Shown here in pieces: positions 1 to 64,000 of a stretch of DNA of 64,000 bases; the stretch's first letter is position 1, and every line of letters starts with the position of its first letter. The notes beneath the pieces were generated by a model. The model saw nothing but the letters and a program-made list of their open reading frames with translations, searched no databases and was not told where the DNA came from. The stretch lies in the sequence record MT887289.1; one strand, given 5' to 3'. This stretch comes from Escherichia phage SME50. The position numbers and the translations under genes were made by a program.

Positions 1-174
1 ATGTTTGGCATTCCCAGAGATTTTGTAGCTCCTAAAGAACCACCTTTGAAGTATATGATTAAGAAGATGGAAATTGATAAAGAGCAGAATGCTAATCAGG
101 AGCAACAGAACGGTGCGTATTTATTGAATACTGTTGTAGATGATTTGAATAGTGGATTTTTAGAGGTTCCTTAA
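1..174 (+). CDS. hypothetical protein, possibly the 3' end of a gene starting upstream of the window
   Basis: Open frame from position 1 to TAA at 172-174; overlaps the next start in a TAATG arrangement. Confidence 0.3.
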   Translation: MFGIPRDFVAPKEPPLKYMIKKMEIDKEQNANQEQQNGAYLLNTVVDDLNSGFLEVP

Positions 175-416
175 TGACTTATGTAATTTACTCCAAAACT
201 GGATGCCCTCAGTGTGAGACTGCAAAGAATTTTGCAAAAGCTCGTGGTATTGACCATGTTGTGAGAATGTTGGGGCAGGATTATGAACTGTCAGACCTGA
301 TTGATATTGCACAGATGCCAGTTCGTCAGATGCCATTCATCATGAAAACTGACGGTCAAAACCTAAAACCTGTTGGAACGCTACAGAATTTTATGGCAGA
401 GGTGAATAATGCTTAA
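174..416 (+). CDS. glutaredoxin/NrdH-like thioredoxin-fold redoxin
   Basis: 80-aa ORF with CPQC active-site motif near the N-terminus; immediately upstream of nrdD. Confidence 0.7.
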   Translation: MTYVIYSKTGCPQCETAKNFAKARGIDHVVRMLGQDYELSDLIDIAQMPVRQMPFIMKTDGQNLKPVGTLQNFMAEVNNA

Positions 417-615
417 ACGCCTTTGGGAAGGTTTGGTTGTTGATGCACCAGCTATTGTGATTGGTATGCTTGTTGTTAACCTATTTACTGATTTTGAACA
501 AGGTTCGTTGTTCGGAGCCATGTTACTATGGGTTATCTTTGAAATATTAGAAATACAGTTAGGCATCACTGAAAAACTAAGAGAACTTGTTTCGAAGTTT
601 TCTAAAAAGATTTAA
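409..615 (+). CDS. small hydrophobic (membrane) protein
   Basis: 68-aa ORF, largely hydrophobic, overlaps previous stop. Confidence 0.4.
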   Translation: MLKRLWEGLVVDAPAIVIGMLVVNLFTDFEQGSLFGAMLLWVIFEILEIQLGITEKLRELVSKFSKKI

Positions 616-663
616 AATGAAAGGGTCTCTTCGGAGACCTTTTTAGCATGTAAAGGGGCAATA

Positions 664-1863
664 ATGAACAAAGTACAGATTATTAAAAAGAACGGCTCAC
701 TTGAAGAACCTGATATCAAAAAAGTTTTAGCAGCAGTAACTAAGTCAGCTAACAGAGTTGGGTATAAAGAACTCCCACCAGATGTTACCCAAGCTCTTGA
801 GTCAGCATTTATGAGGATTCTGGTAAAGTCCACTAAGCAGAATAATTTGCTCATCTCGGTAAACGATATTCACAGTATTGTTGAAGGTGCTTTGGCAGAA
901 GTCAATCACGAGATTTATGAGTCTTACTCAACATACAGAAATTACCGTAAAGAGGTTGCTCAAAATTGGGATGAGCTTTACCAAAAGACTAAAGACACAC
1001 TCTTCTTAGGTGACCGTGAAAACGCTAACTTTGACAGTAGTTTAATTTCTACAAAAGGCTCAATTATTCGTGGTTACCTGACTAAAGAAATCTTTAAACA
1101 GTACCATTTAACACCAGAGGAACTTGAAGCCATTGAAAAAGGGTTTATCTACATCCATGACTTAAGAGACCTAATTTTTGGTGGGATTAACTGTTGCCTG
1201 TTCGACATTGGTAAAGTACTGAAAGGTGGCTTTGAAATGTCTGGCATCGAATACTGTGAACCAAAGTCTGTACTGTCAGCCTTACAAGTTATCGGTGATG
1301 TAGTTCTTTCAGCAACTGCACAGCAATTTGGTGGATTTACTTTAGCAGAGATTGATAAGGTGCTTGTACCGTATGCTAAGAAGTCTCTACGCTATCATGC
1401 TGAGAAAGCAGCATCTTACGGTATTCCTAAAGAACATTACCATAATTATGTCATGGAGCAGCTACAGATTGAATTAACTCAAGGTTTCCAGTCACTAGAG
1501 ATGAAGCTAAATACTGTACCTTGCAGCCGTGGTGATTTCGCATTCACAACTTTAACATTTGGTTTACTTGACTCAGACATGTCTAATGAAGACAACCGAC
1601 TACAATACATGATTGCAAACACCATTCTTGATGTTCGCATGAATGGACAAGGTAAGAGCAAGAAGCCTGTTGTATTCCCTAAACTGGTTTATATTCATGA
1701 CCAGAAGAGACACGATGAGAATATCTGTCAAGGTCAACTGTACAGTAAAGCTATTGAGTGTTGCTCTAAAGCAATGTATCCAGATTTCTTAAGCGTATCT
1801 GGTCATGGTGCTGTAGCAGAGGCTTTTGAGCGTTCTGGCAAGGTCATTTCACCGATGGGTTAA
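664..1863 (+). CDS. nrdD: anaerobic ribonucleoside-triphosphate reductase, N-terminal portion (exon 1 or upstream fragment)
   Basis: 399-aa ORF with ATP-cone-like N-terminus (VQIIKKNGSLEEPDIKKV); the glycyl-radical C-terminal part is a separate downstream ORF. Confidence 0.8.
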   Translation: MNKVQIIKKNGSLEEPDIKKVLAAVTKSANRVGYKELPPDVTQALESAFMRILVKSTKQNNLLISVNDIHSIVEGALAEVNHEIYESYSTYRNYRKEVAQNWDELYQKTKDTLFLGDRENANFDSSLISTKGSIIRGYLTKEIFKQYHLTPEELEAIEKGFIYIHDLRDLIFGGINCCLFDIGKVLKGGFEMSGIEYCEPKSVLSALQVIGDVVLSATAQQFGGFTLAEIDKVLVPYAKKSLRYHAEKAASYGIPKEHYHNYVMEQLQIELTQGFQSLEMKLNTVPCSRGDFAFTTLTFGLLDSDMSNEDNRLQYMIANTILDVRMNGQGKSKKPVVFPKLVYIHDQKRHDENICQGQLYSKAIECCSKAMYPDFLSVSGHGAVAEAFERSGKVISPMG

Positions 1864-2640
1864 CAAGCTCTATAGCTCATCTAAAACGTGCCTAAACAGG
1901 GAAACTCTACAGGTGTAGACAATCCTGTGCTAAATGATGTACGATGTAAGAAACTATATAAAATAGGAGTATTACATGCCAAATTATCATGTTACTGAGG
2001 ACGGAAGAGTCTTTAGGAAAAATGGTGTAGAACTTACGCAGTGGAAATCCAACACTGGTTATATGAAAGTAAGGTTTTATGGAAGGAAGAATCGTGACAT
2101 GTATGTCCATAGGTTAGTTGCTGAAAAGTATGTACCTAACCCTAACAATCTTCCAATTGTAAAACACAAAGATGATAACAAACTGAACAACCATGCTTCT
2201 AACTTAGAATGGGGAACTCATTCTGAGAATGTTAAAGAAGGCTATGAGAATGGTTGCTACAAGTTTTGTAAGCGTTCATATGCTGTGAAGGCTACACATA
2301 AAGTGACAAAAGAAGTTATTGTTGCTAAGTCAATACGAGAGTTATCTAATGTACTTGGGTATAATCGCAAGACTATCTCTTCAATATTGAAGGGTGTAAA
2401 AGAGTATAATAACTTTGAACATGATTTTGAGTACATTTAAATGCCGAACGACTAACCGTGATGAATGTAGCGGTGTAGGGTCAAGCGACTCGAAATGGTA
2501 CGCTACTTAGAAATAAGTAGAAGATATAGTCTGGACTTACTGGTGACAGTAAGCAGCTTGAATAAAGCGGGGTAAGCGTAGCGAACTTACCTGAACAACA
2601 AGTGTAGAGCGTTTTTATCACCATATCTTAATGAGGATGG
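1864..2640 (+). mobile_element. intervening sequence in nrdD carrying an HNH endonuclease ORF (putative group I intron or free-standing homing-endonuclease insertion); 3' boundary approximate
   Basis: About 0.8 kb separates two NrdD halves in the same orientation; contains HNH ORF 1976-2440; NrdD-like frame is open from 2582. Confidence 0.45.
1976..2440 (+). CDS. HNH homing endonuclease (AP2-like C-terminal region)
   Basis: 154-aa ORF with His/Asn-rich HNH-type motif (HKDDNKLNNHASNLEWGTHSEN); located inside nrdD. Confidence 0.75.
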   Translation: MPNYHVTEDGRVFRKNGVELTQWKSNTGYMKVRFYGRKNRDMYVHRLVAEKYVPNPNNLPIVKHKDDNKLNNHASNLEWGTHSENVKEGYENGCYKFCKRSYAVKATHKVTKEVIVAKSIRELSNVLGYNRKTISSILKGVKEYNNFEHDFEYI

Positions 2641-2683
2641 GGAAGAGTTCTATGTTGGTCGTGCTAACATTGGTGCTGTATCT

Positions 2684-3550
2684 TTGAACTTGCCTATGAT
2701 TTACCAGTATTCTAAAGAGAATGGTTTAGATTTCTGGAAAGAGCTTGATAAGTACCTAGAGATGATTCGCAGCTTCCACAAGAAACGCTACGAAATGATT
2801 GCTAATATGCCAGCAAGTTCTAACCCTCTTGCATTCACACAAGGTGGTCTGTACAAAGGGACTAAGAAACCTACTGATAAGGTTGGTTGGGATATTGTGA
2901 AGTCTTTCACAGCTTCTTTTGGGGTTACTGCTCTTGATGAGTTGTCGGTTCTTGCTGAGGGTAAACGACTCCATGAAGTTGGAAGCTATAGTTTTGCATA
3001 CGATGTTCTGGCATACATTAACATGAAAACTGAGGAGTTTAAAAATGAAGATGGCTTCTTATATGCCGTCTATGGTACTCCAGCAGAATCACTTTGCGGG
3101 ACTCAGCTAAAACAGTTCAGAGATATGTTTGGCGTTATCAAAGGTGTTTCTGATAAGGAATACTTTACAAACAGTTTCCATATGAATGTTGCAGCGGATA
3201 TCTCACCATTTGAGAAGCAGGACTTAGAAGAACCATTCTTCCATATCTGTAGAGGCGGCAGAATCCAGTATGTGAGGGTAGCTAACCCAGAAAACTTACC
3301 AGCACTTAAAAGTTGTATTACAAGAGGCATGTTGAAGGGTTTTTATCAGGGACTTAACTTTGACTTAGCAATCTGTGAACATTGTGGTAACAGACCAAAG
3401 GCTGATGTTGAAGAATGTGAGGTTTGCCATTCACATGACATCTCTGTGATTAACAGGGTGTGTGGTTATCTTGGATGGACTAAGATTAAAGGTGAATCAC
3501 GAATGAACGATGCAAAAATTGCTGAGATTCGTGACAGGGTTTCTATGTAA
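2684..3550 (+). CDS. nrdD: anaerobic ribonucleotide reductase, C-terminal glycyl-radical portion (true exon start probably upstream, about 2600-2640)
   Basis: Zn-ribbon CEHCGNRP...CEVCHSHD and glycyl radical motif RVCGYLGW near the C-terminus; track ORF begins at a TTG. Confidence 0.8.
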   Translation: MNLPMIYQYSKENGLDFWKELDKYLEMIRSFHKKRYEMIANMPASSNPLAFTQGGLYKGTKKPTDKVGWDIVKSFTASFGVTALDELSVLAEGKRLHEVGSYSFAYDVLAYINMKTEEFKNEDGFLYAVYGTPAESLCGTQLKQFRDMFGVIKGVSDKEYFTNSFHMNVAADISPFEKQDLEEPFFHICRGGRIQYVRVANPENLPALKSCITRGMLKGFYQGLNFDLAICEHCGNRPKADVEECEVCHSHDISVINRVCGYLGWTKIKGESRMNDAKIAEIRDRVSM

Positions 3551-3558
3551 AACTTGAC

Positions 3559-3598
3559 AAGGTGGTGTGAGTCTTGATAGGCTTACATCACCTTTTTT
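3559..3598 (+). terminator. rho-independent terminator after nrdD
   Basis: Hairpin AAGGTGGTGTGA...ACATCACCTT followed by TTTTTT. Confidence 0.5.
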
Positions 3599-3704
3599 AT
3601 TGGATGTTAGATATGGCAGAGAGCATCATGGGCCTGTTCATAGGTTCTGTCTTACTGGGGTTCTTTTTAGGACTCTCTTATTGTGAGTTGAGAGATAAGT
3701 TAAA

Positions 3705-3905
3705 ATGTTTAAAATATCAAAAACGTTGATATACATACTTCACATTCTAATCTTCTTTTTTGGAGTTAGTGTTATGGTATGGGGTTTTTCAGACCCACAA
3801 TGGAGTTTCGCATATCATGGTCAGATGGATTTATGGTCATGCTTCAAACCATTTTTAGGGTTAGCTATAGCATTCAGTGCATTACCAACTAGGGTGAAAT
3901 TATGA
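3705..3905 (+). CDS. small membrane protein
   Basis: 66-aa ORF with hydrophobic segment ILHILIFFFGVSVMVWGF. Confidence 0.4.
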   Translation: MFKISKTLIYILHILIFFFGVSVMVWGFSDPQWSFAYHGQMDLWSCFKPFLGLAIAFSALPTRVKL

Positions 3906-4297
3906 TTAAGTTGAACCAAAAACAGTTAGAGTGGGTTAAAGACTACGCCTCAGAGTGTGGCTCTTGCGAAAAGAATCACGTAAGATACTCAACATTCCAT
4001 ACAGTCTTCACATTGTACATCAGCGACAATGTTCTAAGTGATTCCGTGGAAGACGGTGTAGCGTTACCTAATGAGTTACTTGATAAACTAGCTGTAGTCA
4101 CTGGAACTTGGTCTGAAGAAGACGGTCATGAATTATCTGATGATATTGTCTTCTACACTCTTGAAAACATCATGAATCCAGAGTACATTATGCTAATGAC
4201 TTGTGCACAAGACTGTGTGCCATTACAAAACTTCATTAAAGAACACTGTGAAGAATTTATTACTAAACAGGTTCCTTGTCAGGTTGTGTTTGAATAA
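3902..4297 (+). CDS. hypothetical protein
   Basis: 131-aa ORF, overlapping stop/start with the upstream gene. Confidence 0.5.
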   Translation: MIKLNQKQLEWVKDYASECGSCEKNHVRYSTFHTVFTLYISDNVLSDSVEDGVALPNELLDKLAVVTGTWSEEDGHELSDDIVFYTLENIMNPEYIMLMTCAQDCVPLQNFIKEHCEEFITKQVPCQVVFE

Positions 4298-4332
4298 GTA
4301 AAACAATTAAATAATATTGGTGAGGTAACTAG

Positions 4333-4818
4333 ATGAATTACATGGAGATTCGACCATTCGACACAGCTAATGGTGAAGGGGTTCGTGTAAGCCTCTTCGT
4401 AGCTGGCTGCAAACATCACTGTGAAGGCTGCTTTAACAGGGAGTCTTGGAAGTTTAATGCTGGTAAAGAGTTTACTTATGCAAACCTCTACGGCATCATT
4501 AAATTAATGGATGATGAGGCCATCAGTGGGTTGTCAATACTTGGTGGAGAACCTCTTGATGACAGAAACATTCAAGAAGTCACCAACATATGTAAACGTA
4601 TTAAAACTGTTTACCCAGAAAAGTCTATCTGGCTCTGGACAGGTTTTCAGTTACACGAAAAAATTCATCTAGATGTGATGAAATATGTTGACGTGGTGAT
4701 TGATGGTAAGTATGATTCTTCTAAACCAACAGTTAAACCATATCGTGGTTCTGATAACCAAAACCTCTGGAGAAAAGAGTATGGATGGCAAGGCGATTGT
4801 CAATGGCGAGCAGAGTAA
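4333..4818 (+). CDS. nrdG: anaerobic ribonucleotide reductase activating protein (radical SAM)
   Basis: CKHHCEGC (CxxxCxxC) radical-SAM cluster motif near N-terminus; about 160 aa; adjacent to nrdD. Confidence 0.85.
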   Translation: MNYMEIRPFDTANGEGVRVSLFVAGCKHHCEGCFNRESWKFNAGKEFTYANLYGIIKLMDDEAISGLSILGGEPLDDRNIQEVTNICKRIKTVYPEKSIWLWTGFQLHEKIHLDVMKYVDVVIDGKYDSSKPTVKPYRGSDNQNLWRKEYGWQGDCQWRAE

Positions 4819-4854
4819 ATCTCGTCGTAAAATTGGCTACGGAAAAGGTGAGAT

Positions 4855-5158
4855 AATGATTATCTCTTTTAATAGTGCTTTATTAGGCACTTATAAGGTT
4901 AAGACTGAACTCCTTGATGAGTGGAAAAAGTATACAAACTCACTTTTTGGTAATGTTGGAATGGAAGCCTTAGCAGAGATTGAGAAGGCTGGAACATTCG
5001 AAGTTGTTGGTAAAGGCCACTTTACAATGTTCTACAAAACAAATTTAAACGTTGGTGACAGTGTTGTTGGTGTCACTGAAGAAGAACTTAAAACATTTTG
5101 TGAAAAGATTGAGAGAGATATCAAATGGGAATCTGGAACAGTTTTAAATCAAAAGTAA
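4855..5158 (+). CDS. hypothetical protein
   Basis: Track ORF 4700-5158 overlaps nrdG; internal ATG at 4855 preceded by AAGGTGAG is the more plausible start. Confidence 0.45.
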
Positions 5159-5382
5159 AAGCAGCATTGGCATCACTAGGTATGCTCACTGGTGTTGACG
5201 TTACTCATCTCATGCAGAATTTCAAGATGGATGAGAGGCTGGCTAATGAGATTATGAAAAGCATCTATGTAGGTCGTGGAAAAGGTGGTAAAAAACAAGC
5301 ACATCGACCAACTGGTGCAGCAGCAATTAAACGTGCAGCTAAAAAAGCTCGTAACCGTAAACGTAACAAGAAGGCTAAATAA
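5125..5382 (+). CDS. hypothetical protein with highly basic C-terminus
   Basis: 85-aa ORF; C-terminal KRAAKKARNRKRNKKAK tract. Confidence 0.45.
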   Translation: MGIWNSFKSKVKAALASLGMLTGVDVTHLMQNFKMDERLANEIMKSIYVGRGKGGKKQAHRPTGAAAIKRAAKKARNRKRNKKAK

Positions 5383-5384
5383 TC

Positions 5385-5705
5385 ATGAGCAAAGTTTATA
5401 ACACTCGTAAATTACAGATTTTCGTACTGTGCCAGTTTATGGCTAAAGAGTATAACTGCTACTATTGTGGTACAGGGTTCATCAGTGACAATGACGGTTC
5501 ATATCTACCATTCAAAGAGGCTGTAAAACTCTTCAATGAAGAGAAAAGCTCTAAGAAAGATATTGAAAAGGTTAAGCTAACCTACAGCAAGAAAGATAAG
5601 AAGATTATCTGCCTAGATAACTTTGTGAAAGTTACTGGAGAAGCAAAAGAGTTTATGGATGAGAGTGAAATCTCATTCACAAGCATCTTGAAAGTAGCTC
5701 AGTAA
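5385..5705 (+). CDS. hypothetical protein
   Basis: 106-aa ORF starting 3 nt after the previous stop. Confidence 0.5.
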   Translation: MSKVYNTRKLQIFVLCQFMAKEYNCYYCGTGFISDNDGSYLPFKEAVKLFNEEKSSKKDIEKVKLTYSKKDKKIICLDNFVKVTGEAKEFMDESEISFTSILKVAQ

Positions 5706-5717
5706 ACAGATACTATA

Positions 5718-5746
5718 AGGGGACTGTAAAGGTTCCCTTTTTTATT
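5718..5746 (+). terminator. rho-independent terminator
   Basis: Hairpin AGGGGACTGTAAAGGTTCCCT followed by TTTTTTATTTT. Confidence 0.45.
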
Positions 5747-5757
5747 TTGGAGATAAT

Positions 5758-6273
5758 ATGTATCTGTCAAATCTGAAACGTTCTGCTGCAATGTCAGTTC
5801 TAAGACTCAGCTTCGAGGAACGTCAAGAGTTCATTGACTCCCACCAATACGACCCTTCTAACTCAAATCACATGATTCTCTGGAATCGTGATAGTACCCG
5901 TGAAAGAGCACTATTCCGATATTACCCACACTACACTGTAGATAACTTGTATGAATGTTTTGTTGTGAAGAACACCATTGCAGTTCTCAATAAACTTTGC
6001 AGATACACAGGTAGTCAATCCTTCACATTAGGTCACCACAAGCCTGTTACAAAAGGTGGTGAACATCACTGCGCAAACTGGTTTATCCAAACTAAAGCTG
6101 ATAACCAGAAGCAAGGAGATAGCCTTCTAAGCACTCCTAAGATGACCTATGAAGAGCAAGAGAAATATATCAAAAATAATATGCCAGATGTGCTTGACAA
6201 CAACTATACAGATTTGGCAATATCTCTCCTGTTGAAGTTCGAGACAGTTTATAGGGCAACTTACAATGGCTAA
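5758..6273 (+). CDS. hypothetical protein
   Basis: 171-aa ORF. Confidence 0.5.
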   Translation: MYLSNLKRSAAMSVLRLSFEERQEFIDSHQYDPSNSNHMILWNRDSTRERALFRYYPHYTVDNLYECFVVKNTIAVLNKLCRYTGSQSFTLGHHKPVTKGGEHHCANWFIQTKADNQKQGDSLLSTPKMTYEEQEKYIKNNMPDVLDNNYTDLAISLLLKFETVYRATYNG

Positions 6274-6544
6274 AGAGAAGTGGGAGATTTTACCACTAGT
6301 CAGTGAGGGTGGTAATGGTTGTGAAATGTATATGATACGAGGTCATGTTCCAGAACCAATTGCACTTGAGATGGTAAACAATTTTACAGATGGCTCTTAC
6401 AAAGATTTAGGAGAACCAACTGTCAAGCAACAATGGGTTAAACCTGTACCAGACAGCACAGGTAACTGTAGTGTACTTTATCACGTTGTAGACCCTGCAA
6501 AATGCAAATCTGCAATGGCAGTAACAAACGTAACTTTTAATTGA
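6266..6544 (+). CDS. hypothetical protein
   Basis: 92-aa ORF overlapping neighbours by a few nt. Confidence 0.5.
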   Translation: MAKEKWEILPLVSEGGNGCEMYMIRGHVPEPIALEMVNNFTDGSYKDLGEPTVKQQWVKPVPDSTGNCSVLYHVVDPAKCKSAMAVTNVTFN

Positions 6545-6555
6545 GAGAGAAAACT

Positions 6556-7437
6556 ATGAAAACATCTATCCGTGTTACAGTTCATTCACCAACTAAAGGG
6601 ACTCATGAAGAAGAGTTTAACATCATCCAATTCCCTTCTGGTGAGATTGGTGGACACTTTTCACCAGAGTTTGTTGACTTCACTGCTTATGCAGCATCAT
6701 CTATCAACAATGTGATTATGATTGTAAAAGGTTATGATAAAGATACATTGTTTGCTGTGGCACTTGCTAAAGAGGCGGTGGACAACTTAGTACCTCATAA
6801 GTTTGCTATGAAGACTGTCATCTTTTACTATTTGCCAAATGCACGTTACGACCGTCACATGTTTAAAGGTGATGCAGCAGCTTTGAAAGTGTTTGCACAA
6901 CAGGTTAATGCAATGGGTTTCGATGCAGTCTGTGCAGTTGACTCTCACAGTTATGTACCAGATAACCTGTTTAACTGCTTCCAGAGTATCCCCCAAAAGG
7001 AGATTGCAGTCCACTATGCGAATGACCCACTGGTTGATTACTTAGTAGCCCCAGATGCAGGTGCTGCTAAGAAGATTGCAGAGACCGCTAAAGAGGTGGA
7101 TAAACCATACATCACAATGTCTAAAGTGCGTAACCTTAAGACTGGTGAGATTACCGGTATGCGAATCCTCGATGATGTTGATTTGACAGATAAAACTGTC
7201 ATGATTCTGGACGACATCTGTGATGGAGGTCGTACCTTCATAGAGGCAGCTAAACATCTCCGTGAAGCAGGTGCAAAACGTGTGGAACTCTATGTAACAC
7301 ATGGTATCTTCTCTAAAGATGTTGAAAACCTTCTTGACAACGGTATTGACCACATCTACACTACAAACTCTTTAGGGGAAGCTAAAGACCGTGGATTAAC
7401 ACATTATAGTCAAGTTACTGTAGCAAATTTGGATTAG
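6556..7437 (+). CDS. ribose-phosphate pyrophosphokinase (Prs)-family enzyme; candidate ADPR-pyrophosphate synthetase (Adps) of a NARP1-type NAD+ reconstitution pathway
   Basis: PRPP-binding-loop-like motif VMILDDICDGGRTF followed by AKRV...THGIFS, as in Prs enzymes; ATG at 6556 (track ORF begins at TTG 6541); sits next to a NAMPT-like gene. Confidence 0.7.
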   Translation: MKTSIRVTVHSPTKGTHEEEFNIIQFPSGEIGGHFSPEFVDFTAYAASSINNVIMIVKGYDKDTLFAVALAKEAVDNLVPHKFAMKTVIFYYLPNARYDRHMFKGDAAALKVFAQQVNAMGFDAVCAVDSHSYVPDNLFNCFQSIPQKEIAVHYANDPLVDYLVAPDAGAAKKIAETAKEVDKPYITMSKVRNLKTGEITGMRILDDVDLTDKTVMILDDICDGGRTFIEAAKHLREAGAKRVELYVTHGIFSKDVENLLDNGIDHIYTTNSLGEAKDRGLTHYSQVTVANLD

Positions 7438-7445
7438 GTATTAAA

Positions 7446-7937
7446 ATGGATAAGGGTTACTTCGAAAAATACCTAAGATACGAACCAGAGACAGGTTTAC
7501 TAATTTGGAAAGTAACCCTTTGCAATACCGCTATTGCTGGCAATGTTGCTGGCACAAGGTCTAAGAAGGGTTATATCCAAGTTCAGATAAATAAGAAGAG
7601 GTACTATGCACATAATATTGCATGGATTATGTCTGGAGGTGAGATACCAAGTGGATATGAGATAGACCACATAGACCTTGATAAAACTAATAATAAGTTG
7701 GAGAACTTAAGACTTAGCACAAAGTCACAAAATCAGAGGAATAGAGGCATACACAAGAATAATAAAACTGGTGTGAAGGGTGTAAGTTTTTGTAAACAAA
7801 CAGGTCTTTACAAAGCAAGAGTCATGCTTTACCATAAAGAATACTTTTGTGGAAGATTTAAAACGGTAGAAGAAGCAAAAGAAGCTGTAATTAAAAAGCG
7901 AATAGAACTTCATGGTGAGTTTGCAAGACATAACTAA
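7446..7937 (+). CDS. HNH homing endonuclease
   Basis: 163-aa ORF with HNH-type motif (YYAHNIAW...EIDHIDLDKTNNKLENL) and AP2-like C-terminus; inserted between the two NAD+ genes. Confidence 0.7.
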   Translation: MDKGYFEKYLRYEPETGLLIWKVTLCNTAIAGNVAGTRSKKGYIQVQINKKRYYAHNIAWIMSGGEIPSGYEIDHIDLDKTNNKLENLRLSTKSQNQRNRGIHKNNKTGVKGVSFCKQTGLYKARVMLYHKEYFCGRFKTVEEAKEAVIKKRIELHGEFARHN

Positions 7938-7951
7938 GAGAGAGATAAAAT

Positions 7952-9733
7952 ATGAGTAATTCACTTTACGCAGTACCAGCAGGTCTTAATGCAGATGCTT
8001 ACAAGGCATCACATATATATCAGTATCCAGATGCTACACAGTATCTTATGTTGAACCTGACACCACGTAGTGACAAATGGTTTAACAGCCCCTTAGCAAT
8101 TGACGGTGTAGTGGCTTTTGGTATTCAACGTTTTGTTAAAGATTACCTGATAGACCACTGGAACGCCACCTTCTTCGAACGTGACAAAAAAGAAGCAATT
8201 GATGAAATCTTAGAAGTCATGAACGGCGTTCTGGGTAAAGATGCTATTGGTCGAGAACATTGGGAAGCACTCCACGACTTAGGTTATCTACCAGTTGAAG
8301 TCTACGCTGTAGAAGAAGGTACAGTTGTCCCTATGCGTGTGCCAATGATTGTCTTCCAGAACACTGTTTCAGGTTTCCATTGGGTAGCGGGGTATCTGGA
8401 AGATGCTTTCTCTGCTGAGATTTGGAAGGCTTGTACCATTGCAACTATTGCATTGCACTACAAACGTATCTGTAAGAAGTGGTCTGACCTTACTTGTGAC
8501 AACGACTTGCATTTGCCTTATCAGTGCCATGATTTTGCTATGCGTGGTATGTCCGGCTTTACTGATGACGCATTTAACGCTGTAGGCCACTTAACCAGCT
8601 TTAAAGGGACTGATAGCTTCCCTGCTGTATATACAGCTAAACGCATCTACGGTCAGTCCTACCCAATCTCTGATATTGGTAGCTCTGTACCAGCCACTGA
8701 ACACTCTGTAATGTGTGCAAACATTGCTTGGGAAGGTGGTAATGAGTTGATTGAAGAAGAAAGACGCTTTAAAGGTGAGTTACAAACCTTCCGTCGATTC
8801 TTAACAGAGACTTACCCAACTGGTATTGCAAGTGTTGTTTCAGATACTTATAATTTCTGGAGAACTGTATCAGTCATATTGCCAGAACTCCGTAAAGAGA
8901 TTATGGAACGTGATGGAAAACTGGTAATTCGTCCTGACTCTGGAGACCCTGTACATATTGTCACAGGCTATAAAGCAATCCACTTAGAGTGTGCTAAAAA
9001 GGCTTATTACGAACACCTAAGCAAGCTGGAAGCCAGCGACACAATGTTGAATGCTGTTCTGAACATGAAGCTTGAAAACATCAACTATGGTATTGCTGGG
9101 TGGCTACTGTCAGAAGGCTACGAAATGGTTGTTGACAGAGAAGACTTTGAAGTTGCTGATACAGTGCTGTTGAAAAATGCTTACATGGTTGGTTCTGCAA
9201 ACGTTGTAACACGTCCTGTAGCAGAGATTGATGGTGCTATTAAGACCCTGTATAACATCTTTGGAGGGACTATCAACTCTAAAGGTTTTAAGGTACTGGA
9301 TGAGCACATTGGCCTTATTTATGGTGACTCTATCACGTTGGAACGTGCAAACGAAATCCTGAAACGTTTGTATGAAATGGGTTTTGCAAGCTCTAACGTA
9401 GTGTTTGGTGTAGGTTCTTATACTTACCAGTACATGACTCGTGACACCTTTGCATTTGCTGTCAAAGCAACTCTTGCAAGTATTGGTGGTAAAGAGATTA
9501 TGCTTGCAAAAGACCCTAAAACAGATAGCGGTGTTAAGAAGTCTGCTTTTGGTGGTGTAGCACCCATGTGGGATGGTGATAAGCTGAAAGCTGTAGATGG
9601 CTATGGATTCCAGAGCTTTGCAGATGTGCTTGAACATCCAGCTTGTGCTTTACGTTTAGTCTTTAGTGACTCTGAGCAGTTCGGTTACACAACTCTTGGT
9701 GATATTCGAAATAATATTGACAAGCAACTTTAA
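7952..9733 (+). CDS. nicotinamide phosphoribosyltransferase-family enzyme (NadV/NAMPT-like); candidate nicotinamide ADPR transferase (Namat)
   Basis: 593-aa ORF; N-terminus YAVPAGLNADAYKASHIYQYP is characteristic of NAMPT-family enzymes; paired with the Prs-like gene. Confidence 0.75.
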   Translation: MSNSLYAVPAGLNADAYKASHIYQYPDATQYLMLNLTPRSDKWFNSPLAIDGVVAFGIQRFVKDYLIDHWNATFFERDKKEAIDEILEVMNGVLGKDAIGREHWEALHDLGYLPVEVYAVEEGTVVPMRVPMIVFQNTVSGFHWVAGYLEDAFSAEIWKACTIATIALHYKRICKKWSDLTCDNDLHLPYQCHDFAMRGMSGFTDDAFNAVGHLTSFKGTDSFPAVYTAKRIYGQSYPISDIGSSVPATEHSVMCANIAWEGGNELIEEERRFKGELQTFRRFLTETYPTGIASVVSDTYNFWRTVSVILPELRKEIMERDGKLVIRPDSGDPVHIVTGYKAIHLECAKKAYYEHLSKLEASDTMLNAVLNMKLENINYGIAGWLLSEGYEMVVDREDFEVADTVLLKNAYMVGSANVVTRPVAEIDGAIKTLYNIFGGTINSKGFKVLDEHIGLIYGDSITLERANEILKRLYEMGFASSNVVFGVGSYTYQYMTRDTFAFAVKATLASIGGKEIMLAKDPKTDSGVKKSAFGGVAPMWDGDKLKAVDGYGFQSFADVLEHPACALRLVFSDSEQFGYTTLGDIRNNIDKQL

Positions 9734-9746
9734 AAGTATATGATAA

Positions 9747-9770
9747 GAGGCTCCTACGGGAGCCTTTTTA
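9747..9770 (+). terminator. rho-independent terminator
   Basis: GGCTCC-TACG-GGAGCC hairpin followed by TTTTT. Confidence 0.6.
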
Positions 9771-9786
9771 ATTTCTGGAGAAGATT

Positions 9787-10122
9787 ATGAAAATCAAAGA
9801 AATGAATATCAACATTGTCTTAGAAGAACGTTGGGAGAACATCAAGAAGCCTGAAAATGGTCATAAGTTCCTCAACAAAATCTTAGTGGCAGCTAAAGAA
9901 GAACTGACTGGCAAGGTTGCAGCAGCAATCACAATAAAGGTGTGTGTAAAAGGTCTTCCAGACAATCACCAATTTGCACTTGACGAGTTTAAAGAAAGCT
10001 TCTACAATCCAAACAAACAGATGCTTGAAAGTAACTTTGCAGTATCTACAAGTATCGTTCATGACAGAAGCTTTATCCTTTACAAGAATATGAGAGGTGA
10101 GTCATGCAAGCATATTGGATAG
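9787..10122 (+). CDS. hypothetical protein
   Basis: 111-aa ORF. Confidence 0.5.
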   Translation: MKIKEMNINIVLEERWENIKKPENGHKFLNKILVAAKEELTGKVAAAITIKVCVKGLPDNHQFALDEFKESFYNPNKQMLESNFAVSTSIVHDRSFILYKNMRGESCKHIG

Positions 10123-10280
10123 AAATTTTACTGTCACTTGGTAGTGTAGCAGTGTTCGTTTACCTTCTTTGCAAGTACTATGCAGAGCACAAAAAATGTG
10201 ACTTCTGTGACGGAGAAGGTTATACAAGAGCAGGTTGCTGCCCTATGTGTGGCGGTTCTGGTAAAATGTTTAATAAGTAA
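10104..10280 (+). CDS. small membrane protein with C-terminal zinc-ribbon-like motif
   Basis: 58-aa ORF (below the track cutoff): hydrophobic segment then CDFCDGEG...CCPMCGGSG; ATG at 10104. Confidence 0.35.
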   Translation: MQAYWIEILLSLGSVAVFVYLLCKYYAEHKKCDFCDGEGYTRAGCCPMCGGSGKMFNK

Positions 10281-10308
10281 TTTAACAGTAAACTAAGAGG
10301 AAAGTATT

Positions 10309-12675
10309 ATGCGCATGGTAAATGACCACGCAGAAGTGATTAAGAGTTCAACTTCTTTAGAGACGTCTCAAGCACAGATTACAATGACACCTGAAATGTT
10401 CAGCCTTTTGAGTTCTGGTGTATATACCTTTAAAGAAAGGGCAGTTATTCGTGAACTGTCATGTAACGCAGTAGATGCTCAGAAAGAAGCTGGAAAAGAG
10501 AACATCCCGTTCCATGTGCATTTACCTACTCGTTTTGAGCCTTACTTTGAAGTTCGTGATTTTGGAACTGGATTGACTCATGATAAAGTTATGAGTTTGT
10601 ATCTAAATTACGGGGCTTCTACGAAGAATGACTCTAATGACTACATTGGTGCAATGGGTATCGGCTCAAAATCCCCATTTGCAATTGCTCAGTCATTCAC
10701 AGTATCTAGCTATGTTGATGGTGTTGTCAATAAGTACTCTGTTTACCTTGAGAATGGTATCCCTCAAGTAACTAAGCTGACCACTAACCCAACAAAAGAA
10801 CCTAATGGTTTAGCTGTACGTGTAGCAGTTGCTGACCACCGTATTTCAAAGTTCTTTGAAGAAGCTGGTCATGTGTACTCATACTTTGCTGTAAAACCAG
10901 AAAGTAATATCGAGTATGATGATGTATTAGCAGATATGAATGTCATTGCCCGTGAAGAAGGTGTTTATGATGCCATGATTCACAAACAAAGCTGGCGTTC
11001 TAGTGGTAACAGGACAGAGTTTAATGTGGTGATGGGTAATATCGCCTATCCAGTGAACATGGAAGCACTACTTGGTGATGATTTCTTCAAAGTCTTGCCA
11101 GAGTTTTTCCGTAGAAGCGTAGACCTTGTAAACATCTACATGCCTATTGGTTCAGTTGCTATTGCAGCTTCTCGTGAAGCATTGCAGATGAACGACACGA
11201 CAAAAAATGTTATCATCGAGGCTACTAAAAAGATAACTGAAGCAATTACAAAGGATGTTATCAAGAAAGTTAATAGTCAACCTACACTCATGGATGCTGC
11301 ACAGGCTTATGCTGAGTTACGCTTGAACTCACGAGAGATGTTTAATGCTGTGTGTCCAAAGCTAGAGTGGGGAGGCGTTAAGCTTGATTCTCTGGAAGAA
11401 GAATTACTAAACATTCGTCGTGGAATTATCTACGCAGAAGACGGCTCAGTTATCTATGAACGTGATGGTAAAGGTAATATTAAGGTTGATAGGAACGGAA
11501 ACAATATCCCTAAAGTAGATTATCTTTATAATCCAGTTGCTTATGTTAAGTTCAACTCTTTAGAAAGTAAGATTCGTGCAACAGCACTTTCCTACACTCA
11601 AGAGGCAAGTATGTTCAATATCTTTGGTGCAATGCGCAAAAGCCAAATTGAACAGTTTTTGTTTGTTATCAATGACCGTCGCAATAAAAACGGTACTGAG
11701 AAAACTGTAGGACGCAACCAGATTCTGCGTGGTGCATGTCGAGACTATGCCAGTGAGTCAAGTCTGTTTCACAGATACAATGGCATTGTCTTTGTATTCT
11801 CTACTGAGAAAGAGCTAGACGACTTAATCAATCTGCACAAACTTGATAAAAGCTTGTTAAAGATTGTGAAGATGTCTGACAAGGAACATCATTATCAGCG
11901 TAAAGAAGCTGTAAGAGGTGTTGTAAAACTCTGGAAAGCTGTTCCAGCAGAAGGTGTAGCTTCATACAAAGAGGTGTCAGAAGACTTAGATACGATTGAA
12001 GAACCTCAGCTTTACATTAAGGCAGTCGGTGACACAGTTGATGGTGAATGTTTTTGCTCATCTCCAGAAGATGTAGCTAAGTCAGTTGCCAATGTCATTG
12101 AAAAGACAGTCTATGTTTTCCGAAAAGCAAATTGGAAAAAGATACCAGAAGACTGGATTGAAGTAGATGAGAAGCTCTTGAACGACAGCTTAACTGATAT
12201 TCACTGGATTAATCATAACAGGTATATGACACGTATCTATATGAATGGTGTCCTAGACCTTACAAGCAGTTGGATTATTGCCAGAAACTTTACGTTCAAT
12301 AACAGGAAGATTTCTCGCGGCTATTGCTATTCACGAGACACAAACAAAACTATCTTCTTAGAAGGTAATGAAGATGCTGTTGAGGCAATGTTCGGTAAAA
12401 TCCAATACGTTGCTGCACCATTTGCATACACTTACACTATTAGTGTGTTGCAAGATTTGAAAAGGTGTCTTGATAATGATACAAAGCTTTACAAGAAAAT
12501 TAAGAAAGCTGGTGACCGTATGGTCATTAAGGTGACAAACTATCTTTTAAAAAGAAAACAAGAAAACTTCTTGCTTTCTCATTTAGATTGGAATAAAGTG
12601 TCACCCATCGAAGTGAGTAAGTTCTTAGGCTTTGATGTGAAGTGTGTTCCAGAAGGGACTACAATTTACGATTAA
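10309..12675 (+). CDS. rIIA: rIIA-like protein (GHKL-type ATPase N-terminal domain)
   Basis: 788-aa ORF; GHKL ATPase-like motifs (LSCNAVDAQ, VRDFGTGL); followed by an rIIB-like gene. Confidence 0.75.
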   Translation: MRMVNDHAEVIKSSTSLETSQAQITMTPEMFSLLSSGVYTFKERAVIRELSCNAVDAQKEAGKENIPFHVHLPTRFEPYFEVRDFGTGLTHDKVMSLYLNYGASTKNDSNDYIGAMGIGSKSPFAIAQSFTVSSYVDGVVNKYSVYLENGIPQVTKLTTNPTKEPNGLAVRVAVADHRISKFFEEAGHVYSYFAVKPESNIEYDDVLADMNVIAREEGVYDAMIHKQSWRSSGNRTEFNVVMGNIAYPVNMEALLGDDFFKVLPEFFRRSVDLVNIYMPIGSVAIAASREALQMNDTTKNVIIEATKKITEAITKDVIKKVNSQPTLMDAAQAYAELRLNSREMFNAVCPKLEWGGVKLDSLEEELLNIRRGIIYAEDGSVIYERDGKGNIKVDRNGNNIPKVDYLYNPVAYVKFNSLESKIRATALSYTQEASMFNIFGAMRKSQIEQFLFVINDRRNKNGTEKTVGRNQILRGACRDYASESSLFHRYNGIVFVFSTEKELDDLINLHKLDKSLLKIVKMSDKEHHYQRKEAVRGVVKLWKAVPAEGVASYKEVSEDLDTIEEPQLYIKAVGDTVDGECFCSSPEDVAKSVANVIEKTVYVFRKANWKKIPEDWIEVDEKLLNDSLTDIHWINHNRYMTRIYMNGVLDLTSSWIIARNFTFNNRKISRGYCYSRDTNKTIFLEGNEDAVEAMFGKIQYVAAPFAYTYTISVLQDLKRCLDNDTKLYKKIKKAGDRMVIKVTNYLLKRKQENFLLSHLDWNKVSPIEVSKFLGFDVKCVPEGTTIYD

Positions 12676-12680
12676 AGTGT

Positions 12681-12711
12681 TTGACAAGGGGCTTTGAAGC
12701 CCCTTAGAATA
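12681..12711 (+). promoter_or_regulatory. TTGACA box plus GC hairpin between rIIA and rIIB (promoter and/or attenuator)
   Basis: TTGACA followed by palindrome AGGGGCTTTGAAGCCCCT and TAGAAT. Confidence 0.3.
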
Positions 12712-12754
12712 TCCTTACAAAATGATTTATTAACTGACAAGAGAGAGTAATAAG

Positions 12755-13864
12755 ATGACTACTAAAACTAAAGCACAGATTGACGCAGAAATTTACAAAC
12801 TGGTTAAAGAAGGTAAGCTGACTAAAACAGCTATTGCACAGAAGTTCAATACTTCAACCCGTTCAGTTGGTCGTGCTGTAGAGCGTCATGAAGCAACCTT
12901 AAAAGGTAAGAAAAAGGTAGCTTCGACACCAGCTAAGAAGACTTTGAAGCAAGTTGCTAAGACCTTTAAAAAGAAAGCTGACAAACCAGTTGAAAAGGTT
13001 GTTAAAGAGTCTGTACAGAAAGCTCCAGTAAATAAACTGCATGAAGCTATGCAGAAAGATGACAAGATTGAGTACATGATTACTGGTGACTCTGTAATTA
13101 TGACTTACGGTTCAGAATCTGAAATTGTTGAGTCTACTCATCCGAACTATCAAGAGATTGTAGTCCATGTTGTGAAAGGTGAGTTCAAGAAAGCCTTTGA
13201 ACTGATGAATATTCGTAAGTCTATCGAAAACTTCACTCAGGGTGCTATCACAATCAAAGGTGACAAGTTATTCTACGGTGCTGTTGAGATGCGTTCTACT
13301 CTGGTTGACCGTATCCTTCACATGATGAAGACTGGTGATAAAGGTTTTGAACGCCTTGTAATGTTCTTCGAAAAACTGATGGAAAACCCATCTAAAGATT
13401 CTGTAGAACAACTTTGGGGATTCGTATCTCACCTTGATGTTGAAATTGATGAAGAAGGCTACATCATTGGTTGGAAGAAAGTCTCTACTCGTGAAGGCAA
13501 GCTGGTTGACTCTCACACCTACAAAGTACCTAATGATTTGGGTAACATTGTAGAAATGCCACGTTGGATGGTTGATAACAACCGTAACGTAACTTGCTCT
13601 CAGGGTCTTCATGTTGGTGCTTGGGATTATGTTCGTTGCTTCTCAGGCGATACAATCCTGAAGGTTCGTGTCCATCCACGAGATGTTGTATCTGTTCCGA
13701 CTGATTACAACGATATGAAGATGCGTTCATCCCGTTATGAAGTTGCAGCAATCGTTGATAATCAACGTAAAGTGCTGAAAGCATGGGATGGTAAGACTGA
13801 AGCTTTGCATGTCATCGTTGGCACTGCTGGTGAACTCATCTCTCAACGTAAACGTGAAATCTAA
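12755..13864 (+). CDS. rIIB: rIIB-like protein
   Basis: 369-aa ORF immediately downstream of rIIA-like gene; lysine-rich N-terminal region. Confidence 0.7.
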   Translation: MTTKTKAQIDAEIYKLVKEGKLTKTAIAQKFNTSTRSVGRAVERHEATLKGKKKVASTPAKKTLKQVAKTFKKKADKPVEKVVKESVQKAPVNKLHEAMQKDDKIEYMITGDSVIMTYGSESEIVESTHPNYQEIVVHVVKGEFKKAFELMNIRKSIENFTQGAITIKGDKLFYGAVEMRSTLVDRILHMMKTGDKGFERLVMFFEKLMENPSKDSVEQLWGFVSHLDVEIDEEGYIIGWKKVSTREGKLVDSHTYKVPNDLGNIVEMPRWMVDNNRNVTCSQGLHVGAWDYVRCFSGDTILKVRVHPRDVVSVPTDYNDMKMRSSRYEVAAIVDNQRKVLKAWDGKTEALHVIVGTAGELISQRKREI

Positions 13865-13880
13865 TAAGTAATTTCTTAAA

Positions 13881-13905
13881 AGGCTGCTTCGGCGGCCTTT
13901 TTTAT
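13881..13905 (+). terminator. rho-independent terminator after rIIB
   Basis: AGGCTGC-TTCG-GCGGCCT hairpin followed by TTTTTT. Confidence 0.6.
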
Positions 13906-13964
13906 TTGTATTTTGTGCAGAGTGCTGTATAATTGTTGTCACGATAAACTAAACAGGAGAACCA

Positions 13965-14513
13965 ATGAAGAAGTTGATTCTAGGTTTGTGCTTAATGTTT
14001 ACAGCACACTTATCTTATGCAGTTGACTGCCCAGAGCTATCAATTAGCCAAAAAGTAAACATGTTAAAAGCTTACCAGTATGGTGAGAATAATATGGGTA
14101 AAGGTTGGGGTATCACTCTAGCTGCTATAGCCTTACAAGAGTCAGAGTTAGGTCTGAAGGTAGAGAATAAAAAGACCCATGACTATGGTATCTTCCAGAA
14201 TCACTTGAAGACTGTTGTAAAGCGTAACAAAATCAGTCCTAATGTGGCTAAAAAGAAACTCTTAAAAGACTTTGACTATGCTGCAAAGGAAACACACAAA
14301 GAGCTTGAGTTTTGGACTAAGGTACATGGTCAACCAAAGTCAAAGAAGACTTTACAAAAAGTTTTAGCGTCATATAATGCTGGGTATTCGTACAAAATCC
14401 CTAAAGCTAAGAAATACTCTCAAGATGTTTACAACAATATGAAAGTCATCGCTCAATGTGAATTTGCAACAAACATTTCTAAGGTAAACCATGAAAAAAT
14501 TAAGAAAGTCTGA
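13965..14513 (+). CDS. secreted lytic transglycosylase-like (SLT domain) protein
   Basis: N-terminal signal peptide (MKKLILGLCLMFTAHLSYA); motifs AIALQESELG, DYGIFQNH, YNAGYSY. Confidence 0.5.
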   Translation: MKKLILGLCLMFTAHLSYAVDCPELSISQKVNMLKAYQYGENNMGKGWGITLAAIALQESELGLKVENKKTHDYGIFQNHLKTVVKRNKISPNVAKKKLLKDFDYAAKETHKELEFWTKVHGQPKSKKTLQKVLASYNAGYSYKIPKAKKYSQDVYNNMKVIAQCEFATNISKVNHEKIKKV

Positions 14514-15186
14514 TGAAGTCCTGTGCCATGCTTACGACTTGCACCCTCATGAGTTAGGTCTTGATTCCTGTGTATGGACTCCAGAACAGTGCAGAGATTT
14601 TGAAGATACTGCAAGAGAAGTTGTATGTTCACTTGAAGAGTTCCACACATCAGAACCAATTGTGAGCGTTGTGGACAAAGAGACTGGACAATCTATAGGT
14701 GTAAGACGTGACAGTTTAGTCATAGTCAATAAAGACCTTGTAGAAAAAGGTAACCTAATCTTAGCAGATATTGATGGTGTTCTTACAAATTTTAATCACG
14801 AAGATTGCTCAACGGAATTGACTGATGGGTCATTCTCACAGTACACTAATCTTCTTGACTCTGTAAGAGCAAAACCAACGTATGTTTTCAGTATCATTGA
14901 TGCAATTGCTAATCATGCTGCCATTGGACTCTTGACAGCAAGAGGTGAATCTCAGAGAATACCTACTGAGATGTTTTTAAGGCATAACATAGAGCATGAT
15001 TACATGCTTTTTATGCGTGGTTTTGGAACTAACTCTATAAGTGCAGAAAGTTTAAAAGTTAGGATGATTCAGTCTTGCATTCTTCCTTACTTTAATATAG
15101 TATGCTTTATAGAAGATACAGAGAAGAATGTTCAGAAGGTAAACAGAATCCTTCCACACATTAAAACCATGTTAGTAAAACATTGA
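14491..15186 (+). CDS. HAD-superfamily hydrolase-like protein
   Basis: Motif LILADIDGVLTN resembles HAD motif I (DxDGxL). Confidence 0.4.
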   Translation: MKKLRKSDEVLCHAYDLHPHELGLDSCVWTPEQCRDFEDTAREVVCSLEEFHTSEPIVSVVDKETGQSIGVRRDSLVIVNKDLVEKGNLILADIDGVLTNFNHEDCSTELTDGSFSQYTNLLDSVRAKPTYVFSIIDAIANHAAIGLLTARGESQRIPTEMFLRHNIEHDYMLFMRGFGTNSISAESLKVRMIQSCILPYFNIVCFIEDTEKNVQKVNRILPHIKTMLVKH

Positions 15187-15196
15187 GAGAAAACTT

Positions 15197-15661
15197 ATGA
15201 ACAATATCATTACGGTAGCACTGGACGTTACGGCAAACAAATCTGAAGTGGTTCGTAACATTATCAAAAGCAACTTTGAGGGTAAAATCTTTCGTGCTGT
15301 CAATGTAAAAGCAGACGGTAACATCCGAGAGTATCGTGCTCTTCTAAATGTTAAGAAACACGTCAAAGGTGCTGGTTCAACGACTGCACACAAAGAAAAC
15401 CTGATGACTATCTATGATATGGGTATGGCTTCAGAGTTAGGTGCTGAAGGTATCGTTAAAGAAGGTGCTCCGTATCGCTCTTTCAATCTGGAAACTGCTC
15501 TTATGCTTTCCTTTACAAGTGGTTCTAAAACAACTACTTATCTCTTTACTGATGCTGCAACGGTATCTGCTATCAAGGATAGCACCGTCAAAGCTGGGGT
15601 AGCTGCTGCTGCAAAAGCTTCTTCGATGGCTGCAAATGTCCTTGCTAAAGTCCTCGGTTAA
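15197..15661 (+). CDS. hypothetical protein
   Basis: 154-aa ORF with Ala-rich C-terminus. Confidence 0.5.
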   Translation: MNNIITVALDVTANKSEVVRNIIKSNFEGKIFRAVNVKADGNIREYRALLNVKKHVKGAGSTTAHKENLMTIYDMGMASELGAEGIVKEGAPYRSFNLETALMLSFTSGSKTTTYLFTDAATVSAIKDSTVKAGVAAAAKASSMAANVLAKVLG

Positions 15662-15673
15662 GGTTAAGATACA

Positions 15674-15695
15674 GGCTCCTTCGGGAGCCTTTTTC
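15674..15695 (+). terminator. rho-independent terminator
   Basis: GGCTCC-TTCG-GGAGCC hairpin followed by TTTTT. Confidence 0.6.
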
Positions 15696-15713
15696 ATTTC
15701 AGGAGATTGTTAA

Positions 15714-16061
15714 ATGACATTTAAAGAGTTCTGTCAAGCTACTTTCATAATTGTTTTCTTAGTTGGAGCAGGTGTCTGGGGAGGATACTCTTACAGAGAC
15801 TACCAAGTTGCTGAGACTGAGCTAAATAATGAGAAACTAATAAGTGTTGCTAAAGATGCTTATCAGGAAGGTTTAGCCACACTCAGCACCAATTACAAAA
15901 ATGATTTGAAAGATGTGCTTGCTAAGAATAAGCATACAAAAGAGGTACTAACATATGAAAAAACTAAGCCAGAGTTTTATAATGTTTGTGTTACTGATAA
16001 TTATGTCAGGGTGTTCAACGAACAAAGTGAACAGTACATTCAAAAACTCCCAAGTAAGTGA
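15714..16061 (+). CDS. candidate i-spanin (Rz-like)
   Basis: N-terminal TM segment followed by a charged helical region; its 3' end is overlapped by a lipoprotein ORF in another frame. Confidence 0.5.
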   Translation: MTFKEFCQATFIIVFLVGAGVWGGYSYRDYQVAETELNNEKLISVAKDAYQEGLATLSTNYKNDLKDVLAKNKHTKEVLTYEKTKPEFYNVCVTDNYVRVFNEQSEQYIQKLPSK

Positions 16062-16224
16062 GAGTGACAAGTACACTCAAGAAGAGTCAAGATTCACTGT
16101 CAAAGGTAATACTGGTAGTGATGTGGCAGCAGCCCTTGAGTTTTATCGTGACGGTTTTTACCAGTGCACAATCAAAGCTAATAACCTTATTGATATGATT
16201 TTATTAGGAAACAAACAGCAATGA
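15955..16224 (+). CDS. candidate o-spanin (Rz1-like outer-membrane lipoprotein)
   Basis: Signal peptide with lipobox (IIMSGC); overlaps the 3' end of the putative i-spanin, the classic overlapped spanin layout. Confidence 0.5.
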   Translation: MKKLSQSFIMFVLLIIMSGCSTNKVNSTFKNSQVSESDKYTQEESRFTVKGNTGSDVAAALEFYRDGFYQCTIKANNLIDMILLGNKQQ

Positions 16225-16490
16225 CAGAGAATGAAGACACTTTCTATGTAGAAGGGTACTTACTGCTACCACGACCAAAAGAAACTTATATGCGGGTTGA
16301 TTTCTCACCAACCATTATGGATAACGTGATGTGCCATATCTTTATGCAAGGTGTCACAGCACAGCTTAAGCATGTTGGTAAAGAGTGCAAAATAAAGGTT
16401 GACACTCATCCAGAAATCAAAGAGAATCACTACACATGGTTCTTACCAGACTCTAAAGAAATCTTAGCAGTTCTTAAAACGAGGAAATGA
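16221..16490 (+). CDS. hypothetical protein
   Basis: 89-aa ORF, overlapping stop/start. Confidence 0.45.
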   Translation: MTENEDTFYVEGYLLLPRPKETYMRVDFSPTIMDNVMCHIFMQGVTAQLKHVGKECKIKVDTHPEIKENHYTWFLPDSKEILAVLKTRK

Positions 16491-16801
16491 TTATGCAATT
16501 CCAGCCAACAAATCGTGGATTTTCTTATGCAGAATTTAAAGATGCTAAAGGAGAGATTTGTACTTTACAAGAAAGTTCATCATATGAACCATGTATCTGG
16601 TTAGGTGCTAAAGAGGTCTCTGTTCAGTACCTAGATGGTGGCTGGAAAACACTTGATATCCCAGCATTAGTAGGCAAAGATTTTGTAGGTAACCAAAGAA
16701 TGAAACTCAACCAAGAACAGGTGAAAGAGTTATTGCCATACCTTCAGTACTTTGCTGAAAATGGTGAATTACCAACAGAGGAACTTACAAATGCAGATTA
16801 A
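16487..16801 (+). CDS. hypothetical protein
   Basis: 104-aa ORF. Confidence 0.45.
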   Translation: MIMQFQPTNRGFSYAEFKDAKGEICTLQESSSYEPCIWLGAKEVSVQYLDGGWKTLDIPALVGKDFVGNQRMKLNQEQVKELLPYLQYFAENGELPTEELTNAD

Positions 16802-17117
16802 TGGAAGAGACTTTGTAGCTGTTTACTATGAGAAAGATAAAGAAGTTGGCGTAGCACAAGTATCTTATGGTAATGGTAAGTGGTTGTATGGAACAATCGC
16901 AGTAGTCGGAACAAGGAGTGATACAAAAACTTTTAAAGATTGTGTTGACCTTCTTGAAGAATCCATCCACAATCATTGGTGTCTGATATGGATGACTGAC
17001 AACGAAGTGATAGAACGCTTCAAAAAGATTGGTATCAACATTGATAGCATTGAGCATGTTGATTTGTATGAGCTAACTGAGAAGGTAAACTATGAAAGTA
17101 ATACTAGCCAGAGATAA
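16791..17117 (+). CDS. hypothetical protein
   Basis: Internal ATG (MQINGRDF) of track ORF 16752-17117 gives the usual short overlap with the upstream gene. Confidence 0.4.
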   Translation: MQINGRDFVAVYYEKDKEVGVAQVSYGNGKWLYGTIAVVGTRSDTKTFKDCVDLLEESIHNHWCLIWMTDNEVIERFKKIGINIDSIEHVDLYELTEKVNYESNTSQR

Positions 17118-17325
17118 AAAGACACGTAAGATTGTAAGTTCAGCAGTATTCAAAGGGAGACATGAAGTCGTCCCGTTTGCAGGAGAAGATGTGTTAACTT
17201 ACAAGAAGGTGATGAAACGTGAGTTCAGTAACCATTTCCGTGACTTCTTCTCTGAACCATTAGAAGATTTTAAAAGTCGTTGTGGTAAAGGTATCATCAC
17301 TCAAGAGGTAATTATTCATGGCTGA
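17092..17325 (+). CDS. hypothetical protein
   Basis: 77-aa ORF. Confidence 0.4.
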   Translation: MKVILARDKKTRKIVSSAVFKGRHEVVPFAGEDVLTYKKVMKREFSNHFRDFFSEPLEDFKSRCGKGIITQEVIIHG

Positions 17326-17518
17326 CTTCTGCAAAGACTGCTCTATCGAAATGTTCGGACGTGATACAGGTGACTTAAAAGGTCTTATCACTGAAGACGA
17401 CTTTAAAGCTGGCTATGCAATGCCAGTAATCTGTGAAGGTTGTGGATGTATCTGGGTAGACCATGAAGGGCAACGTGTAAAACCTTCAGAAGATAAAGAA
17501 TCTTGGGAGAGATGCTAA
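17318..17518 (+). CDS. small Cys-rich (zinc-binding?) protein
   Basis: 66-aa ORF with CKDC...CEGCGC. Confidence 0.4.
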   Translation: MADFCKDCSIEMFGRDTGDLKGLITEDDFKAGYAMPVICEGCGCIWVDHEGQRVKPSEDKESWERC

Positions 17519-18304
17519 ATGGGTATTGTAAAAATTATCAATGGGGATATCTTCTCAGCATTTGATAAAGGTAAGTTTGATATCATTGGTCACGGTTGCA
17601 ACTGTATGAACTTAATGGGTGCAGGTATCGCTGACAAGATTTCTAAACTTTACCCAAAAGCATATGAGACTGATACAGAAGTTTATCTGTATGCAGGAGG
17701 TATAGGTCACAAACCCTGTGAAAATTTACTAGGCAACTTCTCTGTAGCACGTTTAAAACAAGGACGTATAGCTAACCTTTACACTCAGCTTAAGACTGGT
17801 AAAGATGCCCGATACAGTGCTTTAGAGTCATCTTTGAAACAGCTTAACAGATACTGTGAAGTCAATCAGTTGAAGAAAGTTGGGTTACCTATGATTGGTG
17901 CAGGTATCGGTGGACTAGACCCTCAAGCCGTCACAGTTATCATTAATCAGGTGATGAAGAGTGTAGATGTGTATCTGTATGTCTACGAAGGAGAGATGTA
18001 CCACAAGTTACGCTCAGGTTGGAAGAACTACTGTGAACCAGAATACTTTGCAGGTGTAGTAGTGTTCACTGATGATGCAGTTACCCTCTTCAGACGAAGA
18101 AAAGGTAAGATACATCAAAGTAACCCTCCGGTTGAAAAGATGTCTCTAAGTAACGCTCTAGTTACCCACCTGTCGAAGAGCAATCACAGAATTGCAGTAA
18201 CATTTGGCAGTGATGCAGATACATATATCTATGCAAGAACTGATGAGGATGTTGAGGAAATTTTCTCTTCACCGGAAGTAACCTTCTTAGACGCAAAGAA
18301 CTAA
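17519..18304 (+). CDS. macro-domain-like protein (ADP-ribose binding/processing) with C-terminal extension
   Basis: N-terminal IINGDIFSAF...DIIGHGCNCMNLMGAGIA and later GLPMIGAGIGG resemble macro-domain Gly-rich loops. Confidence 0.5.
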   Translation: MGIVKIINGDIFSAFDKGKFDIIGHGCNCMNLMGAGIADKISKLYPKAYETDTEVYLYAGGIGHKPCENLLGNFSVARLKQGRIANLYTQLKTGKDARYSALESSLKQLNRYCEVNQLKKVGLPMIGAGIGGLDPQAVTVIINQVMKSVDVYLYVYEGEMYHKLRSGWKNYCEPEYFAGVVVFTDDAVTLFRRRKGKIHQSNPPVEKMSLSNALVTHLSKSNHRIAVTFGSDADTYIYARTDEDVEEIFSSPEVTFLDAKN

Positions 18305-18375
18305 GAAACTCTGTAGAATATTCACAATAGGTTAAGCCTTTCTTATCTGGTAAATTTTTCAGGTAAGGAGGGCTT

Positions 18376-18571
18376 TTTCATTTCAGGATTGTGCAGGTAG
18401 AGTTCTGGACAGAAATCTGTAGAGAAAATTTTGAACTCCAAAGAGAAAATTCATTTTCAAACTGTGCAGGTAATCTCCAAAGAGCTTTTTCATTTTCAAA
18501 ACGTGCAGACCCCGCTCAGGTCGGGCAAGAAAAATCATTTTAGAATTGTGCAGGTAGGTGGGTGCAGGTGG
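18376..18571. repeat. four direct repeats of about 22 bp (TTCATTTTCAAAnnGTGCAGGT) in an intergenic region
   Basis: Copies near 18376, 18449, 18488, 18535, followed by GTGGGTGCAGGTGGGG. Confidence 0.6.
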
Positions 18572-18743
18572 GGATGTCGCCATTTCTCACAAGGCTACCA
18601 CATCTGAAAAGAAAAGTCAACAGAAAAATTTGTAGCGGATTGAAAAATAATTCTTGATTGTAGTTCTGTTTTGTGGTAGTCGCGTGCGCCCGTTTCATTA
18701 CAGTTTTTGCAAAAATATTTTTAAAATTCCTATTGACTCTTTG

Positions 18744-18772
18744 AATATGGTTATCTAATATTTGCATCAGAC
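18744..18772 (+). promoter_or_regulatory. sigma70-like promoter for the small-gene cluster
   Basis: TTGACT - 17 nt - TAATAT. Confidence 0.5.
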
Positions 18773-18811
18773 GGGCAATCAAGCCCACTTCCTAAACTGG
18801 AGAATCAAAAA

Positions 18812-19018
18812 ATGCTTTACAGTCGTGAATTGATGGTTACAACTAACGTTAACACAAAGGTAAAACGTTTTTATATGCAAGTGTGCGGCGCATGGCGTAG
18901 AATATCAGAAGCTGATTATTGCAACTATGTAGAAACGGCAATCAATTCTAATTGCTACCTTACGAAGAATACAAAGCGACATATAAAACAGACAGCGGTT
19001 TACTATTACGATATATAA
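18812..19018 (+). CDS. small hypothetical protein (small-gene cluster)
   Basis: 68-aa ORF preceded by GGAGAATCAAAAAATG leader. Confidence 0.5.
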   Translation: MLYSRELMVTTNVNTKVKRFYMQVCGAWRRISEADYCNYVETAINSNCYLTKNTKRHIKQTAVYYYDI

Positions 19019-19025
19019 AAAGTAC

Positions 19026-19054
19026 TTTACAGGGGGCTTAAAAGCTGATATCTT
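19026..19054 (+). promoter_or_regulatory. promoter cassette, type 1 (TTTACA - 17-nt GC-palindromic spacer - TATCTT)
   Basis: Conserved AGTACTTTACAGGGGGCTTA...TAAGCCCC element followed by leader CCTTAAACTAGGAGATTCAAAAATG. Confidence 0.45.
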
Positions 19055-19108
19055 AAGCCCCAGATAAAGAGCTTTACTTAATTAACCCTTAAACTAGGAG
19101 ATTCAAAA

Positions 19109-19489
19109 ATGGCTTATCGTGCACCTAAATTCATCAACAAAGACAACTTTCGCAACGCACTGGAGAAGTCACTTGATGAAAATTTTAAAGGTAACATTAT
19201 CGTTGTTCACGCATTCAATTTTAAGTATGATGTAAACGGGAATAGAATCAACCATTACACAGCAACCATGTTAGATGGTACGCTATCAAGTGAAAAAGCT
19301 GTACTGAATGCACTTGCAGGACGTGGTAAAAACCTGATAAGATGCGATAAGAGACGTTATCAGGGTGGCGCATATGGTTATGATGATGCTGTTTATCATC
19401 TTGAAAATATGGGCTATTCAGTGGAAAAAGCTGGAGTGTCTCAAATAATCGGCAGTGACGGCTATGTGACAATTTTCAAAATTAACTAA
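19109..19489 (+). CDS. small hypothetical protein (small-gene cluster)
   Basis: 126-aa ORF behind conserved leader. Confidence 0.55.
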   Translation: MAYRAPKFINKDNFRNALEKSLDENFKGNIIVVHAFNFKYDVNGNRINHYTATMLDGTLSSEKAVLNALAGRGKNLIRCDKRRYQGGAYGYDDAVYHLENMGYSVEKAGVSQIIGSDGYVTIFKIN

Positions 19490-19497
19490 TAAAGTAC

Positions 19498-19526
19498 TTT
19501 ACAGGGGGCTTATAGTTCGATAAAGT
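19498..19526 (+). promoter_or_regulatory. promoter cassette, type 1 (TTTACA - 17 - TAAAGT)
   Basis: Same conserved hairpin-containing cassette. Confidence 0.45.
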
Positions 19527-19580
19527 AAGCCCCAGATAAAGAGCTTTACTTAATTAACCCTTAAACTAGGAGATTCAAAA

Positions 19581-19871
19581 ATGGCTATTATTAAAAACGT
19601 TGTAATTCCTGCAAAAACTCGTGATGACGCTCGCATCATGGCGAAAAAGTTAGGCGGGAAAGTGGTTGACAACGGAAAACAAACTGCTGTAAGGTGGAAC
19701 GTGAAGGCGGATAAACAAATGAATTTAAAAAATTCACCAATAAACCTTTTTACATGTGTAAACACTATCGGGAAAACGAATGTATACACTAAAAAGGCAT
19801 ATATCAGACGCATCGCCATGACGTCACCTATTCGCACAATGAGAAGTCATGCAAAGCTGAAAATTAAGTAA
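19581..19871 (+). CDS. small hypothetical protein (small-gene cluster)
   Basis: 96-aa ORF behind conserved leader. Confidence 0.55.
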   Translation: MAIIKNVVIPAKTRDDARIMAKKLGGKVVDNGKQTAVRWNVKADKQMNLKNSPINLFTCVNTIGKTNVYTKKAYIRRIAMTSPIRTMRSHAKLKIK

Positions 19872-19879
19872 TAGAGTAC

Positions 19880-19908
19880 TTTACAGGGGGCTTAAAAGCT
19901 GATATCTT
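19880..19908 (+). promoter_or_regulatory. promoter cassette, type 1 (TTTACA - 17 - TATCTT)
   Basis: Same conserved cassette. Confidence 0.45.
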
Positions 19909-19961
19909 AAGCCCCAGATAAAGAGCTTTACCACTCAATCCTTAAACTAGGAGATTCAAAA

Positions 19962-20474
19962 ATGAAAACTGTAGACGCTACCTTTGAAGTTGTAAAAGAA
20001 AAATTTTCCATCATTTACGAAGCTGTCAATTGCTACGAAGCAAGCCATAATCTTGATAATTGGAAGTTTACAGATGACCATCAAGGCGGTGTGACTATTA
20101 AAAACCCCAACTGTCAGCGTAATGGATTTAAATATGCAATTCCTTTACATTACAGCCTTAAACAGCTTTCAATTGACTATGCAAAACAAGGCCGGGAAAA
20201 TCCATCGAAAGAGGCTTACATCAGCTTACAGAAAGAACTAGAAAGAGATTTAGAGGCTTCAGAATATAACATCGCCGCGAAAGTTGTAGATGCAAACGGT
20301 AGCACGGTTTTAGAGAGTTTTTATATTGGTTATGCTTTCGATTGGTGCTACAGTGACGGCGATGATTTAGATGACAGACTAAAAGAGGAAGTGAACAACG
20401 CAGACGCAGAATCTGAAGTATTAGAACGCTTGGAAGCATTAAAAGATTCAGTGATGAATATCTTTAAGAACTAA
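19962..20474 (+). CDS. small hypothetical protein (small-gene cluster)
   Basis: 170-aa ORF behind conserved leader. Confidence 0.55.
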   Translation: MKTVDATFEVVKEKFSIIYEAVNCYEASHNLDNWKFTDDHQGGVTIKNPNCQRNGFKYAIPLHYSLKQLSIDYAKQGRENPSKEAYISLQKELERDLEASEYNIAAKVVDANGSTVLESFYIGYAFDWCYSDGDDLDDRLKEEVNNADAESEVLERLEALKDSVMNIFKN

Positions 20475-20483
20475 ATAGACCTC

Positions 20484-20512
20484 TTTACACGGGGCTAACA
20501 AGCGGATATGAT
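20484..20512 (+). promoter_or_regulatory. promoter cassette, type 1 variant (TTTACA - 17 - TATGAT)
   Basis: CTCTTTACACGGGGCTAACAAGCGGATATGATAGCCCC then conserved leader. Confidence 0.45.
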
Positions 20513-20565
20513 AGCCCCAGATAAAGAGATTTATCAAATTAACCCTTAAACTAGGAGATTCAAAA

Positions 20566-20862
20566 ATGAAACTATCAAATAAAGTCCGTGAAAATCTAAG
20601 CAAGTTGCTTAATAAAATTGATTTCATTGAAACATCAAGGAATAGCCATGATGTTATGGAATGGTTACACGGAAAAATCAAAGGCCGTCGTGTAGTGATT
20701 TGCTTATGGAATAGTTGCAGGGAATATAAAAAACCTGTATTACAAGTCAATATCTATGATGATACTTTTAAAAGCCCTGTAAAGTCTAAAAGCGATTTAT
20801 TAGAATCTTATGAGATAACTGTAAATGGCAAGGTATCACGTAAAGAGGAAGCACCATGTTAA
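20566..20862 (+). CDS. small hypothetical protein (small-gene cluster)
   Basis: 98-aa ORF behind conserved leader. Confidence 0.55.
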   Translation: MKLSNKVRENLSKLLNKIDFIETSRNSHDVMEWLHGKIKGRRVVICLWNSCREYKKPVLQVNIYDDTFKSPVKSKSDLLESYEITVNGKVSRKEEAPC

Positions 20863-21188
20863 TGATGGGTATCACTGCAATCATTGCCATTATAGCACTT
20901 TACAAGGCTTATAGCGCATATAATTTGGCAAGTAAGGCAATCACGCAGCAGGTCAATAATAACCTTGTAATGAGCTTTCTGGAGCGTTTAAGCGATGAAC
21001 AAATAAAACGGTTAGAAATGAGCTTCAGATTTCAATCAAAAACTTATCAAATCAGCGACATTTTCAAAGATGATTTTCAGCTCGTCGATGATTATAACTC
21101 TCTGATAAATGCTTTAAATATCAGTGATTTAAAAGATTATCATGCTGTAATAGTTCAAGAATTGAGCAAACGAAAACAAAATTCTTGA
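20856..21188 (+). CDS. small membrane protein (small-gene cluster)
   Basis: 110-aa ORF with N-terminal TM segment; overlaps the upstream stop. Confidence 0.5.
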   Translation: MLMMGITAIIAIIALYKAYSAYNLASKAITQQVNNNLVMSFLERLSDEQIKRLEMSFRFQSKTYQISDIFKDDFQLVDDYNSLINALNISDLKDYHAVIVQELSKRKQNS

Positions 21189-21213
21189 CACTGATTTTTA
21201 GATAGATTAAATT
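21185..21213 (+). promoter_or_regulatory. promoter cassette, type 2 (TTGACA - 17 - TAAATT) with conserved hairpin leader
   Basis: TTGACACTGATTTTTAGATAGATTAAATT, then leader ATCAACGGGGAGGGATTAACCTTCCC...CCTTAAACTAGGAGATTCGAAAATG. Confidence 0.55.
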
Positions 21214-21277
21214 ACTCATCAACGGGGAGGGATTAACCTTCCCACTAAGTAAAGTCCTTAAACTAGGAGATTCGAAA

Positions 21278-21436
21278 ATGATTCAAATAGGTGATAAAGT
21301 TGTCTGGAACGATATAGACAATGATTTATGCACAAAAATTGTAATTGTCTTAGAGCTTGATTATATAATTGGTGTTGCAACTGTTGCAGATAATGATATA
21401 ATCTTTGATGTTTTAATCAGTGAGCTATCGAAATAA
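21278..21436 (+). CDS. small hypothetical protein (52 aa; below track cutoff)
   Basis: ATG directly after the conserved leader; open frame to TAA at 21434-21436. Confidence 0.4.
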   Translation: MIQIGDKVVWNDIDNDLCTKIVIVLELDYIIGVATVADNDIIFDVLISELSK

Positions 21437-21459
21437 GCCTTAAACTAGGAGATTCGAAA

Positions 21460-21732
21460 ATGTATACTACTAACAACGGTCGCACTTTGAACGTAACCCT
21501 GCGCCACTATGTGAACGGTGTAATGCACTTCGAGGATTTACAAGCCGAACAACATATCTTGGATTGGCAAGTAGCAGGACTCCAAAAAACTGCTACAGGA
21601 TACGGGAAAAAGATTCCAACTAGTTGGAAAGTATACTACGAAGGGCGTTTGCGCAGAATTTATCAAGATGTATACAGTAATAGCGCATCAAGTTACATCA
21701 TAGTAAAAGGTAAAAAGCTGCATTTAGTATAA
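21460..21732 (+). CDS. small hypothetical protein (small-gene cluster)
   Basis: 90-aa ORF preceded by leader GCCTTAAACTAGGAGATTCGAAAATG. Confidence 0.55.
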   Translation: MYTTNNGRTLNVTLRHYVNGVMHFEDLQAEQHILDWQVAGLQKTATGYGKKIPTSWKVYYEGRLRRIYQDVYSNSASSYIIVKGKKLHLV

Positions 21733-21737
21733 AGTAC

Positions 21738-21766
21738 TTTACAAGGGGCTTATAGTTCGATAAAGT
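21738..21766 (+). promoter_or_regulatory. promoter cassette, type 1 (TTTACA - 17 - TAAAGT)
   Basis: Same conserved cassette. Confidence 0.45.
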
Positions 21767-21817
21767 AAGCCCCAGATAAAGAGCTTTAACACTCAATCCT
21801 AAATTGGAGATTCTAAA

Positions 21818-22222
21818 ATGGCTATTAATAATCGTGAGTTATCAATCTTAAAAGCACGTTTGACCGTTAATCGGATTAATGTTATTACATCATCAGCACC
21901 GGATGAGACATTGCACAACATTATCGGGAAGATTCAAAGTGTTATCTTAGACGTTGAAAACGTAAAAAACTCACTGGCTGACGTTGCAGCAGGTATCACG
22001 CTAGACGGTGCGCAATATGAAATGGCTGACATGTTAGGCAAATCTAAGGTAATGAATAAAGAGTTAGACTTGAAAATGTTTAGATTTGCTGTTAAAGTGT
22101 GGCTATCTGTCGAGTATGACGCAAATTTTGCAATCGCTGACTTTTTCGCAACATGGTTGCAACGTAATTTAACAAATCATGATTTCCGTGATGTCTGTGA
22201 TGCAATTTATGCGGAACTCTAA
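21818..22222 (+). CDS. small hypothetical protein (small-gene cluster)
   Basis: 134-aa ORF. Confidence 0.55.
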   Translation: MAINNRELSILKARLTVNRINVITSSAPDETLHNIIGKIQSVILDVENVKNSLADVAAGITLDGAQYEMADMLGKSKVMNKELDLKMFRFAVKVWLSVEYDANFAIADFFATWLQRNLTNHDFRDVCDAIYAEL

Positions 22223-22235
22223 AAAAAAAAAACTG

Positions 22236-22264
22236 TTGACACTGATTTTTAGATATATTAAATT
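22236..22264 (+). promoter_or_regulatory. promoter cassette, type 2 (TTGACA - 17 - TAAATT)
   Basis: TTGACACTGATTTTTAGATATATTAAATT plus hairpin leader. Confidence 0.55.
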
Positions 22265-22329
22265 ACGCATTAACGGGGAGGGAATGAACTTCCCCACTAA
22301 GTAAAGTCCTTAAACTAGGAGATTCTAAA

Positions 22330-22533
22330 ATGGCTATTATTAACGGCTTAACCATTGAAACAACACACATCAAAGACATTAAAGTTGGTGATGTAGTCCT
22401 TTCCCACGGCGTAGAGAAAACTGTTACTGCAAAGGATATTAAAGAGGATTCTTTCATGGGTAGGACTCTCTTCGGTGATTCTTATTGCTTGGGTTATCTT
22501 GCAGTTTTAAAAGTTGTCAAAAATAACCGTTAA
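22330..22533 (+). CDS. small hypothetical protein (small-gene cluster)
   Basis: 67-aa ORF behind conserved leader. Confidence 0.5.
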   Translation: MAIINGLTIETTHIKDIKVGDVVLSHGVEKTVTAKDIKEDSFMGRTLFGDSYCLGYLAVLKVVKNNR

Positions 22534-22538
22534 AGTAC

Positions 22539-22567
22539 TTTACAAGGGGCTTATAGTTCGATAAAGT
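22539..22567 (+). promoter_or_regulatory. promoter cassette, type 1 (TTTACA - 17 - TAAAGT)
   Basis: Same conserved cassette. Confidence 0.45.
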
Positions 22568-22625
22568 AAGCCCCAGATAAAGAGCTTTACCACTCAATCA
22601 AGTCCTTAAACTAGGAGATTCAAAA

Positions 22626-23189
22626 ATGAAATGCTATCACGGCACTACTCTGAAAAACTTTGTAAACCTGCTGAATGGTGGCGACAAGCCTGAAGGAATC
22701 TGGAACTGCTCCTACATGGATGATTGTTTCTACGTTTACCCAATGAACAAGGTTATCAAAACGGAATGTCTGGAAGATGAGGAAGATTCTTATATCCGTG
22801 AACGCTGCATTCAAAGCGCCTTAGAGTCTGGACTTATTACGGCAGCTTTCCAAATGGAAACGCAGGAAGTGATTGTTATCGAAATGGATATCCCAGAGGA
22901 AGAACTTGAGGACGATTATTCTTGTGACAACATGAGCGAAATTGCCAGCTTTACCGGATACTTTGATAAGAATTGGATTATCGGTATACACTCGACGAAA
23001 TTTAGTGCGATGTATGCGCCTTTCTTTGTACCGGATACAACTAACCGTAATTTAGGATATATTGACGATGATTTGTTAAGTATGGCGAAAATTGTACAGA
23101 ATAGCGGTGATAGTTCCGTGTTTTGTGACCTACTTGATAAAATCACGGCAAACATCACAGAACGCAATTTAAAAGACTTTTTAGGTTAA
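22626..23189 (+). CDS. hypothetical acidic protein (small-gene cluster)
   Basis: 187-aa ORF behind conserved leader. Confidence 0.55.
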   Translation: MKCYHGTTLKNFVNLLNGGDKPEGIWNCSYMDDCFYVYPMNKVIKTECLEDEEDSYIRERCIQSALESGLITAAFQMETQEVIVIEMDIPEEELEDDYSCDNMSEIASFTGYFDKNWIIGIHSTKFSAMYAPFFVPDTTNRNLGYIDDDLLSMAKIVQNSGDSSVFCDLLDKITANITERNLKDFLG

Positions 23190-23252
23190 TCAGTACAAAG
23201 ACACCAACTTCCAACTTAAGGCCCGTACAGGGCCATTTAGAGGGCTTCAATC

Positions 23253-23486
23253 ATGCTTACAACCATTTACCTCATCCTTTCCATTTGTAATGGTCATTCA
23301 TGCGATTTTAAAGGGCTTGAGGAGTTTACAGGGAGTAAAGAAAATGTTATTCATACCTGTCAGATAGCAAGGCAAGACTATCCCGCCAGTGATGATATAC
23401 AATGTTACTTTAAGACAGAAGATAATGACGGCGTTTATTTTGATAGCGTAGACGGTCAATATGAAATTATCATTGAAAAAGACTAG
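23253..23486 (+). CDS. small hypothetical protein
   Basis: 77-aa ORF; preceded by hairpin GGCCCGTACAGGGCC rather than the conserved leader. Confidence 0.45.
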   Translation: MLTTIYLILSICNGHSCDFKGLEEFTGSKENVIHTCQIARQDYPASDDIQCYFKTEDNDGVYFDSVDGQYEIIIEKD

Positions 23487-23512
23487 ACAAGCCTGATAAA
23501 AGTCTGTAAATT
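23484..23512 (+). promoter_or_regulatory. promoter cassette, type 2 (TAGACA - 17 - TAAATT)
   Basis: Followed by the ATCAACGGGGAGG... hairpin leader. Confidence 0.5.
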
Positions 23513-23576
23513 GTCAATCAACGGGGAGGTAATAACCTCCCTACTAAACAAAATCCTTAAACTAGGAGATTCGAAA

Positions 23577-23918
23577 ATGGCTTATGTAACCGTAATTACC
23601 AATAAAGAAGATTCATCTTGGTCAACTCAAGTAAGTGACAAGATGTCACCTATGCAGTGCCTAAAATACTTTGAGCAATGGAACAAAGGTGAGGAAACAA
23701 GCCCCTTTCAAGTAATGCAGATTATCCATACAGACAACGAAGGGAATAAAACTGTTTTGAATAGTGAGTACTATGCAACCAGATTCGAAACGAGAAGTAA
23801 AGCAATGAAACTCTTACGTGAATCCGGTTATTCTCATATTGCCGCGCTAATCTGGGATGACCTCCTAAAAAGTCAGCGTATCAGTTATGTAAAACCTGAA
23901 AAAATATTCATCAGTTAA
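23577..23918 (+). CDS. small hypothetical protein (small-gene cluster)
   Basis: Start reassigned to the ATG (MAYVTVITNK) directly after the conserved leader; track ORF starts at 23511 inside the leader. Confidence 0.5.
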   Translation: MAYVTVITNKEDSSWSTQVSDKMSPMQCLKYFEQWNKGEETSPFQVMQIIHTDNEGNKTVLNSEYYATRFETRSKAMKLLRESGYSHIAALIWDDLLKSQRISYVKPEKIFIS

Positions 23919-24047
23919 TCAACAACTTACAAAAAACTTTTAAAAAAGTGTTGACAATGCCCCTTGACATTGGTAACTTTGTTCGAGGGGGTTTATCTAA
24001 AAGGGATTAACTTAAAAGATTCTTTATAGATAAACTTAAAAAATTGC

Positions 24048-24076
24048 TTGCAATCAGATATCAAAACAAGTAAATT
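24048..24076 (+). promoter_or_regulatory. promoter cassette, type 2 (TTGCAA - 17 - TAAATT)
   Basis: Followed by hairpin leader. Confidence 0.5.
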
Positions 24077-24138
24077 ACTAATCAACGGGAGGGATAACCT
24101 CCCCACTAAGTAAAGTCCTTAAACTAGGAGATTCAAAA

Positions 24139-24669
24139 ATGAACAAATTTCAAGCTATCAATTACATCCGCTCAAATAGTGTTATGTCAAAGCCTGTTAA
24201 AGACACCTATGAATTTCGTTGCAATGGTGTACACTTTGCAACCATCACCAAATCAGAAAACGGGGCTTATTACGTTCATCGCCGTAATGTTGCAACCGTT
24301 GTAGTCTCTCACTTTATGCAAGCTGTCGCGGAACTTCTCCCGATGTTTTTAGGGCTTTACTTAGATGAGTGTAAGCACATTCATAACCATGTTAAAAGCC
24401 TTTTAAACGGTTATAAAATGGCTTATGAGCGTTCTATCAAGTCCTTAAACAAGTTTTACAACGCACCTGAAAACACCGTATCAATGGCATACGCTGTAAA
24501 GGGTGAGGCGGTGAGTCTCTTCGAAGTGGAAGAAATCGAGCTTTATGACCATCGCCCCAATGGTTACGCTAAAACTCTCGGTGAAGGTTTAACGTTCAAT
24601 ATCAAGAACTTAGAAAAAACTTTAAAAGATATTGAAAAAGATATTGACGAGACAATCAAAAGTCTGTAA
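24139..24669 (+). CDS. hypothetical protein (small-gene cluster)
   Basis: 176-aa ORF behind conserved leader. Confidence 0.55.
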   Translation: MNKFQAINYIRSNSVMSKPVKDTYEFRCNGVHFATITKSENGAYYVHRRNVATVVVSHFMQAVAELLPMFLGLYLDECKHIHNHVKSLLNGYKMAYERSIKSLNKFYNAPENTVSMAYAVKGEAVSLFEVEEIELYDHRPNGYAKTLGEGLTFNIKNLEKTLKDIEKDIDETIKSL

Positions 24670-24672
24670 ATT
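24644..24672 (+). promoter_or_regulatory. promoter cassette, type 2 (TTGACG - 17 - TAAATT)
   Basis: Lies within the 3' end of the upstream ORF; followed by hairpin leader. Confidence 0.5.
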
Positions 24673-24735
24673 GTCAATCAACGGGGAGGGAATGACCTTC
24701 CCCACTAAGTAAAGTCCTAAACTGGAGTTATCAAG

Positions 24736-24999
24736 ATGGAAAACGTCGAACTGACCACACTTTTACAAATTGCAACCGACAAAGAGGATGTAGCATTATT
24801 CCACCGTATCGAAAGTGATTTGTTCAATGGTGAAATCATTAAAGAATCTTACGAAGTGGTCGGATTCAAAGATGGTAAATCATTTGGATTCTTTGACCTC
24901 GACAAAGGCAACGCTATTACAGAGTATGATGTTTTATCTTGTGAGATTCTGACAAAATACAACGAAAAAAGACTTGCAACATACGCCAACATGCAGTAA
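24736..24999 (+). CDS. small hypothetical protein (small-gene cluster)
   Basis: 87-aa ORF; leader variant CTAAACTGGAGTTATCAAGATG. Confidence 0.5.
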   Translation: MENVELTTLLQIATDKEDVALFHRIESDLFNGEIIKESYEVVGFKDGKSFGFFDLDKGNAITEYDVLSCEILTKYNEKRLATYANMQ

Positions 25000-25002
25000 A
25001 TT
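24974..25002 (+). promoter_or_regulatory. promoter cassette, type 2 (TTGCAA - 17 - TAAATT)
   Basis: Followed by hairpin leader. Confidence 0.5.
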
Positions 25003-25067
25003 ACTAATCAACGGGGAGGGAATGACCTTCCCCACTAAGTAAAGTCCTTAAACTAGGAGATTCTAAA

Positions 25068-25316
25068 ATGGCAACTATCCGCGCAATTGTAAATTCTTAT
25101 GGCTGCTACACTCTGGACGTTAAATTTGATATAGGTGGGACCGATGAGTGTTTCGAACTGGTGAAAACAGTCATTAAACAAGTTATCCCAGACTATAACC
25201 CTACTGATGACTTCTGGAAAGATGCAGTAAAAGAGGCATTGAACGATGAATATCATTACCATTATTGGGGTGATTTGATTGTCTCCCTGTACTACAATAA
25301 ACAAGGTTGCAACTAA
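25068..25316 (+). CDS. small hypothetical protein (last of small-gene cluster)
   Basis: 82-aa ORF behind conserved leader; chosen over the antisense ORF 25053-25325. Confidence 0.5.
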   Translation: MATIRAIVNSYGCYTLDVKFDIGGTDECFELVKTVIKQVIPDYNPTDDFWKDAVKEALNDEYHYHYWGDLIVSLYYNKQGCN

Positions 25317-25353
25317 TCGGCGCAACGGGGCAAATAGCCCCAGATACCTTTAT

Positions 25354-25377
25354 AGCCCCTTAAATGGGGCTTTTTTA
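25354..25377 (+). terminator. rho-independent terminator closing the small-gene cluster
   Basis: AGCCCC-TTAAAT-GGGGCT hairpin followed by TTTTTT. Confidence 0.6.
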
Positions 25378-25399
25378 CGTCTTATCAAATCCTATACAA

Positions 25400-26900
25400 T
25401 CCTTTTCCTTTCCTTTCCAGAGTCTTACTAGACCTTAAAAGCAATAACTCTATAGCTTACTCTATAACCTTTTATCAAATCAACTTAAATATAAGCCCAT
25501 AACCCGAAAGGGAAGGGCAACCGTTTAAACGCTCTATAAAGCTCTATAACAGCCTTATCAACCTAACTTAAGGGATTGCATTAACTCACCCTAAAAAGCC
25601 CTTTATAAAGCTTCCTAGAGGCTTAAAAGAATCTTATAAGGGTGTAAGCTTTATCATCTCGTTAGTTCCTTGTGAATATCTAGAAAGGGCTTGTTAGTGT
25701 CTTAAAAGTATGTTATAGGGGCTATAAAGTAGATTAAAAGTTACTTCAAAGTTACGTAAATGCTAGCCCCCTTAACATTTTCTTAACAATTTCTTAACAA
25801 ATCCTACATAGTTATGCTTTTAAGGTACTTGTTAGCAACTTGTTAGCCCCTTGTTAAATCTCTGTTAATACCTCGTAAAAGCCTTGTAAGAGTCTTTGGC
25901 ATAGCCTTTAAAGCCTCTGTAAAGCCCTATAAAGAGCTTTCTACATAGTTGGGGTGTAATTACTAGGAAGAGACTAAAAAGAGCTTATAAGGAGCTATAA
26001 AGGGCTTTTAAGAGGGCTATTTAAAGAATCACTAAGAGAGAAAGGGAATGATAAGAAAAGAGATAGTGACCATGTTAACAGCTTGTTAAAAAGGTTAAAC
26101 ACTTGTTAGGAACTTGTTAATTATCTTAACAAAATAACTCTTTAAAATTAACTTGTTAGCTCTTGTTAGTCATCTGTTAAGCCTCTGTAAAGACTATGTA
26201 TCAACTGTTAAGAAACTGTTAAGCTCTTGTTAGTTCTGTTAAGAATCTGTTAAGACCTCTGAAGAGATGTTAAGAGGATGTAAGAACTGTTAAGAGATTG
26301 TTAATGATATTTTAAAATTCTGCAAAGGGGATGTTACAGGGATGTTAAGGGCTACCAAGCAGATATACATCCTAGACAGATATTTTTCAGTTCCTTCAAA
26401 GACCCTAAAAAATGACTTGATAGTCCTATTTTATAAAAATTTTAAAATTCTGAATAATTACCTAGACAGTCTTCTAAAAATACAGGCATAAACAGGTTTA
26501 TAAGATACCTTGTTAGTACCGTGTTAGACCTTGTGAGATAAGGTCTGTAAAGATATTCCTGTTAAGTTTGTTAAAACAGTCTATATAGAGGCTTAGTAAT
26601 ACCTAGTGAACACCTATAGAGGGTAACATAGCTGACATAGAGATTAAGAGGTGTATAGGGGCTTCTAAGAGGGTGTAGAGAGATGGTTAAGGTGATTGTA
26701 TAGGTTGTTAAGAAGGATTGTTAGAGGGCTATTTAGAAGGGCTATACAGAGGGGCTATTAAGACCACTAGATAGATACTAAGATACTATATAGTACTATA
26801 TAACTATATATATAGAGAGTAAGCTTAAGAAGGTTGTTAAGAAGGTTAGATATTTTATTCACATATGATGGTGACCCAGAGGTTGGGACAACCGATAAAA
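25400..26900. repeat. ORF-free repeat-dense region (about 28 copies of YTGTTAR plus CTnTAAAG and GGGCTAT motif families, AT-rich tract near 26760-26815)
   Basis: No ORF of 60 aa or more on either strand over about 1.6 kb; bounded by convergent terminators. Confidence 0.7.
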
Positions 26901-26912
26901 TTTTATAAAAAT

Positions 26913-26938
26913 TAAAAAGCCCCCAATTAAGGAGGCTC
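26913..26938 (-). terminator. rho-independent terminator for the minus-strand gene block
   Basis: Minus-strand hairpin AGCCTCC-TTAATT-GGGGGCT followed by TTTTT. Confidence 0.5.
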
Positions 26939-26948
26939 TTAAGATATT

Positions 26949-27542
26949 TTAAACCAGTGTTTCCAGAACTGTCTTCAGTGATGACTTGGTTGTCTGATAA
27001 AAATGAGTAAATCCATTGTTGTTATCGAATACCTGCATCATGATATCATCTCCCTTGATTGGGTACACTCGGATATCATAGTGGAACCCGTTAAAGACAG
27101 CAGAACCATTACAGAATGAACTAAAGTCATCCACTGAGATGTACTCTTCGTGACCTGTGATTTTTATACAGACACCTTTGCTCGGTCTCTTAGGGTTAAT
27201 ATCTTCCATCACAGACATATTCTGTCCACCAAGAGATACCATAGTGACCACTTTACGGTTCTTCTGTTTAAAGTACATCTTAACTTTCTGTAAAGTATCT
27301 TCATAGAACGGATAAGACTTCTCTACAAAGATTCCTTCAAGTGGCTCTTTACCATTTCTAACTTCTCTGATATGACGTACTGAGAAGATAAGTTGCTCTA
27401 GTATGTCAAGGCTTTCTTTGGAGAGTGCTTCCCGAACATCAGCCCAGTCAAGGACTAGGTAGTTGCCTTCAACTTCTTTCAAGTTATCTTTTTCCATAGC
27501 TATCACACCATTATTGTAAAACTTGGTAATCCGGTACTGCAA
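26949..27542 (-). CDS. hypothetical protein
   Basis: 197-aa ORF, last gene of the minus-strand block. Confidence 0.5.
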   Translation of the reverse strand: MQYRITKFYNNGVIAMEKDNLKEVEGNYLVLDWADVREALSKESLDILEQLIFSVRHIREVRNGKEPLEGIFVEKSYPFYEDTLQKVKMYFKQKNRKVVTMVSLGGQNMSVMEDINPKRPSKGVCIKITGHEEYISVDDFSSFCNGSAVFNGFHYDIRVYPIKGDDIMMQVFDNNNGFTHFYQTTKSSLKTVLETLV

Positions 27543-27975
27543 ACTTGTTGTTGTTGTTCTTAATGAGGTCTTCTTCTGTTACTAAGAATGTAAGACCACA
27601 CAAGTGTGTATATCTGCTATCATACTCAAATATTTTAAGTAAGTATTTACCATCATGGTAAACAAATTCTACTACACCTTTTGCAACAATCTTTCCAGTC
27701 TTGAAATCTTTAAGAGGGTATACATTACCAACTTTAGGAACTGTTTTCATCTCAGGTTCTTTTAGCTTCTCACCAACTTCTACATCACCTAACAAGTGAG
27801 AACTCTCAAACGCTACATATTGCATATAAGCTTCTGAGCATTCCCAAATAAAACAATGTACAAGAACCTTAGCAGCATGTCTTGAACAGTTCAACTCATC
27901 ACAGATTTCTTTGTACATTTCATCTTTAGTTGAATTGGTAAGCATTGCTTTTCGAACTGTTTCTTTAATTTTCAT
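27511..27975 (-). CDS. hypothetical protein
   Basis: 154-aa ORF. Confidence 0.5.
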   Translation of the reverse strand: MKIKETVRKAMLTNSTKDEMYKEICDELNCSRHAAKVLVHCFIWECSEAYMQYVAFESSHLLGDVEVGEKLKEPEMKTVPKVGNVYPLKDFKTGKIVAKGVVEFVYHDGKYLLKIFEYDSRYTHLCGLTFLVTEEDLIKNNNNKFAVPDYQVLQ

Positions 27976-28393
27976 AAGCTCTCCGAATAACCCTATTAAG
28001 CATCTCTAAAGTCAGCTTTCCAGACTCTAAATGTGGCATAACAAGCTTTAAAGCTTTTTCAACATCATGCACAACATCTATTATACCTTCTTCATAGGCT
28101 TCTACAAGGATATCTTTTACATTTTGTGATTTACCTTTTTGTGGTATCACTAGACGCATATCAAACTCATTTGCTTGAGGATGGTTCTTACCTTGCCAAT
28201 AACCATCTTTGTTAAAGCTGATGTAGTCACCGTGGTAAAAGTGTACACCATTAGCTTTAAACTTCTCCAGCACAAGGCATTGAATTGGGTATTCAGTATT
28301 CCACTCCCTGACTCCTATAACCTTCACTGTTGCGATGTACTCCTGTGTTTTTGCATCTATGATGTCAAGTTCTTGACCAGCTATGATTTGCAT
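27965..28393 (-). CDS. hypothetical protein
   Basis: 142-aa ORF. Confidence 0.5.
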   Translation of the reverse strand: MQIIAGQELDIIDAKTQEYIATVKVIGVREWNTEYPIQCLVLEKFKANGVHFYHGDYISFNKDGYWQGKNHPQANEFDMRLVIPQKGKSQNVKDILVEAYEEGIIDVVHDVEKALKLVMPHLESGKLTLEMLNRVIRRAYEN

Positions 28394-28447
28394 ATTCGCT
28401 ACCTTCTAAGTTCCTACAAAGGGGCTACCAAGTAACCCCTCAAGTTA

Positions 28448-28672
28448 TTACTCAGACTTCTCAGTCTTCTTATCAGATTTCTTACTAGTCTTCTTCTCAG
28501 CTTTCTGTTCAGGTTCCTTCTCAGAAGTTACCTTGATAACCATGTCAAGAAGCTCTGATAGGTCACTCTTCAGCAAAGTAACAGGCTGCTCATTGTAGAA
28601 GTTTTTGTCAAGATAATCTTTGAACTCTTCAATAGAAGGAAATCCAAAAATTGGTACAGGTGTCTTAATCAT
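28448..28672 (-). CDS. small hypothetical protein with Lys/Glu-rich C-terminus
   Basis: 74-aa ORF. Confidence 0.45.
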   Translation of the reverse strand: MIKTPVPIFGFPSIEEFKDYLDKNFYNEQPVTLLKSDLSELLDMVIKVTSEKEPEQKAEKKTSKKSDKKTEKSE

Positions 28673-28748
28673 TACTTAGTTTCTCCATAGGCATCTTTTA
28701 AGATTGCCTTGTTAATCATTTCAGCGATTGCAAAACGAACACATACGG

Positions 28749-29282
28749 CTATAATTGTAGGTTGCATTCTTTACTTACCTCTTCAAGTTTAACCTCAGAG
28801 TCCTTGAGTCGTTTCTTATGAACTCTGAATCTCATTAGTGCGATGATGATACCAACTAAAGGGACAGCATACAAGTACCAAACATCATATACCTTTGCAG
28901 TAATCTGTGTAATGGTTAAGTCTTGAGCTATGGAACTGATTGCTGATACTGCCAGTAATGTTGCTAGGAAAAATGCCAGTACCATTACCGTACTTAAACA
29001 ACCTCTGGCATGGTGTTCATGCTTAATACACTTATTCTTTTCGTCAACGACCCTGTTGTAGTCATTTGTAAAGTCTCTGTAGAAAGCTTTCAAGTATTCT
29101 TTATTGTAGCCTTCAAAGCAACCTGTACCGTACCAATAATCACCACCAAAATGTGCTATGATACCAGTTTCTCCGTTTGGTTTAGTTACTCTCAAAGATG
29201 TGTGATGACGAGTATCTTGATAGTCTATTTTGTATCTTTCTTCGTAAATCATTTTCCAACCCCTCTCAATCGTTTGTTCCAC
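28749..29282 (-). CDS. membrane protein
   Basis: 177-aa ORF with internal hydrophobic stretches (VMVLAFFLATLLAVSAI; VPLVGIIIALM). Confidence 0.45.
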   Translation of the reverse strand: MEQTIERGWKMIYEERYKIDYQDTRHHTSLRVTKPNGETGIIAHFGGDYWYGTGCFEGYNKEYLKAFYRDFTNDYNRVVDEKNKCIKHEHHARGCLSTVMVLAFFLATLLAVSAISSIAQDLTITQITAKVYDVWYLYAVPLVGIIIALMRFRVHKKRLKDSEVKLEEVSKECNLQL

Positions 29283-29467
29283 TCAAGGTCAACAAGTCTT
29301 TGTAGGACTTTACCTCTAGGTGTTACACCTTTTAAATCTGCATCGTAGCAATGGTAAAAGTCACCTTCAGCGTGTTTACCATAGCATTTCCTGATATTCT
29401 GACTTCTACGATACTGCTCTAGTAGGGATAGTCTGTAGTAATCTTCAACTGTAGTTAGTTTTTTCAT
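29249..29467 (-). CDS. small hypothetical protein
   Basis: 72-aa ORF. Confidence 0.4.
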   Translation of the reverse strand: MKKLTTVEDYYRLSLLEQYRRSQNIRKCYGKHAEGDFYHCYDADLKGVTPRGKVLQRLVDLEWNKRLRGVGK

Positions 29468-29550
29468 TCTTTCACCACGAATCCTTTTAAGAAACTAAAA
29501 AGGGAACTACCTCTCGATAGCTCCCATCATAGTTAACATTGTATACTCGG

Positions 29551-30132
29551 TCAAGAGTATTTTTTAGGCAGTAATGCACTACGCTTGTTACTCTCTTCAC
29601 TCAATAGTGCGATAAATTCATCGCCTTTCCCTTTCCACGGACTGAATGTAGGGATGTGCTCTCTGATAGCCTCAATCACTGTTTTCAGGGCATTGTTCTT
29701 TAACCACCAATCAGACACTGCCGAAGCTACAATGTAGTAAGCACCATCATCTGTGAAAATTGGCTCAGAGATACATGGTGAAATCATAGTGGTAATGATA
29801 GAGCCATTATTCATGTAGTATGTTCTTTTTTCAACCTTGTCAAGAAGTTTATGAAGGTCTGCAAAGAGACTTACCACCTCTTTATGGTCAATATCTTTTT
29901 CAAGATTTGCTCTATATTTTAATAGTGCAGCATCAACCTCTTTATCATTGAATTTGAAGTATTGGACTTCTTCATTCACACATACACTGATATTATTTGT
30001 GTTTATCGTCAATTTGCACAGTTTGACTGGAGAGTTGATGTTGGTCTGGAAAAGTGCTACACAGCCTTCTACATTCCCGAAATGTTTGACTAGTGTAACT
30101 TCTGGTTGAATGTGCTCATGTTCTTCGGACAT
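29551..30132 (-). CDS. hypothetical protein
   Basis: 193-aa ORF. Confidence 0.5.
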   Translation of the reverse strand: MSEEHEHIQPEVTLVKHFGNVEGCVALFQTNINSPVKLCKLTINTNNISVCVNEEVQYFKFNDKEVDAALLKYRANLEKDIDHKEVVSLFADLHKLLDKVEKRTYYMNNGSIITTMISPCISEPIFTDDGAYYIVASAVSDWWLKNNALKTVIEAIREHIPTFSPWKGKGDEFIALLSEESNKRSALLPKKYS

Positions 30133-30476
30133 TACAGTTTCCTCATTAAATACTTTTTAAGTTGTGTATTAGGTTTCTCAAAAACTTCTATAGAAGATAT
30201 CTTGACAGACTCACCACGCATACCAGTGTGTTTGAAAATATAGTATTCTAACATACCTATGTATTTTGCTGGTAAGTCATACTTGACGTACACTGTTACA
30301 GAATCTTCAAATTCAACAACCTTTGTACCATCTTTGTAGTTAAACTCTTTAGGATGGTTGTAATTGTCGATGTCGTACATTAAAAAGAGTCTTTTACGCT
30401 GCATATCTAGCTTATTTGTCAAAGACTCTTTGATATCTGAAAAGTTTTTATAGACTGTGACATGGAGCTTACTCAT
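30132..30476 (-). CDS. hypothetical protein
   Basis: 114-aa ORF. Confidence 0.5.
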   Translation of the reverse strand: MSKLHVTVYKNFSDIKESLTNKLDMQRKRLFLMYDIDNYNHPKEFNYKDGTKVVEFEDSVTVYVKYDLPAKYIGMLEYYIFKHTGMRGESVKISSIEVFEKPNTQLKKYLMRKL

Positions 30477-30762
30477 CGTTAAACTCTCTGACGAAGAAAT
30501 AGTTGACTTTGTTATTACCTACCATAAGGTCAAAGCAGGTGTTCTCAAAAGGTTTGTTGTAGGCATCATATGAAGTGTACGTATCAGCTACTTGTTTAGT
30601 GTTGAGCTTTTTACTTGATGGATTTAAGAGGCCACCATACAGTTTCTTGATAGCCTCTTCTACAACAGACCAGATGATTTCGTCAGTAATTTCTTCGTAC
30701 AGGTCAAGTTCACGCTCTAGTGAGAAGTCACAAATAGGGAAAATAACCTGCACTTTACTCAT
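30469..30762 (-). CDS. hypothetical protein
   Basis: 97-aa ORF. Confidence 0.5.
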   Translation of the reverse strand: MSKVQVIFPICDFSLERELDLYEEITDEIIWSVVEEAIKKLYGGLLNPSSKKLNTKQVADTYTSYDAYNKPFENTCFDLMVGNNKVNYFFVREFNDE

Positions 30763-31157
30763 TAACGGATAACCTGTGTGACTTGAATTGCTTCAGTTAC
30801 GGACAATTCACCTACTTTCTCTTCTTTGATAAAAGTGAAGGTGAGTTCAACAGGTTCTTCCTCTTCTTGCTCAACTGGAACACCATTAAGCTCATCAAAG
30901 ATTGATTGGGTTGTCCAGTCTTCACCACCATCTGGGTAGTGGACTGCGTAAAGAGGAAACTCTAAATTATACCAAGCAAAAACAGGGCAACCATCTGCAT
31001 CATCTCGGCATCTGTGGAGATATGTGTTTGTACCTTCAAAATGCAAATGGAGATTACCATTCTTCTCAAAGAGAAGAGCATCTCGCAGGTCTAGTTCCTC
31101 ATTTTCGCTGTAACGGCTGACATCAACTTTAACGTGGATATGACTGTTATTATTCAT
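30762..31157 (-). CDS. hypothetical protein
   Basis: 131-aa ORF. Confidence 0.5.
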   Translation of the reverse strand: MNNNSHIHVKVDVSRYSENEELDLRDALLFEKNGNLHLHFEGTNTYLHRCRDDADGCPVFAWYNLEFPLYAVHYPDGGEDWTTQSIFDELNGVPVEQEEEEPVELTFTFIKEEKVGELSVTEAIQVTQVIR

Positions 31158-31548
31158 AAAAACCTCTCTCTGCTTGTTCGATTTTTTCTCTTAAAATTTC
31201 GCAATGTTGTAAATGGTAGTTAGCTTCTTGTTCATGTGTTGCTAACTGCCTTTCCAGAACAGTTTTATAGTAACCTGCAAGTTGCTCTTTTGTCAATGGG
31301 TGCTCTGAAATAATATCAAGCCCACTTTCACCAAGAGGGTTGAATTGTCCATGCTCATTGACATTGTAAGTCTCAAACTTGAACAGGCCATTGTTCACAG
31401 ATTCAATAGGTGACAATTCAACAAGCTCTACAGTAAATCGTGTATACACCTTGTCGCCTCTTGAAACCACATTGTTTCCGACAATGCGTACAAGCGAACC
31501 ATTACGTGTGTACTTAAAAGTTCCAAAGTCACTAGCCCAAAGCTTCAT
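31150..31548 (-). CDS. hypothetical protein
   Basis: 132-aa ORF. Confidence 0.5.
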   Translation of the reverse strand: MKLWASDFGTFKYTRNGSLVRIVGNNVVSRGDKVYTRFTVELVELSPIESVNNGLFKFETYNVNEHGQFNPLGESGLDIISEHPLTKEQLAGYYKTVLERQLATHEQEANYHLQHCEILREKIEQAERGFYE

Positions 31549-31565
31549 AGTTTTCTCCTTAGAAA

Positions 31566-31590
31566 ATAAAAAAGGCTCCCGAAGGAGCCT
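31566..31590 (-). terminator. rho-independent terminator downstream of the lysozyme gene
   Basis: Minus-strand GGCTCC-TTCG-GGAGCC hairpin followed by TTTTTT. Confidence 0.55.
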
Positions 31591-31599
31591 ATGAAGATA

Positions 31600-32064
31600 T
31601 TACTTTGGGTATACACTGTCAAGATAAATGTCAGCTTCCATTCTACGTCTGTTTTTCAGACCATTTGAAGTGACCTTCTTACCTTTGACTGTAACCTTGT
31701 TCCACCACTGCATAGCTTCTGCACAACCTACCTTGTTACCAGCATTGTGGCGCTTGATAAATGTAGACTCCTGCATAGCTGTGATACCGATGTTGTATGT
31801 TTCACTTACAAGTGCATCGAACTCATTCTGAGAAGTTGGAGCCTTGATAGCTTTATTCACTGCTGCAACAAACTTCTCAACATCTGCGAGAAGATACTGT
31901 TCAGCTTGTTCAGCCGTGATTTTCATACCCATCTTAACAGGTTTTCCGTCAATACGGATTGTACCATACCCGATTGTTGGGATTCCGGCAGAGTCTTCGT
32001 AAGCCTCTAACTTCAGACCTTCAAAGAACTTAATAGCTTCTAAACCTTTTCTTGAGAGTTGCAT
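31600..32064 (-). CDS. phage lysozyme (GH24, T4-lysozyme-like; probable endolysin)
   Basis: 154-aa ORF with catalytic-region motif EGLKLEAYEDSAGIPTIGYG characteristic of GH24 phage lysozymes. Confidence 0.8.
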   Translation of the reverse strand: MQLSRKGLEAIKFFEGLKLEAYEDSAGIPTIGYGTIRIDGKPVKMGMKITAEQAEQYLLADVEKFVAAVNKAIKAPTSQNEFDALVSETYNIGITAMQESTFIKRHNAGNKVGCAEAMQWWNKVTVKGKKVTSNGLKNRRRMEADIYLDSVYPK

Positions 32065-33449
32065 TATGCCTCCCCTGCTGGGTTAACTGTAACTGTTGCC
32101 GCATTAGATGTTACAGAGCCACCTGCACCAGTCACTACACAAGTGTAGCTTCCTGCATCAGCAGCAGTTGCACCTTCTTTGGTGTAAGTTGCAGTCGTTG
32201 CGTCTGGGATGACTTCCTCACCTTTCTTCCACTGGTAACCTGTTGCACCAGTTGCCACAACATTCAGCGTTAAGGTCTCACCTTCAGTGATTTCTTGATT
32301 GGCTGGTTGTTGAGTGATGACTGGAAGAGCATTAACGGTAACAGTTGCAGCATTAGATGTTACTGTTGTACCACCTGCACCAGTAACTACACAGGTATAT
32401 GAACCAGCATCGGCAGGGTCTGCTTTAGCTTTCGTGTAAGTTGCACCAGTTGCACTAGGGATGTTCACATTATCTTTCTTCCATTGATAACCTGTTGCAC
32501 CTGTGGCCTCAATACTCAGCGTCAAACTGCCACCTTCATTGACTACTTGGTTAGTTGGCTGCTTGGTAATAACTGGCAAAGCATTTACCGTGACAGTTGC
32601 AGGGTTAGAAGTAACAGAACCTCCAGCACCAGTTACAACGCAAGTGTAAGAACCTGCATCTGCTGGAAGCGCACCAGATTTGCTATAGTTAGCATTTGTA
32701 GCTGATGGGATGTCAGAGCCATCTTTCTTCCATTGGTAGCCTGTTGCACCTGTTGCAGTAACTGATAAGTCAATGTTTCCACCCTCATTAATGGTCTGGC
32801 TAGAAGGTTGCTGTGTAATCACAGGCAGTGCGTTCACAGTAACTGTTGCTGCATCTGAGGTGACACTTGTTCCACCATCTCCAGATACAGCACAAGTGTA
32901 TGAACCAGCGTCAGAAGGTGCTACAGATTGTTTTGTATAGGTTGCAGATGTGGCACTGGAGATATTCTCACCATCCTTCTTCCATTGATACCCAGTGGCA
33001 TTAGTTGCGAGAACACTTAGGGTAAGTGCTCCACCTTCATTGACTGTTTGGTTTGTCGGTTGCTGAGTAATTACTGGTGGCTTAATGGCATCCTTCAACT
33101 TAGCATTCAACATTGAGAACGGTTTAACTCTTGCCAACCATTCACAATACACTGTGTCAACGTCTTTACCATTGATAATTGCATATTGTAAATCCATGAA
33201 GAAGTCAGAAGTTCTCATTTGAGCACCGACGCTGTAAAGCAAATCATCACTAAAAGGAACTTTGTAGTCTGGTTTGTAGTCAAACTTCTTAACCTCTGCG
33301 ATATCAGCTTCAGGCCAATATGAGCTATAGGTGAGTGGTAAAATAGCTTCTTGATATGTTCTAAAATCATATCTCTTACCAGCCTTTACATTTGCGATGA
33401 AGCCCTTCACAAATTCTTTGAAGTCTGGGTAAGTCTTTGCTTTAATCAT
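32064..33449 (-). CDS. Ig-like repeat protein (four tandem Ig-like domains after an N-terminal domain)
   Basis: Four repeats of about 90 aa each carrying PVITQQP...TGATGYQWKK...DAGSYTCVVTGAGG; N-terminal domain paralogous to the upstream 123-aa ORF. Confidence 0.6.
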   Translation of the reverse strand: MIKAKTYPDFKEFVKGFIANVKAGKRYDFRTYQEAILPLTYSSYWPEADIAEVKKFDYKPDYKVPFSDDLLYSVGAQMRTSDFFMDLQYAIINGKDVDTVYCEWLARVKPFSMLNAKLKDAIKPPVITQQPTNQTVNEGGALTLSVLATNATGYQWKKDGENISSATSATYTKQSVAPSDAGSYTCAVSGDGGTSVTSDAATVTVNALPVITQQPSSQTINEGGNIDLSVTATGATGYQWKKDGSDIPSATNANYSKSGALPADAGSYTCVVTGAGGSVTSNPATVTVNALPVITKQPTNQVVNEGGSLTLSIEATGATGYQWKKDNVNIPSATGATYTKAKADPADAGSYTCVVTGAGGTTVTSNAATVTVNALPVITQQPANQEITEGETLTLNVVATGATGYQWKKGEEVIPDATTATYTKEGATAADAGSYTCVVTGAGGSVTSNAATVTVNPAGEA

Positions 33450-33817
33450 TTCTTTTTAGCCTCTAAACGTGCGTTTAATCTAAAATAGCCTTTATGTTGT
33501 GGAGACACATCACCAACAACGATACCTTCAACTTTATAACCTTTACCGATTACATACTGGATATCCATAAGAAATGTACCAAGTCCTACAATGTGGAACA
33601 TTGGATATAATAACTTATCTGAATCTGGGAGATTAATATCTGGGTTGTAGGTAGGTTGTTTACTAGTAGGTGTAATATCTTCTTCAGGCCATTTACTTAG
33701 TCTCCATGTCAAAGGTGTTGGGATAACATCATTAAGATTGTACCTCCCACCATTCTCCACGGAATGGATATAGGATTGTAGGAAGCAATAAAAGTCTTTT
33801 GCACTCTTAGCTTTCAT
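33446..33817 (-). CDS. hypothetical protein, paralog of the N-terminal domain of the Ig-like repeat protein
   Basis: Shared motifs (KDFY/KEFV, GGRYNLND/GKRYDFRT, WPEEDI/WPEADI, FLMDIQYVIGKG/FFMDLQYAIINGK). Confidence 0.5.
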   Translation of the reverse strand: MKAKSAKDFYCFLQSYIHSVENGGRYNLNDVIPTPLTWRLSKWPEEDITPTSKQPTYNPDINLPDSDKLLYPMFHIVGLGTFLMDIQYVIGKGYKVEGIVVGDVSPQHKGYFRLNARLEAKKK

Positions 33818-33825
33818 TAAATATC

Positions 33826-33856
33826 CTTATAAATAGATAAAGGGGCATTAGCCCCT
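33826..33856 (-). terminator. putative terminator
   Basis: Palindrome AGGGGC-ATTA-GCCCCT just downstream (minus sense) of the 33865-34455 gene. Confidence 0.4.
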
Positions 33857-33864
33857 GTTTATAC

Positions 33865-34455
33865 TTAAGCTTTGGTCTTAAGTAGGTTCTTAAGTTTTTT
33901 GAGATTCATGCTCTCGTCAAACTTAAAACCAAATCCATTGACATAATCAATGAACTCGGATTTCTTACTAAGTGATAGCGCGTAACTCATATCAAAGTTA
34001 TTACTTGTTTCTGCGTCTGGACTAGAGTTCACATCAAATGAAATTTCTGTAGGCTCTTGCTTGCTACTTCTCATATTATCAATTAATAGGCATGTATAGT
34101 TCGCTGGATAGAAGTTTGCACTGCCATCAACATACCCATACTTATTGTTGTGAATAAGGTTTGAAAATACCTTAAGAAATGTTTCTGAGTCGTGGCATAC
34201 AAGTTTGAATTGGCTGCATTCTCCAAGAGCCACTAAAGAATAAGGGCTTTCACTATCAATGTCGTAGTTTGGATTTGATGTTGTAACCGTCACACGCATC
34301 AAGTTATTAGCAATAGTCTTCTGCTTGAAAGAATTTGGGACATAGTGAAGACCTCTATCACACTGATTAACTAACTCTTTAAGTAGGTCGTTTGCATATG
34401 GTGAATTAATTGATACAGAGCCATCACTATTATAGTTAAAACTTACTGTTAACAT
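33865..34455 (-). CDS. hypothetical protein
   Basis: 196-aa ORF. Confidence 0.5.
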   Translation of the reverse strand: MLTVSFNYNSDGSVSINSPYANDLLKELVNQCDRGLHYVPNSFKQKTIANNLMRVTVTTSNPNYDIDSESPYSLVALGECSQFKLVCHDSETFLKVFSNLIHNNKYGYVDGSANFYPANYTCLLIDNMRSSKQEPTEISFDVNSSPDAETSNNFDMSYALSLSKKSEFIDYVNGFGFKFDESMNLKKLKNLLKTKA

Positions 34456-34682
34456 TTTTCAGTTCTCCTGCGATTTATGATTTTGCTGCAATAGAGAAAC
34501 GAAGTAAACTCACTGGAAGAAACCATTAAGTGTTGTTCACTAGATTGAGCCATTGCCCTGAAATACATTCCAGTCAAAGCATCGTAGTGACTATTCTTTC
34601 CAATTGAGGTTATATAGCTATGACTCTTTGCAGTTTTATATAAATCTATAATATCTGCGATTTCTAATTGGGAACTACACAT
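34449..34682 (-). CDS. small hypothetical protein
   Basis: 77-aa ORF preceded (minus sense) by AAGAGGA RBS-like sequence. Confidence 0.45.
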   Translation of the reverse strand: MCSSQLEIADIIDLYKTAKSHSYITSIGKNSHYDALTGMYFRAMAQSSEQHLMVSSSEFTSFLYCSKIINRRRTEKC

Positions 34683-34919
34683 AGATAATCCTCTTGTCTT
34701 CTGTAATTTTGAAAGAACAGGTACAGACCAATTTCAGAGGATGAATAGTAGAGTAACTCTACCCTTTTTGATTCCTTACAGTGATTGGTATTTTTACCTT
34801 TCTTCGGGTTGTTTGATTTTCTCATTAAGTCTCCTTTGTAGAACAAGGCAGACCTACAGCTTTAAGTAAGATGGTACAGTAATCCATACAACAAGTCAAG
34901 AACTATTGCAAGTTAAAAA

Positions 34920-34960
34920 AGTTGTTGACAAAGTACTTGACAAGGTGTAGGCTTATAAAT
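34920..34960 (+). promoter_or_regulatory. divergent promoter region (tandem TTGACA boxes, TATAAATA element)
   Basis: GTTGTTGACAAAGTACTTGACAAGGTGTAGGCTTATAAATAC between minus- and plus-strand gene blocks. Confidence 0.35.
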
Positions 34961-35074
34961 ACTTAGAAGATAACTTAAAAGGTTCCTCTAAAAAGGCTAT
35001 TTAAACAGATATCTTTCTGGATATCTATCTTTTATCTTAAAAGCCTTTTAAGAGGTCTTATAAGAGGCATACCA

Positions 35075-35446
35075 ATGAAAAACAGAACAAACAAAGGCCA
35101 GTTTAAAAAAGGCCAGTCTGGTAACCCATCTGGAAGACCGAAAGGTTCTCGTAACAAAAGCTCACTTGTAAAAGCTCAACTGACCATTGATAATTCTGCT
35201 GAGTTTGCTGCAAAGTTGTTTGAAGCGATTGTTACAAGGGACGCTGCTAAGCTTGCAGAGTTCGGGTTAAACACAGATGACGTAACCATCAAGAGCATGA
35301 TTGAGGTCGGTAAAACTATCTTTACTCACTCAGCAGGTGAGATGAAAGCACTTGCAGCAGACACTAAGAAGACTTCTGATAATGGTGGTCAGTCACAGAC
35401 AGATAACAAACCAACGTTCTCTGCTGTAGCGACTCTCAAAAAATAA
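35075..35446 (+). CDS. hypothetical protein with basic Gly/Pro-rich N-terminal motif
   Basis: 123-aa ORF; N-terminus KGQFKKGQSGNPSGRPKGSRNK. Confidence 0.5.
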   Translation: MKNRTNKGQFKKGQSGNPSGRPKGSRNKSSLVKAQLTIDNSAEFAAKLFEAIVTRDAAKLAEFGLNTDDVTIKSMIEVGKTIFTHSAGEMKALAADTKKTSDNGGQSQTDNKPTFSAVATLKK

Positions 35447-35458
35447 TTTTAAAAGGTG

Positions 35459-35493
35459 TTGACAGACTCTACAAAGTTGCTCTAAAGTCTGTC
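35459..35493 (+). promoter_or_regulatory. TTGACA box overlapping a perfect 8-bp inverted repeat (GACAGACT-N17-AGTCTGTC); promoter/operator candidate
   Basis: Seen directly upstream of the vWA-protein gene. Confidence 0.4.
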
Positions 35494-35526
35494 ACATCAA
35501 CCAACAATGAGAGAAGAGAGTAAAAT

Positions 35527-36942
35527 ATGAGCGAATTATTTAAACATGCGCACCTTCATGCAGGTCGAACTGAAAATGGTGCTGTAAACCATACTTCATC
35601 AATGTCTGCTCTGGTAGACTTCTACAAAGCCGCTGGCTCAAGCCGTAGCAATGTAGAAATCTTACCAGACCTGTTCTACAAAGCTTTGCGTGAGGATGTT
35701 GATGTTGCAGTTCGTATTTTACTGCATATGCGAGATGTACGAGAAGGTATGGGTGAGCGTAAAGCTTTCCGAACTGTTTTACTTCAAGCGATTGAAGATA
35801 AGGTTTTAGAACCTACACAGGTTCTTCGCATTATGGATAAGATTGCAGAACTTGGTCGTTTTGATGACTTCAAAATCTTTGTAGGTACTCGTTTTGAGAC
35901 AGATGCCTTCAAACATTTAGAAGCAGCATTACTAGACCCTGCAACAGCAGGTTTAGCGGCTAAGTGGTTACCACGAGTAAAACCACGCCACAAACAGTTT
36001 GTAAAACGTTTCTGTAAGTTTGCAAACTTAAGTGAGAAGGAGTATCGCACACTGTTATCTGCACTGTCCGATACGGTTGAGCAAAAAATCTCTGCTAATG
36101 AGTTTGGTAAGATTGACTACAGCAAGATTCCTTCACTCGCTGCTGCACGTTACCAAAAGCTCTTTAACCGTAAAGATGGTGAACGTTACAAAGCTTATAT
36201 CGAGTCACTCTCAAAGGGTGAGGCTAAGATTAACGCTGGTGCCGTTTACCCATACGATGTGATTAAATCTATCAAGTATGGTAATGCAGGTGTTGCTAAT
36301 GAGCAGTGGAAAGCACTACCAAACTGGATGGCAGAGGGTGAAAACATCTTGTGTATGACTGATGTTTCAAGCTCAATGTCTTGGGTGAATCTTGGTTCAA
36401 TCACTGCCCTTGATATTGGCGTATCACTTGCCTTGTATGTAGCAGAACGCAATACAGGTTGCTTTAAGAATGAGTTAATGGTTTATTCAACAAACCCTCA
36501 CTTCATCGAACTGAGTGGTGATTTGAGAAACCGTCACCGTCAGGTAATGCGTCATGTTGAATATGGTTCAACTAACTTACAAGCAGCTTTTGACCGCATT
36601 CTTGAAATAGGTAAGAGAAACAACTTGACTCAGAAAGATATGCCAAGTAAGCTTATTATCTTCTCTGATATGGAGTTTAATCAGGTTGATGGTGCAAATG
36701 GTCGTACAAACTTTGAAGCAATTCAGAGTAAGTACAAAAAAGCTGGATACGAAATGCCACAACTAGTATTCTGGTACTTAGCAAACCGTAATGGTACTTG
36801 CGAAGTATCTGTTAAAGATAATGGTGTAGCAATGGTATCAGGGTTCTCTCCAGCCACTTTAAAAGCTCTGCTTGGTGGTGAGAAGTTTGACCCAATCAGC
36901 GTAATGCTCAAAGCAGTAATGATTGACCGTTACATCTGGTAA
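35527..36942 (+). CDS. vWA (MIDAS) domain protein with large alpha-helical N-terminal domain; candidate Ro60/TROVE-like RNA-binding protein
   Basis: 471-aa ORF; MIDAS-type motif LCMTDVSSSMSW in the C-terminal third; lies immediately upstream of the tRNA array. Confidence 0.45.
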   Translation: MSELFKHAHLHAGRTENGAVNHTSSMSALVDFYKAAGSSRSNVEILPDLFYKALREDVDVAVRILLHMRDVREGMGERKAFRTVLLQAIEDKVLEPTQVLRIMDKIAELGRFDDFKIFVGTRFETDAFKHLEAALLDPATAGLAAKWLPRVKPRHKQFVKRFCKFANLSEKEYRTLLSALSDTVEQKISANEFGKIDYSKIPSLAAARYQKLFNRKDGERYKAYIESLSKGEAKINAGAVYPYDVIKSIKYGNAGVANEQWKALPNWMAEGENILCMTDVSSSMSWVNLGSITALDIGVSLALYVAERNTGCFKNELMVYSTNPHFIELSGDLRNRHRQVMRHVEYGSTNLQAAFDRILEIGKRNNLTQKDMPSKLIIFSDMEFNQVDGANGRTNFEAIQSKYKKAGYEMPQLVFWYLANRNGTCEVSVKDNGVAMVSGFSPATLKALLGGEKFDPISVMLKAVMIDRYIW

Positions 36943-36960
36943 AAAGTTTCAAAAAGGGTA

Positions 36961-36989
36961 TTGACAATGTGTTTGATACCCTTTAATAT
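36961..36989 (+). promoter_or_regulatory. sigma70-like promoter upstream of the tRNA array
   Basis: TTGACA - 17 nt - TAATAT. Confidence 0.55.
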
Positions 36990-37051
36990 GTTCTACATAG
37001 AAACGAAATGAGAGCTTTTCTAAGATACTGAAAAATATTTTAAAAAAGTTC

Positions 37052-37081
37052 TTGACAATCACTAAAAAATAATGTTAAAGT
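37052..37081 (+). promoter_or_regulatory. sigma70-like promoter (extended -10) upstream of the first tRNA
   Basis: TTGACA - 18 nt - TGnTAAAGT about 25 nt before tRNA-Pro. Confidence 0.45.
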
Positions 37082-37107
37082 GGTTACATAGAGTTTGAAA
37101 AGTTTAT

Positions 37108-37184
37108 CTCTGTTTAGCTCAGCTTGGTAGAGCGTTCCGTTTGGGGCGGTAAGGCCGGAGGTTCAAGTCCTCCAACAGAGACCA
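37108..37184 (+). tRNA. tRNA-Pro(TGG)
   Basis: Manual fold: acceptor CTCTGTT/AACAGAG, D-arm GCTC...GAGC, anticodon loop TTTGGGG, T-arm GGAGG-TTCAAGT-CCTCC, CCA encoded. Confidence 0.7.
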
Positions 37185-37191
37185 AATTAAT

Positions 37192-37269
37192 GTTCCAGTA
37201 GACAAAACGGTAAAGTCACCACTCTTTCAAAGTGGATATTTGAGGGTTCAAATCCCTTCTGGAACGCCA
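37192..37269 (+). tRNA. tRNA-Glu(TTC)
   Basis: Acceptor GTTCCAG/CTGGAAC, anticodon stem CCACT/AGTGG with loop CTTTCAA, T-loop TTCAAAT, CCA encoded. Confidence 0.7.
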
Positions 37270-37276
37270 GTTTTGA

Positions 37277-37349
37277 CAGAAGACCAATTGCAGCAAACTT
37301 AATCTTATTCATCTGACACGAAATCGGACAAAGAAGATATTTGGTCTGG
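37277..37349 (+). ncRNA. conserved inverted-repeat element A (CAGAAGACCAA ... TTGGTCTGG)
   Basis: 7-bp closing helix; conserved 5' block CAGAAGACCnnnTTGCAGCAAA; immediately follows a tRNA 3' end. Confidence 0.35.
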
Positions 37350-37360
37350 TCATTAAGAAT

Positions 37361-37437
37361 TGCGGGTATAGAGAAAGGGCGTCTCACATGTCTCATTAGC
37401 ATGGTATCGGCAGGTTCGACTCCTGCACCCGCCTCCA
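37361..37437 (+). tRNA. tRNA-Met(CAT), possibly initiator-type
   Basis: Anticodon stem CATGT/GCATG with loop CTCATTA; T-arm GCAGG-TTCGACT-CCTGC; position 1-72 unpaired (T/C); CCA encoded. Confidence 0.6.
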
Positions 37438-37443
37438 ATTTTG

Positions 37444-37503
37444 CAGAAGACCGTATTCAGCAACAAAATACTTTTTGCGGATAAAAGAAAAAACACGGTC
37501 TGG
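37444..37503 (+). ncRNA. conserved inverted-repeat element B (CAGAAGACCGT ... ACGGTCTGG)
   Basis: 7-bp closing helix around an A/T-rich loop; shares the 5' block with elements A, C, D. Confidence 0.35.
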
Positions 37504-37514
37504 CAATGTATTAA

Positions 37515-37591
37515 GGTTAGGAAGCACATAAGGTATGTGCGGTCGCCTGTTAAGCGAATGGCACAGGGTTCGAATCCCTGACTAACCGCAA
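37515..37591 (+). tRNA. tRNA-Asn(GTT)
   Basis: D-arm GCAC...GTGC, anticodon loop CTGTTAA, T-arm CAGGG-TTCGAAT-CCCTG; 3' end reads CAA not CCA. Confidence 0.6.
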
Positions 37592-37600
37592 AATTTAAAT

Positions 37601-37688
37601 GTGTCGTTATCCCGTAGATGGTAGCGGTGGGGACTGTAAATCCCTTGTCATTGAGACTCGGTAGGTTCGACTCCTACACGGCACACCA
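37601..37688 (+). tRNA. tRNA-Tyr(GTA), class II
   Basis: Acceptor GTGTCGT/ACGGCAC, anticodon stem GGGGA/TCCCT with loop CTGTAAA, long variable arm, T-arm GTAGG-TTCGACT-CCTAC, CCA encoded. Confidence 0.7.
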
Positions 37689-37710
37689 ACACTTAGCGAG
37701 ATACTTAGTT

Positions 37711-38139
37711 ATGAGAGATGAAGTATACAAATCACAACTTGGTATGAGTTTAGGAACTGCACAAAACAGACTAGTAAAAGATTTGCTATTTGATTTTATA
37801 TGTAAAACAAATCAAAATAGATGTTTTCAGTGCGGAAAGGAAATGACTAGGGATGATTTCTCTATCGAGCATAAGATTCCGTGGAGACATAGTGAAAATG
37901 CAAAAGAGCTTTTCTTTTCACTAGATAACATTTCTTATAGTCATCTTAAATGCAACATGAAAGCAGCAAGACCAGCACAGATAAGTGAAAGAAAACCTAA
38001 AACAATTAAACACGGAACTGCGTATAGCTATTACAAAGGCTGTAGATGCGATGCGTGTAGGCTGGCTAAGAATGCTGAGAGTAGAAGAAACTATAGTCCA
38101 GAAAGACGTAGGAAGAAGTATATAAGAAATGGTACATAG
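37711..38139 (+). CDS. HNH homing endonuclease inside the tRNA array
   Basis: CFQCGK...EHKIPW...N...H HNH motif; start moved to ATG 37711 because the track ORF start (37618) overlaps tRNA-Tyr. Confidence 0.65.
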   Translation: MRDEVYKSQLGMSLGTAQNRLVKDLLFDFICKTNQNRCFQCGKEMTRDDFSIEHKIPWRHSENAKELFFSLDNISYSHLKCNMKAARPAQISERKPKTIKHGTAYSYYKGCRCDACRLAKNAESRRNYSPERRRKKYIRNGT

Positions 38140-38144
38140 GTTTT

Positions 38145-38220
38145 GGGGTATTAGTTTAGACGGGTAAAATACTGGATTGTCTCTCCTGAGCCGCGAGTTC
38201 GATTCTCGCATACCTCGCCA
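38145..38220 (+). tRNA. tRNA-Asp(GTC)
   Basis: Acceptor GGGGTAT/ATACCTC, anticodon loop TTGTCTC (one stem mismatch), T-arm GCGAG-TTCGATT-CTCGC, CCA encoded. Confidence 0.55.
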
Positions 38221-38281
38221 ATTTTGAGAGGGCTATTTAGCCCCTCCCTTAAAGAGTTCTTACGAGTATTCTTTAAAGGAG

Positions 38282-38355
38282 CAGAAGACCAAATTCAGCA
38301 AGTTACTTAAAATTTCAAGCCAATTTAATTTTGAAAAATTTAAAACTTGGTCTGG
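38282..38355 (+). ncRNA. conserved inverted-repeat element C (CAGAAGACCAA ... TTGGTCTGG)
   Basis: Same family as A/B/D; A/T-rich interior. Confidence 0.35.
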
Positions 38356-38368
38356 CTCAACAAATTTA

Positions 38369-38500
38369 CAGAAGACCGTTTACAGCAAAACTTAAACAAT
38401 CTATTTCTCCGGTAAAGAAAAGGCGAAGGTTCGATTCCTTCACTCGGCAGATGTCGAGTTGGTGTAATGGTAGCACTTAAGATGATAAACAACGGTCTGG
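38369..38500 (+). ncRNA. candidate Y-RNA-like ncRNA: circularly permuted tRNA-like module closed by an 8-bp terminal helix (element D)
   Basis: Order 5'-helix, CTTAA, T-arm GAAGG-TTCGATT-CCTTC, acceptor-3' ACTCGGC, acceptor-5' GTCGAGT, D-arm GTGT-AATGGTA-GCAC, TTAAG, 3'-helix; the two acceptor halves are complementary to each other. Confidence 0.45.
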
Positions 38501-38507
38501 TAATTGT

Positions 38508-38639
38508 CTTTGTAGATAAGTTATTAAGCTTACCTGTGAGTATGCGACCACAAAGGGTGAAAGGGTAAATTCTAGATTTAAACCCAACAAGGCACATCGC
38601 TACAGACCTTAAGCAAGTCTGGGTAGCTTATCTACAAAG
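38508..38639 (+). ncRNA. structured element bounded by a perfect 13-bp inverted repeat (CTTTGTAGATAAG ... CTTATCTACAAAG)
   Basis: 13-bp perfect IR encloses about 105 nt including an internal CAGACC...GTCTGG hairpin; no ORF. Confidence 0.35.
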
Positions 38640-38649
38640 ATAATTTAAT

Positions 38650-38725
38650 GGAAGTGTAGCAGAATGGTGATGCGGCAGACTTTTAATCTGACAGGCGATG
38701 GGTTCGAATCCCTCCACTTCTACCA
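38650..38725 (+). tRNA. tRNA-Lys(TTT)
   Basis: Acceptor GGAAGTG/CACTTCT, anticodon loop CTTTTAA, T-loop TTCGAAT, CCA encoded; T-stem has only 3 clean pairs. Confidence 0.55.
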
Positions 38726-38729
38726 AAAT

Positions 38730-38806
38730 GGTTCAGTCGCAGATAAGGTAATGCAGGGGTTTCATAAGCCCTATGAATGTGGGTTCGATTCCCATCTGAA
38801 CCTCCA
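38730..38806 (+). tRNA. tRNA with CAT anticodon (elongator Met or Ile2)
   Basis: Acceptor GGTTCAG/CTGAACC, anticodon stem GGGGT/GCCCT with loop TTCATAA, T-arm GTGGG-TTCGATT-CCCAT, CCA encoded. Confidence 0.6.
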
Positions 38807-38808
38807 AT

Positions 38809-38884
38809 GCTGTGAAAGCACATATGGATGTGCATTCGGCTGATAACCGAAAGGAAGAAGGTTCGAATCCTTCTCACAGTACCA
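38809..38884 (+). tRNA. tRNA-Ile(GAT)
   Basis: D-arm GCAC...GTGC, anticodon stem TTCGG/CCGAA with loop CTGATAA, T-arm GAAGG-TTCGAAT-CCTTC, CCA encoded. Confidence 0.7.
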
Positions 38885-38899
38885 ATTTCAATAAAGTTG

Positions 38900-38928
38900 T
38901 TGACATTGAGATGTGACCACTTTATAGT
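38900..38928 (+). promoter_or_regulatory. sigma70-like promoter within the tRNA array
   Basis: TTGACA - 17 nt - TATAGT. Confidence 0.55.
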
Positions 38929-39250
38929 AACTAAAATACTTCATAATATGTATAATTCAAACACCAATACATGAGCGTTAGACGTAACACAATGTGGGGA
39001 AATTTGTTGTACATATTCTGAATAGTTTTCGTTGCGTAGCGTCTATTTTGCAAATTTAAAATAAATGCAAACGACAATGTTTTTCTGGCAGTAGCTTGAT
39101 AGGCTAAACACCAGTGAGGTCTTCCAATCCCTCATCAAAGAATTTGGCGTACTCGCCCACGGTATGATTAATAAGGTGGGCAACATTCTAAAGGGTATCC
39201 CTTATGGGGCTTGGCTTAAATGCAATGAGTACCCTTTAAAATGTTAATTA

Positions 39251-39332
39251 CGGGGCGTATCTCAGCGGTCTTCTAAACCGCCGTTAACCGAGTAAGTGGA
39301 GTATGCGGGTTCGAGTCCTGCCGCCTCGACCA
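39251..39332 (+). tRNA. atypical tRNA-like gene (good acceptor/T-arm and a TCT-containing stem-loop, but no recognisable D-arm); isotype uncertain
   Basis: Acceptor CGGGGCG/CGCCTCG, T-arm GCGGG-TTCGAGT-CCTGC, CCA encoded; internal hairpin GCGGT-CTTCTAA-ACCGC. Confidence 0.35.
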
Positions 39333-39346
39333 ATTTTGGATGAAAT

Positions 39347-39695
39347 CATGAAGACTTGTATTAGGTGCAAACTTAGCAAGGATGAAAGTGATTTCTACAT
39401 GAAAGATGGTAGGAGAACTCATTCATACTGTAAAAAGTGTGTTAATGAGCAAACCATAGAAAGACAAAGAGCACTTAAACTTTCAGCTATTGAGTACAAA
39501 GGTGGTGTTTGTCAGGATTGTGGTAAAAGGTATCATCCAGCAGTGTATGACTTCCATCATTTGAATCCTTCAGAGAAAGATTTTAACATTGCTCATAGAA
39601 GAAGTCTTAAGTTCTCTCAGGAGCTTAAGAACGAACTTGACAAATGTGTTTTGCTATGTTCAAATTGCCATAGGGTAAGACATGCAAAGTATTAG
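39347..39695 (+). CDS. HNH endonuclease (zinc-finger plus HNH) inside the tRNA array
   Basis: CIRC...CKKC zinc-finger then HHLNP...CVLLCSNCHRVRH; start moved to ATG 39347 because the track ORF start overlaps the upstream tRNA-like gene. Confidence 0.65.
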
Positions 39696-39832
39696 TTAGC
39701 AGATTGCTTAGACGACCTTATCGGGTCTCCGTGTAAGGAGGTGGTCTGTATCTCATGTTTTCCAGAACATGTAAATAATCTGAGAAGGGGCTTTACAGTG
39801 TTGCGAAAATACGGTAAGCTTCGAATTATAGT

Positions 39833-39915
39833 GTGGGACGATGTTAAGACTCTAAGGCATGAGCAACGGCCTCCAAAACCGTTTCAAAGGGGTTCAACTC
39901 CTCCGTCCCATGCCA
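39833..39915 (+). tRNA. tRNA-Trp(CCA) (D-region longer than canonical)
   Basis: Acceptor GTGGGAC/GTCCCAT, anticodon loop CTCCAAA as in bacterial tRNA-Trp, T-loop TTCAACT, CCA encoded. Confidence 0.45.
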
Positions 39916-39928
39916 AAGTCTTATTAGG

Positions 39929-40016
39929 GGTAGGTAGCGGCTAATGGCAGCCAAACAGTCTTGAAAACTGTTGCCACTGTAGAGATACGGTGAGGGTTCG
40001 ACTCCTTTACTTACCG
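39929..40016 (+). tRNA. tRNA-Ser(TGA), class II
   Basis: Acceptor GGTAGGT/ACTTACC, anticodon stem ACAGT/ACTGT with loop CTTGAAA, long variable arm, T-loop TTCGACT; CCA not fully encoded. Confidence 0.6.
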
Positions 40017-40175
40017 CCTAATAAGATTTTACACCGTCCATGCTTGCTCGCATTTTCGGTTTATCCCTCGTGTATTGTCGTACACACTGATAAAGCACCT
40101 AGTAGGTGTCACGGAGAAGAGATAATATCAAGCTCTCCAAAGGTTCTAGTCACCGGATTAAACAAGACTATGCAA

Positions 40176-40195
40176 AGACCTAAATAGGTCTTTTT
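40176..40195 (+). terminator. rho-independent terminator
   Basis: AGACCT-AAAT-AGGTCT hairpin followed by TTTTT. Confidence 0.5.
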
Positions 40196-40274
40196 AGAGG
40201 GCTTCTAAGGTTATTACAGCTTGTTGTGGAACCTTGTTGCTTAGGTTCTTAGAAGTTCTCTAAAAAGATTTAAT

Positions 40275-40352
40275 GGGAGATTGACGGTAATTGGTAAACC
40301 TACCATCCTTAGAAGTTGGTGTTTGAGGGTTCGAATCCCTTGTCTCCTACCA
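40275..40352 (+). tRNA. tRNA with anticodon TAG (Leu-type anticodon) but short variable arm; identity uncertain
   Basis: Acceptor GGGAGAT/GTCTCCT, anticodon loop CTTAGAA, T-arm GAGGG-TTCGAAT-CCCTT, A73, CCA encoded. Confidence 0.45.
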
Positions 40353-40359
40353 AATTAAT

Positions 40360-40435
40360 GCAGGTGTAGCAAAATGGTTATGCGGCTGACTCTTAATCAG
40401 TAAGACGATGGGTTCAATTCCCTCCACCTGTACCA
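40360..40435 (+). tRNA. tRNA-Lys(CTT)
   Basis: Paralog of the 38650 tRNA: acceptor GCAGGTG/CACCTGT, anticodon stem GCTGA/TCAGT with loop CTCTTAA, T-loop TTCAATT, CCA encoded. Confidence 0.55.
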
Positions 40436-40439
40436 AATT

Positions 40440-40515
40440 GGGGTCATAGTTTATATGGTTAAAATTCGAGTTTTGCAAACTTGGGAACTGAGTTCAATTC
40501 TCAGTGACTCCACCA
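40440..40515 (+). tRNA. tRNA-Ala(TGC)
   Basis: Acceptor GGGGTCA/TGACTCC, anticodon loop TTTGCAA, T-arm CTGAG-TTCAATT-CTCAG, CCA encoded. Confidence 0.65.
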
Positions 40516-40521
40516 ATTAGT

Positions 40522-40596
40522 GCATCCATAGTTTAAACGGGAAAATTACAGTCTTCCAAACTGAGGTTGAGGGTTCGATTCCCTCTGGATGCTCCA
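40522..40596 (+). tRNA. tRNA-Gly(TCC)
   Basis: Acceptor GCATCCA/TGGATGC, anticodon loop CTTCCAA, T-arm GAGGG-TTCGATT-CCCTC, CCA encoded. Confidence 0.65.
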
Positions 40597-40603
40597 AATT
40601 AAT

Positions 40604-40679
40604 GCTCCTATCGTATAATTGGCTATTACGGTTGCCTTGTAAGCAACTTATCAGGGTTCGAATCCTTGTGGGAGCACCA
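40604..40679 (+). tRNA. tRNA-Thr(TGT)
   Basis: Acceptor GCTCCTA/TGGGAGC, anticodon stem GTTGC/GCAAC with loop CTTGTAA, T-arm CAGGG-TTCGAAT-CCTTG, CCA encoded. Confidence 0.7.
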
Positions 40680-40682
40680 ATT

Positions 40683-40770
40683 CAGAGGTCAAGTGAAAGA
40701 CCGCTTTGAGTCAACTGAAGACCGTAACAAATTCCACGGAGTTGAGTTAGCGGCACAACTTCAGACCTCT
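40683..40770 (+). ncRNA. inverted-repeat element E (CAGAGGTC ... GACCTCT) containing a GAAGACC block
   Basis: 7-bp closing helix and internal hairpins; immediately follows tRNA-Thr. Confidence 0.3.
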
Positions 40771-40775
40771 TTCAT

Positions 40776-40850
40776 ACTCGCTTAGTTTATATGGTAAAAC
40801 ACCACCCTTACAAGATGAAGAAAAAGGTTCAAGTCCTTTAGTGAGTACCA
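40776..40850 (+). tRNA. tRNA-Val(TAC) (weak anticodon stem)
   Basis: Acceptor ACTCGCT/AGTGAGT, D-arm GTTT...AAAC, anticodon loop CTTACAA, T-arm AAAGG-TTCAAGT-CCTTT, CCA encoded. Confidence 0.45.
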
Positions 40851-40851
40851 T

Positions 40852-40929
40852 GTTCCAGTATCCCAATTGGCAGAGGATGCAAGCTCAAACCTTGTACTAG
40901 TGACGGTTCGAATCCGTCTTGGAACACCA
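40852..40929 (+). tRNA. tRNA with anticodon CAA (Leu-type anticodon) but short variable arm; identity uncertain
   Basis: Acceptor GTTCCAG/TTGGAAC, anticodon stem GCAAG/CTTGT with loop CTCAAAC, T-arm GACGG-TTCGAAT-CCGTC, A73, CCA encoded. Confidence 0.5.
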
Positions 40930-40934
40930 ATTTT

Positions 40935-41010
40935 GCAGGATTAGTTCAAATGGATAGAGCAACAGTCTACGAAGCTGTTAATAGGGGTTCGAATCCCTTA
41001 TCCTGCGCCA
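40935..41010 (+). tRNA. tRNA-Arg(ACG)
   Basis: Acceptor GCAGGAT/ATCCTGC, D-arm GTTC...GAGC, anticodon stem ACAGT/GCTGT with loop CTACGAA, T-loop TTCGAAT, CCA encoded. Confidence 0.7.
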
Positions 41011-41029
41011 ATTTAAAGAGGCTATTTAG

Positions 41030-41587
41030 ATGAGATATTTGAAGTATGCTTCATGGATTTTCTTAGCTTTGTTAGAACCATTAGCAGCAATCTTAGCAGT
41101 TATCTTAGCACCTTTCGTAGTTCCATTTTACAGTGAGAAGAAAGGACACTTACCTTTCGGATTTAGATGGATGGAAACTTATGACAACCCGATTGATGGT
41201 GATGAAGGTCATGTCAAACGATGGGCTAAGATTAGAAAGATTGGTAAGCTCGGTGTCTATATGCAGAGAGTCGGATGGCTCTGGAGAAACAAAGCTTATA
41301 ACTTCTCCTACCATGTGTTAGGAAGAGATGTAAAAGATGTTACTAAGTGGAAAGGTAATATCAACGTAAGTTCTGACCCTGAAGATAATCAGACAGGTTA
41401 TCTCTTAATGTGGAACAGCAATGCTTGGGGATTATTCGCTTTTGTACCATCAATTAAAATCTTTGGTAAACAATTCTACTGGAGAATTTATGTTGGATGG
41501 AAACTTAAAAGTGTTGTCCCAGAAGAAAGAGCATTCTCAAGGGAAAGAGTTATGTTGGCATTCTTTATTCATCCACTAAGAAAGTAA
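41030..41587 (+). CDS. membrane protein (N-terminal TM helix) embedded in the tRNA array
   Basis: 185-aa ORF; hydrophobic N-terminus WIFLALLEPLAAILAVILAPFVVPF; Trp-rich remainder. Confidence 0.5.
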   Translation: MRYLKYASWIFLALLEPLAAILAVILAPFVVPFYSEKKGHLPFGFRWMETYDNPIDGDEGHVKRWAKIRKIGKLGVYMQRVGWLWRNKAYNFSYHVLGRDVKDVTKWKGNINVSSDPEDNQTGYLLMWNSNAWGLFAFVPSIKIFGKQFYWRIYVGWKLKSVVPEERAFSRERVMLAFFIHPLRK

Positions 41588-41595
41588 AGATTTAA

Positions 41596-41671
41596 AGGGG
41601 ATTAGTTTACAAGGTTAAAACCTCGGTCTTTGAAATCGAAGAAGTTGGTTCAATTCCAACACCCCCCGCCA
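41596..41671 (+). tRNA. tRNA-Gln(TTG)
   Basis: Anticodon stem TCGGT/ATCGA with loop CTTTGAA, T-arm GTTGG-TTCAATT-CCAAC, CCA encoded; acceptor has two mismatches. Confidence 0.5.
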
Positions 41672-41673
41672 AT

Positions 41674-41752
41674 GCTCCATTACTCCAATTGGCAGAGAGG
41701 CCAGACTTAAAATCTGTGTTATGTATCGGTTCGAATCCGATATGGAGTACCA
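41674..41752 (+). tRNA. tRNA with anticodon TAA (Leu-type anticodon) but short variable arm; identity uncertain
   Basis: Acceptor GCTCCAT/ATGGAGT, anticodon loop CTTAAAA, T-arm ATCGG-TTCGAAT-CCGAT, A73, CCA encoded. Confidence 0.5.
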
Positions 41753-41757
41753 AATTT

Positions 41758-41833
41758 AGCGGTATAGCATAACTGGCAATGCAGCAGTCTCTGAAGCTGT
41801 CTTATTAAGGTTCAAATCCTTATGCCGCTGCCA
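41758..41833 (+). tRNA. tRNA-Gln(CTG)
   Basis: Acceptor AGCGGTA/TGCCGCT, D-arm GCAT...ATGC, anticodon loop CTCTGAA, T-arm TAAGG-TTCAAAT-CCTTA, CCA encoded. Confidence 0.6.
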
Positions 41834-41864
41834 CTTCTAAGGATTCTTACGAGAGTCCTTAAAT

Positions 41865-41940
41865 GTGGCCTTATCATAAATGGTAATGACCCATGCTGTG
41901 AACATGGTCTATACGGGTTCAAATCCCGTAGGTCACCCCA
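41865..41940 (+). tRNA. tRNA-His(GTG)
   Basis: Acceptor GTGGCCT/AGGTCAC, D-arm TCAT...ATGA, anticodon stem CCATG/CATGG with loop CTGTGAA, discriminator C, CCA encoded. Confidence 0.7.
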
Positions 41941-41945
41941 ATTTA

Positions 41946-42022
41946 TAGTCCAAGTAGCTTATATGGTTAAAGCGCGTGTCTGAAAAACATGAGAAGAGGG
42001 TTCAAATCCCACTGGACTACCA
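41946..42022 (+). tRNA. tRNA-Phe(GAA)
   Basis: Acceptor TAGTCCA/TGGACTA, D-arm GCTT...AAGC, anticodon stem CGTGT/ACATG with loop CTGAAAA, T-loop TTCAAAT; 3' register ambiguous by 1 nt. Confidence 0.55.
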
Positions 42023-42038
42023 ATTTCAAAGGTGCTTA

Positions 42039-42773
42039 ATGAAAGAGATGACAGAACAAGGTAAGGAGATTTTTAATCTCTTAAAAACTGGTAGAGGGTT
42101 TTCTAATCCCCTTATTACTGGTGCAGCAGTTCTCGGTGGAACCGTAGCTGCCTCTACATCACTTGTAAGCTCTATTAGCTCTGTAACAGACCCTACAATA
42201 AAGGATAAGCTTATTGCTGCTGGACTTACAACAGTTCTGCTTAATAGCTTTACAACGAGTCTGACAAGCACTACATCAACTACTAAGACACTGACAGATT
42301 ACGGTCAAAAGTCCATTGATGAGTTTTCATCACGTATGCAGGTAGCAAAAGGGTATTCCAATGTTATGGGTGCAGCAGGAGAGCAAGTTGGTTGTACACC
42401 ATTTAGTGGTATTATGGGTGTTGCTACAGAGTACGGTCAAAAAGCTATTGACACAATTAACAGTACACTAGACGGTGTTAATGATGTATTAAGTGACTTA
42501 CAAGATGCTATTGACAAAGGTCTTGATACTGTTTCTGATTTAGCTAACCAAGCTGTTAGCAAGATTAATGAAGGTATCTCGAAGATTACAGCTTATGCAG
42601 ATGAAGTTGTGCAGATGATTGAAGAAGAAGCTGCCCTTATTGCAGAGTACCTTAAAACAAATATCAATGGGTTCTTAGCAGGTATCTTACCAGACTGGTT
42701 TGATGATGCTTGTAAAACTGGTGTAATTGATACTATTGCAACACCAGAAATGAAGAACGCATTACAGAAATAA
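42039..42773 (+). CDS. hypothetical Ser/Thr-rich protein upstream of the packaging genes
   Basis: Start moved to ATG 42039 (MKEMTEQ) because the track ORF start (41976) overlaps tRNA-Phe. Confidence 0.45.
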   Translation: MKEMTEQGKEIFNLLKTGRGFSNPLITGAAVLGGTVAASTSLVSSISSVTDPTIKDKLIAAGLTTVLLNSFTTSLTSTTSTTKTLTDYGQKSIDEFSSRMQVAKGYSNVMGAAGEQVGCTPFSGIMGVATEYGQKAIDTINSTLDGVNDVLSDLQDAIDKGLDTVSDLANQAVSKINEGISKITAYADEVVQMIEEEAALIAEYLKTNINGFLAGILPDWFDDACKTGVIDTIATPEMKNALQK

Positions 42774-42774
42774 T

Positions 42775-42867
42775 GGAAGATTAACCCTAAAAGGTAAGGG
42801 AGCAGTTTGCTAAACTGCCAGTAGCTGAGAAATCGGTGTACCAGTTCAAGTCTGGTATCTTCCTCCA
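42775..42867 (+). tRNA. tRNA-Ser(GCT), class II
   Basis: Acceptor GGAAGAT/ATCTTCC, anticodon stem GCAGT/ACTGC with loop TTGCTAA, long variable arm, T-arm ACCAG-TTCAAGT-CTGGT, CCA encoded. Confidence 0.7.
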
Positions 42868-42871
42868 ATTT

Positions 42872-42947
42872 GAATCCGTGACAGAAATGGATATGTGCCT
42901 GTCTGCAAAACAGGTTTATAAGGGTTCGAGTCCCTTCGGATTCTCCA
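42872..42947 (+). tRNA. tRNA-Cys(GCA)
   Basis: Acceptor GAATCCG/CGGATTC, anticodon stem CCTGT/ACAGG with loop CTGCAAA, T-arm AAGGG-TTCGAGT-CCCTT, CCA encoded. Confidence 0.7.
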
Positions 42948-42984
42948 AGTTATTTTACTCTCTCTCAATTAAAATAATAATAAT

Positions 42985-43045
42985 GCCCTGCTATAAGTAT
43001 TCTTCCTTTCGCTACCGAAGAGTATTTTTAGACAGGGCTTTTTTA
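42985..43045 (+). terminator. terminator hairpin closing the tRNA array
   Basis: Long palindrome GCCCTG...CAGGGC followed by TTTTTT. Confidence 0.5.
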
Positions 43046-43109
43046 CAGAGTTATACTTTATAAGAAGACTTATACAGTATGTCTCTGACGTACATTGTGG
43101 TTTCTCCTT

Positions 43110-43133
43110 GACGGTCTCTGTACCGTCTTTTTT
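43110..43133 (+). terminator. rho-independent terminator
   Basis: GACGGT-CTCTGT-ACCGTC followed by TTTTTT. Confidence 0.55.
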
Positions 43134-43169
43134 AAGGGGAAACATGGTTAACTATTTGGAGAAAACATA

Positions 43170-43370
43170 ATGAGCGAGACCGTTTATAAAGAACTTTATG
43201 AAGCTAACAAAAAGCTAGAATTTATGCAGAACACTATCATGGCAATTGCAGACAGATTATCTGTAGCAACAGGTATTGATATCAAAGAAGCCTCTATGGA
43301 TGCACTTCTTGATGCTGTTGATGCAAAGTTCGAAGTTAAGAAAGAAGAGACTGCTACAGACTCTGAATAA
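43170..43370 (+). CDS. small hypothetical protein upstream of the large terminase
   Basis: 66-aa acidic ORF with good RBS spacing. Confidence 0.45.
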   Translation: MSETVYKELYEANKKLEFMQNTIMAIADRLSVATGIDIKEASMDALLDAVDAKFEVKKEETATDSE

Positions 43371-43391
43371 TTCTATTTGCGGAGGTGCTTA

Positions 43392-44993
43392 ATGGACTTA
43401 AATGCTGTTAAGCAGAAGCGAGTGGAAGATGTTAGGAAAGTCCTAGCTGGAGAGTTGGGGCTTTCTGATGAAGTAAAAGAAATTATCAAATCATTCGGTA
43501 AAGACCCCTCTAAATTCCTTCCAACTCAAATTCTGACTTTATTAAGATACACACCAGACCAAGTTAGACTTATCTTCAAATTGATGACTGATAAGAACTA
43601 TGTAGCCCCTCAGCCGGGTTCTCAAGAGGTCTTTTTAAATACTAATGCTGACTTGGTTCTATATGGTGGTGCTGCTGGTGCTGGTAAAACTGCTGCATTG
43701 TTAATGGACTCTTTAAGGTTTATTGAAGACCCTAACTATAATGCTGTATATTTCCGTCGAAATACAACACAGTTACAAGGTGGTTTATGGCCTGCTGCAA
43801 AGAAACTATTTGGTAAGTTTGGTGGGGTTCCTCACGAGCAGAAGATGACTATCACATTCCCTTCTGGGGCAACTATTAAGTTCACCTACCTAGAACTTGA
43901 AAAGCACGCTGAAGGTCATCAGGGTATTGAATACTCAGCTATTTACTTTGACGAAGGTACACACTTCTCTGCTTCACAGATTTCATACCTACAGACCCGT
44001 CTACGTTCTGGTGCTGAAGGTGATTCATACATGAAGATTTCTATGAACCCAGATAGAGACCACTTCATTTATGATTGGGTAGAGCCATTCTTAGATGAAG
44101 AAGGTTACCCAGACCCTGAGAAGTGTGGTCGTATTCGTTGGTATGTTATGAATGATGGTGTGATGGTTTCTGATTGGGAAAGAGACAAGATTCTTGAAAT
44201 GTTCCCTCTTGAGATTCCTCAGACATACACCTTCATCTCTGGTACGATTGATGATAACCCAATTCTTGACTTCTTAGAACCTAAATATCGTGGTAAGTTG
44301 GAAAACAACACACCTGTAAACGTTGCAAGACTTCGTTTCGGTAACTGGAAGGCTCGTGCAGAAGGTTCAAACTATTGGCAAAGACAATGGTGTGAGATTG
44401 TTGATTCACTCCCAGAAGATGTGTTTGATGTCAGAGCATGGGACTTAGCAGCAACTTTACCATCTGAGATTAACCCTAATCCAGACTGGACAGCGGGTGT
44501 TAAGATGGGTAAATCTAAAAAAGACGGTTGCTATTATATCATTGATGTAGTAAGATTTAGAGATAGACCCTCTGGAGTCGAAACACAAATTAATTTGACT
44601 GCTGAAAGTGACGGTAAGCGAACTGGTATTTTTATCCCTCAAGACCCAGGCGCTGCTGGTAAATCCTATGCAACATCCCTCATCAGGAAACTTGCCGAGA
44701 AAGGTTATCGCGCAAGAGCTAAACCAACAAATAAAGATAAAGTTACCCGCTTTGCGGGATTTTCTGCTGCTTCTGAAGCTGGACTTGTAAAAGTCTTGAG
44801 AGGTAGCTGGAACGAAGCTTACTTCCAAGAACTTGAAGGTTTTTGTGGTGATGGCAAAACTAAAGATGACCAAGTGGATGCTACCAGTGATGCTTTCAAC
44901 AGTCTTAATGAAGTTAAATTATTCAAGCCACCATCAATGGGTGCTCACACAGACTTAGTGAGAGGAAACCCATACGAGGGGCTTAGACGTTGA
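43392..44993 (+). CDS. terminase large subunit
   Basis: Walker A motif LYGGAAGAGKTAALL; ATG at 43392 preceded by GGAGG (track ORF begins at TTG 43377). Confidence 0.75.
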   Translation: MDLNAVKQKRVEDVRKVLAGELGLSDEVKEIIKSFGKDPSKFLPTQILTLLRYTPDQVRLIFKLMTDKNYVAPQPGSQEVFLNTNADLVLYGGAAGAGKTAALLMDSLRFIEDPNYNAVYFRRNTTQLQGGLWPAAKKLFGKFGGVPHEQKMTITFPSGATIKFTYLELEKHAEGHQGIEYSAIYFDEGTHFSASQISYLQTRLRSGAEGDSYMKISMNPDRDHFIYDWVEPFLDEEGYPDPEKCGRIRWYVMNDGVMVSDWERDKILEMFPLEIPQTYTFISGTIDDNPILDFLEPKYRGKLENNTPVNVARLRFGNWKARAEGSNYWQRQWCEIVDSLPEDVFDVRAWDLAATLPSEINPNPDWTAGVKMGKSKKDGCYYIIDVVRFRDRPSGVETQINLTAESDGKRTGIFIPQDPGAAGKSYATSLIRKLAEKGYRARAKPTNKDKVTRFAGFSAASEAGLVKVLRGSWNEAYFQELEGFCGDGKTKDDQVDATSDAFNSLNEVKLFKPPSMGAHTDLVRGNPYEGLRR

Positions 44994-45009
44994 TAGCTAG
45001 GTGAGAAGA

Positions 45010-46476
45010 ATGGCAGAAATTACAGAAACACAAGAAAGCTTACCACCATTTAGAATGGGTGAAGTAGGTTCTTTGGGTCTGAAGGTTAAGAATGGTAGAA
45101 TCTATGAAGAACCTCGTCAGGCACTAAGGTTCCCTGAAAGTATTAAAACTTTCCAATTAATGATGCGTGACCCTGCTGTAGCAGCATCTGTAAATATTAT
45201 TAAGATGTTTGTCAGAAAAGTCAACTGGAGATTCGTACCTCCAAAGGGAAAAGAGCAAGACCCTAAAATGCTTGAAAGAGCAGACTTCTTTAATTCTTTA
45301 ATGGATGACATGGAGCATGATTGGGCAGATTTTATTAACTCTGTAATGTCATTCTGCACTTATGGGTTCTGTGTTAACGAAAAGGTTTATAAGAAACGTC
45401 AGGGTAAAAAAGGAAAGTATCAGTCAAAATTTGATGATGGTCTAATTGGGTGGGCTAAATTACCAATCAGAAATCAATCAACACTTGATAAGTGGTATTT
45501 TGACGAAGACTTTAGAAAAGTTACTGGTGTTAGACAAAATCTAAGAAATGTTTCACATATTGCTGGAGCAATTAATCTTGGAGAAAGACCACTAACAAGA
45601 AAACTTCCACGAGCTAAATTCATGCTGTTTAAGTATGATGATGAGTATGGTAACCCAGAAGGTCGTTCACCATTACTTAATGCTTATGTACCGTGGAAGT
45701 ATAAAGTACAGATTGAAGAGTATGAAGCTGTTGGTGTTTCAAGAGACTTAGTAGGTATGCCAAAAATTGGTTTACCACCAGATTATCTGGATGAAAATGC
45801 AGAACCTGAAAAGAAAGCTTTCGTACAATACTGCAAAACTGTTGTTAATGATATGATTGCTAATGACAGAGCAGGTTTAATCTGGCCTAGATATATCGAC
45901 CCAGAAACTAAAGAGGATATCTTTGAGTTCTCATTAGTTTCTAGACAGGGTGCTAAAGCATATGACACAGGCTCTATTATTGACAGATATTCCAAGCAAA
46001 TTATGATGGCATTTATGTCAGATGTTCTTGCTATGGGTCAGTCAAAATACGGTTCATTCTCTCTTGCAGATTCTAAGACAAGCTTATTAGCAATGTCAGT
46101 AGATATTCTGCTGAAGCAAATTAAGAACGTAATTAACCGTGATTTAGTTGCACAGACTTATGCTCTTAATATGTGGGATGATGAAGAACATGTACAAATC
46201 ACATATGATGATATCGAAACTCCAGACCTTGAAGCAATTGGTTCTTATATTCAGAAGACTGTTGCAGTAGGTGCTTTGGAAGTTGACAAAGAGCTATCTA
46301 ATAAACTTAGAGAGCATATTGGCCTTCCTCCTGCTGATGAGTCTCAGCCAGTATCTGAAAAGCTTTCTCCAAATAGCCAAAGCCGTTCAGGAGATGGTTA
46401 TAAGACCGCTGGAGAAGGTACTGCAAAGACACCTTCAGCGAAAGACCCAAGCACAGCAAATAAGGCAAATAAATAA
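45010..46476 (+). CDS. portal protein (putative)
   Basis: About 490-aa ORF immediately after the large terminase; ATG at 45010. Confidence 0.55.
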   Translation: MAEITETQESLPPFRMGEVGSLGLKVKNGRIYEEPRQALRFPESIKTFQLMMRDPAVAASVNIIKMFVRKVNWRFVPPKGKEQDPKMLERADFFNSLMDDMEHDWADFINSVMSFCTYGFCVNEKVYKKRQGKKGKYQSKFDDGLIGWAKLPIRNQSTLDKWYFDEDFRKVTGVRQNLRNVSHIAGAINLGERPLTRKLPRAKFMLFKYDDEYGNPEGRSPLLNAYVPWKYKVQIEEYEAVGVSRDLVGMPKIGLPPDYLDENAEPEKKAFVQYCKTVVNDMIANDRAGLIWPRYIDPETKEDIFEFSLVSRQGAKAYDTGSIIDRYSKQIMMAFMSDVLAMGQSKYGSFSLADSKTSLLAMSVDILLKQIKNVINRDLVAQTYALNMWDDEEHVQITYDDIETPDLEAIGSYIQKTVAVGALEVDKELSNKLREHIGLPPADESQPVSEKLSPNSQSRSGDGYKTAGEGTAKTPSAKDPSTANKANK

Positions 46477-46976
46477 TGGCTGAAGTTATCTCTATTTCAA
46501 ATGCTACACGAGTGCATTCGTATAGAGGTGTCCTTATCATTACTGATAAGTTATCTGTAGAGGCTGGCTCAAGGGTCAGCCTTTCAGGTTATGTTAGTGA
46601 TGGTGGAATCTCTGACGTTTTCACTATTTGTAGGTTACTTGATGCACCAATGAGTGGAAAACCGTTTATTTCAGGAAATTGTAGTGAAATTGTTAAAATT
46701 CCATTTGACAGTTCATGCCTTTTGGGTGTAAAGTTATATAACTGCGAGAATAAACGTATCAATGTTAATAGCATTGAAGCCGCTTTCATTACCCTCGACA
46801 CTGCATTTCAATCTCCAATGACAGTTAATAAAGAAACAAACAGACTTGAATACATTTTTTCACAAAATGATTACAAAGTACTTGTCAAAGGTAAAGTATA
46901 TGATATGATTGTAAATGTGGTAGATGAATCTGGTAACCATTCAACAGTCCTTAAACAAAAAGTAAGGTTTAATTAA
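46476..46976 (+). CDS. hypothetical protein (head module)
   Basis: 166-aa ORF, start overlaps portal stop. Confidence 0.45.
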   Translation: MAEVISISNATRVHSYRGVLIITDKLSVEAGSRVSLSGYVSDGGISDVFTICRLLDAPMSGKPFISGNCSEIVKIPFDSSCLLGVKLYNCENKRINVNSIEAAFITLDTAFQSPMTVNKETNRLEYIFSQNDYKVLVKGKVYDMIVNVVDESGNHSTVLKQKVRFN

Positions 46977-47308
46977 TGGGAACATTAACTATTGATGGTA
47001 AGAATAAAATCCTCGCCACGCTAACCCCAACGACTATTATTTTACACAATGTAGACCCAACGGCAGACCCTACAGCAAATAAGGTTACTCAGCCAGTGGC
47101 TATTTATTTTTCTGAACCGGATAATGGCTTAATTGCCTCAGAAGACACAGTTAATATCACTGTTCCAGCTTCTGCAACGGTCTCACACTATAGCTTGTGG
47201 GATGCTAACGATAAATGCGTGGCAACTGGTGCTCTTAGCAAACCTCAATTCTTTGCTGAAGAAGGTATCTATGTTATCTCTTCAGTCTCTGTAGATTTAA
47301 ACAAATAG
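46976..47308 (+). CDS. hypothetical protein (head module)
   Basis: 110-aa ORF. Confidence 0.45.
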   Translation: MGTLTIDGKNKILATLTPTTIILHNVDPTADPTANKVTQPVAIYFSEPDNGLIASEDTVNITVPASATVSHYSLWDANDKCVATGALSKPQFFAEEGIYVISSVSVDLNK

Positions 47309-47319
47309 GGTGAGTAAAA

Positions 47320-48666
47320 ATGAGTTCGAATATCTTCAGACTTGCTGATAGATTATTCAACCAACCTTTACTAGCCACTGAATCATTAGCTCACTCAGCA
47401 GCAACTTATGTGAATAACAGATTGCTGGGTGATGTCCAAGCAGCAGTAAACTTTGATAAACCCAAAGGTGAAGCAAGAAGTCTTTTAAAAGTAAAAGATG
47501 ACATTGCTATTATCCCTATTATGGGTGGTTTAACTCATCGTATGACATTCATTGATGCAATGTGTACAGGTGGTCTAAGCTCTTATGAAGGTTTACGTAG
47601 AGGCTTTGACGAAGCTTTAGCAGATGAGTCAATTAAGACTATTGTTCTGCATATTGATTCTGGTGGTGGTGAAGCTTCAGGTTGCTTTGAATTAGCACGT
47701 CACATCATGGCTTCAAGAGGCCAAAAGAAAATTATTGCTTATGTAGATGAGTTCGCTTGTTCCGCTGCATATGCTCTTGCATCTTCTGCTGAAGAAATTA
47801 TTGCATCACCAGATGCAGATGTTGGTTCTATTGGTGTAATTATGGTTCATCAGGAATTAACTAAGGCATTTGAAAAGAATGGCGTAACAATTAACGTCAT
47901 CAAAGCTGGTGAGTTTAAAGGTATGGGTTCACCATTCCAAGCACTTTCAGAAGAAAGCAAAGAAAGACTTCAAAAGAGAATTAATGATACCTACGCAACT
48001 TTTACAGGTTTTGTAGCTGAGTCTCGTAATCTCTCTGAAGAAGCTGTAAAGAATACTGAGGCGAATGTTTATTCTGCTCAGGAAGCTCTTGAACTTGGTT
48101 TAATTAACTCAATCATGTCTCAAGATGATTTCTTAAATTACTTACAAGGTTCTGAAGAGGCTCCTGTAAGTTTAAACGTTAACAATTCAGGTGAAGAAAT
48201 GACTGAACAAGAAAAGCAAGAACTAGAAGCTTTGCGTCTTCAGGTTGCTCAAATGAAAGCTAAAGAACAGGAAGCTGCTTTGTCAGATTTGACTAATAAG
48301 ATTTCTGCTTCTGCTGAAGCTTTTGGATTTGATGCAAAAGAAGCTGCAACGACTATTTTAGGTGCTGGTCTTGATAACCCTCTGAGCGTTCTGTTTATGA
48401 ATGCTATGGAAGGTGCTAACCAGAAACTTAATGAAACTATCGCGTCCCATGCTTCTGCAATGGAAGAGAAAGAATCAGAAATTACCAAGCTGAAAGAAAC
48501 TGCTGGTGCTGTTCTTGAACATTCCAATGCTATGGAAGAAGTGGGTAATGACGGCGAAGCTGATTTGGTTGAAGAAGAAAAAGAACCAGCTAAGAATGCT
48601 TCCGAAGACACCGCTGAACAACGCAAACTGGCTCTCCAGAATGCTCTAAAATCTCTTATCAAATAA
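47320..48666 (+). CDS. prohead protease (S49/ClpP-like) fused to a scaffold-like coiled-coil C-terminal region
   Basis: S49-like motifs (IVLHIDSGGGEASG; FACSAAYALASSAEEIIASP); Glu/Ala-rich helical C-terminus. Confidence 0.6.
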   Translation: MSSNIFRLADRLFNQPLLATESLAHSAATYVNNRLLGDVQAAVNFDKPKGEARSLLKVKDDIAIIPIMGGLTHRMTFIDAMCTGGLSSYEGLRRGFDEALADESIKTIVLHIDSGGGEASGCFELARHIMASRGQKKIIAYVDEFACSAAYALASSAEEIIASPDADVGSIGVIMVHQELTKAFEKNGVTINVIKAGEFKGMGSPFQALSEESKERLQKRINDTYATFTGFVAESRNLSEEAVKNTEANVYSAQEALELGLINSIMSQDDFLNYLQGSEEAPVSLNVNNSGEEMTEQEKQELEALRLQVAQMKAKEQEAALSDLTNKISASAEAFGFDAKEAATTILGAGLDNPLSVLFMNAMEGANQKLNETIASHASAMEEKESEITKLKETAGAVLEHSNAMEEVGNDGEADLVEEEKEPAKNASEDTAEQRKLALQNALKSLIK

Positions 48667-48677
48667 GGAACACAATA

Positions 48678-49055
48678 ATGGCATATCAAGGTTTTACTAA
48701 GTTAGGTAAAAGAGAACCTCTGAATGATATCATTCTTTGGGAACAGGTTACCCCAACAGGCCACTCTCGTAAAGAGTACACTCCACAGGCATCTACAGAA
48801 TATCGTGTAGGCGAAGTTCTGAAAGCAGATGGTACTAAAGTTACAGCAGGGCAAGAAGCTCAGGCTGATTCGGTATGTATCGTTAACTTTTATGCAGACC
48901 TGCAACTGTCTTACCACGGTCAGTTGAAAGTTGTTGGTATTTACCGCGACGCAGAACTAAAAGACCTGCTTACTCTTGAGTCAGGTGTTGATGCTGCCGC
49001 AGTCAAGACAGCTCTGGCTGCTAAAGGTATTGATTTCGTACCAACTGGCCTGTAA
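48678..49055 (+). CDS. head decoration/accessory protein (putative)
   Basis: 125-aa ORF between protease and major capsid protein. Confidence 0.4.
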   Translation: MAYQGFTKLGKREPLNDIILWEQVTPTGHSRKEYTPQASTEYRVGEVLKADGTKVTAGQEAQADSVCIVNFYADLQLSYHGQLKVVGIYRDAELKDLLTLESGVDAAAVKTALAAKGIDFVPTGL

Positions 49056-49088
49056 TAACAATAATAAGACATTCTGGAGAATTTTACA

Positions 49089-50195
49089 ATGTTGACTAAT
49101 TCTGAAAAAAGCAGATTTTTCCTTGCTGACCTGACTGGTGAAGTCCAGTCTATCCCAAATACTTATGGGTATATTTCCAACTTAGGTCTGTTCCGTTCAG
49201 CACCAATCACCCAAACTACTTTCCTTATGGACTTGACTGATTGGGATGTTAGCTTGCTTGATGCGGTAGACCGTGATAGCCGTAAAGCAGAGACTAGCGC
49301 ACCTGAGCGTGTTCGTCAAATCAGCTTCCCAATGATGTATTTCAAAGAAGTTGAAAGCATCACTCCTGATGAAATTCAGGGTGTACGTCAGCCAGGCACT
49401 GCAAACGAACTGACTACTGAAGCTGTAGTACGTGCTAAGAAGCTGATGAAGATTCGTACCAAGTTCGATATTACTCGTGAGTTCCTGTTTATGCAAGCTC
49501 TGAAGGGTAAAGTTGTTGACGCTCGTGGTACTCTGTACGCTGACCTGTACAAGCAGTTCGACGTTGAGAAGAAAACTGTTTACTTCGACCTTGACAACCC
49601 TAATGCTGACATTGACGCTTCTATTGAAGAACTGCGTATGCACATGGAAGATGAAGCGAAGACTGGCACTGTAATCAACGGTGAAGAAATTCACGTAGTT
49701 GTTGACCGTGTATTCTTCAGCAAACTGGTTAAGCATCCTAAGATTCGTGACGCTTATCTTGCACAGCAGACTCCGCTGGCTTGGCAACAGATTACTGGTT
49801 CTCTGAGAACTGGTGGTACTGACGGCGTTCAGGCTCACATGAACACTTTCTACTACGGTGGTGTTAAGTTTGTCCAGTACAACGGTAAGTTCAAAGACAA
49901 GCGTGGTAAGGTTCACACTCTGGTGAGCATTGACAGCGTAGAAGCTACTGTTGGTGTTGGTCATGCTTTCCCTAACGTTTCTATGCTGGGCGAAGCAAAC
50001 AACATCTTTGAAGTGGCATATGGCCCATGTCCTAAGATGGGTTATGCAAATACACTTGGTCAGGAACTGTACGTATTCGAATACGAAAAAGACCGTGACG
50101 AAGGTATTGACTTCGAAGCTCACTCTTACATGCTGCCATACTGTACTCGTCCTCAGTTGCTGGTAGATGTTCGCGCTGATGCTAAAGGCGACTAA
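49089..50195 (+). CDS. major capsid protein (putative)
   Basis: 368-aa ORF after the protease/scaffold gene; codon usage distinct from neighbours (CTG, CGT, GGT rich). Confidence 0.6.
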   Translation: MLTNSEKSRFFLADLTGEVQSIPNTYGYISNLGLFRSAPITQTTFLMDLTDWDVSLLDAVDRDSRKAETSAPERVRQISFPMMYFKEVESITPDEIQGVRQPGTANELTTEAVVRAKKLMKIRTKFDITREFLFMQALKGKVVDARGTLYADLYKQFDVEKKTVYFDLDNPNADIDASIEELRMHMEDEAKTGTVINGEEIHVVVDRVFFSKLVKHPKIRDAYLAQQTPLAWQQITGSLRTGGTDGVQAHMNTFYYGGVKFVQYNGKFKDKRGKVHTLVSIDSVEATVGVGHAFPNVSMLGEANNIFEVAYGPCPKMGYANTLGQELYVFEYEKDRDEGIDFEAHSYMLPYCTRPQLLVDVRADAKGD

Positions 50196-50216
50196 TATTC
50201 TTAAGGAGGGTTATGA

Positions 50217-50666
50217 ATGTGTTATACAGGCGACCCAGCCAATAACCCTCTTGATAGAGTAAGAATCCTCTGCACAGACACCAATAATGATGAAATTCTT
50301 ATTGAACAGTCTGTGCTAGAGTGGTTCTATCTAGAATCTGGAAAGGATGAAAAGAAAGCAGCCATCAAAGCTCTTAAATATTTACTCTTTCAAGTAGCCA
50401 AGATGGGAGATGAGAAGGTTGGTGGTGTTTATTTACGTAACTCTTCCAGATTCAAATCTCTGAAAGCTGTTTATGATGACCTTGTTAAAAGCTCTGTTTC
50501 AGGACTACCCTATGCAGGTGGCATTAATCAGTGTGATATTGACATGCGTCGTCAGAATCCTTGCTCTGTCAAGAAATACACAGAATATGGTGATGCTGCC
50601 AGATACGAAGGCAGAGATTACTGCAACCGTGTTAATGGCGTATTTATTATCGAGCGAGATGAATAA
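50217..50666 (+). CDS. hypothetical protein (head completion/connector region)
   Basis: 149-aa ORF with AGGAGGG RBS. Confidence 0.45.
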   Translation: MCYTGDPANNPLDRVRILCTDTNNDEILIEQSVLEWFYLESGKDEKKAAIKALKYLLFQVAKMGDEKVGGVYLRNSSRFKSLKAVYDDLVKSSVSGLPYAGGINQCDIDMRRQNPCSVKKYTEYGDAARYEGRDYCNRVNGVFIIERDE

Positions 50667-51148
50667 TGGTTAAAAGGGTTATTCACCCCGCTAGAGCAAA
50701 ATTAGTCGGGGCTATGAAGAACTTGCAAACGGCTAATGCTCAAGTTGGGTATTTTCAAGAACAAGGTCAACATAGCTCTGGTTTTTCTTATCCTGCTTTA
50801 ATGTATTTACAAGAAGTTATTGGGGTTCCCTCAGCTTCTGGTAAAGTATATCGTAGGTTGTTTGAAATCACTATGATGCTAAACAGACAGACCTTGTTAG
50901 AGCAGACTAAGAAGAATCTATATAAGCAACTTAGCAGTCTCAACACAGACCCTTCAAATACCTTAGAAGCATTTGCAAAGAATGCTCAAAAGGCAATTAA
51001 AAGAGGTTTTGGTAATTCTGCTATCCTCCCTCCTAACGCACCTTCCACAGTCAAGAAAAAAGGCTTTAATGCACCTCTTGTTGAGACAGGTGACTTAAGG
51101 GAGAACCTTGCTTATAAAATTTCTACTAAGAAGGGTATTAAAAAATGA
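50666..51148 (+). CDS. hypothetical protein (head-tail joining region)
   Basis: 160-aa ORF. Confidence 0.45.
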   Translation: MVKRVIHPARAKLVGAMKNLQTANAQVGYFQEQGQHSSGFSYPALMYLQEVIGVPSASGKVYRRLFEITMMLNRQTLLEQTKKNLYKQLSSLNTDPSNTLEAFAKNAQKAIKRGFGNSAILPPNAPSTVKKKGFNAPLVETGDLRENLAYKISTKKGIKK

Positions 51149-51546
51149 GGCTCTTAAACAGACACAGCTTTATAGTAAAGCGTAAAGTCTCTGAAGATGG
51201 TTATTATAATGATGATGGTGATTGGGTAGCTTCACAAGATATTGTAGAGGTTAACTGTAAAGGTAATATCCAGCCATATATCAAAGGTTCTGTAAAGAAT
51301 GGTACACAGATTGCTTTACCGGAAGGTATTAGGCTTACCGATACAAGAATCCTGTATACTACATATAAACTTAGAACTTCAGATGATGTAGAGTGGAATG
51401 AGTCTGATATTGTTATAATTGATGGTCATGAGTATGAAGTATTTATGACTATGGATTGGTCACAGCAATTAGCCCATACGTCCCATTATGAATATATCAT
51501 TATTAGAAGGGATAAAATGAATGCAGTTAGAAACAGCAGAACTTGA
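51145..51546 (+). CDS. hypothetical protein (head-tail joining region)
   Basis: 133-aa ORF. Confidence 0.45.
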   Translation: MRLLNRHSFIVKRKVSEDGYYNDDGDWVASQDIVEVNCKGNIQPYIKGSVKNGTQIALPEGIRLTDTRILYTTYKLRTSDDVEWNESDIVIIDGHEYEVFMTMDWSQQLAHTSHYEYIIIRRDKMNAVRNSRT

Positions 51547-52120
51547 AAAAGGTCTAGTTAGAACCTTAGTGGATGTTATTGGTCACAGACTAGCTCGTGA
51601 TAAAAATAATAGGCCAAATGTAATTAGAGCTTACCCTTCTGATAACTCAAATGACAAAGGTTTAAAACCTGACCAGCCATTTATTACCGTATATTGTCAA
51701 GATGCTGCAACACCTTATGGTTGGGTTCTTGATAAGTTTGTTGAGGATGATGTAGTTTGCTACAGAATTGCTTTTCAGATTCCAGTATTAATTACGGTGA
51801 ATGGTAAAGGTGCTCACAGTATTATGCTTGAGCTTAAACAACGATTAGAGATGAGTTCAGTCAGGGATTTAATTCTTGAAGAGACAGGAGCTACAGTTTT
51901 AGACACTGGAGCTATCCCAAATGACTACACTTATCTTAATACAGATTTCGAAAATTCTGCACCTCTTGTTGTAACTCTTGTAAAAAATTCAGTCCTGAAA
52001 GATGAACGTGGAGGTATTATTGAACGTGTCATTGTTGATGGTGAATTAGTTTACGAAGAAGGACAAGAGCCACCAGAATATACTATCCATCTAGATGTAG
52101 ACTCCAAAGGGGTAAAATAA
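51521..52120 (+). CDS. hypothetical protein (tail module)
   Basis: 199-aa ORF. Confidence 0.45.
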   Translation: MQLETAELEKGLVRTLVDVIGHRLARDKNNRPNVIRAYPSDNSNDKGLKPDQPFITVYCQDAATPYGWVLDKFVEDDVVCYRIAFQIPVLITVNGKGAHSIMLELKQRLEMSSVRDLILEETGATVLDTGAIPNDYTYLNTDFENSAPLVVTLVKNSVLKDERGGIIERVIVDGELVYEEGQEPPEYTIHLDVDSKGVK

Positions 52121-53473
52121 ATGTGGAATCCAATTGTTAATGTAGATATTACATTGAACACCGCAGGAACTACAAGAGAAGGTTTTGGGCTACCACTATT
52201 TTTAGCTTCAACAGATAACTTTGAAGAAAGAGTCCGTGGTTACACTTCCTTAACTGAAGTTGCTGAAGATTTCGATGAAAACTCTGCTGCATATAAGGCT
52301 GCTAAACAACTTTGGAGTCAGACTCCTAAAGTAACCCAGCTTTATATTGGTAGACGTGCTATGCAGTACACTGTATCAATTCCTGACTCTGTTACTGAAA
52401 GTACCGATTATTCTTTAACTGTAGCTGTTAGAGGTGGAGTTTCTCAACCATTCCAGTACACTTCACAGTCAGAAGATACTGCTGAGAAGGTGTTACAGCA
52501 GCTTAAAACACAGATTGAAGCAGAACCTTCTGTAAAAGACCTTGTTACTGTCAATGTAACTGGTACTGGTGGTTCAGCAACAATGGTAATCACCAAAGCT
52601 GGTGACAACGACTTCGTGAAGGTTACTACTACAGCACAAACAGTGTCAATTGCAAGCACAACTGCTGACACAGCATCGACTGCTCTGGCAGCTATTGAAG
52701 CTTATTCGACTGACTGGTATTTCATTGCAGCAGAAGACAGAACTCAACAGTTTGTCTTAGCAATGGCTTCTGAGATTCAAGCTCGCAAGAAAATTTTCTT
52801 CACAGCTAACTCTGATGTATCAGCACTGCAAGGTACAGAATTAGCCAGTGCAAATGATGTTCCAGCACAACTTGCTAAGAATAAGTACACTCGTACAGTT
52901 TGCTTGTGGCATCACACAGCAGCAGAAGATTATCCAGAAATGGCATACATTGCTTATGGTGCTCCATATGATGCAGGTTCAATTGCTTGGGGTAACGCAC
53001 AGTTAACTGGTGTAGCTGCTTCTCTACAGCCATCTAATCAGAGACCTCTGACAAGTATTCAGAAGTCAGCTTTAGATGCACGTCACTGTAACTTTATTGA
53101 CCTTGATGGTGGTGTTCCAGTGGTTCGTAGAGGGATTACTTCTGGTGGGGAATGGATTGATATCATCCGTGGTGTTGACTGGTTAGAATCAGACCTGAAA
53201 ACTTCTCTGAGAGACTTGCTAATTAACCAGAAGGGTGGTAAGATTACTTATGATGATACTGGTATTACCCGTATTCGTCAAGTCATTGAAACCTCTCTGC
53301 AAAGAGCAGTCAACAGAAACTTCCTGTCATCTTACACAGTTAATGTTCCTAAAGCCTCTCAAGTTGCTTTAGCAGACAAGAAAGCTCGTATCCTGAAAGA
53401 TGTTACCTTCGCAGGCATCTTAGCAGGGGCTATCTTGGATGTTGACTTGAAAGGTACAGTGGCTTACGAATAA
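52121..53473 (+). CDS. tail sheath protein (putative)
   Basis: 450-aa ORF directly upstream of a tube-sized ORF; call is positional. Confidence 0.45.
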   Translation: MWNPIVNVDITLNTAGTTREGFGLPLFLASTDNFEERVRGYTSLTEVAEDFDENSAAYKAAKQLWSQTPKVTQLYIGRRAMQYTVSIPDSVTESTDYSLTVAVRGGVSQPFQYTSQSEDTAEKVLQQLKTQIEAEPSVKDLVTVNVTGTGGSATMVITKAGDNDFVKVTTTAQTVSIASTTADTASTALAAIEAYSTDWYFIAAEDRTQQFVLAMASEIQARKKIFFTANSDVSALQGTELASANDVPAQLAKNKYTRTVCLWHHTAAEDYPEMAYIAYGAPYDAGSIAWGNAQLTGVAASLQPSNQRPLTSIQKSALDARHCNFIDLDGGVPVVRRGITSGGEWIDIIRGVDWLESDLKTSLRDLLINQKGGKITYDDTGITRIRQVIETSLQRAVNRNFLSSYTVNVPKASQVALADKKARILKDVTFAGILAGAILDVDLKGTVAYE

Positions 53474-53488
53474 TAGAGGTAAATTGGA

Positions 53489-53935
53489 ATGGCTATGTAT
53501 CAGCAATATTCCCCTAAAGACGTTGTGTGTAGCTGGAATGGTATTGCCATTGAAGGCTTTGCCCCAGACTCATTCTTACGTCTACAGAGAACATCACCAC
53601 TTGTGACACCAGTTGTAGGTGCAGGTGGTCAAGTTGCTCTGACAAGAAATGCAGACAAGACAGGTACTATTGAGATTGAGCTAATGCAGACTTCTCTCTC
53701 TAATCAGATGCTTTCTGCAATTCAAGCTAAACAAGACAATATGGAACTTGAAGAAGATATCTCTTCTAACTTCGTAATCTACGACCCATCAGGCTCTGTT
53801 CTGGCAACTGGTATTAATGCTTGGTTGCAGGAACTACCACAGATTGAACTTGGTCGTGACCAGAACTCTAAAACTTGGATTTTTGGTTGTGAGAAGCTAG
53901 ACTACACTTCTACAATTCCAGCGTCAAGTGTTTAA
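53489..53935 (+). CDS. tail tube protein (putative)
   Basis: 148-aa ORF after the sheath candidate, followed by a terminator. Confidence 0.45.
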   Translation: MAMYQQYSPKDVVCSWNGIAIEGFAPDSFLRLQRTSPLVTPVVGAGGQVALTRNADKTGTIEIELMQTSLSNQMLSAIQAKQDNMELEEDISSNFVIYDPSGSVLATGINAWLQELPQIELGRDQNSKTWIFGCEKLDYTSTIPASSV

Positions 53936-53947
53936 TAAATCCTATAA

Positions 53948-53979
53948 GGGGGAGACTTTAAAAGGTCTTCCCCTTTTTT
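53948..53979 (+). terminator. rho-independent terminator after tube gene
   Basis: GGGGGAGAC-TTTAAAAG-GTCTTCCCC followed by TTTTTT. Confidence 0.6.
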
Positions 53980-54008
53980 GTTTCTTTTAAAAGTATTAAG
54001 GAATCACA

Positions 54009-54407
54009 ATGAAAACAGAAGCTAGAGTAATTAATGGTAAGAAAGTAAATATCGTTCTGCTTGGGGCAAGAGATGGTATTAAGATGTCTATGAAGTTGGG
54101 TAAAATTGTTGTTCCAACTTTTGCACAGATGCTGTCAAGTCTGACTGATAAAGATAAGAAAGAAGCTCCAATGGTTCCATTTAAAGAACTTGTTGAAGCT
54201 TGTTTTGACAGAATTGAAGAAATTAACCTTGAAGAAATGGCTACCCTGTTATTTCAAGGGGCAACTGTTGATGACTTCCCACTTAATATTGATACATACT
54301 TCCAAGCAAACTATGGTGAATTTATTGATTACTTAGCATTTGCGCTGGAGGCAAACTTCGGAAGTTTTTTCGAAGCAAGCATTTTCAAAAGCCTAACTTC
54401 TCAGTAA
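54009..54407 (+). CDS. tail assembly chaperone (putative)
   Basis: 132-aa ORF immediately upstream of the tape-measure gene. Confidence 0.4.
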   Translation: MKTEARVINGKKVNIVLLGARDGIKMSMKLGKIVVPTFAQMLSSLTDKDKKEAPMVPFKELVEACFDRIEEINLEEMATLLFQGATVDDFPLNIDTYFQANYGEFIDYLAFALEANFGSFFEASIFKSLTSQ

Positions 54408-54409
54408 AC

Positions 54410-54648
54410 ATGGGTAACACTCTACAGACACCACTAACTGATGCTGCTGTAGAGGCAACCTATGAAGAAGCAGACGAGATGAAATTTGTGCTTGCTATTT
54501 ATGGTATGGAAGGGTGTAAAGAAACACTTGACCAACTCTTTGCTATGACATTCTCTGATTTATTATCATTGAGACAATTTCTTGAAATTCAGAGGTCGTA
54601 TAAAGAGGAAATTGCTTACAACGAACTTAGAAGAGCAGGAAAAATGTA

Positions 54649-54649
<1 letters not shown>
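54410..54649 (+). CDS. tail assembly protein (putative)
   Basis: 79-aa ORF between chaperone and tape measure. Confidence 0.4.
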
Positions 54650-60033
<5,384 letters not shown>

Positions 60034-60034
<1 letters not shown>

Positions 60035-61503
60035 TGGCAGGACTAACTACAACAGGATTACAAACTCTAAGATATCAGGAGATTTTTGATAATATCAAAT
60101 CAAGACTTCTTAGAGATATTTCACCAAACCTTGACGTTTCTGAGGATAGTCAATTAGGACTCTTCCTAGCTTCAATTGCAAGGTCTTTAGCAGATACTCA
60201 TGAGATTCTATCAGAAGTCTATGACGGTGGAACAATTGACAAGGCCGAAGGTTTTAACCTTGATGATATTACAGCTTTAAATGCTGTATATAGATATGTT
60301 GCTCAGGCAACAAGAGGTCAGGTGGAGTTTACTGGAACGACTGGTGCTACCATTCCTTCAACAACAAGATTAAGAAGTACTGCCGGAAACATCTTTTATC
60401 CAGTTAACAACATTACCCTTACCCCGTCATATTGTGTTGAAGCTATCCTTGAAGTTAACTCTTTACGAACTGATGCAGATTATGTTATTATTATTGATAA
60501 CGTCATTTTCTCATATAAACCAACCTCATCAGACACAATCACCACACTTCTAACAAAATTAGCAGAAGCTATTAATGGTGGTATTGTAGCAAAAGCAGAA
60601 GTTATTAATGATGGAGCCGCATTAAGAGTCTATAAAGATGAGGGTGATATCATTGCAAGAACAAACCCTATGGTTGTTACTGCAACAACGTTCCTGACAT
60701 TTACAAAAATTACAACTATTTCAGATGTAGTAGCTGAAGAGGTGGGTGCTACCCCTGCTTTAGCTGGTACACTTATTGAGATTGAGACAACTGTTGATGG
60801 TCTTGATAGTATTTATAACAGGTATGACTTAACAACTGGTAGAAACGAAGAAACTGACACAGAACTGAGACAGAGATATTTAGAATCCTTAGCAGTTACT
60901 GGTGTAGGAACTTTGGATGCAATTGTAGCTGCTGTTAAAAGAGTTCAAGGTGTCTCGGATGCTTCAGGTGTTGAAAATGATACTGAAGAGACAAACTCAG
61001 AAGGTCTCCCACCAAAATCTTTTAAGATTGTTGTAGTTGGTGGTCAAAATGATAATGTCGCTCAGGCAATCTGGGATACAAAACCTGCTGGTATTAGGGC
61101 TTATGGCTCAATTTTTGGTACAGCTTATGATTTAGGTGGTTTGGCACATAATATCTATTTTAGCAGACCGACACCAAAATACGCATTTGTTAAGGTATCT
61201 TACTCATTATATGATGAAGAAAGCTTGACAATCCCCGAAGAGGATATCAGAGACAGTATTGTACAAGGTATTAATGCCTACGGAAGAACTCTTAAGGTTG
61301 GTAATGATGTTATCCCTAACAGAATCTATGGATATATCTATGACGTAATTAAAGGTATTGAGATTAATGAGGTTAAAGTAGCCTTATCAAACAGCCAATC
61401 AGTTCCACCTAGTGACGGGCAGTATACTACAGCAAGAATTACTGTTGACGGTGACCAATATACTGTTTGGGAAAGCAGCCAGTATACCATCACTAAGGAG
61501 TAA
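60034..61503 (+). CDS. baseplate J-like protein (putative)
   Basis: 489-aa ORF after the small wedge ORF. Confidence 0.4.
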
Positions 61504-61505
61504 TA

Positions 61506-62360
61506 ATGTTTGAAAAGATTGATAGTGTTTATTACAAAACACTTGATGAACGAACTGTAACACAGTTTAAAGATAAGTTTATCTACACAAGCATCTTGAA
61601 AGCAATCACTGATGAGTTACAAACACTAGAGGATGTTTGCTGGCAGATGCACACAGAGAGAAATATCAGGACATCAGTAGGTCAACAACTTGATAATATT
61701 GGCTCACTAATTAAAGTTCCTAGACCTCTAGGTGCTGATGATGAAACATATAGAGCTATGCTTTATATCCAAATCTTCCTAAGACGCTCTGACACTACTC
61801 CAACATTCTTGCAAAAAGCAATTATGACACTATATGGTGCAACTTTCTCTCAGATTTTTGAGCATATTACTCCTAAGACTGGTGGTATCGTTATCCGTAT
61901 TAACACCAGAAAAAACGTTCTTGATGCTGCATACACGCTATCAAAGATTTCTGCAACAACAACTGGTTCTGCTGTTATCTTAAGAGATGTTACTTTAAAG
62001 GGGACTGCTTGGACACCTGTAGAGGTTGCTGATTCAGCACTTGCTATTGTTGATGATAAAGAGAACTGGTTCGTAACTGATGCTAACAGGGGTCTTGTTA
62101 CAAATAACACTGGTGGCTCTCTGGAGTCCAACCTAGTAGGGAGTCTTGCAGATGCTGGTGTTATTGATGGTTACTTTAAGGTTGACAGAACAGCAAACTC
62201 ACAGAGTGATGATTACATGACTGTCGATAGGTCTAATAATAGCGGTTATTTTATTGTTGGTAAAGAAGCTGTTGCAGGTGGTGCATACGGAGTCATGGCT
62301 GAGGTTGCACAGATTGTCAAAGGCAGAAAAGATAAATCACAACAAGAAGGAAATTCTTAA
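61506..62360 (+). CDS. baseplate/tail fiber-associated protein (putative)
   Basis: 284-aa ORF. Confidence 0.4.
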
Positions 62361-62662
62361 TGGCAGTTTTAAATTGGTCTACAAATGAAGTGGATACTGA
62401 TGGTAATCAGTTAAAAGTTTTACCACCACCGGAAATTCAAGAGACAGGTCTTTTAAAGGGTGAGCCTATGGGTAGACAGTGGTTCAACTATATTATCAAC
62501 TACCTGCTGAATAAAGTAAACGGCACTGTTGGTGAAGTTCGCTCATATGCAACTGAGCAACCAGATTTAGTGGCTAATGGCTGGAATCTAATTAAGTCTG
62601 AGACAGGGACTGCATCAACAAGCACAAGAAACCTTTACACATATGAATATGTAGGAGCTTAA
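62360..62662 (+). CDS. hypothetical protein (tail fiber region)
   Basis: 100-aa ORF. Confidence 0.4.
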
Positions 62663-62664
62663 TA

Positions 62665-63840
62665 ATGGCAGTAGGTGAAATTCAAATTAGTGCCTTGCCA
62701 CAAGCGGCCTTACCAATTGATTTGAGTGATATCTTCCATCTTAAGCAAGGTGTTGAGGATAAAAGATGTACGCTTGAACAGTTGTTAGCACCTCACACAT
62801 CTTTGAGGAATAACCCTCATGGTGTAACTAAATCGCAAGTTGGTCTTGATAATGTTATTAACTCACTCCAATTGGTCGCAGCTAATAACTTGTCAGACAT
62901 TGTAGATGTTGCTGAGGCAAGAGCAAATCTACAGATTATGTCGTCAGATGAAGTGAATAACTTAATCCAGCAACATATCGACGACAAAAGTAACCCACAC
63001 AATACAACGAAAGCACAGGTAGGGTTAAGTAATGTTCAGAACTGGACAACATCCAACCTGTACAATGAAGATGCTGATAAATATGCTACCGCGAGAGCAG
63101 TGAATAATCTATACAAAGCTATCCAAGCATCATATCCAGTGGGGACTATTCATCTGTCTGTTAACTCTGCTAACCCATCCACTTACTTGCTTTGTGGAGG
63201 TACTTGGGAGTTGGTTTCTAAAGGTAGGGCGCTTGTTGGTTATGATACAGAAGCTAGACCTGTTGGTTCAACGTTCGGTTCTCAGACTGTAGCATTAACA
63301 AATAATAATTTACCAGCACACACCCACTCTATCTATTTAACAGGTGGTGGTCACACACACTCTGCAAGCGTATTTATCTCTAGTTTTGATTATGGTTCAA
63401 AAAGTACATCAACTTTTGATTACGGTACAAAAACGACTAATAGTGCTGGTGCTCACACTCACACGTTTAGCGGCACGACAAGTAATGATGGTAACCATAA
63501 CCATAGAGTACCACTGAGAGGTAATGATAGAAGTGGGGGGGATGCTATTACTGCATCTGCTTATGCTGGGGTTAATAATAATACGTATACTGATTTAGCA
63601 GGTGCTCACACCCATAGCTTCTCAGGCACAACTGCATCATCTGGTGCTCATAACCATACTGTTGCAATTGGTGCTCATAGCCACACTGTTAATATTGGTT
63701 CACACAGTCATACGGGCACTGTTACTGTTTCTAGCTCTGAGCATACACACTCAGGGACATCTGGTTCTGTTGGTGGTGGTCAAGCTTTCAGTGTTGAGCA
63801 GCCATCTTTTGTCGTATATGTATGGCAGAGAACAGCTTAA
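62665..63840 (+). CDS. tail fiber protein with His-rich HxH-repeat C-terminal tip (gp37-needle-like)
   Basis: C-terminal third has reiterated GAHTHSFSGTT / AHNHTV / AHSHTV / SHSHTG / EHTHSG motifs. Confidence 0.6.
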   Translation: MAVGEIQISALPQAALPIDLSDIFHLKQGVEDKRCTLEQLLAPHTSLRNNPHGVTKSQVGLDNVINSLQLVAANNLSDIVDVAEARANLQIMSSDEVNNLIQQHIDDKSNPHNTTKAQVGLSNVQNWTTSNLYNEDADKYATARAVNNLYKAIQASYPVGTIHLSVNSANPSTYLLCGGTWELVSKGRALVGYDTEARPVGSTFGSQTVALTNNNLPAHTHSIYLTGGGHTHSASVFISSFDYGSKSTSTFDYGTKTTNSAGAHTHTFSGTTSNDGNHNHRVPLRGNDRSGGDAITASAYAGVNNNTYTDLAGAHTHSFSGTTASSGAHNHTVAIGAHSHTVNIGSHSHTGTVTVSSSEHTHSGTSGSVGGGQAFSVEQPSFVVYVWQRTA

Positions 63841-63887
63841 TTTCTTTACAGGGGCTTTGTAGCCCCTTTTAAGAGGAAAATTTATAA

Positions 63888-64000
63888 TGGCAGATTACAA
63901 ATTGAGTCAATTAAACTCAATCGACACAATTCGTTCAGAAGACCTATTGCACATCAGAGTTAAGAAAAGACCTGAAATGTTGGGCGACGAAGACCGTAGA
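63888..64000 (+). CDS. 5' end of a further gene (truncated by window end)
   Basis: ATG at 63888 after a terminator-like hairpin GGGGCTTTGTAGCCCC; frame open to window end. Confidence 0.35.

What the first reader, a model, noticed from the sequence alone, without database searches (positions are those of the whole stretch)
35459..38640. Ro60-like vWA protein next to a circularly permuted tRNA-like RNA: candidate phage Ro60/Y-RNA module
The 471-aa protein at 35527-36942 pairs a long helical N-terminal region with a C-terminal vWA domain carrying a MIDAS motif (DVSSSMS), the domain order of Ro60/Rsr. About 1.4 kb downstream, inside the tRNA array, element D (38369-38500) contains a perfect T-arm (GAAGG-TTCGATT-CCTTC), then an acceptor-3'-like strand (ACTCGGC), then its complementary acceptor-5'-like strand (GTCGAGT) and a canonical D-arm. 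That is a tRNA-like domain in permuted order, with its ends in the anticodon-stem position and closed by an 8-bp helix. Bacterial Y RNAs of the YrlA type are described as tRNA-like modules closed by a Ro60-binding helix and encoded near rsr. An operator-like palindrome (GACAGACT-N17-AGTCTGTC) overlaps the promoter of the protein gene.
Basis: partly seen in the sequence, partly recalled or inferred. Interest (0 to 1): 0.85.

Follow-up and report, generated by a model that had tools for sequence, protein, structure and literature searches.

The report
Phage Ro60-like protein with partner RNAs
A Felix O1-type phage encodes a protein with the fold of the Ro60 autoantigen, plus four small RNAs in its tRNA array that look like its partner "Y RNAs"; the motif these RNAs share also matches the Class I RNAs of Dictyostelium, which were thought unique to social amoebae.

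Summary

Element D is a circularly permuted tRNA-like RNA with the arm order V, T, acceptor-like hairpin, D, as in YrlA. It fails the Rfam YrlA model and lacks YrlA's GNCGAA motif.

D is one of four paralogous RNAs (A-D) in the tRNA array. All four share a closing module: a helix beginning A-G and ending C-U-G, followed by UUNCAGCAA. This module lies beside DUF2828 genes on the gene strand in very diverse phages. A covariance model gave 93 hits at E <= 1, none on the opposite strand.

The only Rfam family that matches the module is the Dictyostelium Class I RNA, at sub-threshold scores.

Best reading: a divergent Ro60/Y-RNA-type ribonucleoprotein. Expression and binding are untested. The amoeba link is a new, testable lead.

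The parts
35459..35493 (+). Promoter-like site (TTGACA-18-TAAAGT) overlapped by the inverted repeat GACAGACT-N17-AGTCTGTC, upstream of the Ro60-like gene
   Evidence: It is conserved in Felixounavirus relatives, and the A-to-G changes in the left arm keep G-U pairing. 8-bp inverted repeats are not rare in the window. Function not established.
35527..36942 (+). Gene for a 471-aa Ro60-like protein: helical TROVE-like N-terminal ring (about residues 1-265) plus C-terminal vWA domain with MIDAS (D279, S281, S283, T349, D381). Pfam DUF2828 + DUF7788, PHROG 850.
36953..36984 (+). 12-bp hairpin just after the stop codon, overlapping a second promoter-like site (TTGACA at 36961). A further promoter-like site at 37052-37081 precedes the tRNA array.
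   Evidence: These are consensus scans only.
37275..37353 (+). Element A: small RNA between tRNA-Glu and tRNA-Met. Closing module GAC[AGA]AGACCAA-UUGCAGCAA ... UUGGUCU[G]GUC, with a variable hairpin interior.
   Evidence: Repeat families D9 and D17; fold; model R1 36.9 bits (A was in the training set).
37442..37507 (+). Element B: small RNA between tRNA-Met and tRNA-Asn, about 61 nt, with the same module (AGACCGU-AUUCAGCAA ... ACGGUCU-G).
   Evidence: R1 41.5 bits (B was in the training set). Rfam Dicty_Class_I_RNA 24 bits at 37449-37502, below the gathering score of 41.5.
38280..38359 (+). Element C: small RNA with the same module (AGACCAA-AUUCAGCAA ... UUGGUCU-G) and an A/U-rich hairpin interior.
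   Evidence: R1 35.2 bits (C was in the training set).
38367..38504 (+). Element D: about 135-nt RNA with the same closing module (AGACCGUU-UACAGCAAA ... AACGGUCU-G) around a circularly permuted tRNA-like domain. Parts: inner stem CUUAA/UUAAG (38391-38395 with 38477-38481); V hairpin 38404-38420; T arm 38425-38441; acceptor-like hairpin 38442-38459; D arm 38462-38476.
   Evidence: R1 30.0 bits, E 2.4e-6, and D was not in the training set. ARAGORN calls a cloverleaf after head-to-tail joining, against 0 of 300 shuffles. D is conserved in relatives with 3 compensatory pairs in the acceptor-like hairpin. The Rfam tRNA model gives only a partial match of 22 bits, and YrlA gives no hit.

Best explanation
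The locus encodes a divergent Ro60/Y-RNA-type ribonucleoprotein.

Shown:
- The 471-aa protein has the Ro60 architecture: a helical ring followed by a vWA domain with a complete MIDAS motif.
- Four paralogous RNAs sit in the tRNA array just downstream, on the same strand.
- Each RNA pairs its 5' and 3' ends in a 7-8 bp helix that begins A-G and ends C-U-G, followed by a UUNCAGCAA stretch.
- One of them (D) carries a permuted tRNA-like domain like that of YrlA.
- This RNA module travels with the gene across very different phages.

Inferred:
- The RNAs are transcribed with the tRNAs from the promoters at about 36961 and 37052. They are released when RNase P and the 3'-end processing enzymes cut out the neighbouring tRNAs.
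- The protein binds the helix-plus-CAGCAA module, as Ro60 binds the conserved stem of Y RNAs.
- The variable interiors (hairpins in A-C, tRNA mimic in D) tether or block other factors. Candidates are tRNA-processing or repair enzymes, or a 3'-5' exoribonuclease such as PNPase. The particle would then control the quality, repair or decay of structured RNAs, most plausibly the phage's own tRNA pool, during infection.
For: Protein:
- AF2 model pLDDT 88.
- The Foldseek top 10 PDB hits are all Ro60/Rsr/phage Ro60 over about 520-550 columns.
- MIDAS residues are invariant in 51 homologues.

RNA:
- Four paralogues share conserved ends, and the helix base pairs differ between copies while staying paired.
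- In 65 distant DUF2828 loci (768 kb), a strict pattern found 86 modules on the gene strand and 8 on the other strand. Shuffled sequence gave 3-8 for both strands together. 45 of 65 loci have a module within 1 kb of the gene.
- Model R1 gave 93 hits at E <= 1 in 817 kb, all on the gene strand. 57 of them were not training sequences.
- The module also occurs in loci with no tRNA genes.
- D is not in the training set and scores 30 bits.

Link to Y RNAs:
- D has the V-T-AS-D order described for YrlA. The T and D arms are invariant and the acceptor-like hairpin covaries.
- Homologous long RNAs next to the gene in mycobacteriophages and an Enterococcus phage reach 38-45 bits on Rfam YrlA, and they carry the CAGCAA/CAGCGA module.
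- In Listeria phage LP-083-2 the gene lies 1.3 kb upstream of an RtcB ligase gene, as rsr does in Salmonella (my own knowledge).
- A 2025 study of Listeria phage CKA15 found very abundant non-coding RNAs upstream of CKA15_055, a gene with an HHpred match to Rsr. I did not confirm that it is a homologue. The authors suggested these might be Y RNAs.
Against: - There are no expression data for this phage, and no binding data for any member of this protein family.
- The protein has no Pfam TROVE match. A profile of 51 homologues matches Ro60 in the PDB only marginally by sequence (E 0.37, vWA region only).
- D does not match Rfam YrlA at all.
- The module lacks the GGUCCGA/GNCGAA motif that Ro60 and Rsr are said to recognise.
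- About a quarter of the distant loci showed no module at E <= 1.
- Neighbouring protein genes are not conserved, so the effector and the biological role are guesses.
Confidence: 0.7

Rival explanations
1. Elements A-D are decayed remnants of tRNA genes or spacer debris in a fast-evolving tRNA array, with no function of their own. Element D would be two tRNA fragments that happen to lie side by side.
For: They lie inside a tRNA array interrupted by HNH homing endonuclease genes, which can scramble such arrays. Neither ARAGORN nor Rfam calls D as a tRNA.
Against: D is conserved across Felixounaviruses, with compensatory changes in the acceptor-like hairpin. The same permuted layout and the same closing module recur next to DUF2828 genes in unrelated phages, including loci with no tRNA genes. 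All 93 model hits are on the gene strand.
Confidence: 0.04
2. The module is a processing or punctuation signal, for example a ribonuclease recognition site, or a cis-regulatory element in the UTRs of the DUF2828 mRNA. The protein might bind it for autoregulation. On this view it is not the core of free small RNAs.
For: In many distant loci a single module sits 24-65 nt after the stop codon or about 60 nt before the start codon. In the window the elements sit exactly between tRNAs.
Against: In the window the elements are separated from the gene by two promoter-like sites and two tRNAs. Loci carry up to 7 copies in tandem. Some copies enclose whole tRNA-like domains, and in L037 the module replaces the anticodon loop of tRNA-shaped RNAs that have CCA ends. 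That fits stable RNAs better than UTR elements. The matching Dictyostelium RNAs are abundant free small RNAs.
Confidence: 0.15
3. The RNAs are real, but their partner is not the Ro60-like protein. They might serve another phage or host factor, or act as decoys for host tRNA-targeting nucleases, and are merely linked to the gene.
For: Binding has never been tested. The module lacks the known Ro60 recognition motif. In Dictyostelium the protein shown to bind a Class I RNA directly is an RRM protein, Rnp1A/CIBP.
Against: The only feature shared by all these loci is the DUF2828 gene itself, since neighbouring genes differ. Tight same-strand linkage across Gram-negative, Gram-positive and actinobacterial phages is what is seen for rsr and its Y RNAs.
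Confidence: 0.1

Closest known systems
Bacterial Ro60 (Rsr) with YrlA/YrlB Y RNAs (Salmonella, M. smegmatis; Chen et al. 2014, PMC4201824)
   Same: The protein is a ring-shaped helical domain plus vWA/MIDAS. Several small RNAs are encoded within 2 kb on the same strand. One RNA has a tRNA-like domain in the order V, T, acceptor-like hairpin, D, with its ends in the anticodon position, and the others lack it. The T and D arms are nearly invariant while the acceptor-like hairpin varies with pairing kept.
   Different: The protein has no Pfam TROVE match; it belongs to DUF2828/DUF7788. Element D gets no Rfam YrlA hit. The conserved motif is UUNCAGCAA after an AG...CUG helix, not GNCGAAN0-1G. The RNAs are embedded in a tRNA array.
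Thermus phage phiLo Ro60 with Yrl1/Yrl2 (PMC12135203; PDB 9KOP, 9L5Y)
   Different: The phiLo protein is a canonical TROVE protein, and its RNAs were picked by their CGAA motif. Binding and inhibition of PNPase were shown there. Nothing has been shown for this family.
Dictyostelium Class I RNAs (Rfam RF01414; Kjellin et al. 2021, PMC7919456)
   Same: Length of about 60 nt. A 6-7 bp helix joins the 5' and 3' ends, with variable but compensating sequence. The start (A)AG and the end CUG(U) are conserved. The motif (C)CUUACAGCAA follows the 5' strand directly. The remainder is variable and A-rich. It is the only Rfam family that hits these phage RNAs.
   Different: Scores are below Rfam's gathering score (12.8-28.9 against 41.5 bits). 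The Dictyostelium RNAs are nuclear genes with a DUSE promoter and were reported as unique to Dictyostelia. Their known direct binder is an RRM protein. No Ro60-like partner is known there, and I could not test whether Dictyostelium has a DUF2828 protein.
Circularly permuted tRNA genes and permuted tmRNA
   Same: tRNA arms are encoded in permuted order.
   Different: D has no anticodon loop. Its acceptor-like stem is closed by a 4-nt loop, and nothing suggests that the halves are rejoined into a decoding tRNA.

Membership tests
Ro60/Rsr (TROVE + vWA) protein family | Full-length fold: helical-repeat ring followed by a vWA domain | tested here: met
Ro60/Rsr (TROVE + vWA) protein family | MIDAS motif (DxSxS...T...D) in the vWA domain | tested here: met
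   D279, S281, S283, T349 and D381 are invariant in 51 homologues.
Ro60/Rsr (TROVE + vWA) protein family | Sequence match to the Pfam TROVE domain | tested here: not met
   No TROVE hit at E <= 1; the matches are DUF2828 + DUF7788. A profile search of the PDB reaches Ro60 only at E 0.37, in the vWA region.
Ro60/Rsr (TROVE + vWA) protein family | Binds Y RNA and misfolded RNA ends | not testable with these tools
   Needs co-immunoprecipitation or gel-shift assays.
YrlA (Rfam RF02553) | tRNA-like domain in the order V, T, acceptor-like hairpin, D, closed by a stem formed by the RNA ends | tested here: met
   compared with the description.
YrlA (Rfam RF02553) | Score at or above the family's gathering score (69 bits) | tested here: not met
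   No hit on D at E <= 10 in a 161-nt search. Homologous RNAs in Gram-positive and actinobacterial phages reach only 28-45 bits.
YrlA (Rfam RF02553) | GNCGAAN0-1G motif near the 5' end | tested here: not met
   The sequence has UUUACAGCAAA at that place.
YrlA (Rfam RF02553) | Encoded within a few kb of the Ro60 gene on the same strand | tested here: met
   D starts 1.4 kb downstream of the stop codon, on the + strand.
Dictyostelium Class I RNA (Rfam RF01414) | Short helix joining the 5' and 3' ends, with pairing conserved but sequence variable | tested here: met
   7-bp helix, 100% paired in 36 phage RNAs, with double changes in 6 of 7 pairs (the sequences were pattern-selected). The independent model search was strand-specific.
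Dictyostelium Class I RNA (Rfam RF01414) | Conserved 11-nt motif CCUUACAGCAA next to the 5' strand; conserved start (A)AG and end CUG(U) | tested here: met
   The phage consensus is aaAAGGaUgC-UUACAGCAA...GcAuCCUG. The Dictyostelium sequences read GUUGAC-CUUACAGCAA...GUCAAC-UG. Window copies have UUGCAGCAA, AUUCAGCAA and UUACAGCAA.
Dictyostelium Class I RNA (Rfam RF01414) | Score at or above the gathering score (41.5 bits) | tested here: not met
   B scores 24 bits, D 12.8 bits, and distant phage copies 28-29 bits.
Dictyostelium Class I RNA (Rfam RF01414) | Abundant free RNA of about 42-65 nt | not testable with these tools
   The predicted size of B fits (about 61 nt). A and C are about 75 nt and D about 135 nt. 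There are no expression data.
Canonical tRNA | Cloverleaf in normal order with an anticodon loop | tested here: not met
   ARAGORN does not call it, and the Rfam tRNA model gives only a partial 22 bits. A cloverleaf appears only after circular permutation.

The most novel reading that the evidence does not exclude
The phage RNAs and the Dictyostelium Class I RNAs may be one RNA family. They would be the partner ('Y-like') RNAs of the DUF2828 branch of the Ro60 superfamily. That branch also occurs in giant viruses, and papers mention it in plants and in mimivirus-like sequences.

If so, Class I RNAs are not an invention of social amoebae, and their long-unknown function would be that of a Ro60-type RNP. 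Eukaryotic DUF2828 proteins would be RNA-binding proteins with unrecognised small-RNA partners. [quoted passage not shown]
Probability: 0.35. Interest if true: 0.95.

Novelty: new variant of a known kind. Interest (0 to 1): 0.85.

Why it matters
Ro60 and its Y RNAs are a conserved but poorly understood RNA quality-control system, and a human autoantigen.

This locus shows a second, sequence-divergent branch of that system. The gene was found in 709 of 50,697 phage records, including phages of Salmonella, E. coli, Vibrio, Listeria, Staphylococcus, Campylobacter, Enterococcus and Mycobacterium. It comes with a simple, well-defined candidate RNA recognition module and with interchangeable cargo domains, including tRNA mimics in three different topologies.

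It gives a concrete hypothesis for a conserved phage gene so far labelled only 'RNA-binding protein', 'vWFA protein' or 'hypothetical protein'. It also gives one for unexplained spacers in phage tRNA arrays.

The match of the module to Dictyostelium Class I RNAs is unexpected. Those RNAs are abundant, are needed for normal development, have no known function and were reported as unique to Dictyostelia. The match turns their function into a testable question.

Tried and rejected
- Pairing scheme. I first paired each GGTCTGG with the next CAGAAGACC, which would enclose tRNA-Met like a YrlA. I rejected this because the flanking bases covary only in the scheme 5' CAGAAGACC ... GGTCTGG 3'.
- Rfam scans. 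Gathering-score scans of the window and of 10 distant loci found only tRNAs and one permuted tmRNA. They found no YrlA, no Y_RNA and no Class I hit above threshold.
- PDB by sequence. Searches with the protein and with a 51-sequence profile gave nothing convincing. Only fold comparison showed the Ro60 relationship.
- NCBIfam gave no match.
- Literature. Searches for DUF2828 found only plant papers and one tardigrade paper. No paper in the library combined Class I RNA with phage or Ro60. One search on Felixounavirus was uninformative. Several key papers are not held: Burroughs and Aravind 2016, Sim et al. 2020, Avesson 2011 and Aspegren 2004.
- Dictyostelium DUF2828. I could not test whether Dictyostelium has a DUF2828 protein. 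The AlphaFold-database library was unavailable. Peptide and gene-id searches in the supplements of Kjellin et al. found nothing relevant.
- Gene neighbourhoods of two distant homologues showed no conserved protein partner.
- The palindrome as a statistically unusual feature: rejected.

Full report
**What the window is.** The region is 92-97% identical to Felix O1-type phages of Salmonella and E. coli (Felixounavirus). The ORF at 35527-36942 sits directly upstream of an array of 25 tRNA genes, all on the + strand and interrupted by HNH endonuclease ORFs. Public records label the ORF 'hypothetical protein', 'vWFA protein' or 'RNA-binding protein'.

**The protein.**
- Pfam finds DUF7788 (E 2e-43) and DUF2828 (E 5e-29), plus a sub-threshold VWA_2 match. 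It finds no TROVE domain. PHROGs places the protein in phrog_850, 'RNA-binding protein'.
- Sequence searches of the PDB are uninformative. A 51-sequence profile touches Ro60 only at E 0.37, around the MIDAS motif.
- An AlphaFold2 model built on that alignment is confident, with pLDDT 88 and pTM 0.87.
- Foldseek against the PDB returns Ro60 for all ten best hits: Xenopus and human Ro60, D. radiodurans Rsr and Thermus phage phiLo Ro60. These align over 514-554 columns at E 1e-8 to 1e-7. Only vWA-domain matches follow.
- The MIDAS residues D279, S281, S283, T349 and D381 are invariant, as are many Arg and Lys residues in the helical part.

The protein has the Ro60 fold but belongs to a distinct sequence family.

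That family is large. tblastn finds it in 709 of 50,697 phage records. Fold search of viral models also finds it in giant viruses.

**Element D.** Folding gives the closing helix, a small V hairpin, the T arm, a 7-bp acceptor-like hairpin and the D arm.
- ARAGORN and the Rfam tRNA model do not call D as a tRNA.
- When D is joined head to tail, ARAGORN draws a cloverleaf across the junction, with the 35-nt closing module as an intron in the anticodon loop. It does this for none of 300 shuffled copies.
- Among Felixounaviruses the T and D arms are invariant, while the acceptor-like hairpin changes sequence with three compensatory pairs.

This is the arm order (V, T, AS, D) and the conservation pattern that Chen et al. 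describe for YrlA. Even so, Rfam's YrlA model gives no match to D at E <= 10 in a 161-nt search, and the GNCGAA motif is absent.

**Four RNAs, one module.** D is not alone.
- Repeat analysis finds four copies of CAGAAGACCnnnUnCAGCAA and three matching copies of GGTCTGG; an exact-pattern search finds the fourth.
- They pair up as elements A (37275-37353), B (37442-37507), C (38280-38359) and D.
- Each element folds with the same closing architecture. The three outer base pairs and the inner base pairs differ between copies while staying complementary.
- A-C have simple hairpin interiors.
- The elements sit between tRNAs, 5-9 nt from their ends. Processing of the tRNAs would therefore release them. 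That is an inference.

**The module follows the gene.** I fetched 80 loci encoding relatives of the protein from viral contigs. 65 of them are only 39-47% identical to it.
- Many carry 'orphan' T arms next to the gene in the same permuted layout. All share a YCAGCAA motif just after the 5' strand of a closing helix.
- I scanned these 65 loci (768 kb) with a strict pattern: a helix of at least 7 bp with G at position 2, then 1-4 nt, then CAGCA[AC], with the 3' strand followed by G. It found 86 hits on the gene strand and 8 on the other. Shuffled sequence gave 3-8 for both strands together. 45 loci have a copy within 1 kb of the gene, often 24-65 nt from the stop or start codon.
- I built covariance model R1 from 36 short copies and searched 817 kb on both strands. 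It gave 93 hits at E <= 1, all on the gene strand. 57 were not training sequences, and 49 of the 66 loci searched besides the window had a hit at E <= 0.01.
- D, which was not in the training set, scores 30 bits with filters off (E 2.4e-6).
- The module occurs in loci without any tRNA gene. It also occurs in mycobacteriophages, Listeria, Staphylococcus, Campylobacter and Enterococcus phages.
- Its cargo varies. Most copies are about 60-nt hairpin RNAs. Some enclose permuted tRNA-like domains. In L037 the module replaces the anticodon loop of tRNA-shaped RNAs that have CCA ends. In L061 it extends the acceptor end.

A constant protein-linked module with variable cargo is the logic of Y RNAs.

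**Bridge to YrlA.** In mycobacteriophages Silverleaf and Whirlwind and in Enterococcus phage EFDG1, the long tRNA-like RNAs next to the gene reach 38-45 bits on Rfam YrlA (E 7e-7 to 5e-5; gathering score 69). The alignment shows that the score comes from the T, AS and D arms and not from the stem. These same RNAs carry the CAGCAA/CAGCGA module. The tRNA-like domain is therefore YrlA-like, but the presumed protein-binding part differs.

**The unexpected match.** The only Rfam family that aligns to the module is Dicty_Class_I_RNA (RF01414).
- It scores 24 bits on B, 12.8 on D and 28-29 on distant phage copies. All are below the gathering score of 41.5.
- The consensus sequences nearly coincide. 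Phage: aaAAGGaUgC-UUACAGCAA...GcAuCCUG. Rfam: GaUcuC-CUUACAGCAA...GagAuC-UG. D. discoideum: GUUGAC-CUUACAGCAA...GUCAAC-UG.
- Kjellin et al. define Class I RNAs by these same features: about 60 nt, a 6-bp terminal stem with compensatory variation, an 11-nt motif next to the 5' strand, and the conserved ends AAG and CUGU. They report these RNAs as unique to Dictyostelia.
- No paper in the library links them to phages or to Ro60.
- I could not determine whether Dictyostelium encodes a DUF2828 protein. [quoted passage not shown] It is worth checking.

The resemblance could be homology or convergence, and I cannot yet decide between them.

**Function.** No conserved protein neighbour emerged.
- In Listeria phage LP-083-2 the gene lies among tRNAs, next to a ROOL-like RNA and 1.3 kb upstream of an RtcB ligase gene.
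- In Listeria phage CKA15, the protein CKA15_055 (HHpred match to Rsr) was found in purified virions. Three very abundant non-coding regions lie upstream of its gene, and the authors suggested these might be Y RNAs.
- For canonical systems, Y RNA tethers Rsr to PNPase, and the phiLo RNP attenuates PNPase.

A role in quality control, repair or protection of structured RNAs during infection is therefore the most likely function, but it is inferred.

**The palindrome.** It is present and conserved. In relatives the left arm changes A to G, which keeps G-U pairing on the + strand. Such repeats are common in the window. Whether it is a DNA operator or an RNA hairpin remains open.

**Verdict.** The thing itself is a divergent Ro60-like RNP module with its own RNA family, not a YrlA member. 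Existing annotations and one paper hint at the protein's nature. The RNA family, its breadth and its match to Class I RNAs appear undescribed.

Noticed in passing
window 38508-38642: A further structured spacer between element D and tRNA-Lys, closed by a 14-bp helix (TCTTTGTAGATAAG / CTTATCTACAAAGA). It contains a small hairpin CAGAC-CTTAAGCAA-GTCTG and lacks the CAGCAA module. It may be a fifth small RNA of another kind.
   Followed up: partly
window 38227-38279: Two consecutive hairpins lie right after tRNA-Asp (GAGAGGGCT...AGCCCCTCCC, then CCTTAAAGA...TCTTTAAAGG) and before element C. They may be processing or termination signals.
   Followed up: no
window 40683-40769: The spacer between tRNA-Thr and tRNA-Val is closed by the 7-bp helix AGAGGTC/GACCTCT and contains CTGAAGACC. 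It has no CAGCAA motif and gets no hit from model R1.
   Followed up: partly
window 39251-39329 and 39303-39695: Rfam calls a weak tRNA here (31.7 bits) that ARAGORN misses. Its T arm overlaps the start of an HNH endonuclease ORF. A relative annotates a tRNA-Arg at a similar position in its array. This looks like a homing endonuclease gene inserted at a tRNA gene.
   Followed up: no
window 32064-33449 (-): A 461-aa ORF with four tandem repeats of about 85 aa (ALPVITQQP...GATGYQWKK...GSYTC), typical of Ig-like domains. It may be a capsid- or tail-decoration protein.
   Followed up: no
L037 7895-8015 and 8025-8137: Two tRNA-shaped RNAs with normal arm order and encoded CCA ends (Rfam tRNA 56.9 and 40.9 bits). 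Their anticodon loop is replaced by a roughly 50-nt insert carrying the CAGCA module as a capped hairpin. This is the un-permuted counterpart of element D.
   Followed up: partly
L083 1929-2480 (Listeria phage LP-083-2): A ROOL-like RNA (87 bits, just under the gathering score of 99) lies 1 kb upstream of the DUF2828 gene, among tRNAs. Three CAGCAA-module RNAs (3123-3385) lie between it and the gene, and an RtcB ligase gene lies 1.3 kb downstream of the gene.
   Followed up: partly
L052 2000-2281: A permuted tmRNA (90.9 bits) is encoded about 1.9 kb upstream of a DUF2828 gene in a metagenomic phage contig.
   Followed up: no
L085 2330-2400, 2540-2590, 2720-2770 (Enterococcus phage EFDG1): Each of the three module RNAs upstream of the DUF2828 gene is preceded by a conserved hairpin (CATAGTTCC...GGAACAT). 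Here the module ends in CUUG rather than CUG, with the start AAAG.
   Followed up: no
window 35075-35446 (+): The small ORF just upstream of the Ro60-like gene is a DUF5681 protein (E 2e-14) with a basic N-terminus. Relatives annotate a DUF5681 protein in this region too. Its relation to the module is unknown.
   Followed up: no

What the first reader, a model, noticed from the sequence alone, without database searches (positions are those of the whole stretch)
37277..40770. Family of conserved inverted-repeat elements placed immediately 3' of tRNA genes
Five elements (37277-37349, 37444-37503, 38282-38355, 38369-38500, 40683-40770) share a 5' block CAGAAGACC(R)nnTTcAGCAA and a complementary 3' block GGTCT(GG), forming 7-8-bp closing helices around 40-110-nt interiors. 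Four start within 10 nt of a tRNA 3' end. A sixth element (38508-38639) is closed by a perfect 13-bp inverted repeat. None is coding. They could be processing signals, small RNAs, protein-binding sites or homing-endonuclease targets.
Basis: seen in the sequence. Interest (0 to 1): 0.6.

Follow-up and report, generated by a model that had tools for sequence, protein, structure and literature searches.

The report
Phage Y-RNA-like genes beside Ro60-like gene
Four of the repeated elements in this Felix O1-like phage's tRNA cluster are most likely small structured RNAs that partner with the Ro60-like protein encoded just upstream, and they share a recognition module found next to the same protein family in many unrelated phages.

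Summary
The window is a Felix O1-like phage. Four of the five listed elements (37274-37352, 37441-37506, 38279-38358, 38366-38503) are real paralogues. They all lie on the + strand, inside the tRNA transcription unit. Each has a 7-8-bp closing helix, directly followed by an invariant (U)NCAGCAA loop, then a variable apical domain.

The fourth element has a circularly permuted tRNA-like domain (T arm, closed acceptor stem, D arm). This is the architecture of bacterial YrlA Y RNAs.

The ORF that ends 335 nt upstream (35527-36942) matches Pfam DUF2828/DUF7788. Its predicted structure matches only Ro60/TROVE structures over its full length.

The same helix-plus-ACAGCAA module lies on the gene strand within 1 kb of DUF2828 genes in 47 of 75 metagenomic viral loci. 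It is also present in phages of Aeromonas, Klebsiella, Cronobacter, Campylobacter, Pseudomonas, Listeria, Staphylococcus and Mycobacterium. The helix covaries strongly.

The module differs from the published GNCGAAG Ro-binding motif. It has no Rfam match.

The fifth element (40683-40770) is a different conserved hairpin. The sixth (38502-38645) is a separate structured RNA.

Verdict: Y-RNA-like genes, a new variant of a known kind. Binding to the protein is inferred, not shown.

The parts
35527..36942 (+). Ro60-like protein gene (471 aa; Felix O1 ORF42, annotated 'RNA-binding protein'). This is the proposed protein partner of the RNAs.
   Evidence: Pfam gives DUF2828 + DUF7788 and a weak VWA_2 match, but not TROVE. 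PHROG 850 is named 'RNA-binding protein'. The AlphaFold2 model has pLDDT 87.5. The top 11 Foldseek PDB hits are all Ro60/TROVE/Rsr over the full length, E 1e-8 to 5e-7. D279, S281 and S283 are invariant, a MIDAS-like DxSxS motif.
36961..37081 (+). Two sigma-70-like promoters (36961-36989 and 37052-37081) in front of tRNA-Pro. They would drive the unit that contains E1-E4.
   Evidence: Each matches 10 of 12 consensus positions. No terminator-like site lies on the + strand before 38900. These are consensus matches only.
37274..37352 (+). E1, a short Y-like RNA between tRNA-Glu (ends 37269) and tRNA-Met (starts 37361). P0 is 37274-37277/37349-37352, P1 is 37281-37287/37341-37347, and the loop motif UUGCAGCAA is 37288-37296. 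It has an apical 5-bp hairpin.
   Evidence: (R1 32.3 bits). It is conserved in Felix O1, Sf14, SUSP2 and Maleficent. One A-U to G-U change occurs in P1.
37441..37506 (+). E2, a short Y-like RNA between tRNA-Met (ends 37437) and tRNA-Asn (starts 37515). P1 is 37448-37454/37495-37501.
   Evidence: (R1 38.3 bits). P0 shows a compensatory G-C to A-U change in 3 of 6 genomes.
38279..38358 (+). E3, a short Y-like RNA downstream of tRNA-Asp. P1 is 38286-38292/38347-38353.
38366..38503 (+). E4, a YrlA-like RNA. P1 is 38373-38380/38491-38498 and ACAGCAA is 38382-38388. The anticodon-arm-like hairpin is 38404-38420 and the T arm is 38425-38441. The closed acceptor stem is 38442-38459, 7 bp with loop AGAU. 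The D arm is 38462-38476.
   Evidence: The MFE fold gives exactly these arms. Across five Ounavirinae, 97.9% of cells are paired and three acceptor-stem pairs carry compensatory changes. Model R1 finds homologues next to Ro-like genes in a mycobacteriophage (51.5 bits) and a Klebsiella phage (51.2 bits). The Rfam tRNA model gives only a partial 22-bit hit, below the 29-bit threshold.
38502..38645 (+). E6, a separate structured RNA with a 22-24-bp closing helix. Its inner hairpin at 38602-38620 (CAGAC-CUUAAGCAA-GUCUG, then GG) resembles a miniature module. Its relation to the family is uncertain.
   Evidence: The fold z-score is -5.4. Alifold over five Ounavirinae shows six pairs with compensatory changes.
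37192..38725 (+). Flanking tRNA genes: Glu 37192-37269, Met 37361-37437, Asn 37515-37589, Tyr 37601-37688, Asp 38145-38220, Lys 38650-38725. Their maturation would release the elements.
   Evidence: ARAGORN and Rfam. Release by RNase P and 3' trimming is inferred from established tRNA processing, not tested here.

Best explanation
E1-E4 are genes for small non-coding RNAs of about 65-140 nt. They are co-transcribed with the phage tRNAs and are probably freed by tRNA maturation, that is, by RNase P at the next tRNA and by 3' trimming.

Each RNA pairs its 5' and 3' ends. In this lineage there is a short outer helix P0, an AGA/G internal loop, and a 7-8-bp helix P1. The invariant single-stranded (U)NCAGCAA follows immediately on the 5' side, and the 3' side is A-rich. 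This module is proposed to be the docking site for the Ro60-like ring protein encoded directly upstream. That would make the RNAs functional counterparts of Y RNAs.

The apical domains differ. E1-E3 carry a simple hairpin, like YrlB. E4 carries a complete, circularly permuted tRNA-like cloverleaf with a closed acceptor stem, like YrlA. By analogy with known Y RNAs, the apical domains would tether or gate different partners.

Shown here: the RNA structure with covariation, the Ro60 fold of the protein, and the strand-specific, distance-dependent co-occurrence of module and gene across phage families. Inferred: expression, processing, and physical binding to the protein.
For: 1. The motif has four hits in the window, versus at most three in any of 100 shuffles. 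All four are on the transcribed strand.

2. P1 covaries. In 46 distinct modules from 14 phage loci, all 7 core pairs change on both sides. There are 132 double-change cells versus 39 +/- 6 in shuffles and 12-28 in slid controls.

3. E4 folds as closing stem, T arm, closed acceptor stem and D arm. The acceptor stem is entirely rewritten but still paired in Sf14/SUSP2 and Maleficent. This is the order of arms published for YrlA (PMC4201824; YrlA sequence).

4. The upstream ORF has the Ro60 fold. Its homologues in cluster L mycobacteriophages are annotated 'Ro-like RNA binding protein'.

5. Model R1 and a module scanner find the same module next to the homologous gene in Klebsiella, Aeromonas, Cronobacter, Campylobacter, Mycobacterium, Listeria, Pseudomonas and Staphylococcus phages.

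6. In 75 IMG/VR loci with a 39-47%-identical homologue there are 89 hits on the gene strand, 9 on the opposite strand and about 10 in shuffles. Density is 40-48 per 100 kb within 1 kb of the gene, versus 1-6 elsewhere, and 47 of 75 loci have a hit within 1 kb.

7. Bxz1 has a canonical TROVE Ro60. It carries a GCCGAAG-type YrlA and no ACAGCAA, so each motif type goes with its own protein type.

8. Published context. Bas63 is a Felixounavirus. Its gp130 is Ro60-like, sits directly upstream of the tRNAs and counters the Ppl defence. The authors only guessed that some 'tRNAs' might be Y RNAs. In Listeria phage CKA15, three very highly transcribed unannotated regions lie within 2 kb upstream of the homologue. 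In the related A511, three modules sit 30-300 nt upstream of the homologous gene.
Against: There is no binding or expression data for this phage.

The canonical Ro-binding motifs (GGUCCGA, GNCGAAN0-1G) are absent. The protein fails the Pfam TROVE model and has no sequence-level PDB hit.

Bas63 gp130 alone, moved into T7 or onto a plasmid, still counters Ppl. The protein therefore has at least one activity that does not need the phage RNAs.

The 3' partners in the covariation alignment were chosen by complementarity, so the percentage paired is partly circular. KVP40 and 28 of 75 metagenomic loci showed no module within the region scanned. A short covariance model of the module alone (R2) failed to recover the elements. 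Unrelated viral control loci gave a higher background of scanner hits than shuffles did: 4.4 per 100 kb per strand.
Confidence: 0.75

Rival explanations
1. The elements are cis-acting processing or stability signals of the polycistronic tRNA precursor. They would be entry or stop sites for RNase E, RNase III or exonucleases, with no dedicated protein partner.
For: They lie within 4-12 nt of tRNA ends and inside one transcription unit. tRNA spacers are known to be processed.
Against: Only a few of about 24 junctions carry them. Helices of 7-8 bp are too short for RNase III, by established knowledge of that enzyme. In other phages the module sits next to the DUF2828 gene even where there is no tRNA nearby, as in Staphylococcus 6ec and mycobacteriophage Rumpelstiltskin. 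Module density falls about tenfold beyond 1 kb from that gene. The tRNA-like domain of E4 has no role in this model.
Confidence: 0.08
2. The modules are operator sites through which the DUF2828 protein autoregulates its own mRNA or operon. They would be UTR elements rather than free trans-acting RNAs.
For: In many loci the modules lie 0-300 nt upstream or downstream of the gene, on the same strand.
Against: In this phage they start 335 nt after the stop codon, beyond two promoters and two tRNAs, and would be cut away by tRNA processing. There are 3-8 copies per phage, with diverse apical domains that include tRNA mimics. That fits RNP scaffolds better than operators.
Confidence: 0.07
3. The elements are decaying tRNA genes or fused tRNA remnants left by rearrangement of the array. 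They would be conserved only by recent common ancestry.
For: E4 contains T-arm, D-arm and acceptor sequences. Tandem tRNA-like genes carrying the module exist in Cronobacter phage S13. This suggests an origin by fusion of neighbouring genes.
Against: E1-E3 have no tRNA parts. Helices are maintained by compensatory changes across genera and across phage families. The invariant CAGCA is kept between phages of Gram-positive, Gram-negative and actinobacterial hosts.
Confidence: 0.04
4. The elements are DNA-level features: homing-endonuclease recognition sites, miniature inverted-repeat mobile elements, or binding sites for a DNA-binding protein.
For: Two HNH ORFs lie in the array, at 37711-38139 and 39348-39695. 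The elements have inverted-repeat ends.
Against: All copies have one orientation. G-U pairs are tolerated only on the + strand. The repeat arms vary in sequence while staying complementary, the opposite of transposon ends. HNH ORFs differ in position among relatives without affecting the elements.
Confidence: 0.02

Closest known systems
Bacterial YrlA / YrlB Y RNAs bound by Rsr (Ro60), e.g. Salmonella Typhimurium and Mycobacterium smegmatis (Chen et al. 2014, PMC4201824)
   Same: They are encoded within about 2 kb of a Ro60-type gene, on the same strand. There are several paralogues per genome. The 5' and 3' ends pair into a stem with an internal loop. One paralogue carries a tRNA-like domain in the order T arm, closed acceptor stem, D arm, and the others are simple hairpins. 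A 7-bp acceptor-like stem occurs, as in M. smegmatis YrlA.
   Different: The conserved motif is (U)ACAGCAA directly after the closing helix, not GNCGAAN0-1G. The partner protein belongs to Pfam DUF2828/DUF7788 and is recognisable as Ro60 only by fold. E4 also keeps an anticodon-arm-like hairpin. The genes are embedded in a tRNA array. Binding has not been shown.
Phage Ro60 with Y-RNA-like RNAs: Thermus phage phiLo phiRo60 with Yrl1/Yrl2 (PMC12135203), and mycobacteriophage Bxz1/ET08-type YrlA
   Same: A phage-encoded Ro60-fold protein has adjacent small RNAs that have a terminal stem and an internal loop. phiLo Ro60 (9kop, 9l5y) is among the best structural matches of the ORF here.
   Different: Bxz1 gp220 passes the Pfam TROVE and vWA_Ro60 models, and its RNA has the GCCGAAG-type motif. 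phiLo's Yrls were picked by their CGAA motif. The protein and RNAs here have neither.
Bas63 (Felixounavirus) gp130, a Ro60-like counter-defence protein against Ppl (bioRxiv 10.1101/2024.10.10.617714)
   Same: By synteny it is the same gene in the same genus, directly upstream of the tRNA array. Its Ro60 structural similarity was already noted.
   Different: That work did not locate any Y RNA. It suggested that some annotated tRNAs might be Y RNAs. The candidates found here are the unannotated spacers between tRNAs. gp130 worked without them in T7.
Metazoan Y RNAs (Rfam RF00019)
   Same: Overall logic: a terminal helix with an asymmetric internal loop serves as the protein-binding site, and a variable distal domain differs between paralogues.
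   Different: There is no sequence or covariance-model similarity; no Y RNA family appears among Rfam hits at E <= 10. The motif is different, and the RNAs would arise by tRNA-linked bacterial-type processing rather than Pol III transcription.

Membership tests
Y RNA (Ro60-associated ncRNA) | Physically bound by a Ro60 orthologue in vivo | not testable with these tools
   This needs immunoprecipitation or EMSA. Only genomic association is available.
Y RNA (Ro60-associated ncRNA) | Encoded close to the Ro60 gene (within about 2 kb) and on the same strand | tested here: met
   The ORF ends at 36942. E1 starts at 37274 and E4 ends at 38503, all on the + strand. The same arrangement is seen in 47 of 75 metagenomic loci.
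Y RNA (Ro60-associated ncRNA) | 5' and 3' ends pair into a stem that adjoins an internal loop | tested here: met
   MFE folds. P1 covariation. P0 plus the AGA/G loop in Ounavirinae.
Y RNA (Ro60-associated ncRNA) | Canonical Ro-binding sequence (GGUCCGA in animals; GNCGAAN0-1G in YrlA/YrlB) | tested here: not met
   None of E1-E4 contains it. The conserved blocks are CAGAAGACC and NCAGCAA. The canonical motif is present in the Bxz1 control.
YrlA subfamily | tRNA-like domain in the order T arm, closed acceptor-like stem, D arm, with tRNA-like T and D loops | tested here: met
   Met for E4 only. The T loop is UUCGAUU and the D loop is AAUGGUA, with a 7-bp acceptor stem that carries compensatory changes. 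R1 finds equivalents in a mycobacteriophage and a Klebsiella phage. E1-E3 lack this domain.
Ro60 / TROVE protein family (for the partner ORF) | Match to Pfam TROVE (PF05731) and vWA_Ro60 (PF25045) | tested here: not met
   Only DUF2828, DUF7788 and a sub-threshold VWA_2 match. Bxz1 gp220 passes both models.
Ro60 / TROVE protein family (for the partner ORF) | Helical-repeat ring plus C-terminal vWA domain with a MIDAS motif | tested here: met
   The model has pLDDT 87.5 and pTM 0.87. The top 11 PDB matches are all Ro60/Rsr/phiRo60 over about 520-557 aligned columns, TM 0.42-0.65. D279, S281 and S283 are invariant.
tRNA | Full cloverleaf with free acceptor ends, scoring above the Rfam/ARAGORN thresholds | tested here: not met
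   ARAGORN makes no call for any element. E4 gives a partial 22-bit hit against a 29-bit threshold. Its acceptor stem is closed by a loop.
Intrinsic terminator | GC-rich hairpin followed by a U tract | tested here: not met
   No + strand terminator-like site lies at any element. P1 is followed by GGUCA, GGCAA, GGCUC or GGUAA.
Any described RNA family (Rfam 15) | Covariance-model match | tested here: not met
   There is no relevant family at E <= 10 over 37265-38650. Only tRNA hits appear in eight related loci at gathering thresholds.

The most novel reading that the evidence does not exclude
The P1-helix-plus-ACAGCAA unit is the recognition element of a distinct, phage-wide ribonucleoprotein family built on DUF2828-type Ro60-like proteins. 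This family would run parallel to the TROVE/GNCGAAG system and is undescribed as an RNA family. The module has been grafted onto many scaffolds in two topologies. In one, the RNA ends lie at P1 and the acceptor stem is closed (E4; cluster L mycobacteriophages). In the other, normal tRNA ends are kept and P1 forms an extra arm between the D arm and the anticodon region (Klebsiella FBKp34, Cronobacter S13, Aeromonas LAh_6). If so, phages would tether tRNA-shaped RNAs to a Ro-like ring, possibly as part of counter-defence, as for Bas63 gp130 against Ppl.
Probability: 0.45. Interest if true: 0.8.

Novelty: new variant of a known kind. Interest (0 to 1): 0.68.

Why it matters
Ro60-Y RNA particles are known from animals, some bacteria and a few phages. 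What they do in phages is an open question.

A Felixounavirus Ro60-like protein was recently shown to counter a bacterial defence system, but its RNA partners were only guessed at. This analysis pinpoints concrete candidate RNAs: four per genome, unannotated, lying between tRNAs.

It also gives a sequence and structure signature, helix plus ACAGCAA, that recurs next to the same protein family in phages of at least nine host genera. That makes the partnership directly testable by pull-down, mutagenesis and deletion on Ppl hosts.

It would also let hundreds of phage genomes be re-annotated. These include over-long 'tRNAs' that appear to be module-bearing tRNA mimics.

Tried and rejected
1. A scan of IMG/VR with the bare 14-base pattern returned mostly single chance matches. 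Only three Felix-like contigs had multiple hits, so it was useless for finding distant relatives.

2. MAFFT alignment of E4 with the Klebsiella homologue misaligned the D arm. I replaced it with an Ounavirinae-only alignment and a hand-written structure.

3. Covariance model R2, built from an artificial 41-nt concatenation of the two module halves, could not span the real 40-110-nt interiors. It ranked chance hairpins above the true elements, so I rejected it as a specificity test.

4. Sequence search of the ORF against PDB chains found nothing. Only the fold comparison was informative.

5. Rfam scans at permissive thresholds gave no family for any element.

6. A literature search for DUF2828 found only unrelated plant and animal papers. 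Searches for Felix O1 small-RNA or transcriptome data found nothing usable.

7. The supplementary phage table of Chen et al. 2014 is not held. I could not check whether cluster L mycobacteriophage RNAs of this type were among their 22 phages.

8. I considered and rejected terminators (no U tract), RNase III sites (helices too short), and homing-endonuclease targets or MITEs (single orientation, covarying arms).

9. Unrelated viral loci used as a negative control gave more scanner hits (4.4 per 100 kb per strand) than shuffles or the opposite strand of DUF2828 loci (about 1). The scanner alone is therefore not specific, and the positional enrichment is the stronger statistic.

Full report
**Identity of the window.** The region 37000-41100 matches 331 phage records at 80-99% identity. 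Nearly all are Felixounavirus and other Ounavirinae infecting Escherichia, Salmonella, Shigella and Citrobacter. ARAGORN finds 25 tRNA genes on the + strand between 37108 and 42947. The finding lies in the first part of this array.

**Checking the observation.** The pattern AGAAGACCNNNNNCAGCAA occurs exactly four times in the 64-kb window. All four are on the + strand, at 37278, 37445, 38283 and 38370, and none of 100 shuffles reached four. Each is followed by GGTCTGG 35-105 nt later.
- The closing helix is AGACC plus two or three further pairs. These differ between paralogues in a compensatory way.
- Single-sequence folds place this helix as the outermost stem in all four.
- The fifth listed element (40683-40770) lacks the block. 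It was recovered neither by the pattern with two mismatches nor by model R1. It is a different hairpin that is stable (z = -3.97) and almost invariant in five Ounavirinae genomes.
- The sixth element is confirmed as a long inverted repeat with a very stable fold (z = -5.4).
- Only E1, E2 and E5 start within 10 nt of a tRNA 3' end.

**Anatomy of the fourth element.** E4 (38366-38503) folds, from 5' to 3', as follows:
- closing helix;
- single-stranded UUACAGCAA;
- a 5-bp hairpin with a 7-nt loop;
- a T arm, GAAGG-UUCGAUU-CCUUC;
- a 7-bp stem ACUCGGC/GUCGAGU closed by AGAU;
- UG;
- a D arm, GUGU-AAUGGUA-GCAC;
- the 3' strand of the closing helix.

This is a circularly permuted tRNA with a closed acceptor stem. 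In Felix O1, Sf14 (Mooglevirus), SUSP2 (Suspvirus) and Maleficent the T and D arms are kept. The acceptor stem is rewritten but still pairs: ACACG../..CGUGU in Sf14 and SUSP2, ACCCUUC/GAAGGGU in Maleficent. Overall 97.9% of cells are paired, and three acceptor pairs have changes on both sides. The order T arm, acceptor-like stem-loop, D arm between the paired RNA ends is the published architecture of bacterial YrlA Y RNAs (PMC4201824; crystallised YrlA sequence).

**The neighbouring gene.** The ORF at 35527-36942 ends 335 nt before E1.
- Felix O1 annotates it as 'RNA-binding protein', and PHROG 850 carries the same name.
- Pfam gives DUF2828 and DUF7788 plus a sub-threshold VWA match, not TROVE. 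There is no sequence-level hit to any PDB chain.
- An AlphaFold2 model from a 38-sequence alignment is confident (pLDDT 87.5, pTM 0.87).
- Its 11 best Foldseek matches in the PDB are all Ro60: Xenopus Ro60 with and without RNA, Deinococcus Rsr, human Ro60 complexes and Thermus phage phiLo Ro60. They align over the full length at E 1e-8 to 5e-7. The next matches are isolated vWA domains at E > 1e-3.
- tblastn finds homologues in 709 phage records. The cluster L mycobacteriophage homologues are annotated 'Ro-like RNA binding protein'.

**The module travels with the gene.** Covariance model R1 was built from E4 of five Ounavirinae.
- R1 found a 132-nt RNA immediately 3' of the Ro-like gene of mycobacteriophage Rumpelstiltskin (51.5 bits). 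It also found one 3' of the DUF2828 gene of Klebsiella phage FBKp34 (51.2 bits).
- Through local alignment of the ends, R1 also found short elements next to the homologous gene in Aeromonas, Listeria, Staphylococcus, Pseudomonas, Cronobacter and Campylobacter phages.
- All share one module. A helix of 5-8 bp usually begins AG.../...CU. It is followed on the 5' side by (U)(A/U)(A/U)CAGCA(A/C). The 3' strand is followed by G and usually UAA.
- I wrote a simple scanner. It takes the 8-nt strand ending two bases before CAGCA and asks for at least 7 consecutive pairs with a partner within 175 nt that is followed by G. On 14 annotated loci it gave 62 hits on the gene strand, 11 on the other strand, and about 10 on both strands of shuffles.
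- In 46 distinct modules, aligned without gaps, every core pair of the helix shows changes on both sides. There are 132 such cells, against 39 in shuffles and 12-28 when the partner is slid. CAGCA and the 3' G are invariant. The 3' partners were chosen by complementarity, so the percentage paired is partly circular. The diversity of pair types at a fixed register is not.

**An independent test.** I fetched 75 IMG/VR loci encoding homologues only 39-47% identical to the ORF.
- The scanner gave 89 hits on the gene strand, 9 on the opposite strand and about 10 per strand in shuffles.
- Density is 39.5 and 48.3 hits per 100 kb in the 1 kb upstream and downstream of the gene. It is 0.9-5.7 everywhere else, including inside the gene.
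- 47 of the 75 loci have at least one hit within 1 kb.

The module therefore tracks the DUF2828 gene, not tRNA arrays as such. Unrelated viral loci gave a higher background than shuffles (4.4 per 100 kb per strand). For that reason I rely on the positional and strand asymmetry rather than on raw counts.

**Contrast with the canonical system.** Mycobacteriophage Bxz1 gp220 passes the Pfam TROVE and vWA_Ro60 models. The RNA upstream of it has T arm, acceptor stem and D arm together with a GCCGAAG motif, which fits the published GNCGAAN0-1G. It has no ACAGCAA, and R1 does not hit it. So there appear to be two pairings: TROVE with GNCGAAG, and DUF2828 with helix-ACAGCAA. Rfam 15 has no family for the latter.

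**Details specific to this phage.**
- Alignments of E1, E2 and E3 across genera show a further outer helix P0. It uses the conserved C of CAGA and the second G of GGUCUGG. There is one compensatory G-C to A-U change in E2, and G-U variants occur elsewhere. This leaves an AGA/G asymmetric internal loop between P0 and P1.
- A-to-G changes in P1 (Sf14 E2, Maleficent E1) give G-U pairs on the + strand only. This argues for an RNA structure on the transcribed strand.
- Two strong sigma-70-like promoters precede tRNA-Pro. No + strand terminator-like site occurs before the next promoter at 38900. E1-E4 and E6 would therefore be made as part of the tRNA precursor and released by tRNA maturation. That step is inferred from established tRNA processing, not tested here.

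**Published context.**
- Chen et al. 2014 reported YrlA-like RNAs near annotated TROVE genes in 254 bacteria and 22 phages. A later paper lists these phages as mycobacteriophages, CcrColossus and Bacillus phage G. Their phage table is not available here.
- The PhageMaP preprint shows that Bas63 (Felixounavirus) gp130 is Ro60-like by structure and lies directly upstream of the tRNAs. It counters the Ppl defence, also when moved alone into T7. The authors only suggest that some annotated tRNAs might be Y RNAs.
- The Listeria phage CKA15 study reports three very abundant unannotated transcripts within 2 kb upstream of the homologue, and proposes Y RNAs as one possibility. In the related phage A511, I find three modules 30-300 nt upstream of the homologous gene.
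- None of these papers describes the module or locates the RNAs in Felix-like phages.

**Conclusion.** E1-E4 are best explained as Y-RNA-like genes that partner with the Ro60-like protein. E4 is the YrlA-type member and E1-E3 are hairpin-type members. They fail the sequence definitions of both the RNA family (canonical motif) and the protein family (Pfam TROVE). They match both in architecture, genomic linkage and protein fold. I therefore classify them as a new variant of a known kind. Expression, processing and binding remain to be shown. gp130's RNA-independent activity against Ppl means the role of the RNAs is open. E5 does not belong to the family. E6 is a separate structured RNA with supported helices, and its inner hairpin only loosely resembles the module.

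Noticed in passing
window 40683-40770: E5 is a stable 88-nt imperfect hairpin between tRNA-Thr and tRNA-Val. It is almost invariant in five Ounavirinae genomes from three genera, although neighbouring spacers diverge. It has no CAGCAA motif. Function unknown.
   Followed up: partly
window 38502-38645: E6 is a 144-nt RNA with a 22-24-bp closing helix and six pairs with compensatory changes between Felix-like and Moogle/Susp-like phages. Its inner hairpin at 38602-38620 (CAGAC-CUUAAGCAA-GUCUG, then GG) looks like a miniature of the module. Some relatives lack this element.
   Followed up: partly
L125 8003-8116; L128 6895-7016 and 7025-7138; L127 2494-2610: In Klebsiella FBKp34, Cronobacter S13 and Aeromonas LAh_6 there are over-long 'tRNAs' of 113-122 nt. 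They have normal acceptor ends, D arms and T arms. They carry the P1 hairpin plus UACAGCA as an extra arm between the D arm and the anticodon region. This is the un-permuted topology of E4. GenBank annotates three of them (those in FBKp34 and S13) as tRNA-Asp, tRNA-Ser or tRNA-OTHER; the LAh_6 one is unannotated.
   Followed up: partly
window 39249-39329: A tRNA-like gene is called by Rfam (31.7 bits) but not by ARAGORN. It has a good acceptor stem, T arm and anticodon arm (loop CUUCUAA, anticodon UCU, Arg) but an irregular D region and a long stretch after the anticodon arm. The Sf14 homologue is annotated tRNA-Arg(TCT).
   Followed up: no
window 39835-39917: A second uncalled tRNA-like sequence has an acceptor stem, a T arm and an anticodon-like loop CUCCAAA (CCA, Trp). 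Its D region is oversized. It gives only a weak hit to the tRNA-Sec model (23 bits).
   Followed up: no
window 37711-38139 and 39348-39695: Two HNH endonuclease ORFs lie inside the tRNA array. Relatives carry HNH ORFs at other junctions; Felix O1 has three at different places. These ORFs are therefore mobile relative to the conserved RNAs.
   Followed up: partly
window 38900-39250 and 40020-40275: Two non-coding stretches lie inside the array. The first follows a strong promoter-like site at 38900-38928 and has a 16-nt, 94%-complementary inverted repeat (39182-39197/39230-39245). The second has a 21-nt, 90%-complementary inverted repeat (40189-40209/40248-40268). Neither has an Rfam match.
   Followed up: no
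L214 23830-23990 (mycobacteriophage Bxz1): A canonical YrlA-type RNA with a GCCGAAG motif lies upstream of the TROVE-type gp220. I used it as a contrast case. It shows that the two motif types segregate with the two protein types.
   Followed up: yes
window 35075-35446: A small ORF (Pfam DUF5681, PHROG 4114) sits directly upstream of the Ro60-like gene. It keeps that position in Sf14, SUSP2 and Maleficent, so it may be a functional partner.
   Followed up: no

Follow-up and report, generated by a model that had tools for sequence, protein, structure and literature searches.

The DNA analysed here, which we call the window, is the whole stretch of 64,000 nucleotides from Escherichia phage SME50 (MT887289.1). 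Its sequence identifies it as carrying the tRNA array of a Felixounavirus, a myovirus of E. coli and Salmonella that resembles Felix O1, and the closest database records are those of Felixounaviruses (98%). ARAGORN places 25 tRNA genes on the + strand between positions 37108 and 42947. The long variable arm is kept in the two tRNA-Ser (90 and 93 nt) and the tRNA-Tyr (88 nt) of this array, and no class II (long-arm) tRNA-Leu is found among the 25, in agreement with the preliminary description of the locus, which had been made from the letters alone. The unusual members and neighbors of the array considered here are:

38650–38725, + strand: tRNA-Lys(UUU) with a 3-bp T stem and A49.C65 and U50.U64 mismatches (ARAGORN)
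39251–39332, + strand: non-canonical tRNA(UCU), probably a tRNA-Arg for AGA/AGG (Rfam tRNA, 31.7 bits; alignments A1 and A3)
39833–39915, + strand: hidden tRNA-Trp(CCA)-like gene, anticodon at 39873–39875 (weak Rfam tRNA-Sec match)
40275–40352, + strand: tRNA-Leu(UAG), class-I shape, 78 nt (ARAGORN; Rfam RF00005, 40.0 bits)
40360–40435, + strand: tRNA-Lys(CUU) with a 3-bp T stem and A49.C65 and U50.U64 mismatches (ARAGORN)
40852–40929, + strand: tRNA-Leu(CAA), class-I shape, 78 nt (ARAGORN; Rfam RF00005, 43.6 bits)
41674–41752, + strand: tRNA-Leu(UAA), class-I shape, 79 nt (ARAGORN; Rfam RF00005, 47.5 bits)

Single-sequence minimum-free-energy (MFE) folding of these genes was unremarkable (z-scores of -0.2 to -2.0) and recovered the cloverleaves only in part. 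It supports neither side, and the case for real, selected structures rests on comparative data, in part from six Ounavirinae genomes, namely the window, Si3, SUSP1, Michonne, Shy, and Erwinia phage phiEa21-4. ARAGORN gives the same anticodons as the preliminary description, and it neither folds the Leu genes as class II nor flags a pseudogene; all four structural points made there are borne out by ARAGORN/Rfam and by the comparison with relatives. One of them, the short T stem of the two tRNA-Lys genes, is drawn by ARAGORN with three Watson–Crick pairs in each; the mismatches of the gene at 38650–38725 are identical in Michonne, and the Lys tRNAs of phiEa21-4 have normal 5-bp T stems. Trp is the sole amino acid without a tRNA among the 25 ARAGORN calls. 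The tRNA-Trp-like gene at 39833–39915 has G73 and CCA, with 9 nt rather than 2 between the acceptor and D stems, and its homologue in Michonne differs by five compensatory anticodon-stem pairs and one compensatory D-stem pair.

Bacterial tRNALeu is a class II tRNA in textbook accounts, and tRNA reviews describe it likewise. The three leucine-anticodon genes of the window each have a 7-bp acceptor stem, A73, and an encoded CCA in the ARAGORN drawing, and their anticodons (UAG, CAA, and UAA) are of the NAG/NAA kind that goes with class II leucine tRNAs, but none has a variable arm of at least 10 nt with a stem. Their variable regions span 4, 5, and 7 nt (UAG, CAA, and UAA, respectively) as drawn by ARAGORN, or 5–7 nt by standard numbering, versus 12–15 nt in the E. 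coli leu genes. What they combine is a leucine anticodon, a variable loop of 4–7 nt, and an otherwise complete cloverleaf under selection, i.e., the make-up of a type I tRNALeu; the class-I shape that had been proposed by hand folding is thereby borne out by ARAGORN, Rfam, and the relatives alike. All three exceed the RF00005 gathering score (E of 6e-5 to 5e-7 in the 64-kb window), with scores (40–47.5 bits) that are among the lowest of the array. Leu(CAA) has the D arm UCC-CAAUUGGCAGA-GGA, with a 3-bp stem and an 11-nt loop, and the variable region (A)CUAGU, with U48 as its last nucleotide, while Leu(UAA) has the D arm CUC-CAAUUGGCAGA-GAG and a 7-nt variable region, GUUAUGU, that likewise has U48. 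Leu(UAG) shows G1.U72, a U30.U40 mismatch in the anticodon stem, the variable region UGUUU, and an irregular D region (UGA-CGG-UAAUUGGUAA-ACC(U)) with one extra nucleotide; in its homologues in Si3 and the sequence L013, three anticodon-stem pairs are swapped compensatorily.

Short Leu tRNAs of 77–79 nt are present in all six Ounavirinae genomes, including phiEa21-4. Leu(CAA) is 97–100% identical across Felixounavirus, Suspvirus, and Mooglevirus, and phiEa21-4 has a homologue that has diverged. In an alignment of 17 distinct type I Leu sequences (A4), which left out the irregular ARAGORN ‘tRNA-Leu(taa)’ calls of 78 nt in Mydo-like phages and of 77 nt in L057, 96.2% of the cells are paired and 18 of 20 pairs show double changes. 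None of 500 shuffles matches this, and slid alignments are only 33–47% paired. U8, A14, A15, G18, A20a, A35, A37, and U48 are invariant across the 17 sequences, and G19 and A73 are conserved in at least 90% of them. The D-arm layout equals that of E. coli leuQ/T/U/W/X/Z (a 3-bp stem and N13-A14-A15-Y-Y-G18-G19-N-A-G-A). The published identity set of E. coli LeuRS (PMC9976931, PMC6614811), comprising A73, U8-A14, A15-U48, the G18G19 spacing, A20a, and the T-loop partners, is present in all three genes of the window. The D-loop features are, however, not unique to Leu, since the phage tRNA-Glu also has A15, G18G19, A20a, and U48, but with G73. An attempt to assign the isotype from whole-body identity, with the variable region removed and the anticodon masked, was abandoned: the Leu tRNAs range from 0.63 to 0.74 against a sample of E. 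coli K-12 tRNAs, with tRNALeu not among the best, such that overall similarity is uninformative on isotype.

The gene at 39251–39332 can be divided as follows, all on the + strand:

39251–39257 and 39322–39328: acceptor stem, 7 bp
39258–39264: connector UAUCUCA
39261–39263: CUC, 5' strand of a proposed long-range D stem, which would pair with GAG at 39290–39292 around the anticodon arm
39265–39281: anticodon arm with a 5-bp stem and the loop CUUCUAA, anticodon at 39272–39274
39282–39289: linker
39290–39300: GAGUAAGUGGA, made up of GAGU (39290–39293) and AAGUGGA (39294–39300)
39301–39304: GUAU
39305–39321: T arm with a 5-bp T stem
39329: A73
39330–39332: CCA

Its score of 31.7 bits compares with an RF00005 gathering threshold of 29. 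The molecule is not reduced in size, with 79 nt before the CCA and 23 nt between the anticodon arm and the T stem. It belongs to a family with representatives in 262 phage records and about 60 IMG/VR contigs, spread over unrelated phage groups; among 185,579 prokaryotic species genomes, the sole occurrence is one contig, a MAG. ARAGORN makes no call for the members in the window, 121Q, Mydo, or PD06; the sole member that it draws, L058, appears as a 96-nt tRNA-Arg. The GenBank label of the 121Q copy, ‘tRNA-Leu(taa)’, is supported by no fold. Across 39–46 distinct sequences (A1 and A3), 99% of the cells are paired and 14–17 of 20 pairs are compensated, a result reached by none of 500 shuffles, and RNAalifold independently recovers the acceptor, anticodon, and T stems. 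The anticodon loop CUUCUAA/C is conserved, as are U33, a purine at position 37, and the canonical T loop, and 43 of the 46 members have a UCU or CCU anticodon; the others are an Arg(ACG), one more CCU, and an Ile(GAU). The anticodon arm covaries, the discriminator may be A, G, U, or C, and G.U occurs at 3:70 in 7 of 39 members, the window copy having G3.U70 together with A73.

In every one of 46 members, a local D stem-loop is absent, with only the seven nucleotides UAUCUCA lying between the acceptor and anticodon stems. This connector is invariant at 48 of 48 loci found with a search pattern that did not impose it, and the core YCGAGUAANNGGA on the other side of the anticodon arm is kept in 42 of the 46 A3 sequences. 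The GAG triple changes compensatorily in three of four divergent members (CGG/CCG, CCC/GGG, and GCC/AGC, the last forming two pairs and a C.A mismatch), a support for the 3-bp long-range helix that is limited to three divergent sequences, within an alignment built to fit the model. The proposed CUC:GAG D stem of 39251–39332 is moderately supported by the comparative evidence. The preliminary description had recorded a gene without a D arm. A local D hairpin is indeed missing, yet the comparison across the family points to pairing of the 5' connector with the 3' segment as a D stem, for which ‘re-threaded’ fits better than ‘D-armless’. The segment GAGUAAGUGGA appears to read like canonical G10-U13, A14, A15, N16, Y17, G18, G19, and A20, as though the 5' strand and loop of the D arm had been relocated downstream of the anticodon arm.

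The members of the family lie in tRNA clusters, usually without a canonical tRNA-Arg(UCU) nearby. None of the six Ounavirinae genomes carries both alleles of tRNA-Arg(UCU), canonical and re-threaded, at the locus, a count limited to these inspected genomes because divergent canonical alleles and generic tRNA-Arg matches swamp the blastn count across Felixounaviruses. AGA and AGG make up 55% of the phage Arg codons, versus less than 2% in the E. coli sample, with AGA alone reaching 43.5%. The identity set of E. coli ArgRS reportedly consists, from McClain- and Tamura-era work, of C35, U36/G36, A20, and A/G73. The UCU anticodon supplies C35 and U36, most members have A/G73, and the GG of the displaced segment is followed by an A at the place where A20 would be expected. 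In the surroundings of the gene, we also observed a widespread tmRNA-tag-like element 150 nt upstream and an HNH ORF on its 3' side. A comparison by tblastn led us to reject the HNH gene as an obligatory partner, as it adjoins few members only.

Taken together, we consider it probable that the short-arm Leu tRNAs are host-charged and that 39251–39332 is a member of a re-threaded tRNA-Arg family. The Leu genes are most likely real leucine tRNAs that would be charged by the host LeuRS and serve a phage rich in UUA/UUG/CUN codons, and we infer both their charging and their use in translation. They would retain the positions that LeuRS reads (A73, U8-A14, the A15-U48 Levitt pair, the G18G19 spacing, A20a, and the canonical T loop), and the missing long variable arm would be one that E. 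coli LeuRS does not need. The UAA and CAA anticodons would decode UUA/UUG and UAG would decode CUN, codons that are far commoner in the phage than in the host: TTA, CTT, CTA, TTG, and CTG account for 29%, 27%, 12%, 12%, and 14% of the phage Leu codons, respectively, while CTG accounts for 65% in the E. coli sample. For E. coli LeuRS, the essentials are A73, A15-U48, G18G19, and A20a, and variants without the long arm are still active (PMC9976931). The enzyme did not charge the natural Streptomyces type I tRNALeu(CAA) (Fan et al., 2019; PMC6614811), which indicates that a short arm can matter, though that tRNA has C48 and those of the phage have U48. As for the phage UCU/CCU family, we propose that the D-arm segment 10–21 has been transferred to a place 3' of the anticodon arm. 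The strand that is normally positions 22–26 would be provided by the 5' connector (U8 A9 U-CUC-A), the displaced GAGU-AANYGGA would provide positions 10–20, including A14, A15, G18G19, and the ArgRS determinant A20, and the last nucleotide 5' of the T stem would be U48. With the CUC:GAG helix stacked on the anticodon stem, a canonical L-shaped core would arise by another chain path; this three-dimensional mimicry, like arginylation, is part of the proposal. In this phage, the gene takes the place of the canonical tRNA-Arg(UCU) of relatives and would be the sole phage-encoded reader of AGA.

These readings have to be weighed against several others. That the Leu-anticodon genes insert another amino acid at Leu codons, or are silent pseudogenes, we regard as very improbable. 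There is precedent for such cases (PMC8450103), CAA is one base away from the CAU of Met, E. coli tRNA-Met and tRNA-Arg outrank tRNALeu in whole-body identity, and the RefSeq record of Si3 marks the Leu(UAG) homologue ‘tRNA-OTHER’ (pseudo). However, tRNAs with four different Leu anticodons (CAA, UAA, UAG, and AAG) from diverged genera have in common the D-arm layout, U48, and A73, and the strong compensatory evolution of the set speaks against pseudogenes. An origin by anticodon shift is disfavored within the array, where Leu(CAA) and Leu(UAA) are mutual nearest relatives (0.73 identity) and no other isotype exceeds 0.68 identity to the Leu genes. Further, G3:U70, the alanine identity element, is absent from all three genes, and as the synthetases for the other A73 isotypes read the anticodon (identity rules, PMC9976931), Leu anticodons would block mischarging. 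For 39251–39332, a role outside translation – as a decoy, a tmRNA-like acceptor domain, a processing signal, or cargo of the HNH homing endonuclease – appears distinctly unlikely. The want of an ARAGORN call, the alanine- and tmRNA-like G3.U70 and A73 of the window copy, the upstream tag-like element, and the HNH ORF that follows would all suit it. Yet G3.U70 is a minority state, the HNH gene accompanies few members, and the tag-like element also precedes the canonical tRNA-Arg of relatives and is present in phages that lack such a tRNA; the tmRNA-like reading, in which the acceptor domain would be paired with that element, was rejected on the first and last of these grounds. A tmRNA tRNA-like domain would, moreover, have no anticodon arm and a conserved G3:U70 with A73, unlike the covarying anticodon arm and variable discriminator of the family. 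The conserved anticodon loop, U33, purine 37, T loop, and UCU/CCU anticodons also speak against it, as does the alternation with a canonical tRNA-Arg(UCU) at one locus in a phage whose main Arg codon is AGA.

We also consider it doubtful that the family truly lacks any D stem and instead forms a local 3-bp hairpin, YCG-AGUAAN-YGG, with a single-stranded connector, in the manner of mitochondrial D-armless tRNAs. This hairpin, which would compete with CUC:GAG, is the form preferred by RNAalifold and is also predicted by single-sequence MFE folding, and its three pairs show only pairing-compatible changes (C-G to U.G and G.U to G-C). These changes are, however, all one-sided pyrimidine transitions with zero double compensation, whereas CUC:GAG is compensated as CGG:CCG and CCC:GGG in other members. 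Moreover, the hairpin is impossible in L048 2689–2763 (UCA-GAG-UAAUUGGA), which keeps CUC:GAG, and it would sequester the GG that matches G18G19. A further alternative, that the altered shapes of the Leu, Arg, and Lys tRNAs were selected mainly to hide from tRNA-targeting host defences and toxins or from phage-induced attack, with synthetase recognition kept and codon supply secondary, seems unlikely. The changes do lie outside what the synthetases need, and the re-threaded family is confined to phages yet spread over unrelated groups. Phage tRNAs are reported, in work on T5, to escape anticodon nucleases through sequence changes. A long variable loop is a reported selectivity element of at least one tRNA-targeting toxin, MenT3, which acts on tRNASer. 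Against this, codon usage alone accounts for the need for these tRNAs, T5 and phi92-like coliphages retain class II Leu tRNAs, and our analysis identified no system that cleaves E. coli tRNALeu or recognizes the D arm of tRNAArg(UCU).

Our search of the literature for natural bacterial type I tRNALeu returned one Streptomyces tRNA only. This type I tRNALeu(CAA) of Streptomyces coelicolor (PMC6614811) is likewise natural and non-mitochondrial, with a 5-nt variable loop. It has C48 and works beside class II tRNALeu with a single LeuRS that does not use A73, whereas the phage Leu isoacceptors are all type I, virus-encoded, and keep A15-U48 and A73. Long-arm-less variants of E. coli tRNALeu have been engineered or selected (Asahara 1998, Tocchini-Valentini 2000, and Larkin 2002, as reviewed in PMC9976931), and there A73, A15-U48, G18G19, A20a, and the D/T-loop tertiary pairs are described as sufficient, a set also seen in the phage genes. 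Those are E. coli-derived laboratory molecules, whereas the phage genes are natural and diverged, at most about 0.7 identical to any sampled E. coli tRNA.

Animal mitochondria offer parallels to both kinds of phage tRNA, with type I tRNALeu that have a short variable region and tRNASer(AGY/UCU) that lack a local D hairpin and serve AGN codons (PMC9976931, PMC7609411). The mitochondrial molecules are, however, shrunken and rich in A/U, their T arms are often degenerate, and dedicated mitochondrial enzymes handle them, in contrast to the 7/5/5-bp stems, GTTCGANTC T loop, G18G19-like residues, and long conserved replacement segment of the phage tRNAs, which must use bacterial cytosolic enzymes. 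In the red alga Cyanidioschyzon merolae, whole tRNA genes are circularly permuted, with processing and ligation re-establishing the canonical chain. There too, the order of segments in the gene is non-canonical; in the phage family, however, the acceptor ends are in their normal place and only segment 10–21 appears displaced, such that the re-threading would persist in the mature chain. Phage T5 is alike in its large tRNA array with interspersed HNH endonuclease genes and ‘tRNA-like stable RNAs of unknown function’, but its tRNA-Leu(UAG) is class II (85 nt), its tRNA-Arg is canonical, and a covariance model search of its tRNA region found no member of the re-threaded family.

A broader proposition, to which we would give only a modest chance, is that the phage tRNAs with rebuilt cores (the Leu long arm deleted, the Arg D arm re-threaded, and the Lys T stem weakened) are still substrates of the host synthetases, EF-Tu, and the ribosome, while going unseen by host or phage factors that read tRNA shape, among them defence nucleases, toxins of the nucleotidyltransferase kind, and certain modification enzymes. 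If true, immune evasion by phage tRNAs would be structural and not confined to the anticodon loop, and with the re-threaded D arm, an alternative chain topology would be known for the first time in an elongator tRNA of the cytosolic type. More immediately, a coliphage subfamily with short-arm Leu tRNAs only constitutes a natural test of the proposition that E. coli LeuRS ignores the long arm. Of the two findings, the re-threaded tRNA(UCU) family matters more. In hundreds of phage genomes, a probable tRNA-Arg is overlooked by standard pipelines or labeled ‘tRNA-OTHER’, with its layout almost never annotated, and the family is of relevance to phage annotation, tRNA evolution, and the design of orthogonal tRNAs. 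If the re-threaded tRNA works in translation, the L-shaped core of a tRNA could be built along another route of the chain and would be accepted at each step, from RNase P and CCA handling to ArgRS, EF-Tu, and the ribosome.

The leucine tRNAs of the SME50 array lie in a region that is widely shared: a megablast search with 39900-42100 matched 312 phage records, with Escherichia phages KEP3 and vB_EcoM_Shy at the top (98% identity) and nearly all the remainder belonging to Felixounavirus or to related Ounavirinae, with Escherichia, Salmonella, Shigella and Citrobacter as hosts. ARAGORN places 25 tRNAs in the array, all on one strand, and the array is broken up by two HNH ORFs, as is also seen in the tRNA region of T5, and by one DUF7338 ORF.

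Features of the tRNA region
35527-36942: ORF directly 5' of the array, matching DUF2828, DUF7788 and, weakly, a vWA domain
37108-42947, + strand: phage tRNA array
37714-38139: small HNH endonuclease ORF (Pfam, 21.5 bits)
about 39030-39190: conserved non-coding element of ~170 nt, with a tag frame at 39067-39099
39251-39332: non-canonical tRNA(UCU)
39349-39695: small HNH endonuclease ORF (Pfam, 18.6 bits)
39833-39915: tRNA-Trp(CCA)-like gene, not called by ARAGORN
40275-40352: tRNA-Leu(UAG)
40852-40929: tRNA-Leu(CAA)
41674-41752: tRNA-Leu(UAA)
near 37275, 37445, 38285, 38370 and 40700: spacer sites listed with the tRNA remnant at 38400-38490

A preliminary description, folded by hand, had reported three genes with leucine anticodons and short variable regions, the absence of any class II tRNA-Leu, a gene at 39251-39332 lacking the D arm, and weakened T stems in both tRNA-Lys. 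Since ARAGORN, Rfam and sequence checks reproduce each of these points, that account is correct throughout and a hand-folding artefact is excluded. ARAGORN calls the three leucine genes as tRNAs of 78, 78 and 79 nt, including the encoded CCA, each with a 7-bp acceptor stem, A73, a 5-bp T stem, a TTCGAAT loop and a variable region of 4-7 nt. All three exceed the threshold of the Rfam tRNA model (40.0-47.5 bits), with the lowest scores among the regular tRNAs. None of the 25 called tRNAs is a class II tRNA-Leu; both serine tRNAs and the tyrosine tRNA retain long arms. The two lysine tRNAs each carry A49.C65 and U50.U64 mismatches.

The short arm recurs in related phages. In the homologous arrays of Si3, phiSUSP1 (Suspvirus), Michonne (Mooglevirus), Shy and Erwinia phage phiEa21-4 (Kolesnikvirus), ARAGORN finds only leucine tRNAs of 77-79 nt, with the anticodons UAG, CAA and UAA and, in phiEa21-4, additionally AAG. 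Three unrelated IMG/VR contigs (L026, L048 and L063) hold further short examples with the same D-arm signature. Across the compared phage loci, 22 distinct leucine tRNAs are short and 18 long, the long-arm form occurring in T5 and phi92-like phages. In an alignment of 17 distinct short sequences, 96.2% of stem cells are paired and 18 of 20 pairs have changed on both sides, a level of covariation reached by none of 500 shuffles; slid controls were only 33-47% paired. The Si3 Leu(UAG) differs from the window copy in three anticodon-stem pairs, among them the window's U.U mismatch, and all three are Watson-Crick in Si3. These sequence comparisons indicate that the genes are not decaying pseudogenes and are under structural selection.

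The paralogous short leucine tRNAs are also still recombining with each other. The 'tRNA-Leu(UAA)' of Si3 (5124-5202 of its locus) is a chimera of a 5' part from Leu(CAA) and a 3' part from Leu(UAA), the genes formerly between them having been deleted, and the Leu(UAA) of Shy (5323-5399 of its locus) has lost 2 nt of its D arm.

As for leucine identity, the five leucine isoacceptors of E. coli K-12 served as the reference. In these, U8-G9 is followed by a D stem of 3 bp with the loop R-A-A-U-Y-G-G-U-A-G-A. In the phage Leu(CAA) and Leu(UAA), U8-A9 precedes a D stem of equal length with the loop C-A-A-U-U-G-G-C-A-G-A, so that the D-arm register is the same; the D arm of Leu(UAG) is similar, with one nucleotide extra. 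Of the bacterial synthetases, AlaRS reads G3:U70, SerRS reads the long arm, and the other A73 isotypes are read via the anticodon; the phage leucine tRNAs have neither G3:U70 nor a long arm, which by these established rules excludes the other anticodon-blind synthetases. Among the 17 short sequences, U8, A14, A15, G18, the A two positions past G19, and U48 are invariant, and conservation reaches at least 90% at G19 and A73. Isotype cannot be read from the overall similarity to E. coli tRNAs; within the array, Leu(CAA) and Leu(UAA) resemble one another most closely (0.73 identity), no other tRNA exceeds 0.68 identity to the short leucine tRNAs, and the phage tRNA-Glu has several D-loop features in common with them. 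The first acceptor pair is G1-C72 in E. coli tRNALeu but mostly G1.U72 in the short phage tRNAs (11 of 16, alignment columns 1 and 77), including Leu(UAG) and Leu(UAA) of the window. In E. coli, tRNALeu identity depends on A73, A15-U48, G18G19 and A20a and requires neither the long arm nor the anticodon, and arm-less variants remain active (PMC9976931, a 2023 review); A14 is also counted among the identity elements (PMC6614811). The type I tRNALeu(CAA) of Streptomyces is not charged by E. coli LeuRS (PMC6614811), and it has C at position 48, where the phage tRNAs have U. The phage genes are consistent with the known rules of E. coli LeuRS, and would constitute a naturally occurring, conserved example of short-arm tRNALeu among enterobacterial phages.

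Several other unusual elements accompany these genes. The tRNA-Trp(CCA)-like gene has a normal acceptor stem, a 1-72 pair of G.U or A-U, G73, CCA and a D arm, with 9 nt (GAUGUUAAG) between the acceptor and D stems versus the usual 2, an A49.C65 mismatch in the T arm and a closing C31.A39 mismatch. Its Michonne copy shows five compensatory anticodon-stem pairs and one compensated D-stem pair. Tryptophan is the sole amino acid unrepresented among the called tRNAs, a gap that this putative gene would fill. At 38400-38490 lies a permuted or rearranged tRNA remnant: a T arm and 3' acceptor strand (GCGAAGGTTCGATTCCTTC-ACTCGGC-A) come first, and 3 nt further on stand a 5' acceptor strand complementary to the 3' strand and a D arm (GTCGAGT-TG-GTGTAATGGTAGCAC). 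AGACC...GGTCT inverted repeats flank it and recur in several array spacers. The ORF 5' of the array, annotated as 'RNA-binding protein' in relatives, possibly encodes a Ro60/TROVE-like product, which would be of interest beside a cluster of odd tRNA-like RNAs.

The conserved non-coding element resembles the tag region of tmRNA. At its core an invariant AUAAAU leads into a frame of 10 codons, which in the window reads ANDNVFLAVA*; the stop codon lies within a hairpin, the arrangement of tmRNA helix 5. Copies were found in 117 IMG/VR stretches as well as in lambdoid, T1-like, Vi01-like, Ounavirinae, Klebsiella and Erwinia phages, the one in lambdoid HK633 lying between Q/PR' and the holin gene. 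The peptides fall into 12 variants, all AN[DE]xx[FY]LAVA, encoded by many synonymous DNA variants, and only 1 of 126 frames is shifted. Rfam matches to permuted and beta-proteobacterial tmRNA models are weak, and no tRNA-like domain was found beside the element. In Salmonella phage PhiSH19, ~190 nt downstream of it, GGGTTCGACTCCC-TAAAA-CGGCTCCAC (1730-1765 of the locus) looks like a tmRNA T arm and 3' end (GGGUUCAACUCCCGCCAGCUCCACCA); a search for a matching 5' acceptor strand found none, and a second orphan T-arm-like motif follows at 1800-1830. Mycobacteriophages and Bacillus phage G are the only phages with ssrA in a 2014 tmRNA census (PMC4131195).

The gene at 39251-39332, uncalled by ARAGORN and scoring 31.7 bits with the Rfam tRNA model, has acceptor, anticodon and T stems, with 7 nt replacing the D arm and 23 nt preceding the T stem. 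At the same position Shy, SUSP1, Michonne and phiEa21-4 carry a canonical tRNA-Arg(UCU) of 76-77 nt, which is absent from the window and Si3, where the odd gene occupies the locus. By blastn, 262 phage records contain a member of its family: some of the Felixounavirus phages, the T5-like Klebsiella phage Sugarland, the jumbo phages 121Q, PHA46, A4 and fENko-Kae01, phi92-like Justusliebigvirus, Mydovirus-like phages, and Serratia and Streptomyces phages. Pattern scans added about 60 IMG/VR contigs and, with one genome per species, a single prokaryotic MAG contig. Annotation is almost always lacking ('tRNA-OTHER' twice, 'tRNA-Leu(taa)' once), and the literature searched, of limited coverage, yielded no description of this family or of short-arm phage leucine tRNAs. 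In 39 distinct members the three stems are entirely different in sequence, yet 99.2% of cells are paired; 14 of 20 pairs are compensated (207 cells), which 0 of 500 shuffles equalled, and RNAalifold also recovers the stems. The sequence between the stems is nearly frozen: UAUCUCA directly follows the acceptor stem in 48 of 48 loci, though the search pattern did not impose it, the anticodon loop is CUUCUAA/C (once UUCCUAA), and the 3' segment reads C[G/A]UUAA-YCGAGUAANYGGA-GUAU or AG-YCGAGUAARYGGA-UCAAU. The adjoining HNH ORF was considered as a constant partner and rejected: 96% copies directly after the tRNA occur in only two further loci (L012, L041), other loci having just weaker HNH matches located elsewhere.

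This widespread and essentially unannotated family has apparently re-threaded its D arm. By sequence, the frozen GAGU-AANYGGA would match canonical G10 N N N A14 R15 N16 Y17 G18 G19 A20, the connector U-A-U-CUC-A would match U8, A9, strand 22-25 and position 26, and the U that always precedes the T stem matches U48. Pairing of CUC with GAG around the anticodon arm would lengthen that arm by three pairs, like a normal D stem. Four divergent members located with a covariance model of the family bear on this helix: L064 (CCU) has UAC-CGG-C and CCG-U-AAAUGGA; L063 (1078-1153, GAU) UAU-CCC-C with GGG-U-AGUCGGU; L048 (2689-2763, ACG) CUC with UCA-GAG-U-AAUUGGA, where a competing mini-hairpin is impossible; and L053 (UCU) GCC with AGC, giving two pairs and a C.A. 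The layout thus extends beyond UCU/CCU to one Ile (GAU) and one Arg (ACG) anticodon, both in IMG/VR contigs. In a 46-sequence alignment all three pairs show double changes and 99.3% of cells pair; as this alignment was fitted to the long-range model and independent events are few, the helix appears moderately supported. The three new chain junctions (9 to 22, 43-45 to 10, and 21 to 46-48) would join residues that, judging from established tRNA structure, the known interactions 9-12-23, 10-25-45/26-44 and 8-14-21/13-22-46 bring side by side in the canonical L shape. Within the D loop, E. coli ArgRS depends chiefly on A20, whose place would be taken by the A after GG in the displaced segment.

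Sixty-nine long ORFs from the window, with 16,043 codons in total, were compared in codon usage with a sample of 20 E. coli genes. Phage leucine codons are TTA 29%, CTT 27%, CTG 14%, TTG 12%, CTA 12% and CTC 7%, with CTG at 65% in the E. coli sample; among arginine codons AGA makes up 43.5% and AGG 11.5%, each below 1% in that sample. The phage leucine anticodons therefore match over-used codons, and a reader of AGA is badly needed. Members of the re-threaded family sit in tRNA clusters with as many as 28 genes, usually with no canonical tRNA-Arg(UCU) nearby, and alternate with the canonical allele in Ounavirinae; their anticodon and T loops are canonical, and their 3' ends, CCA or CCA-less, follow the adjoining tRNAs. 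Together with the heavy use of AGA, these features lead us to favor a putative working AGR-decoding tRNA over a decoy.
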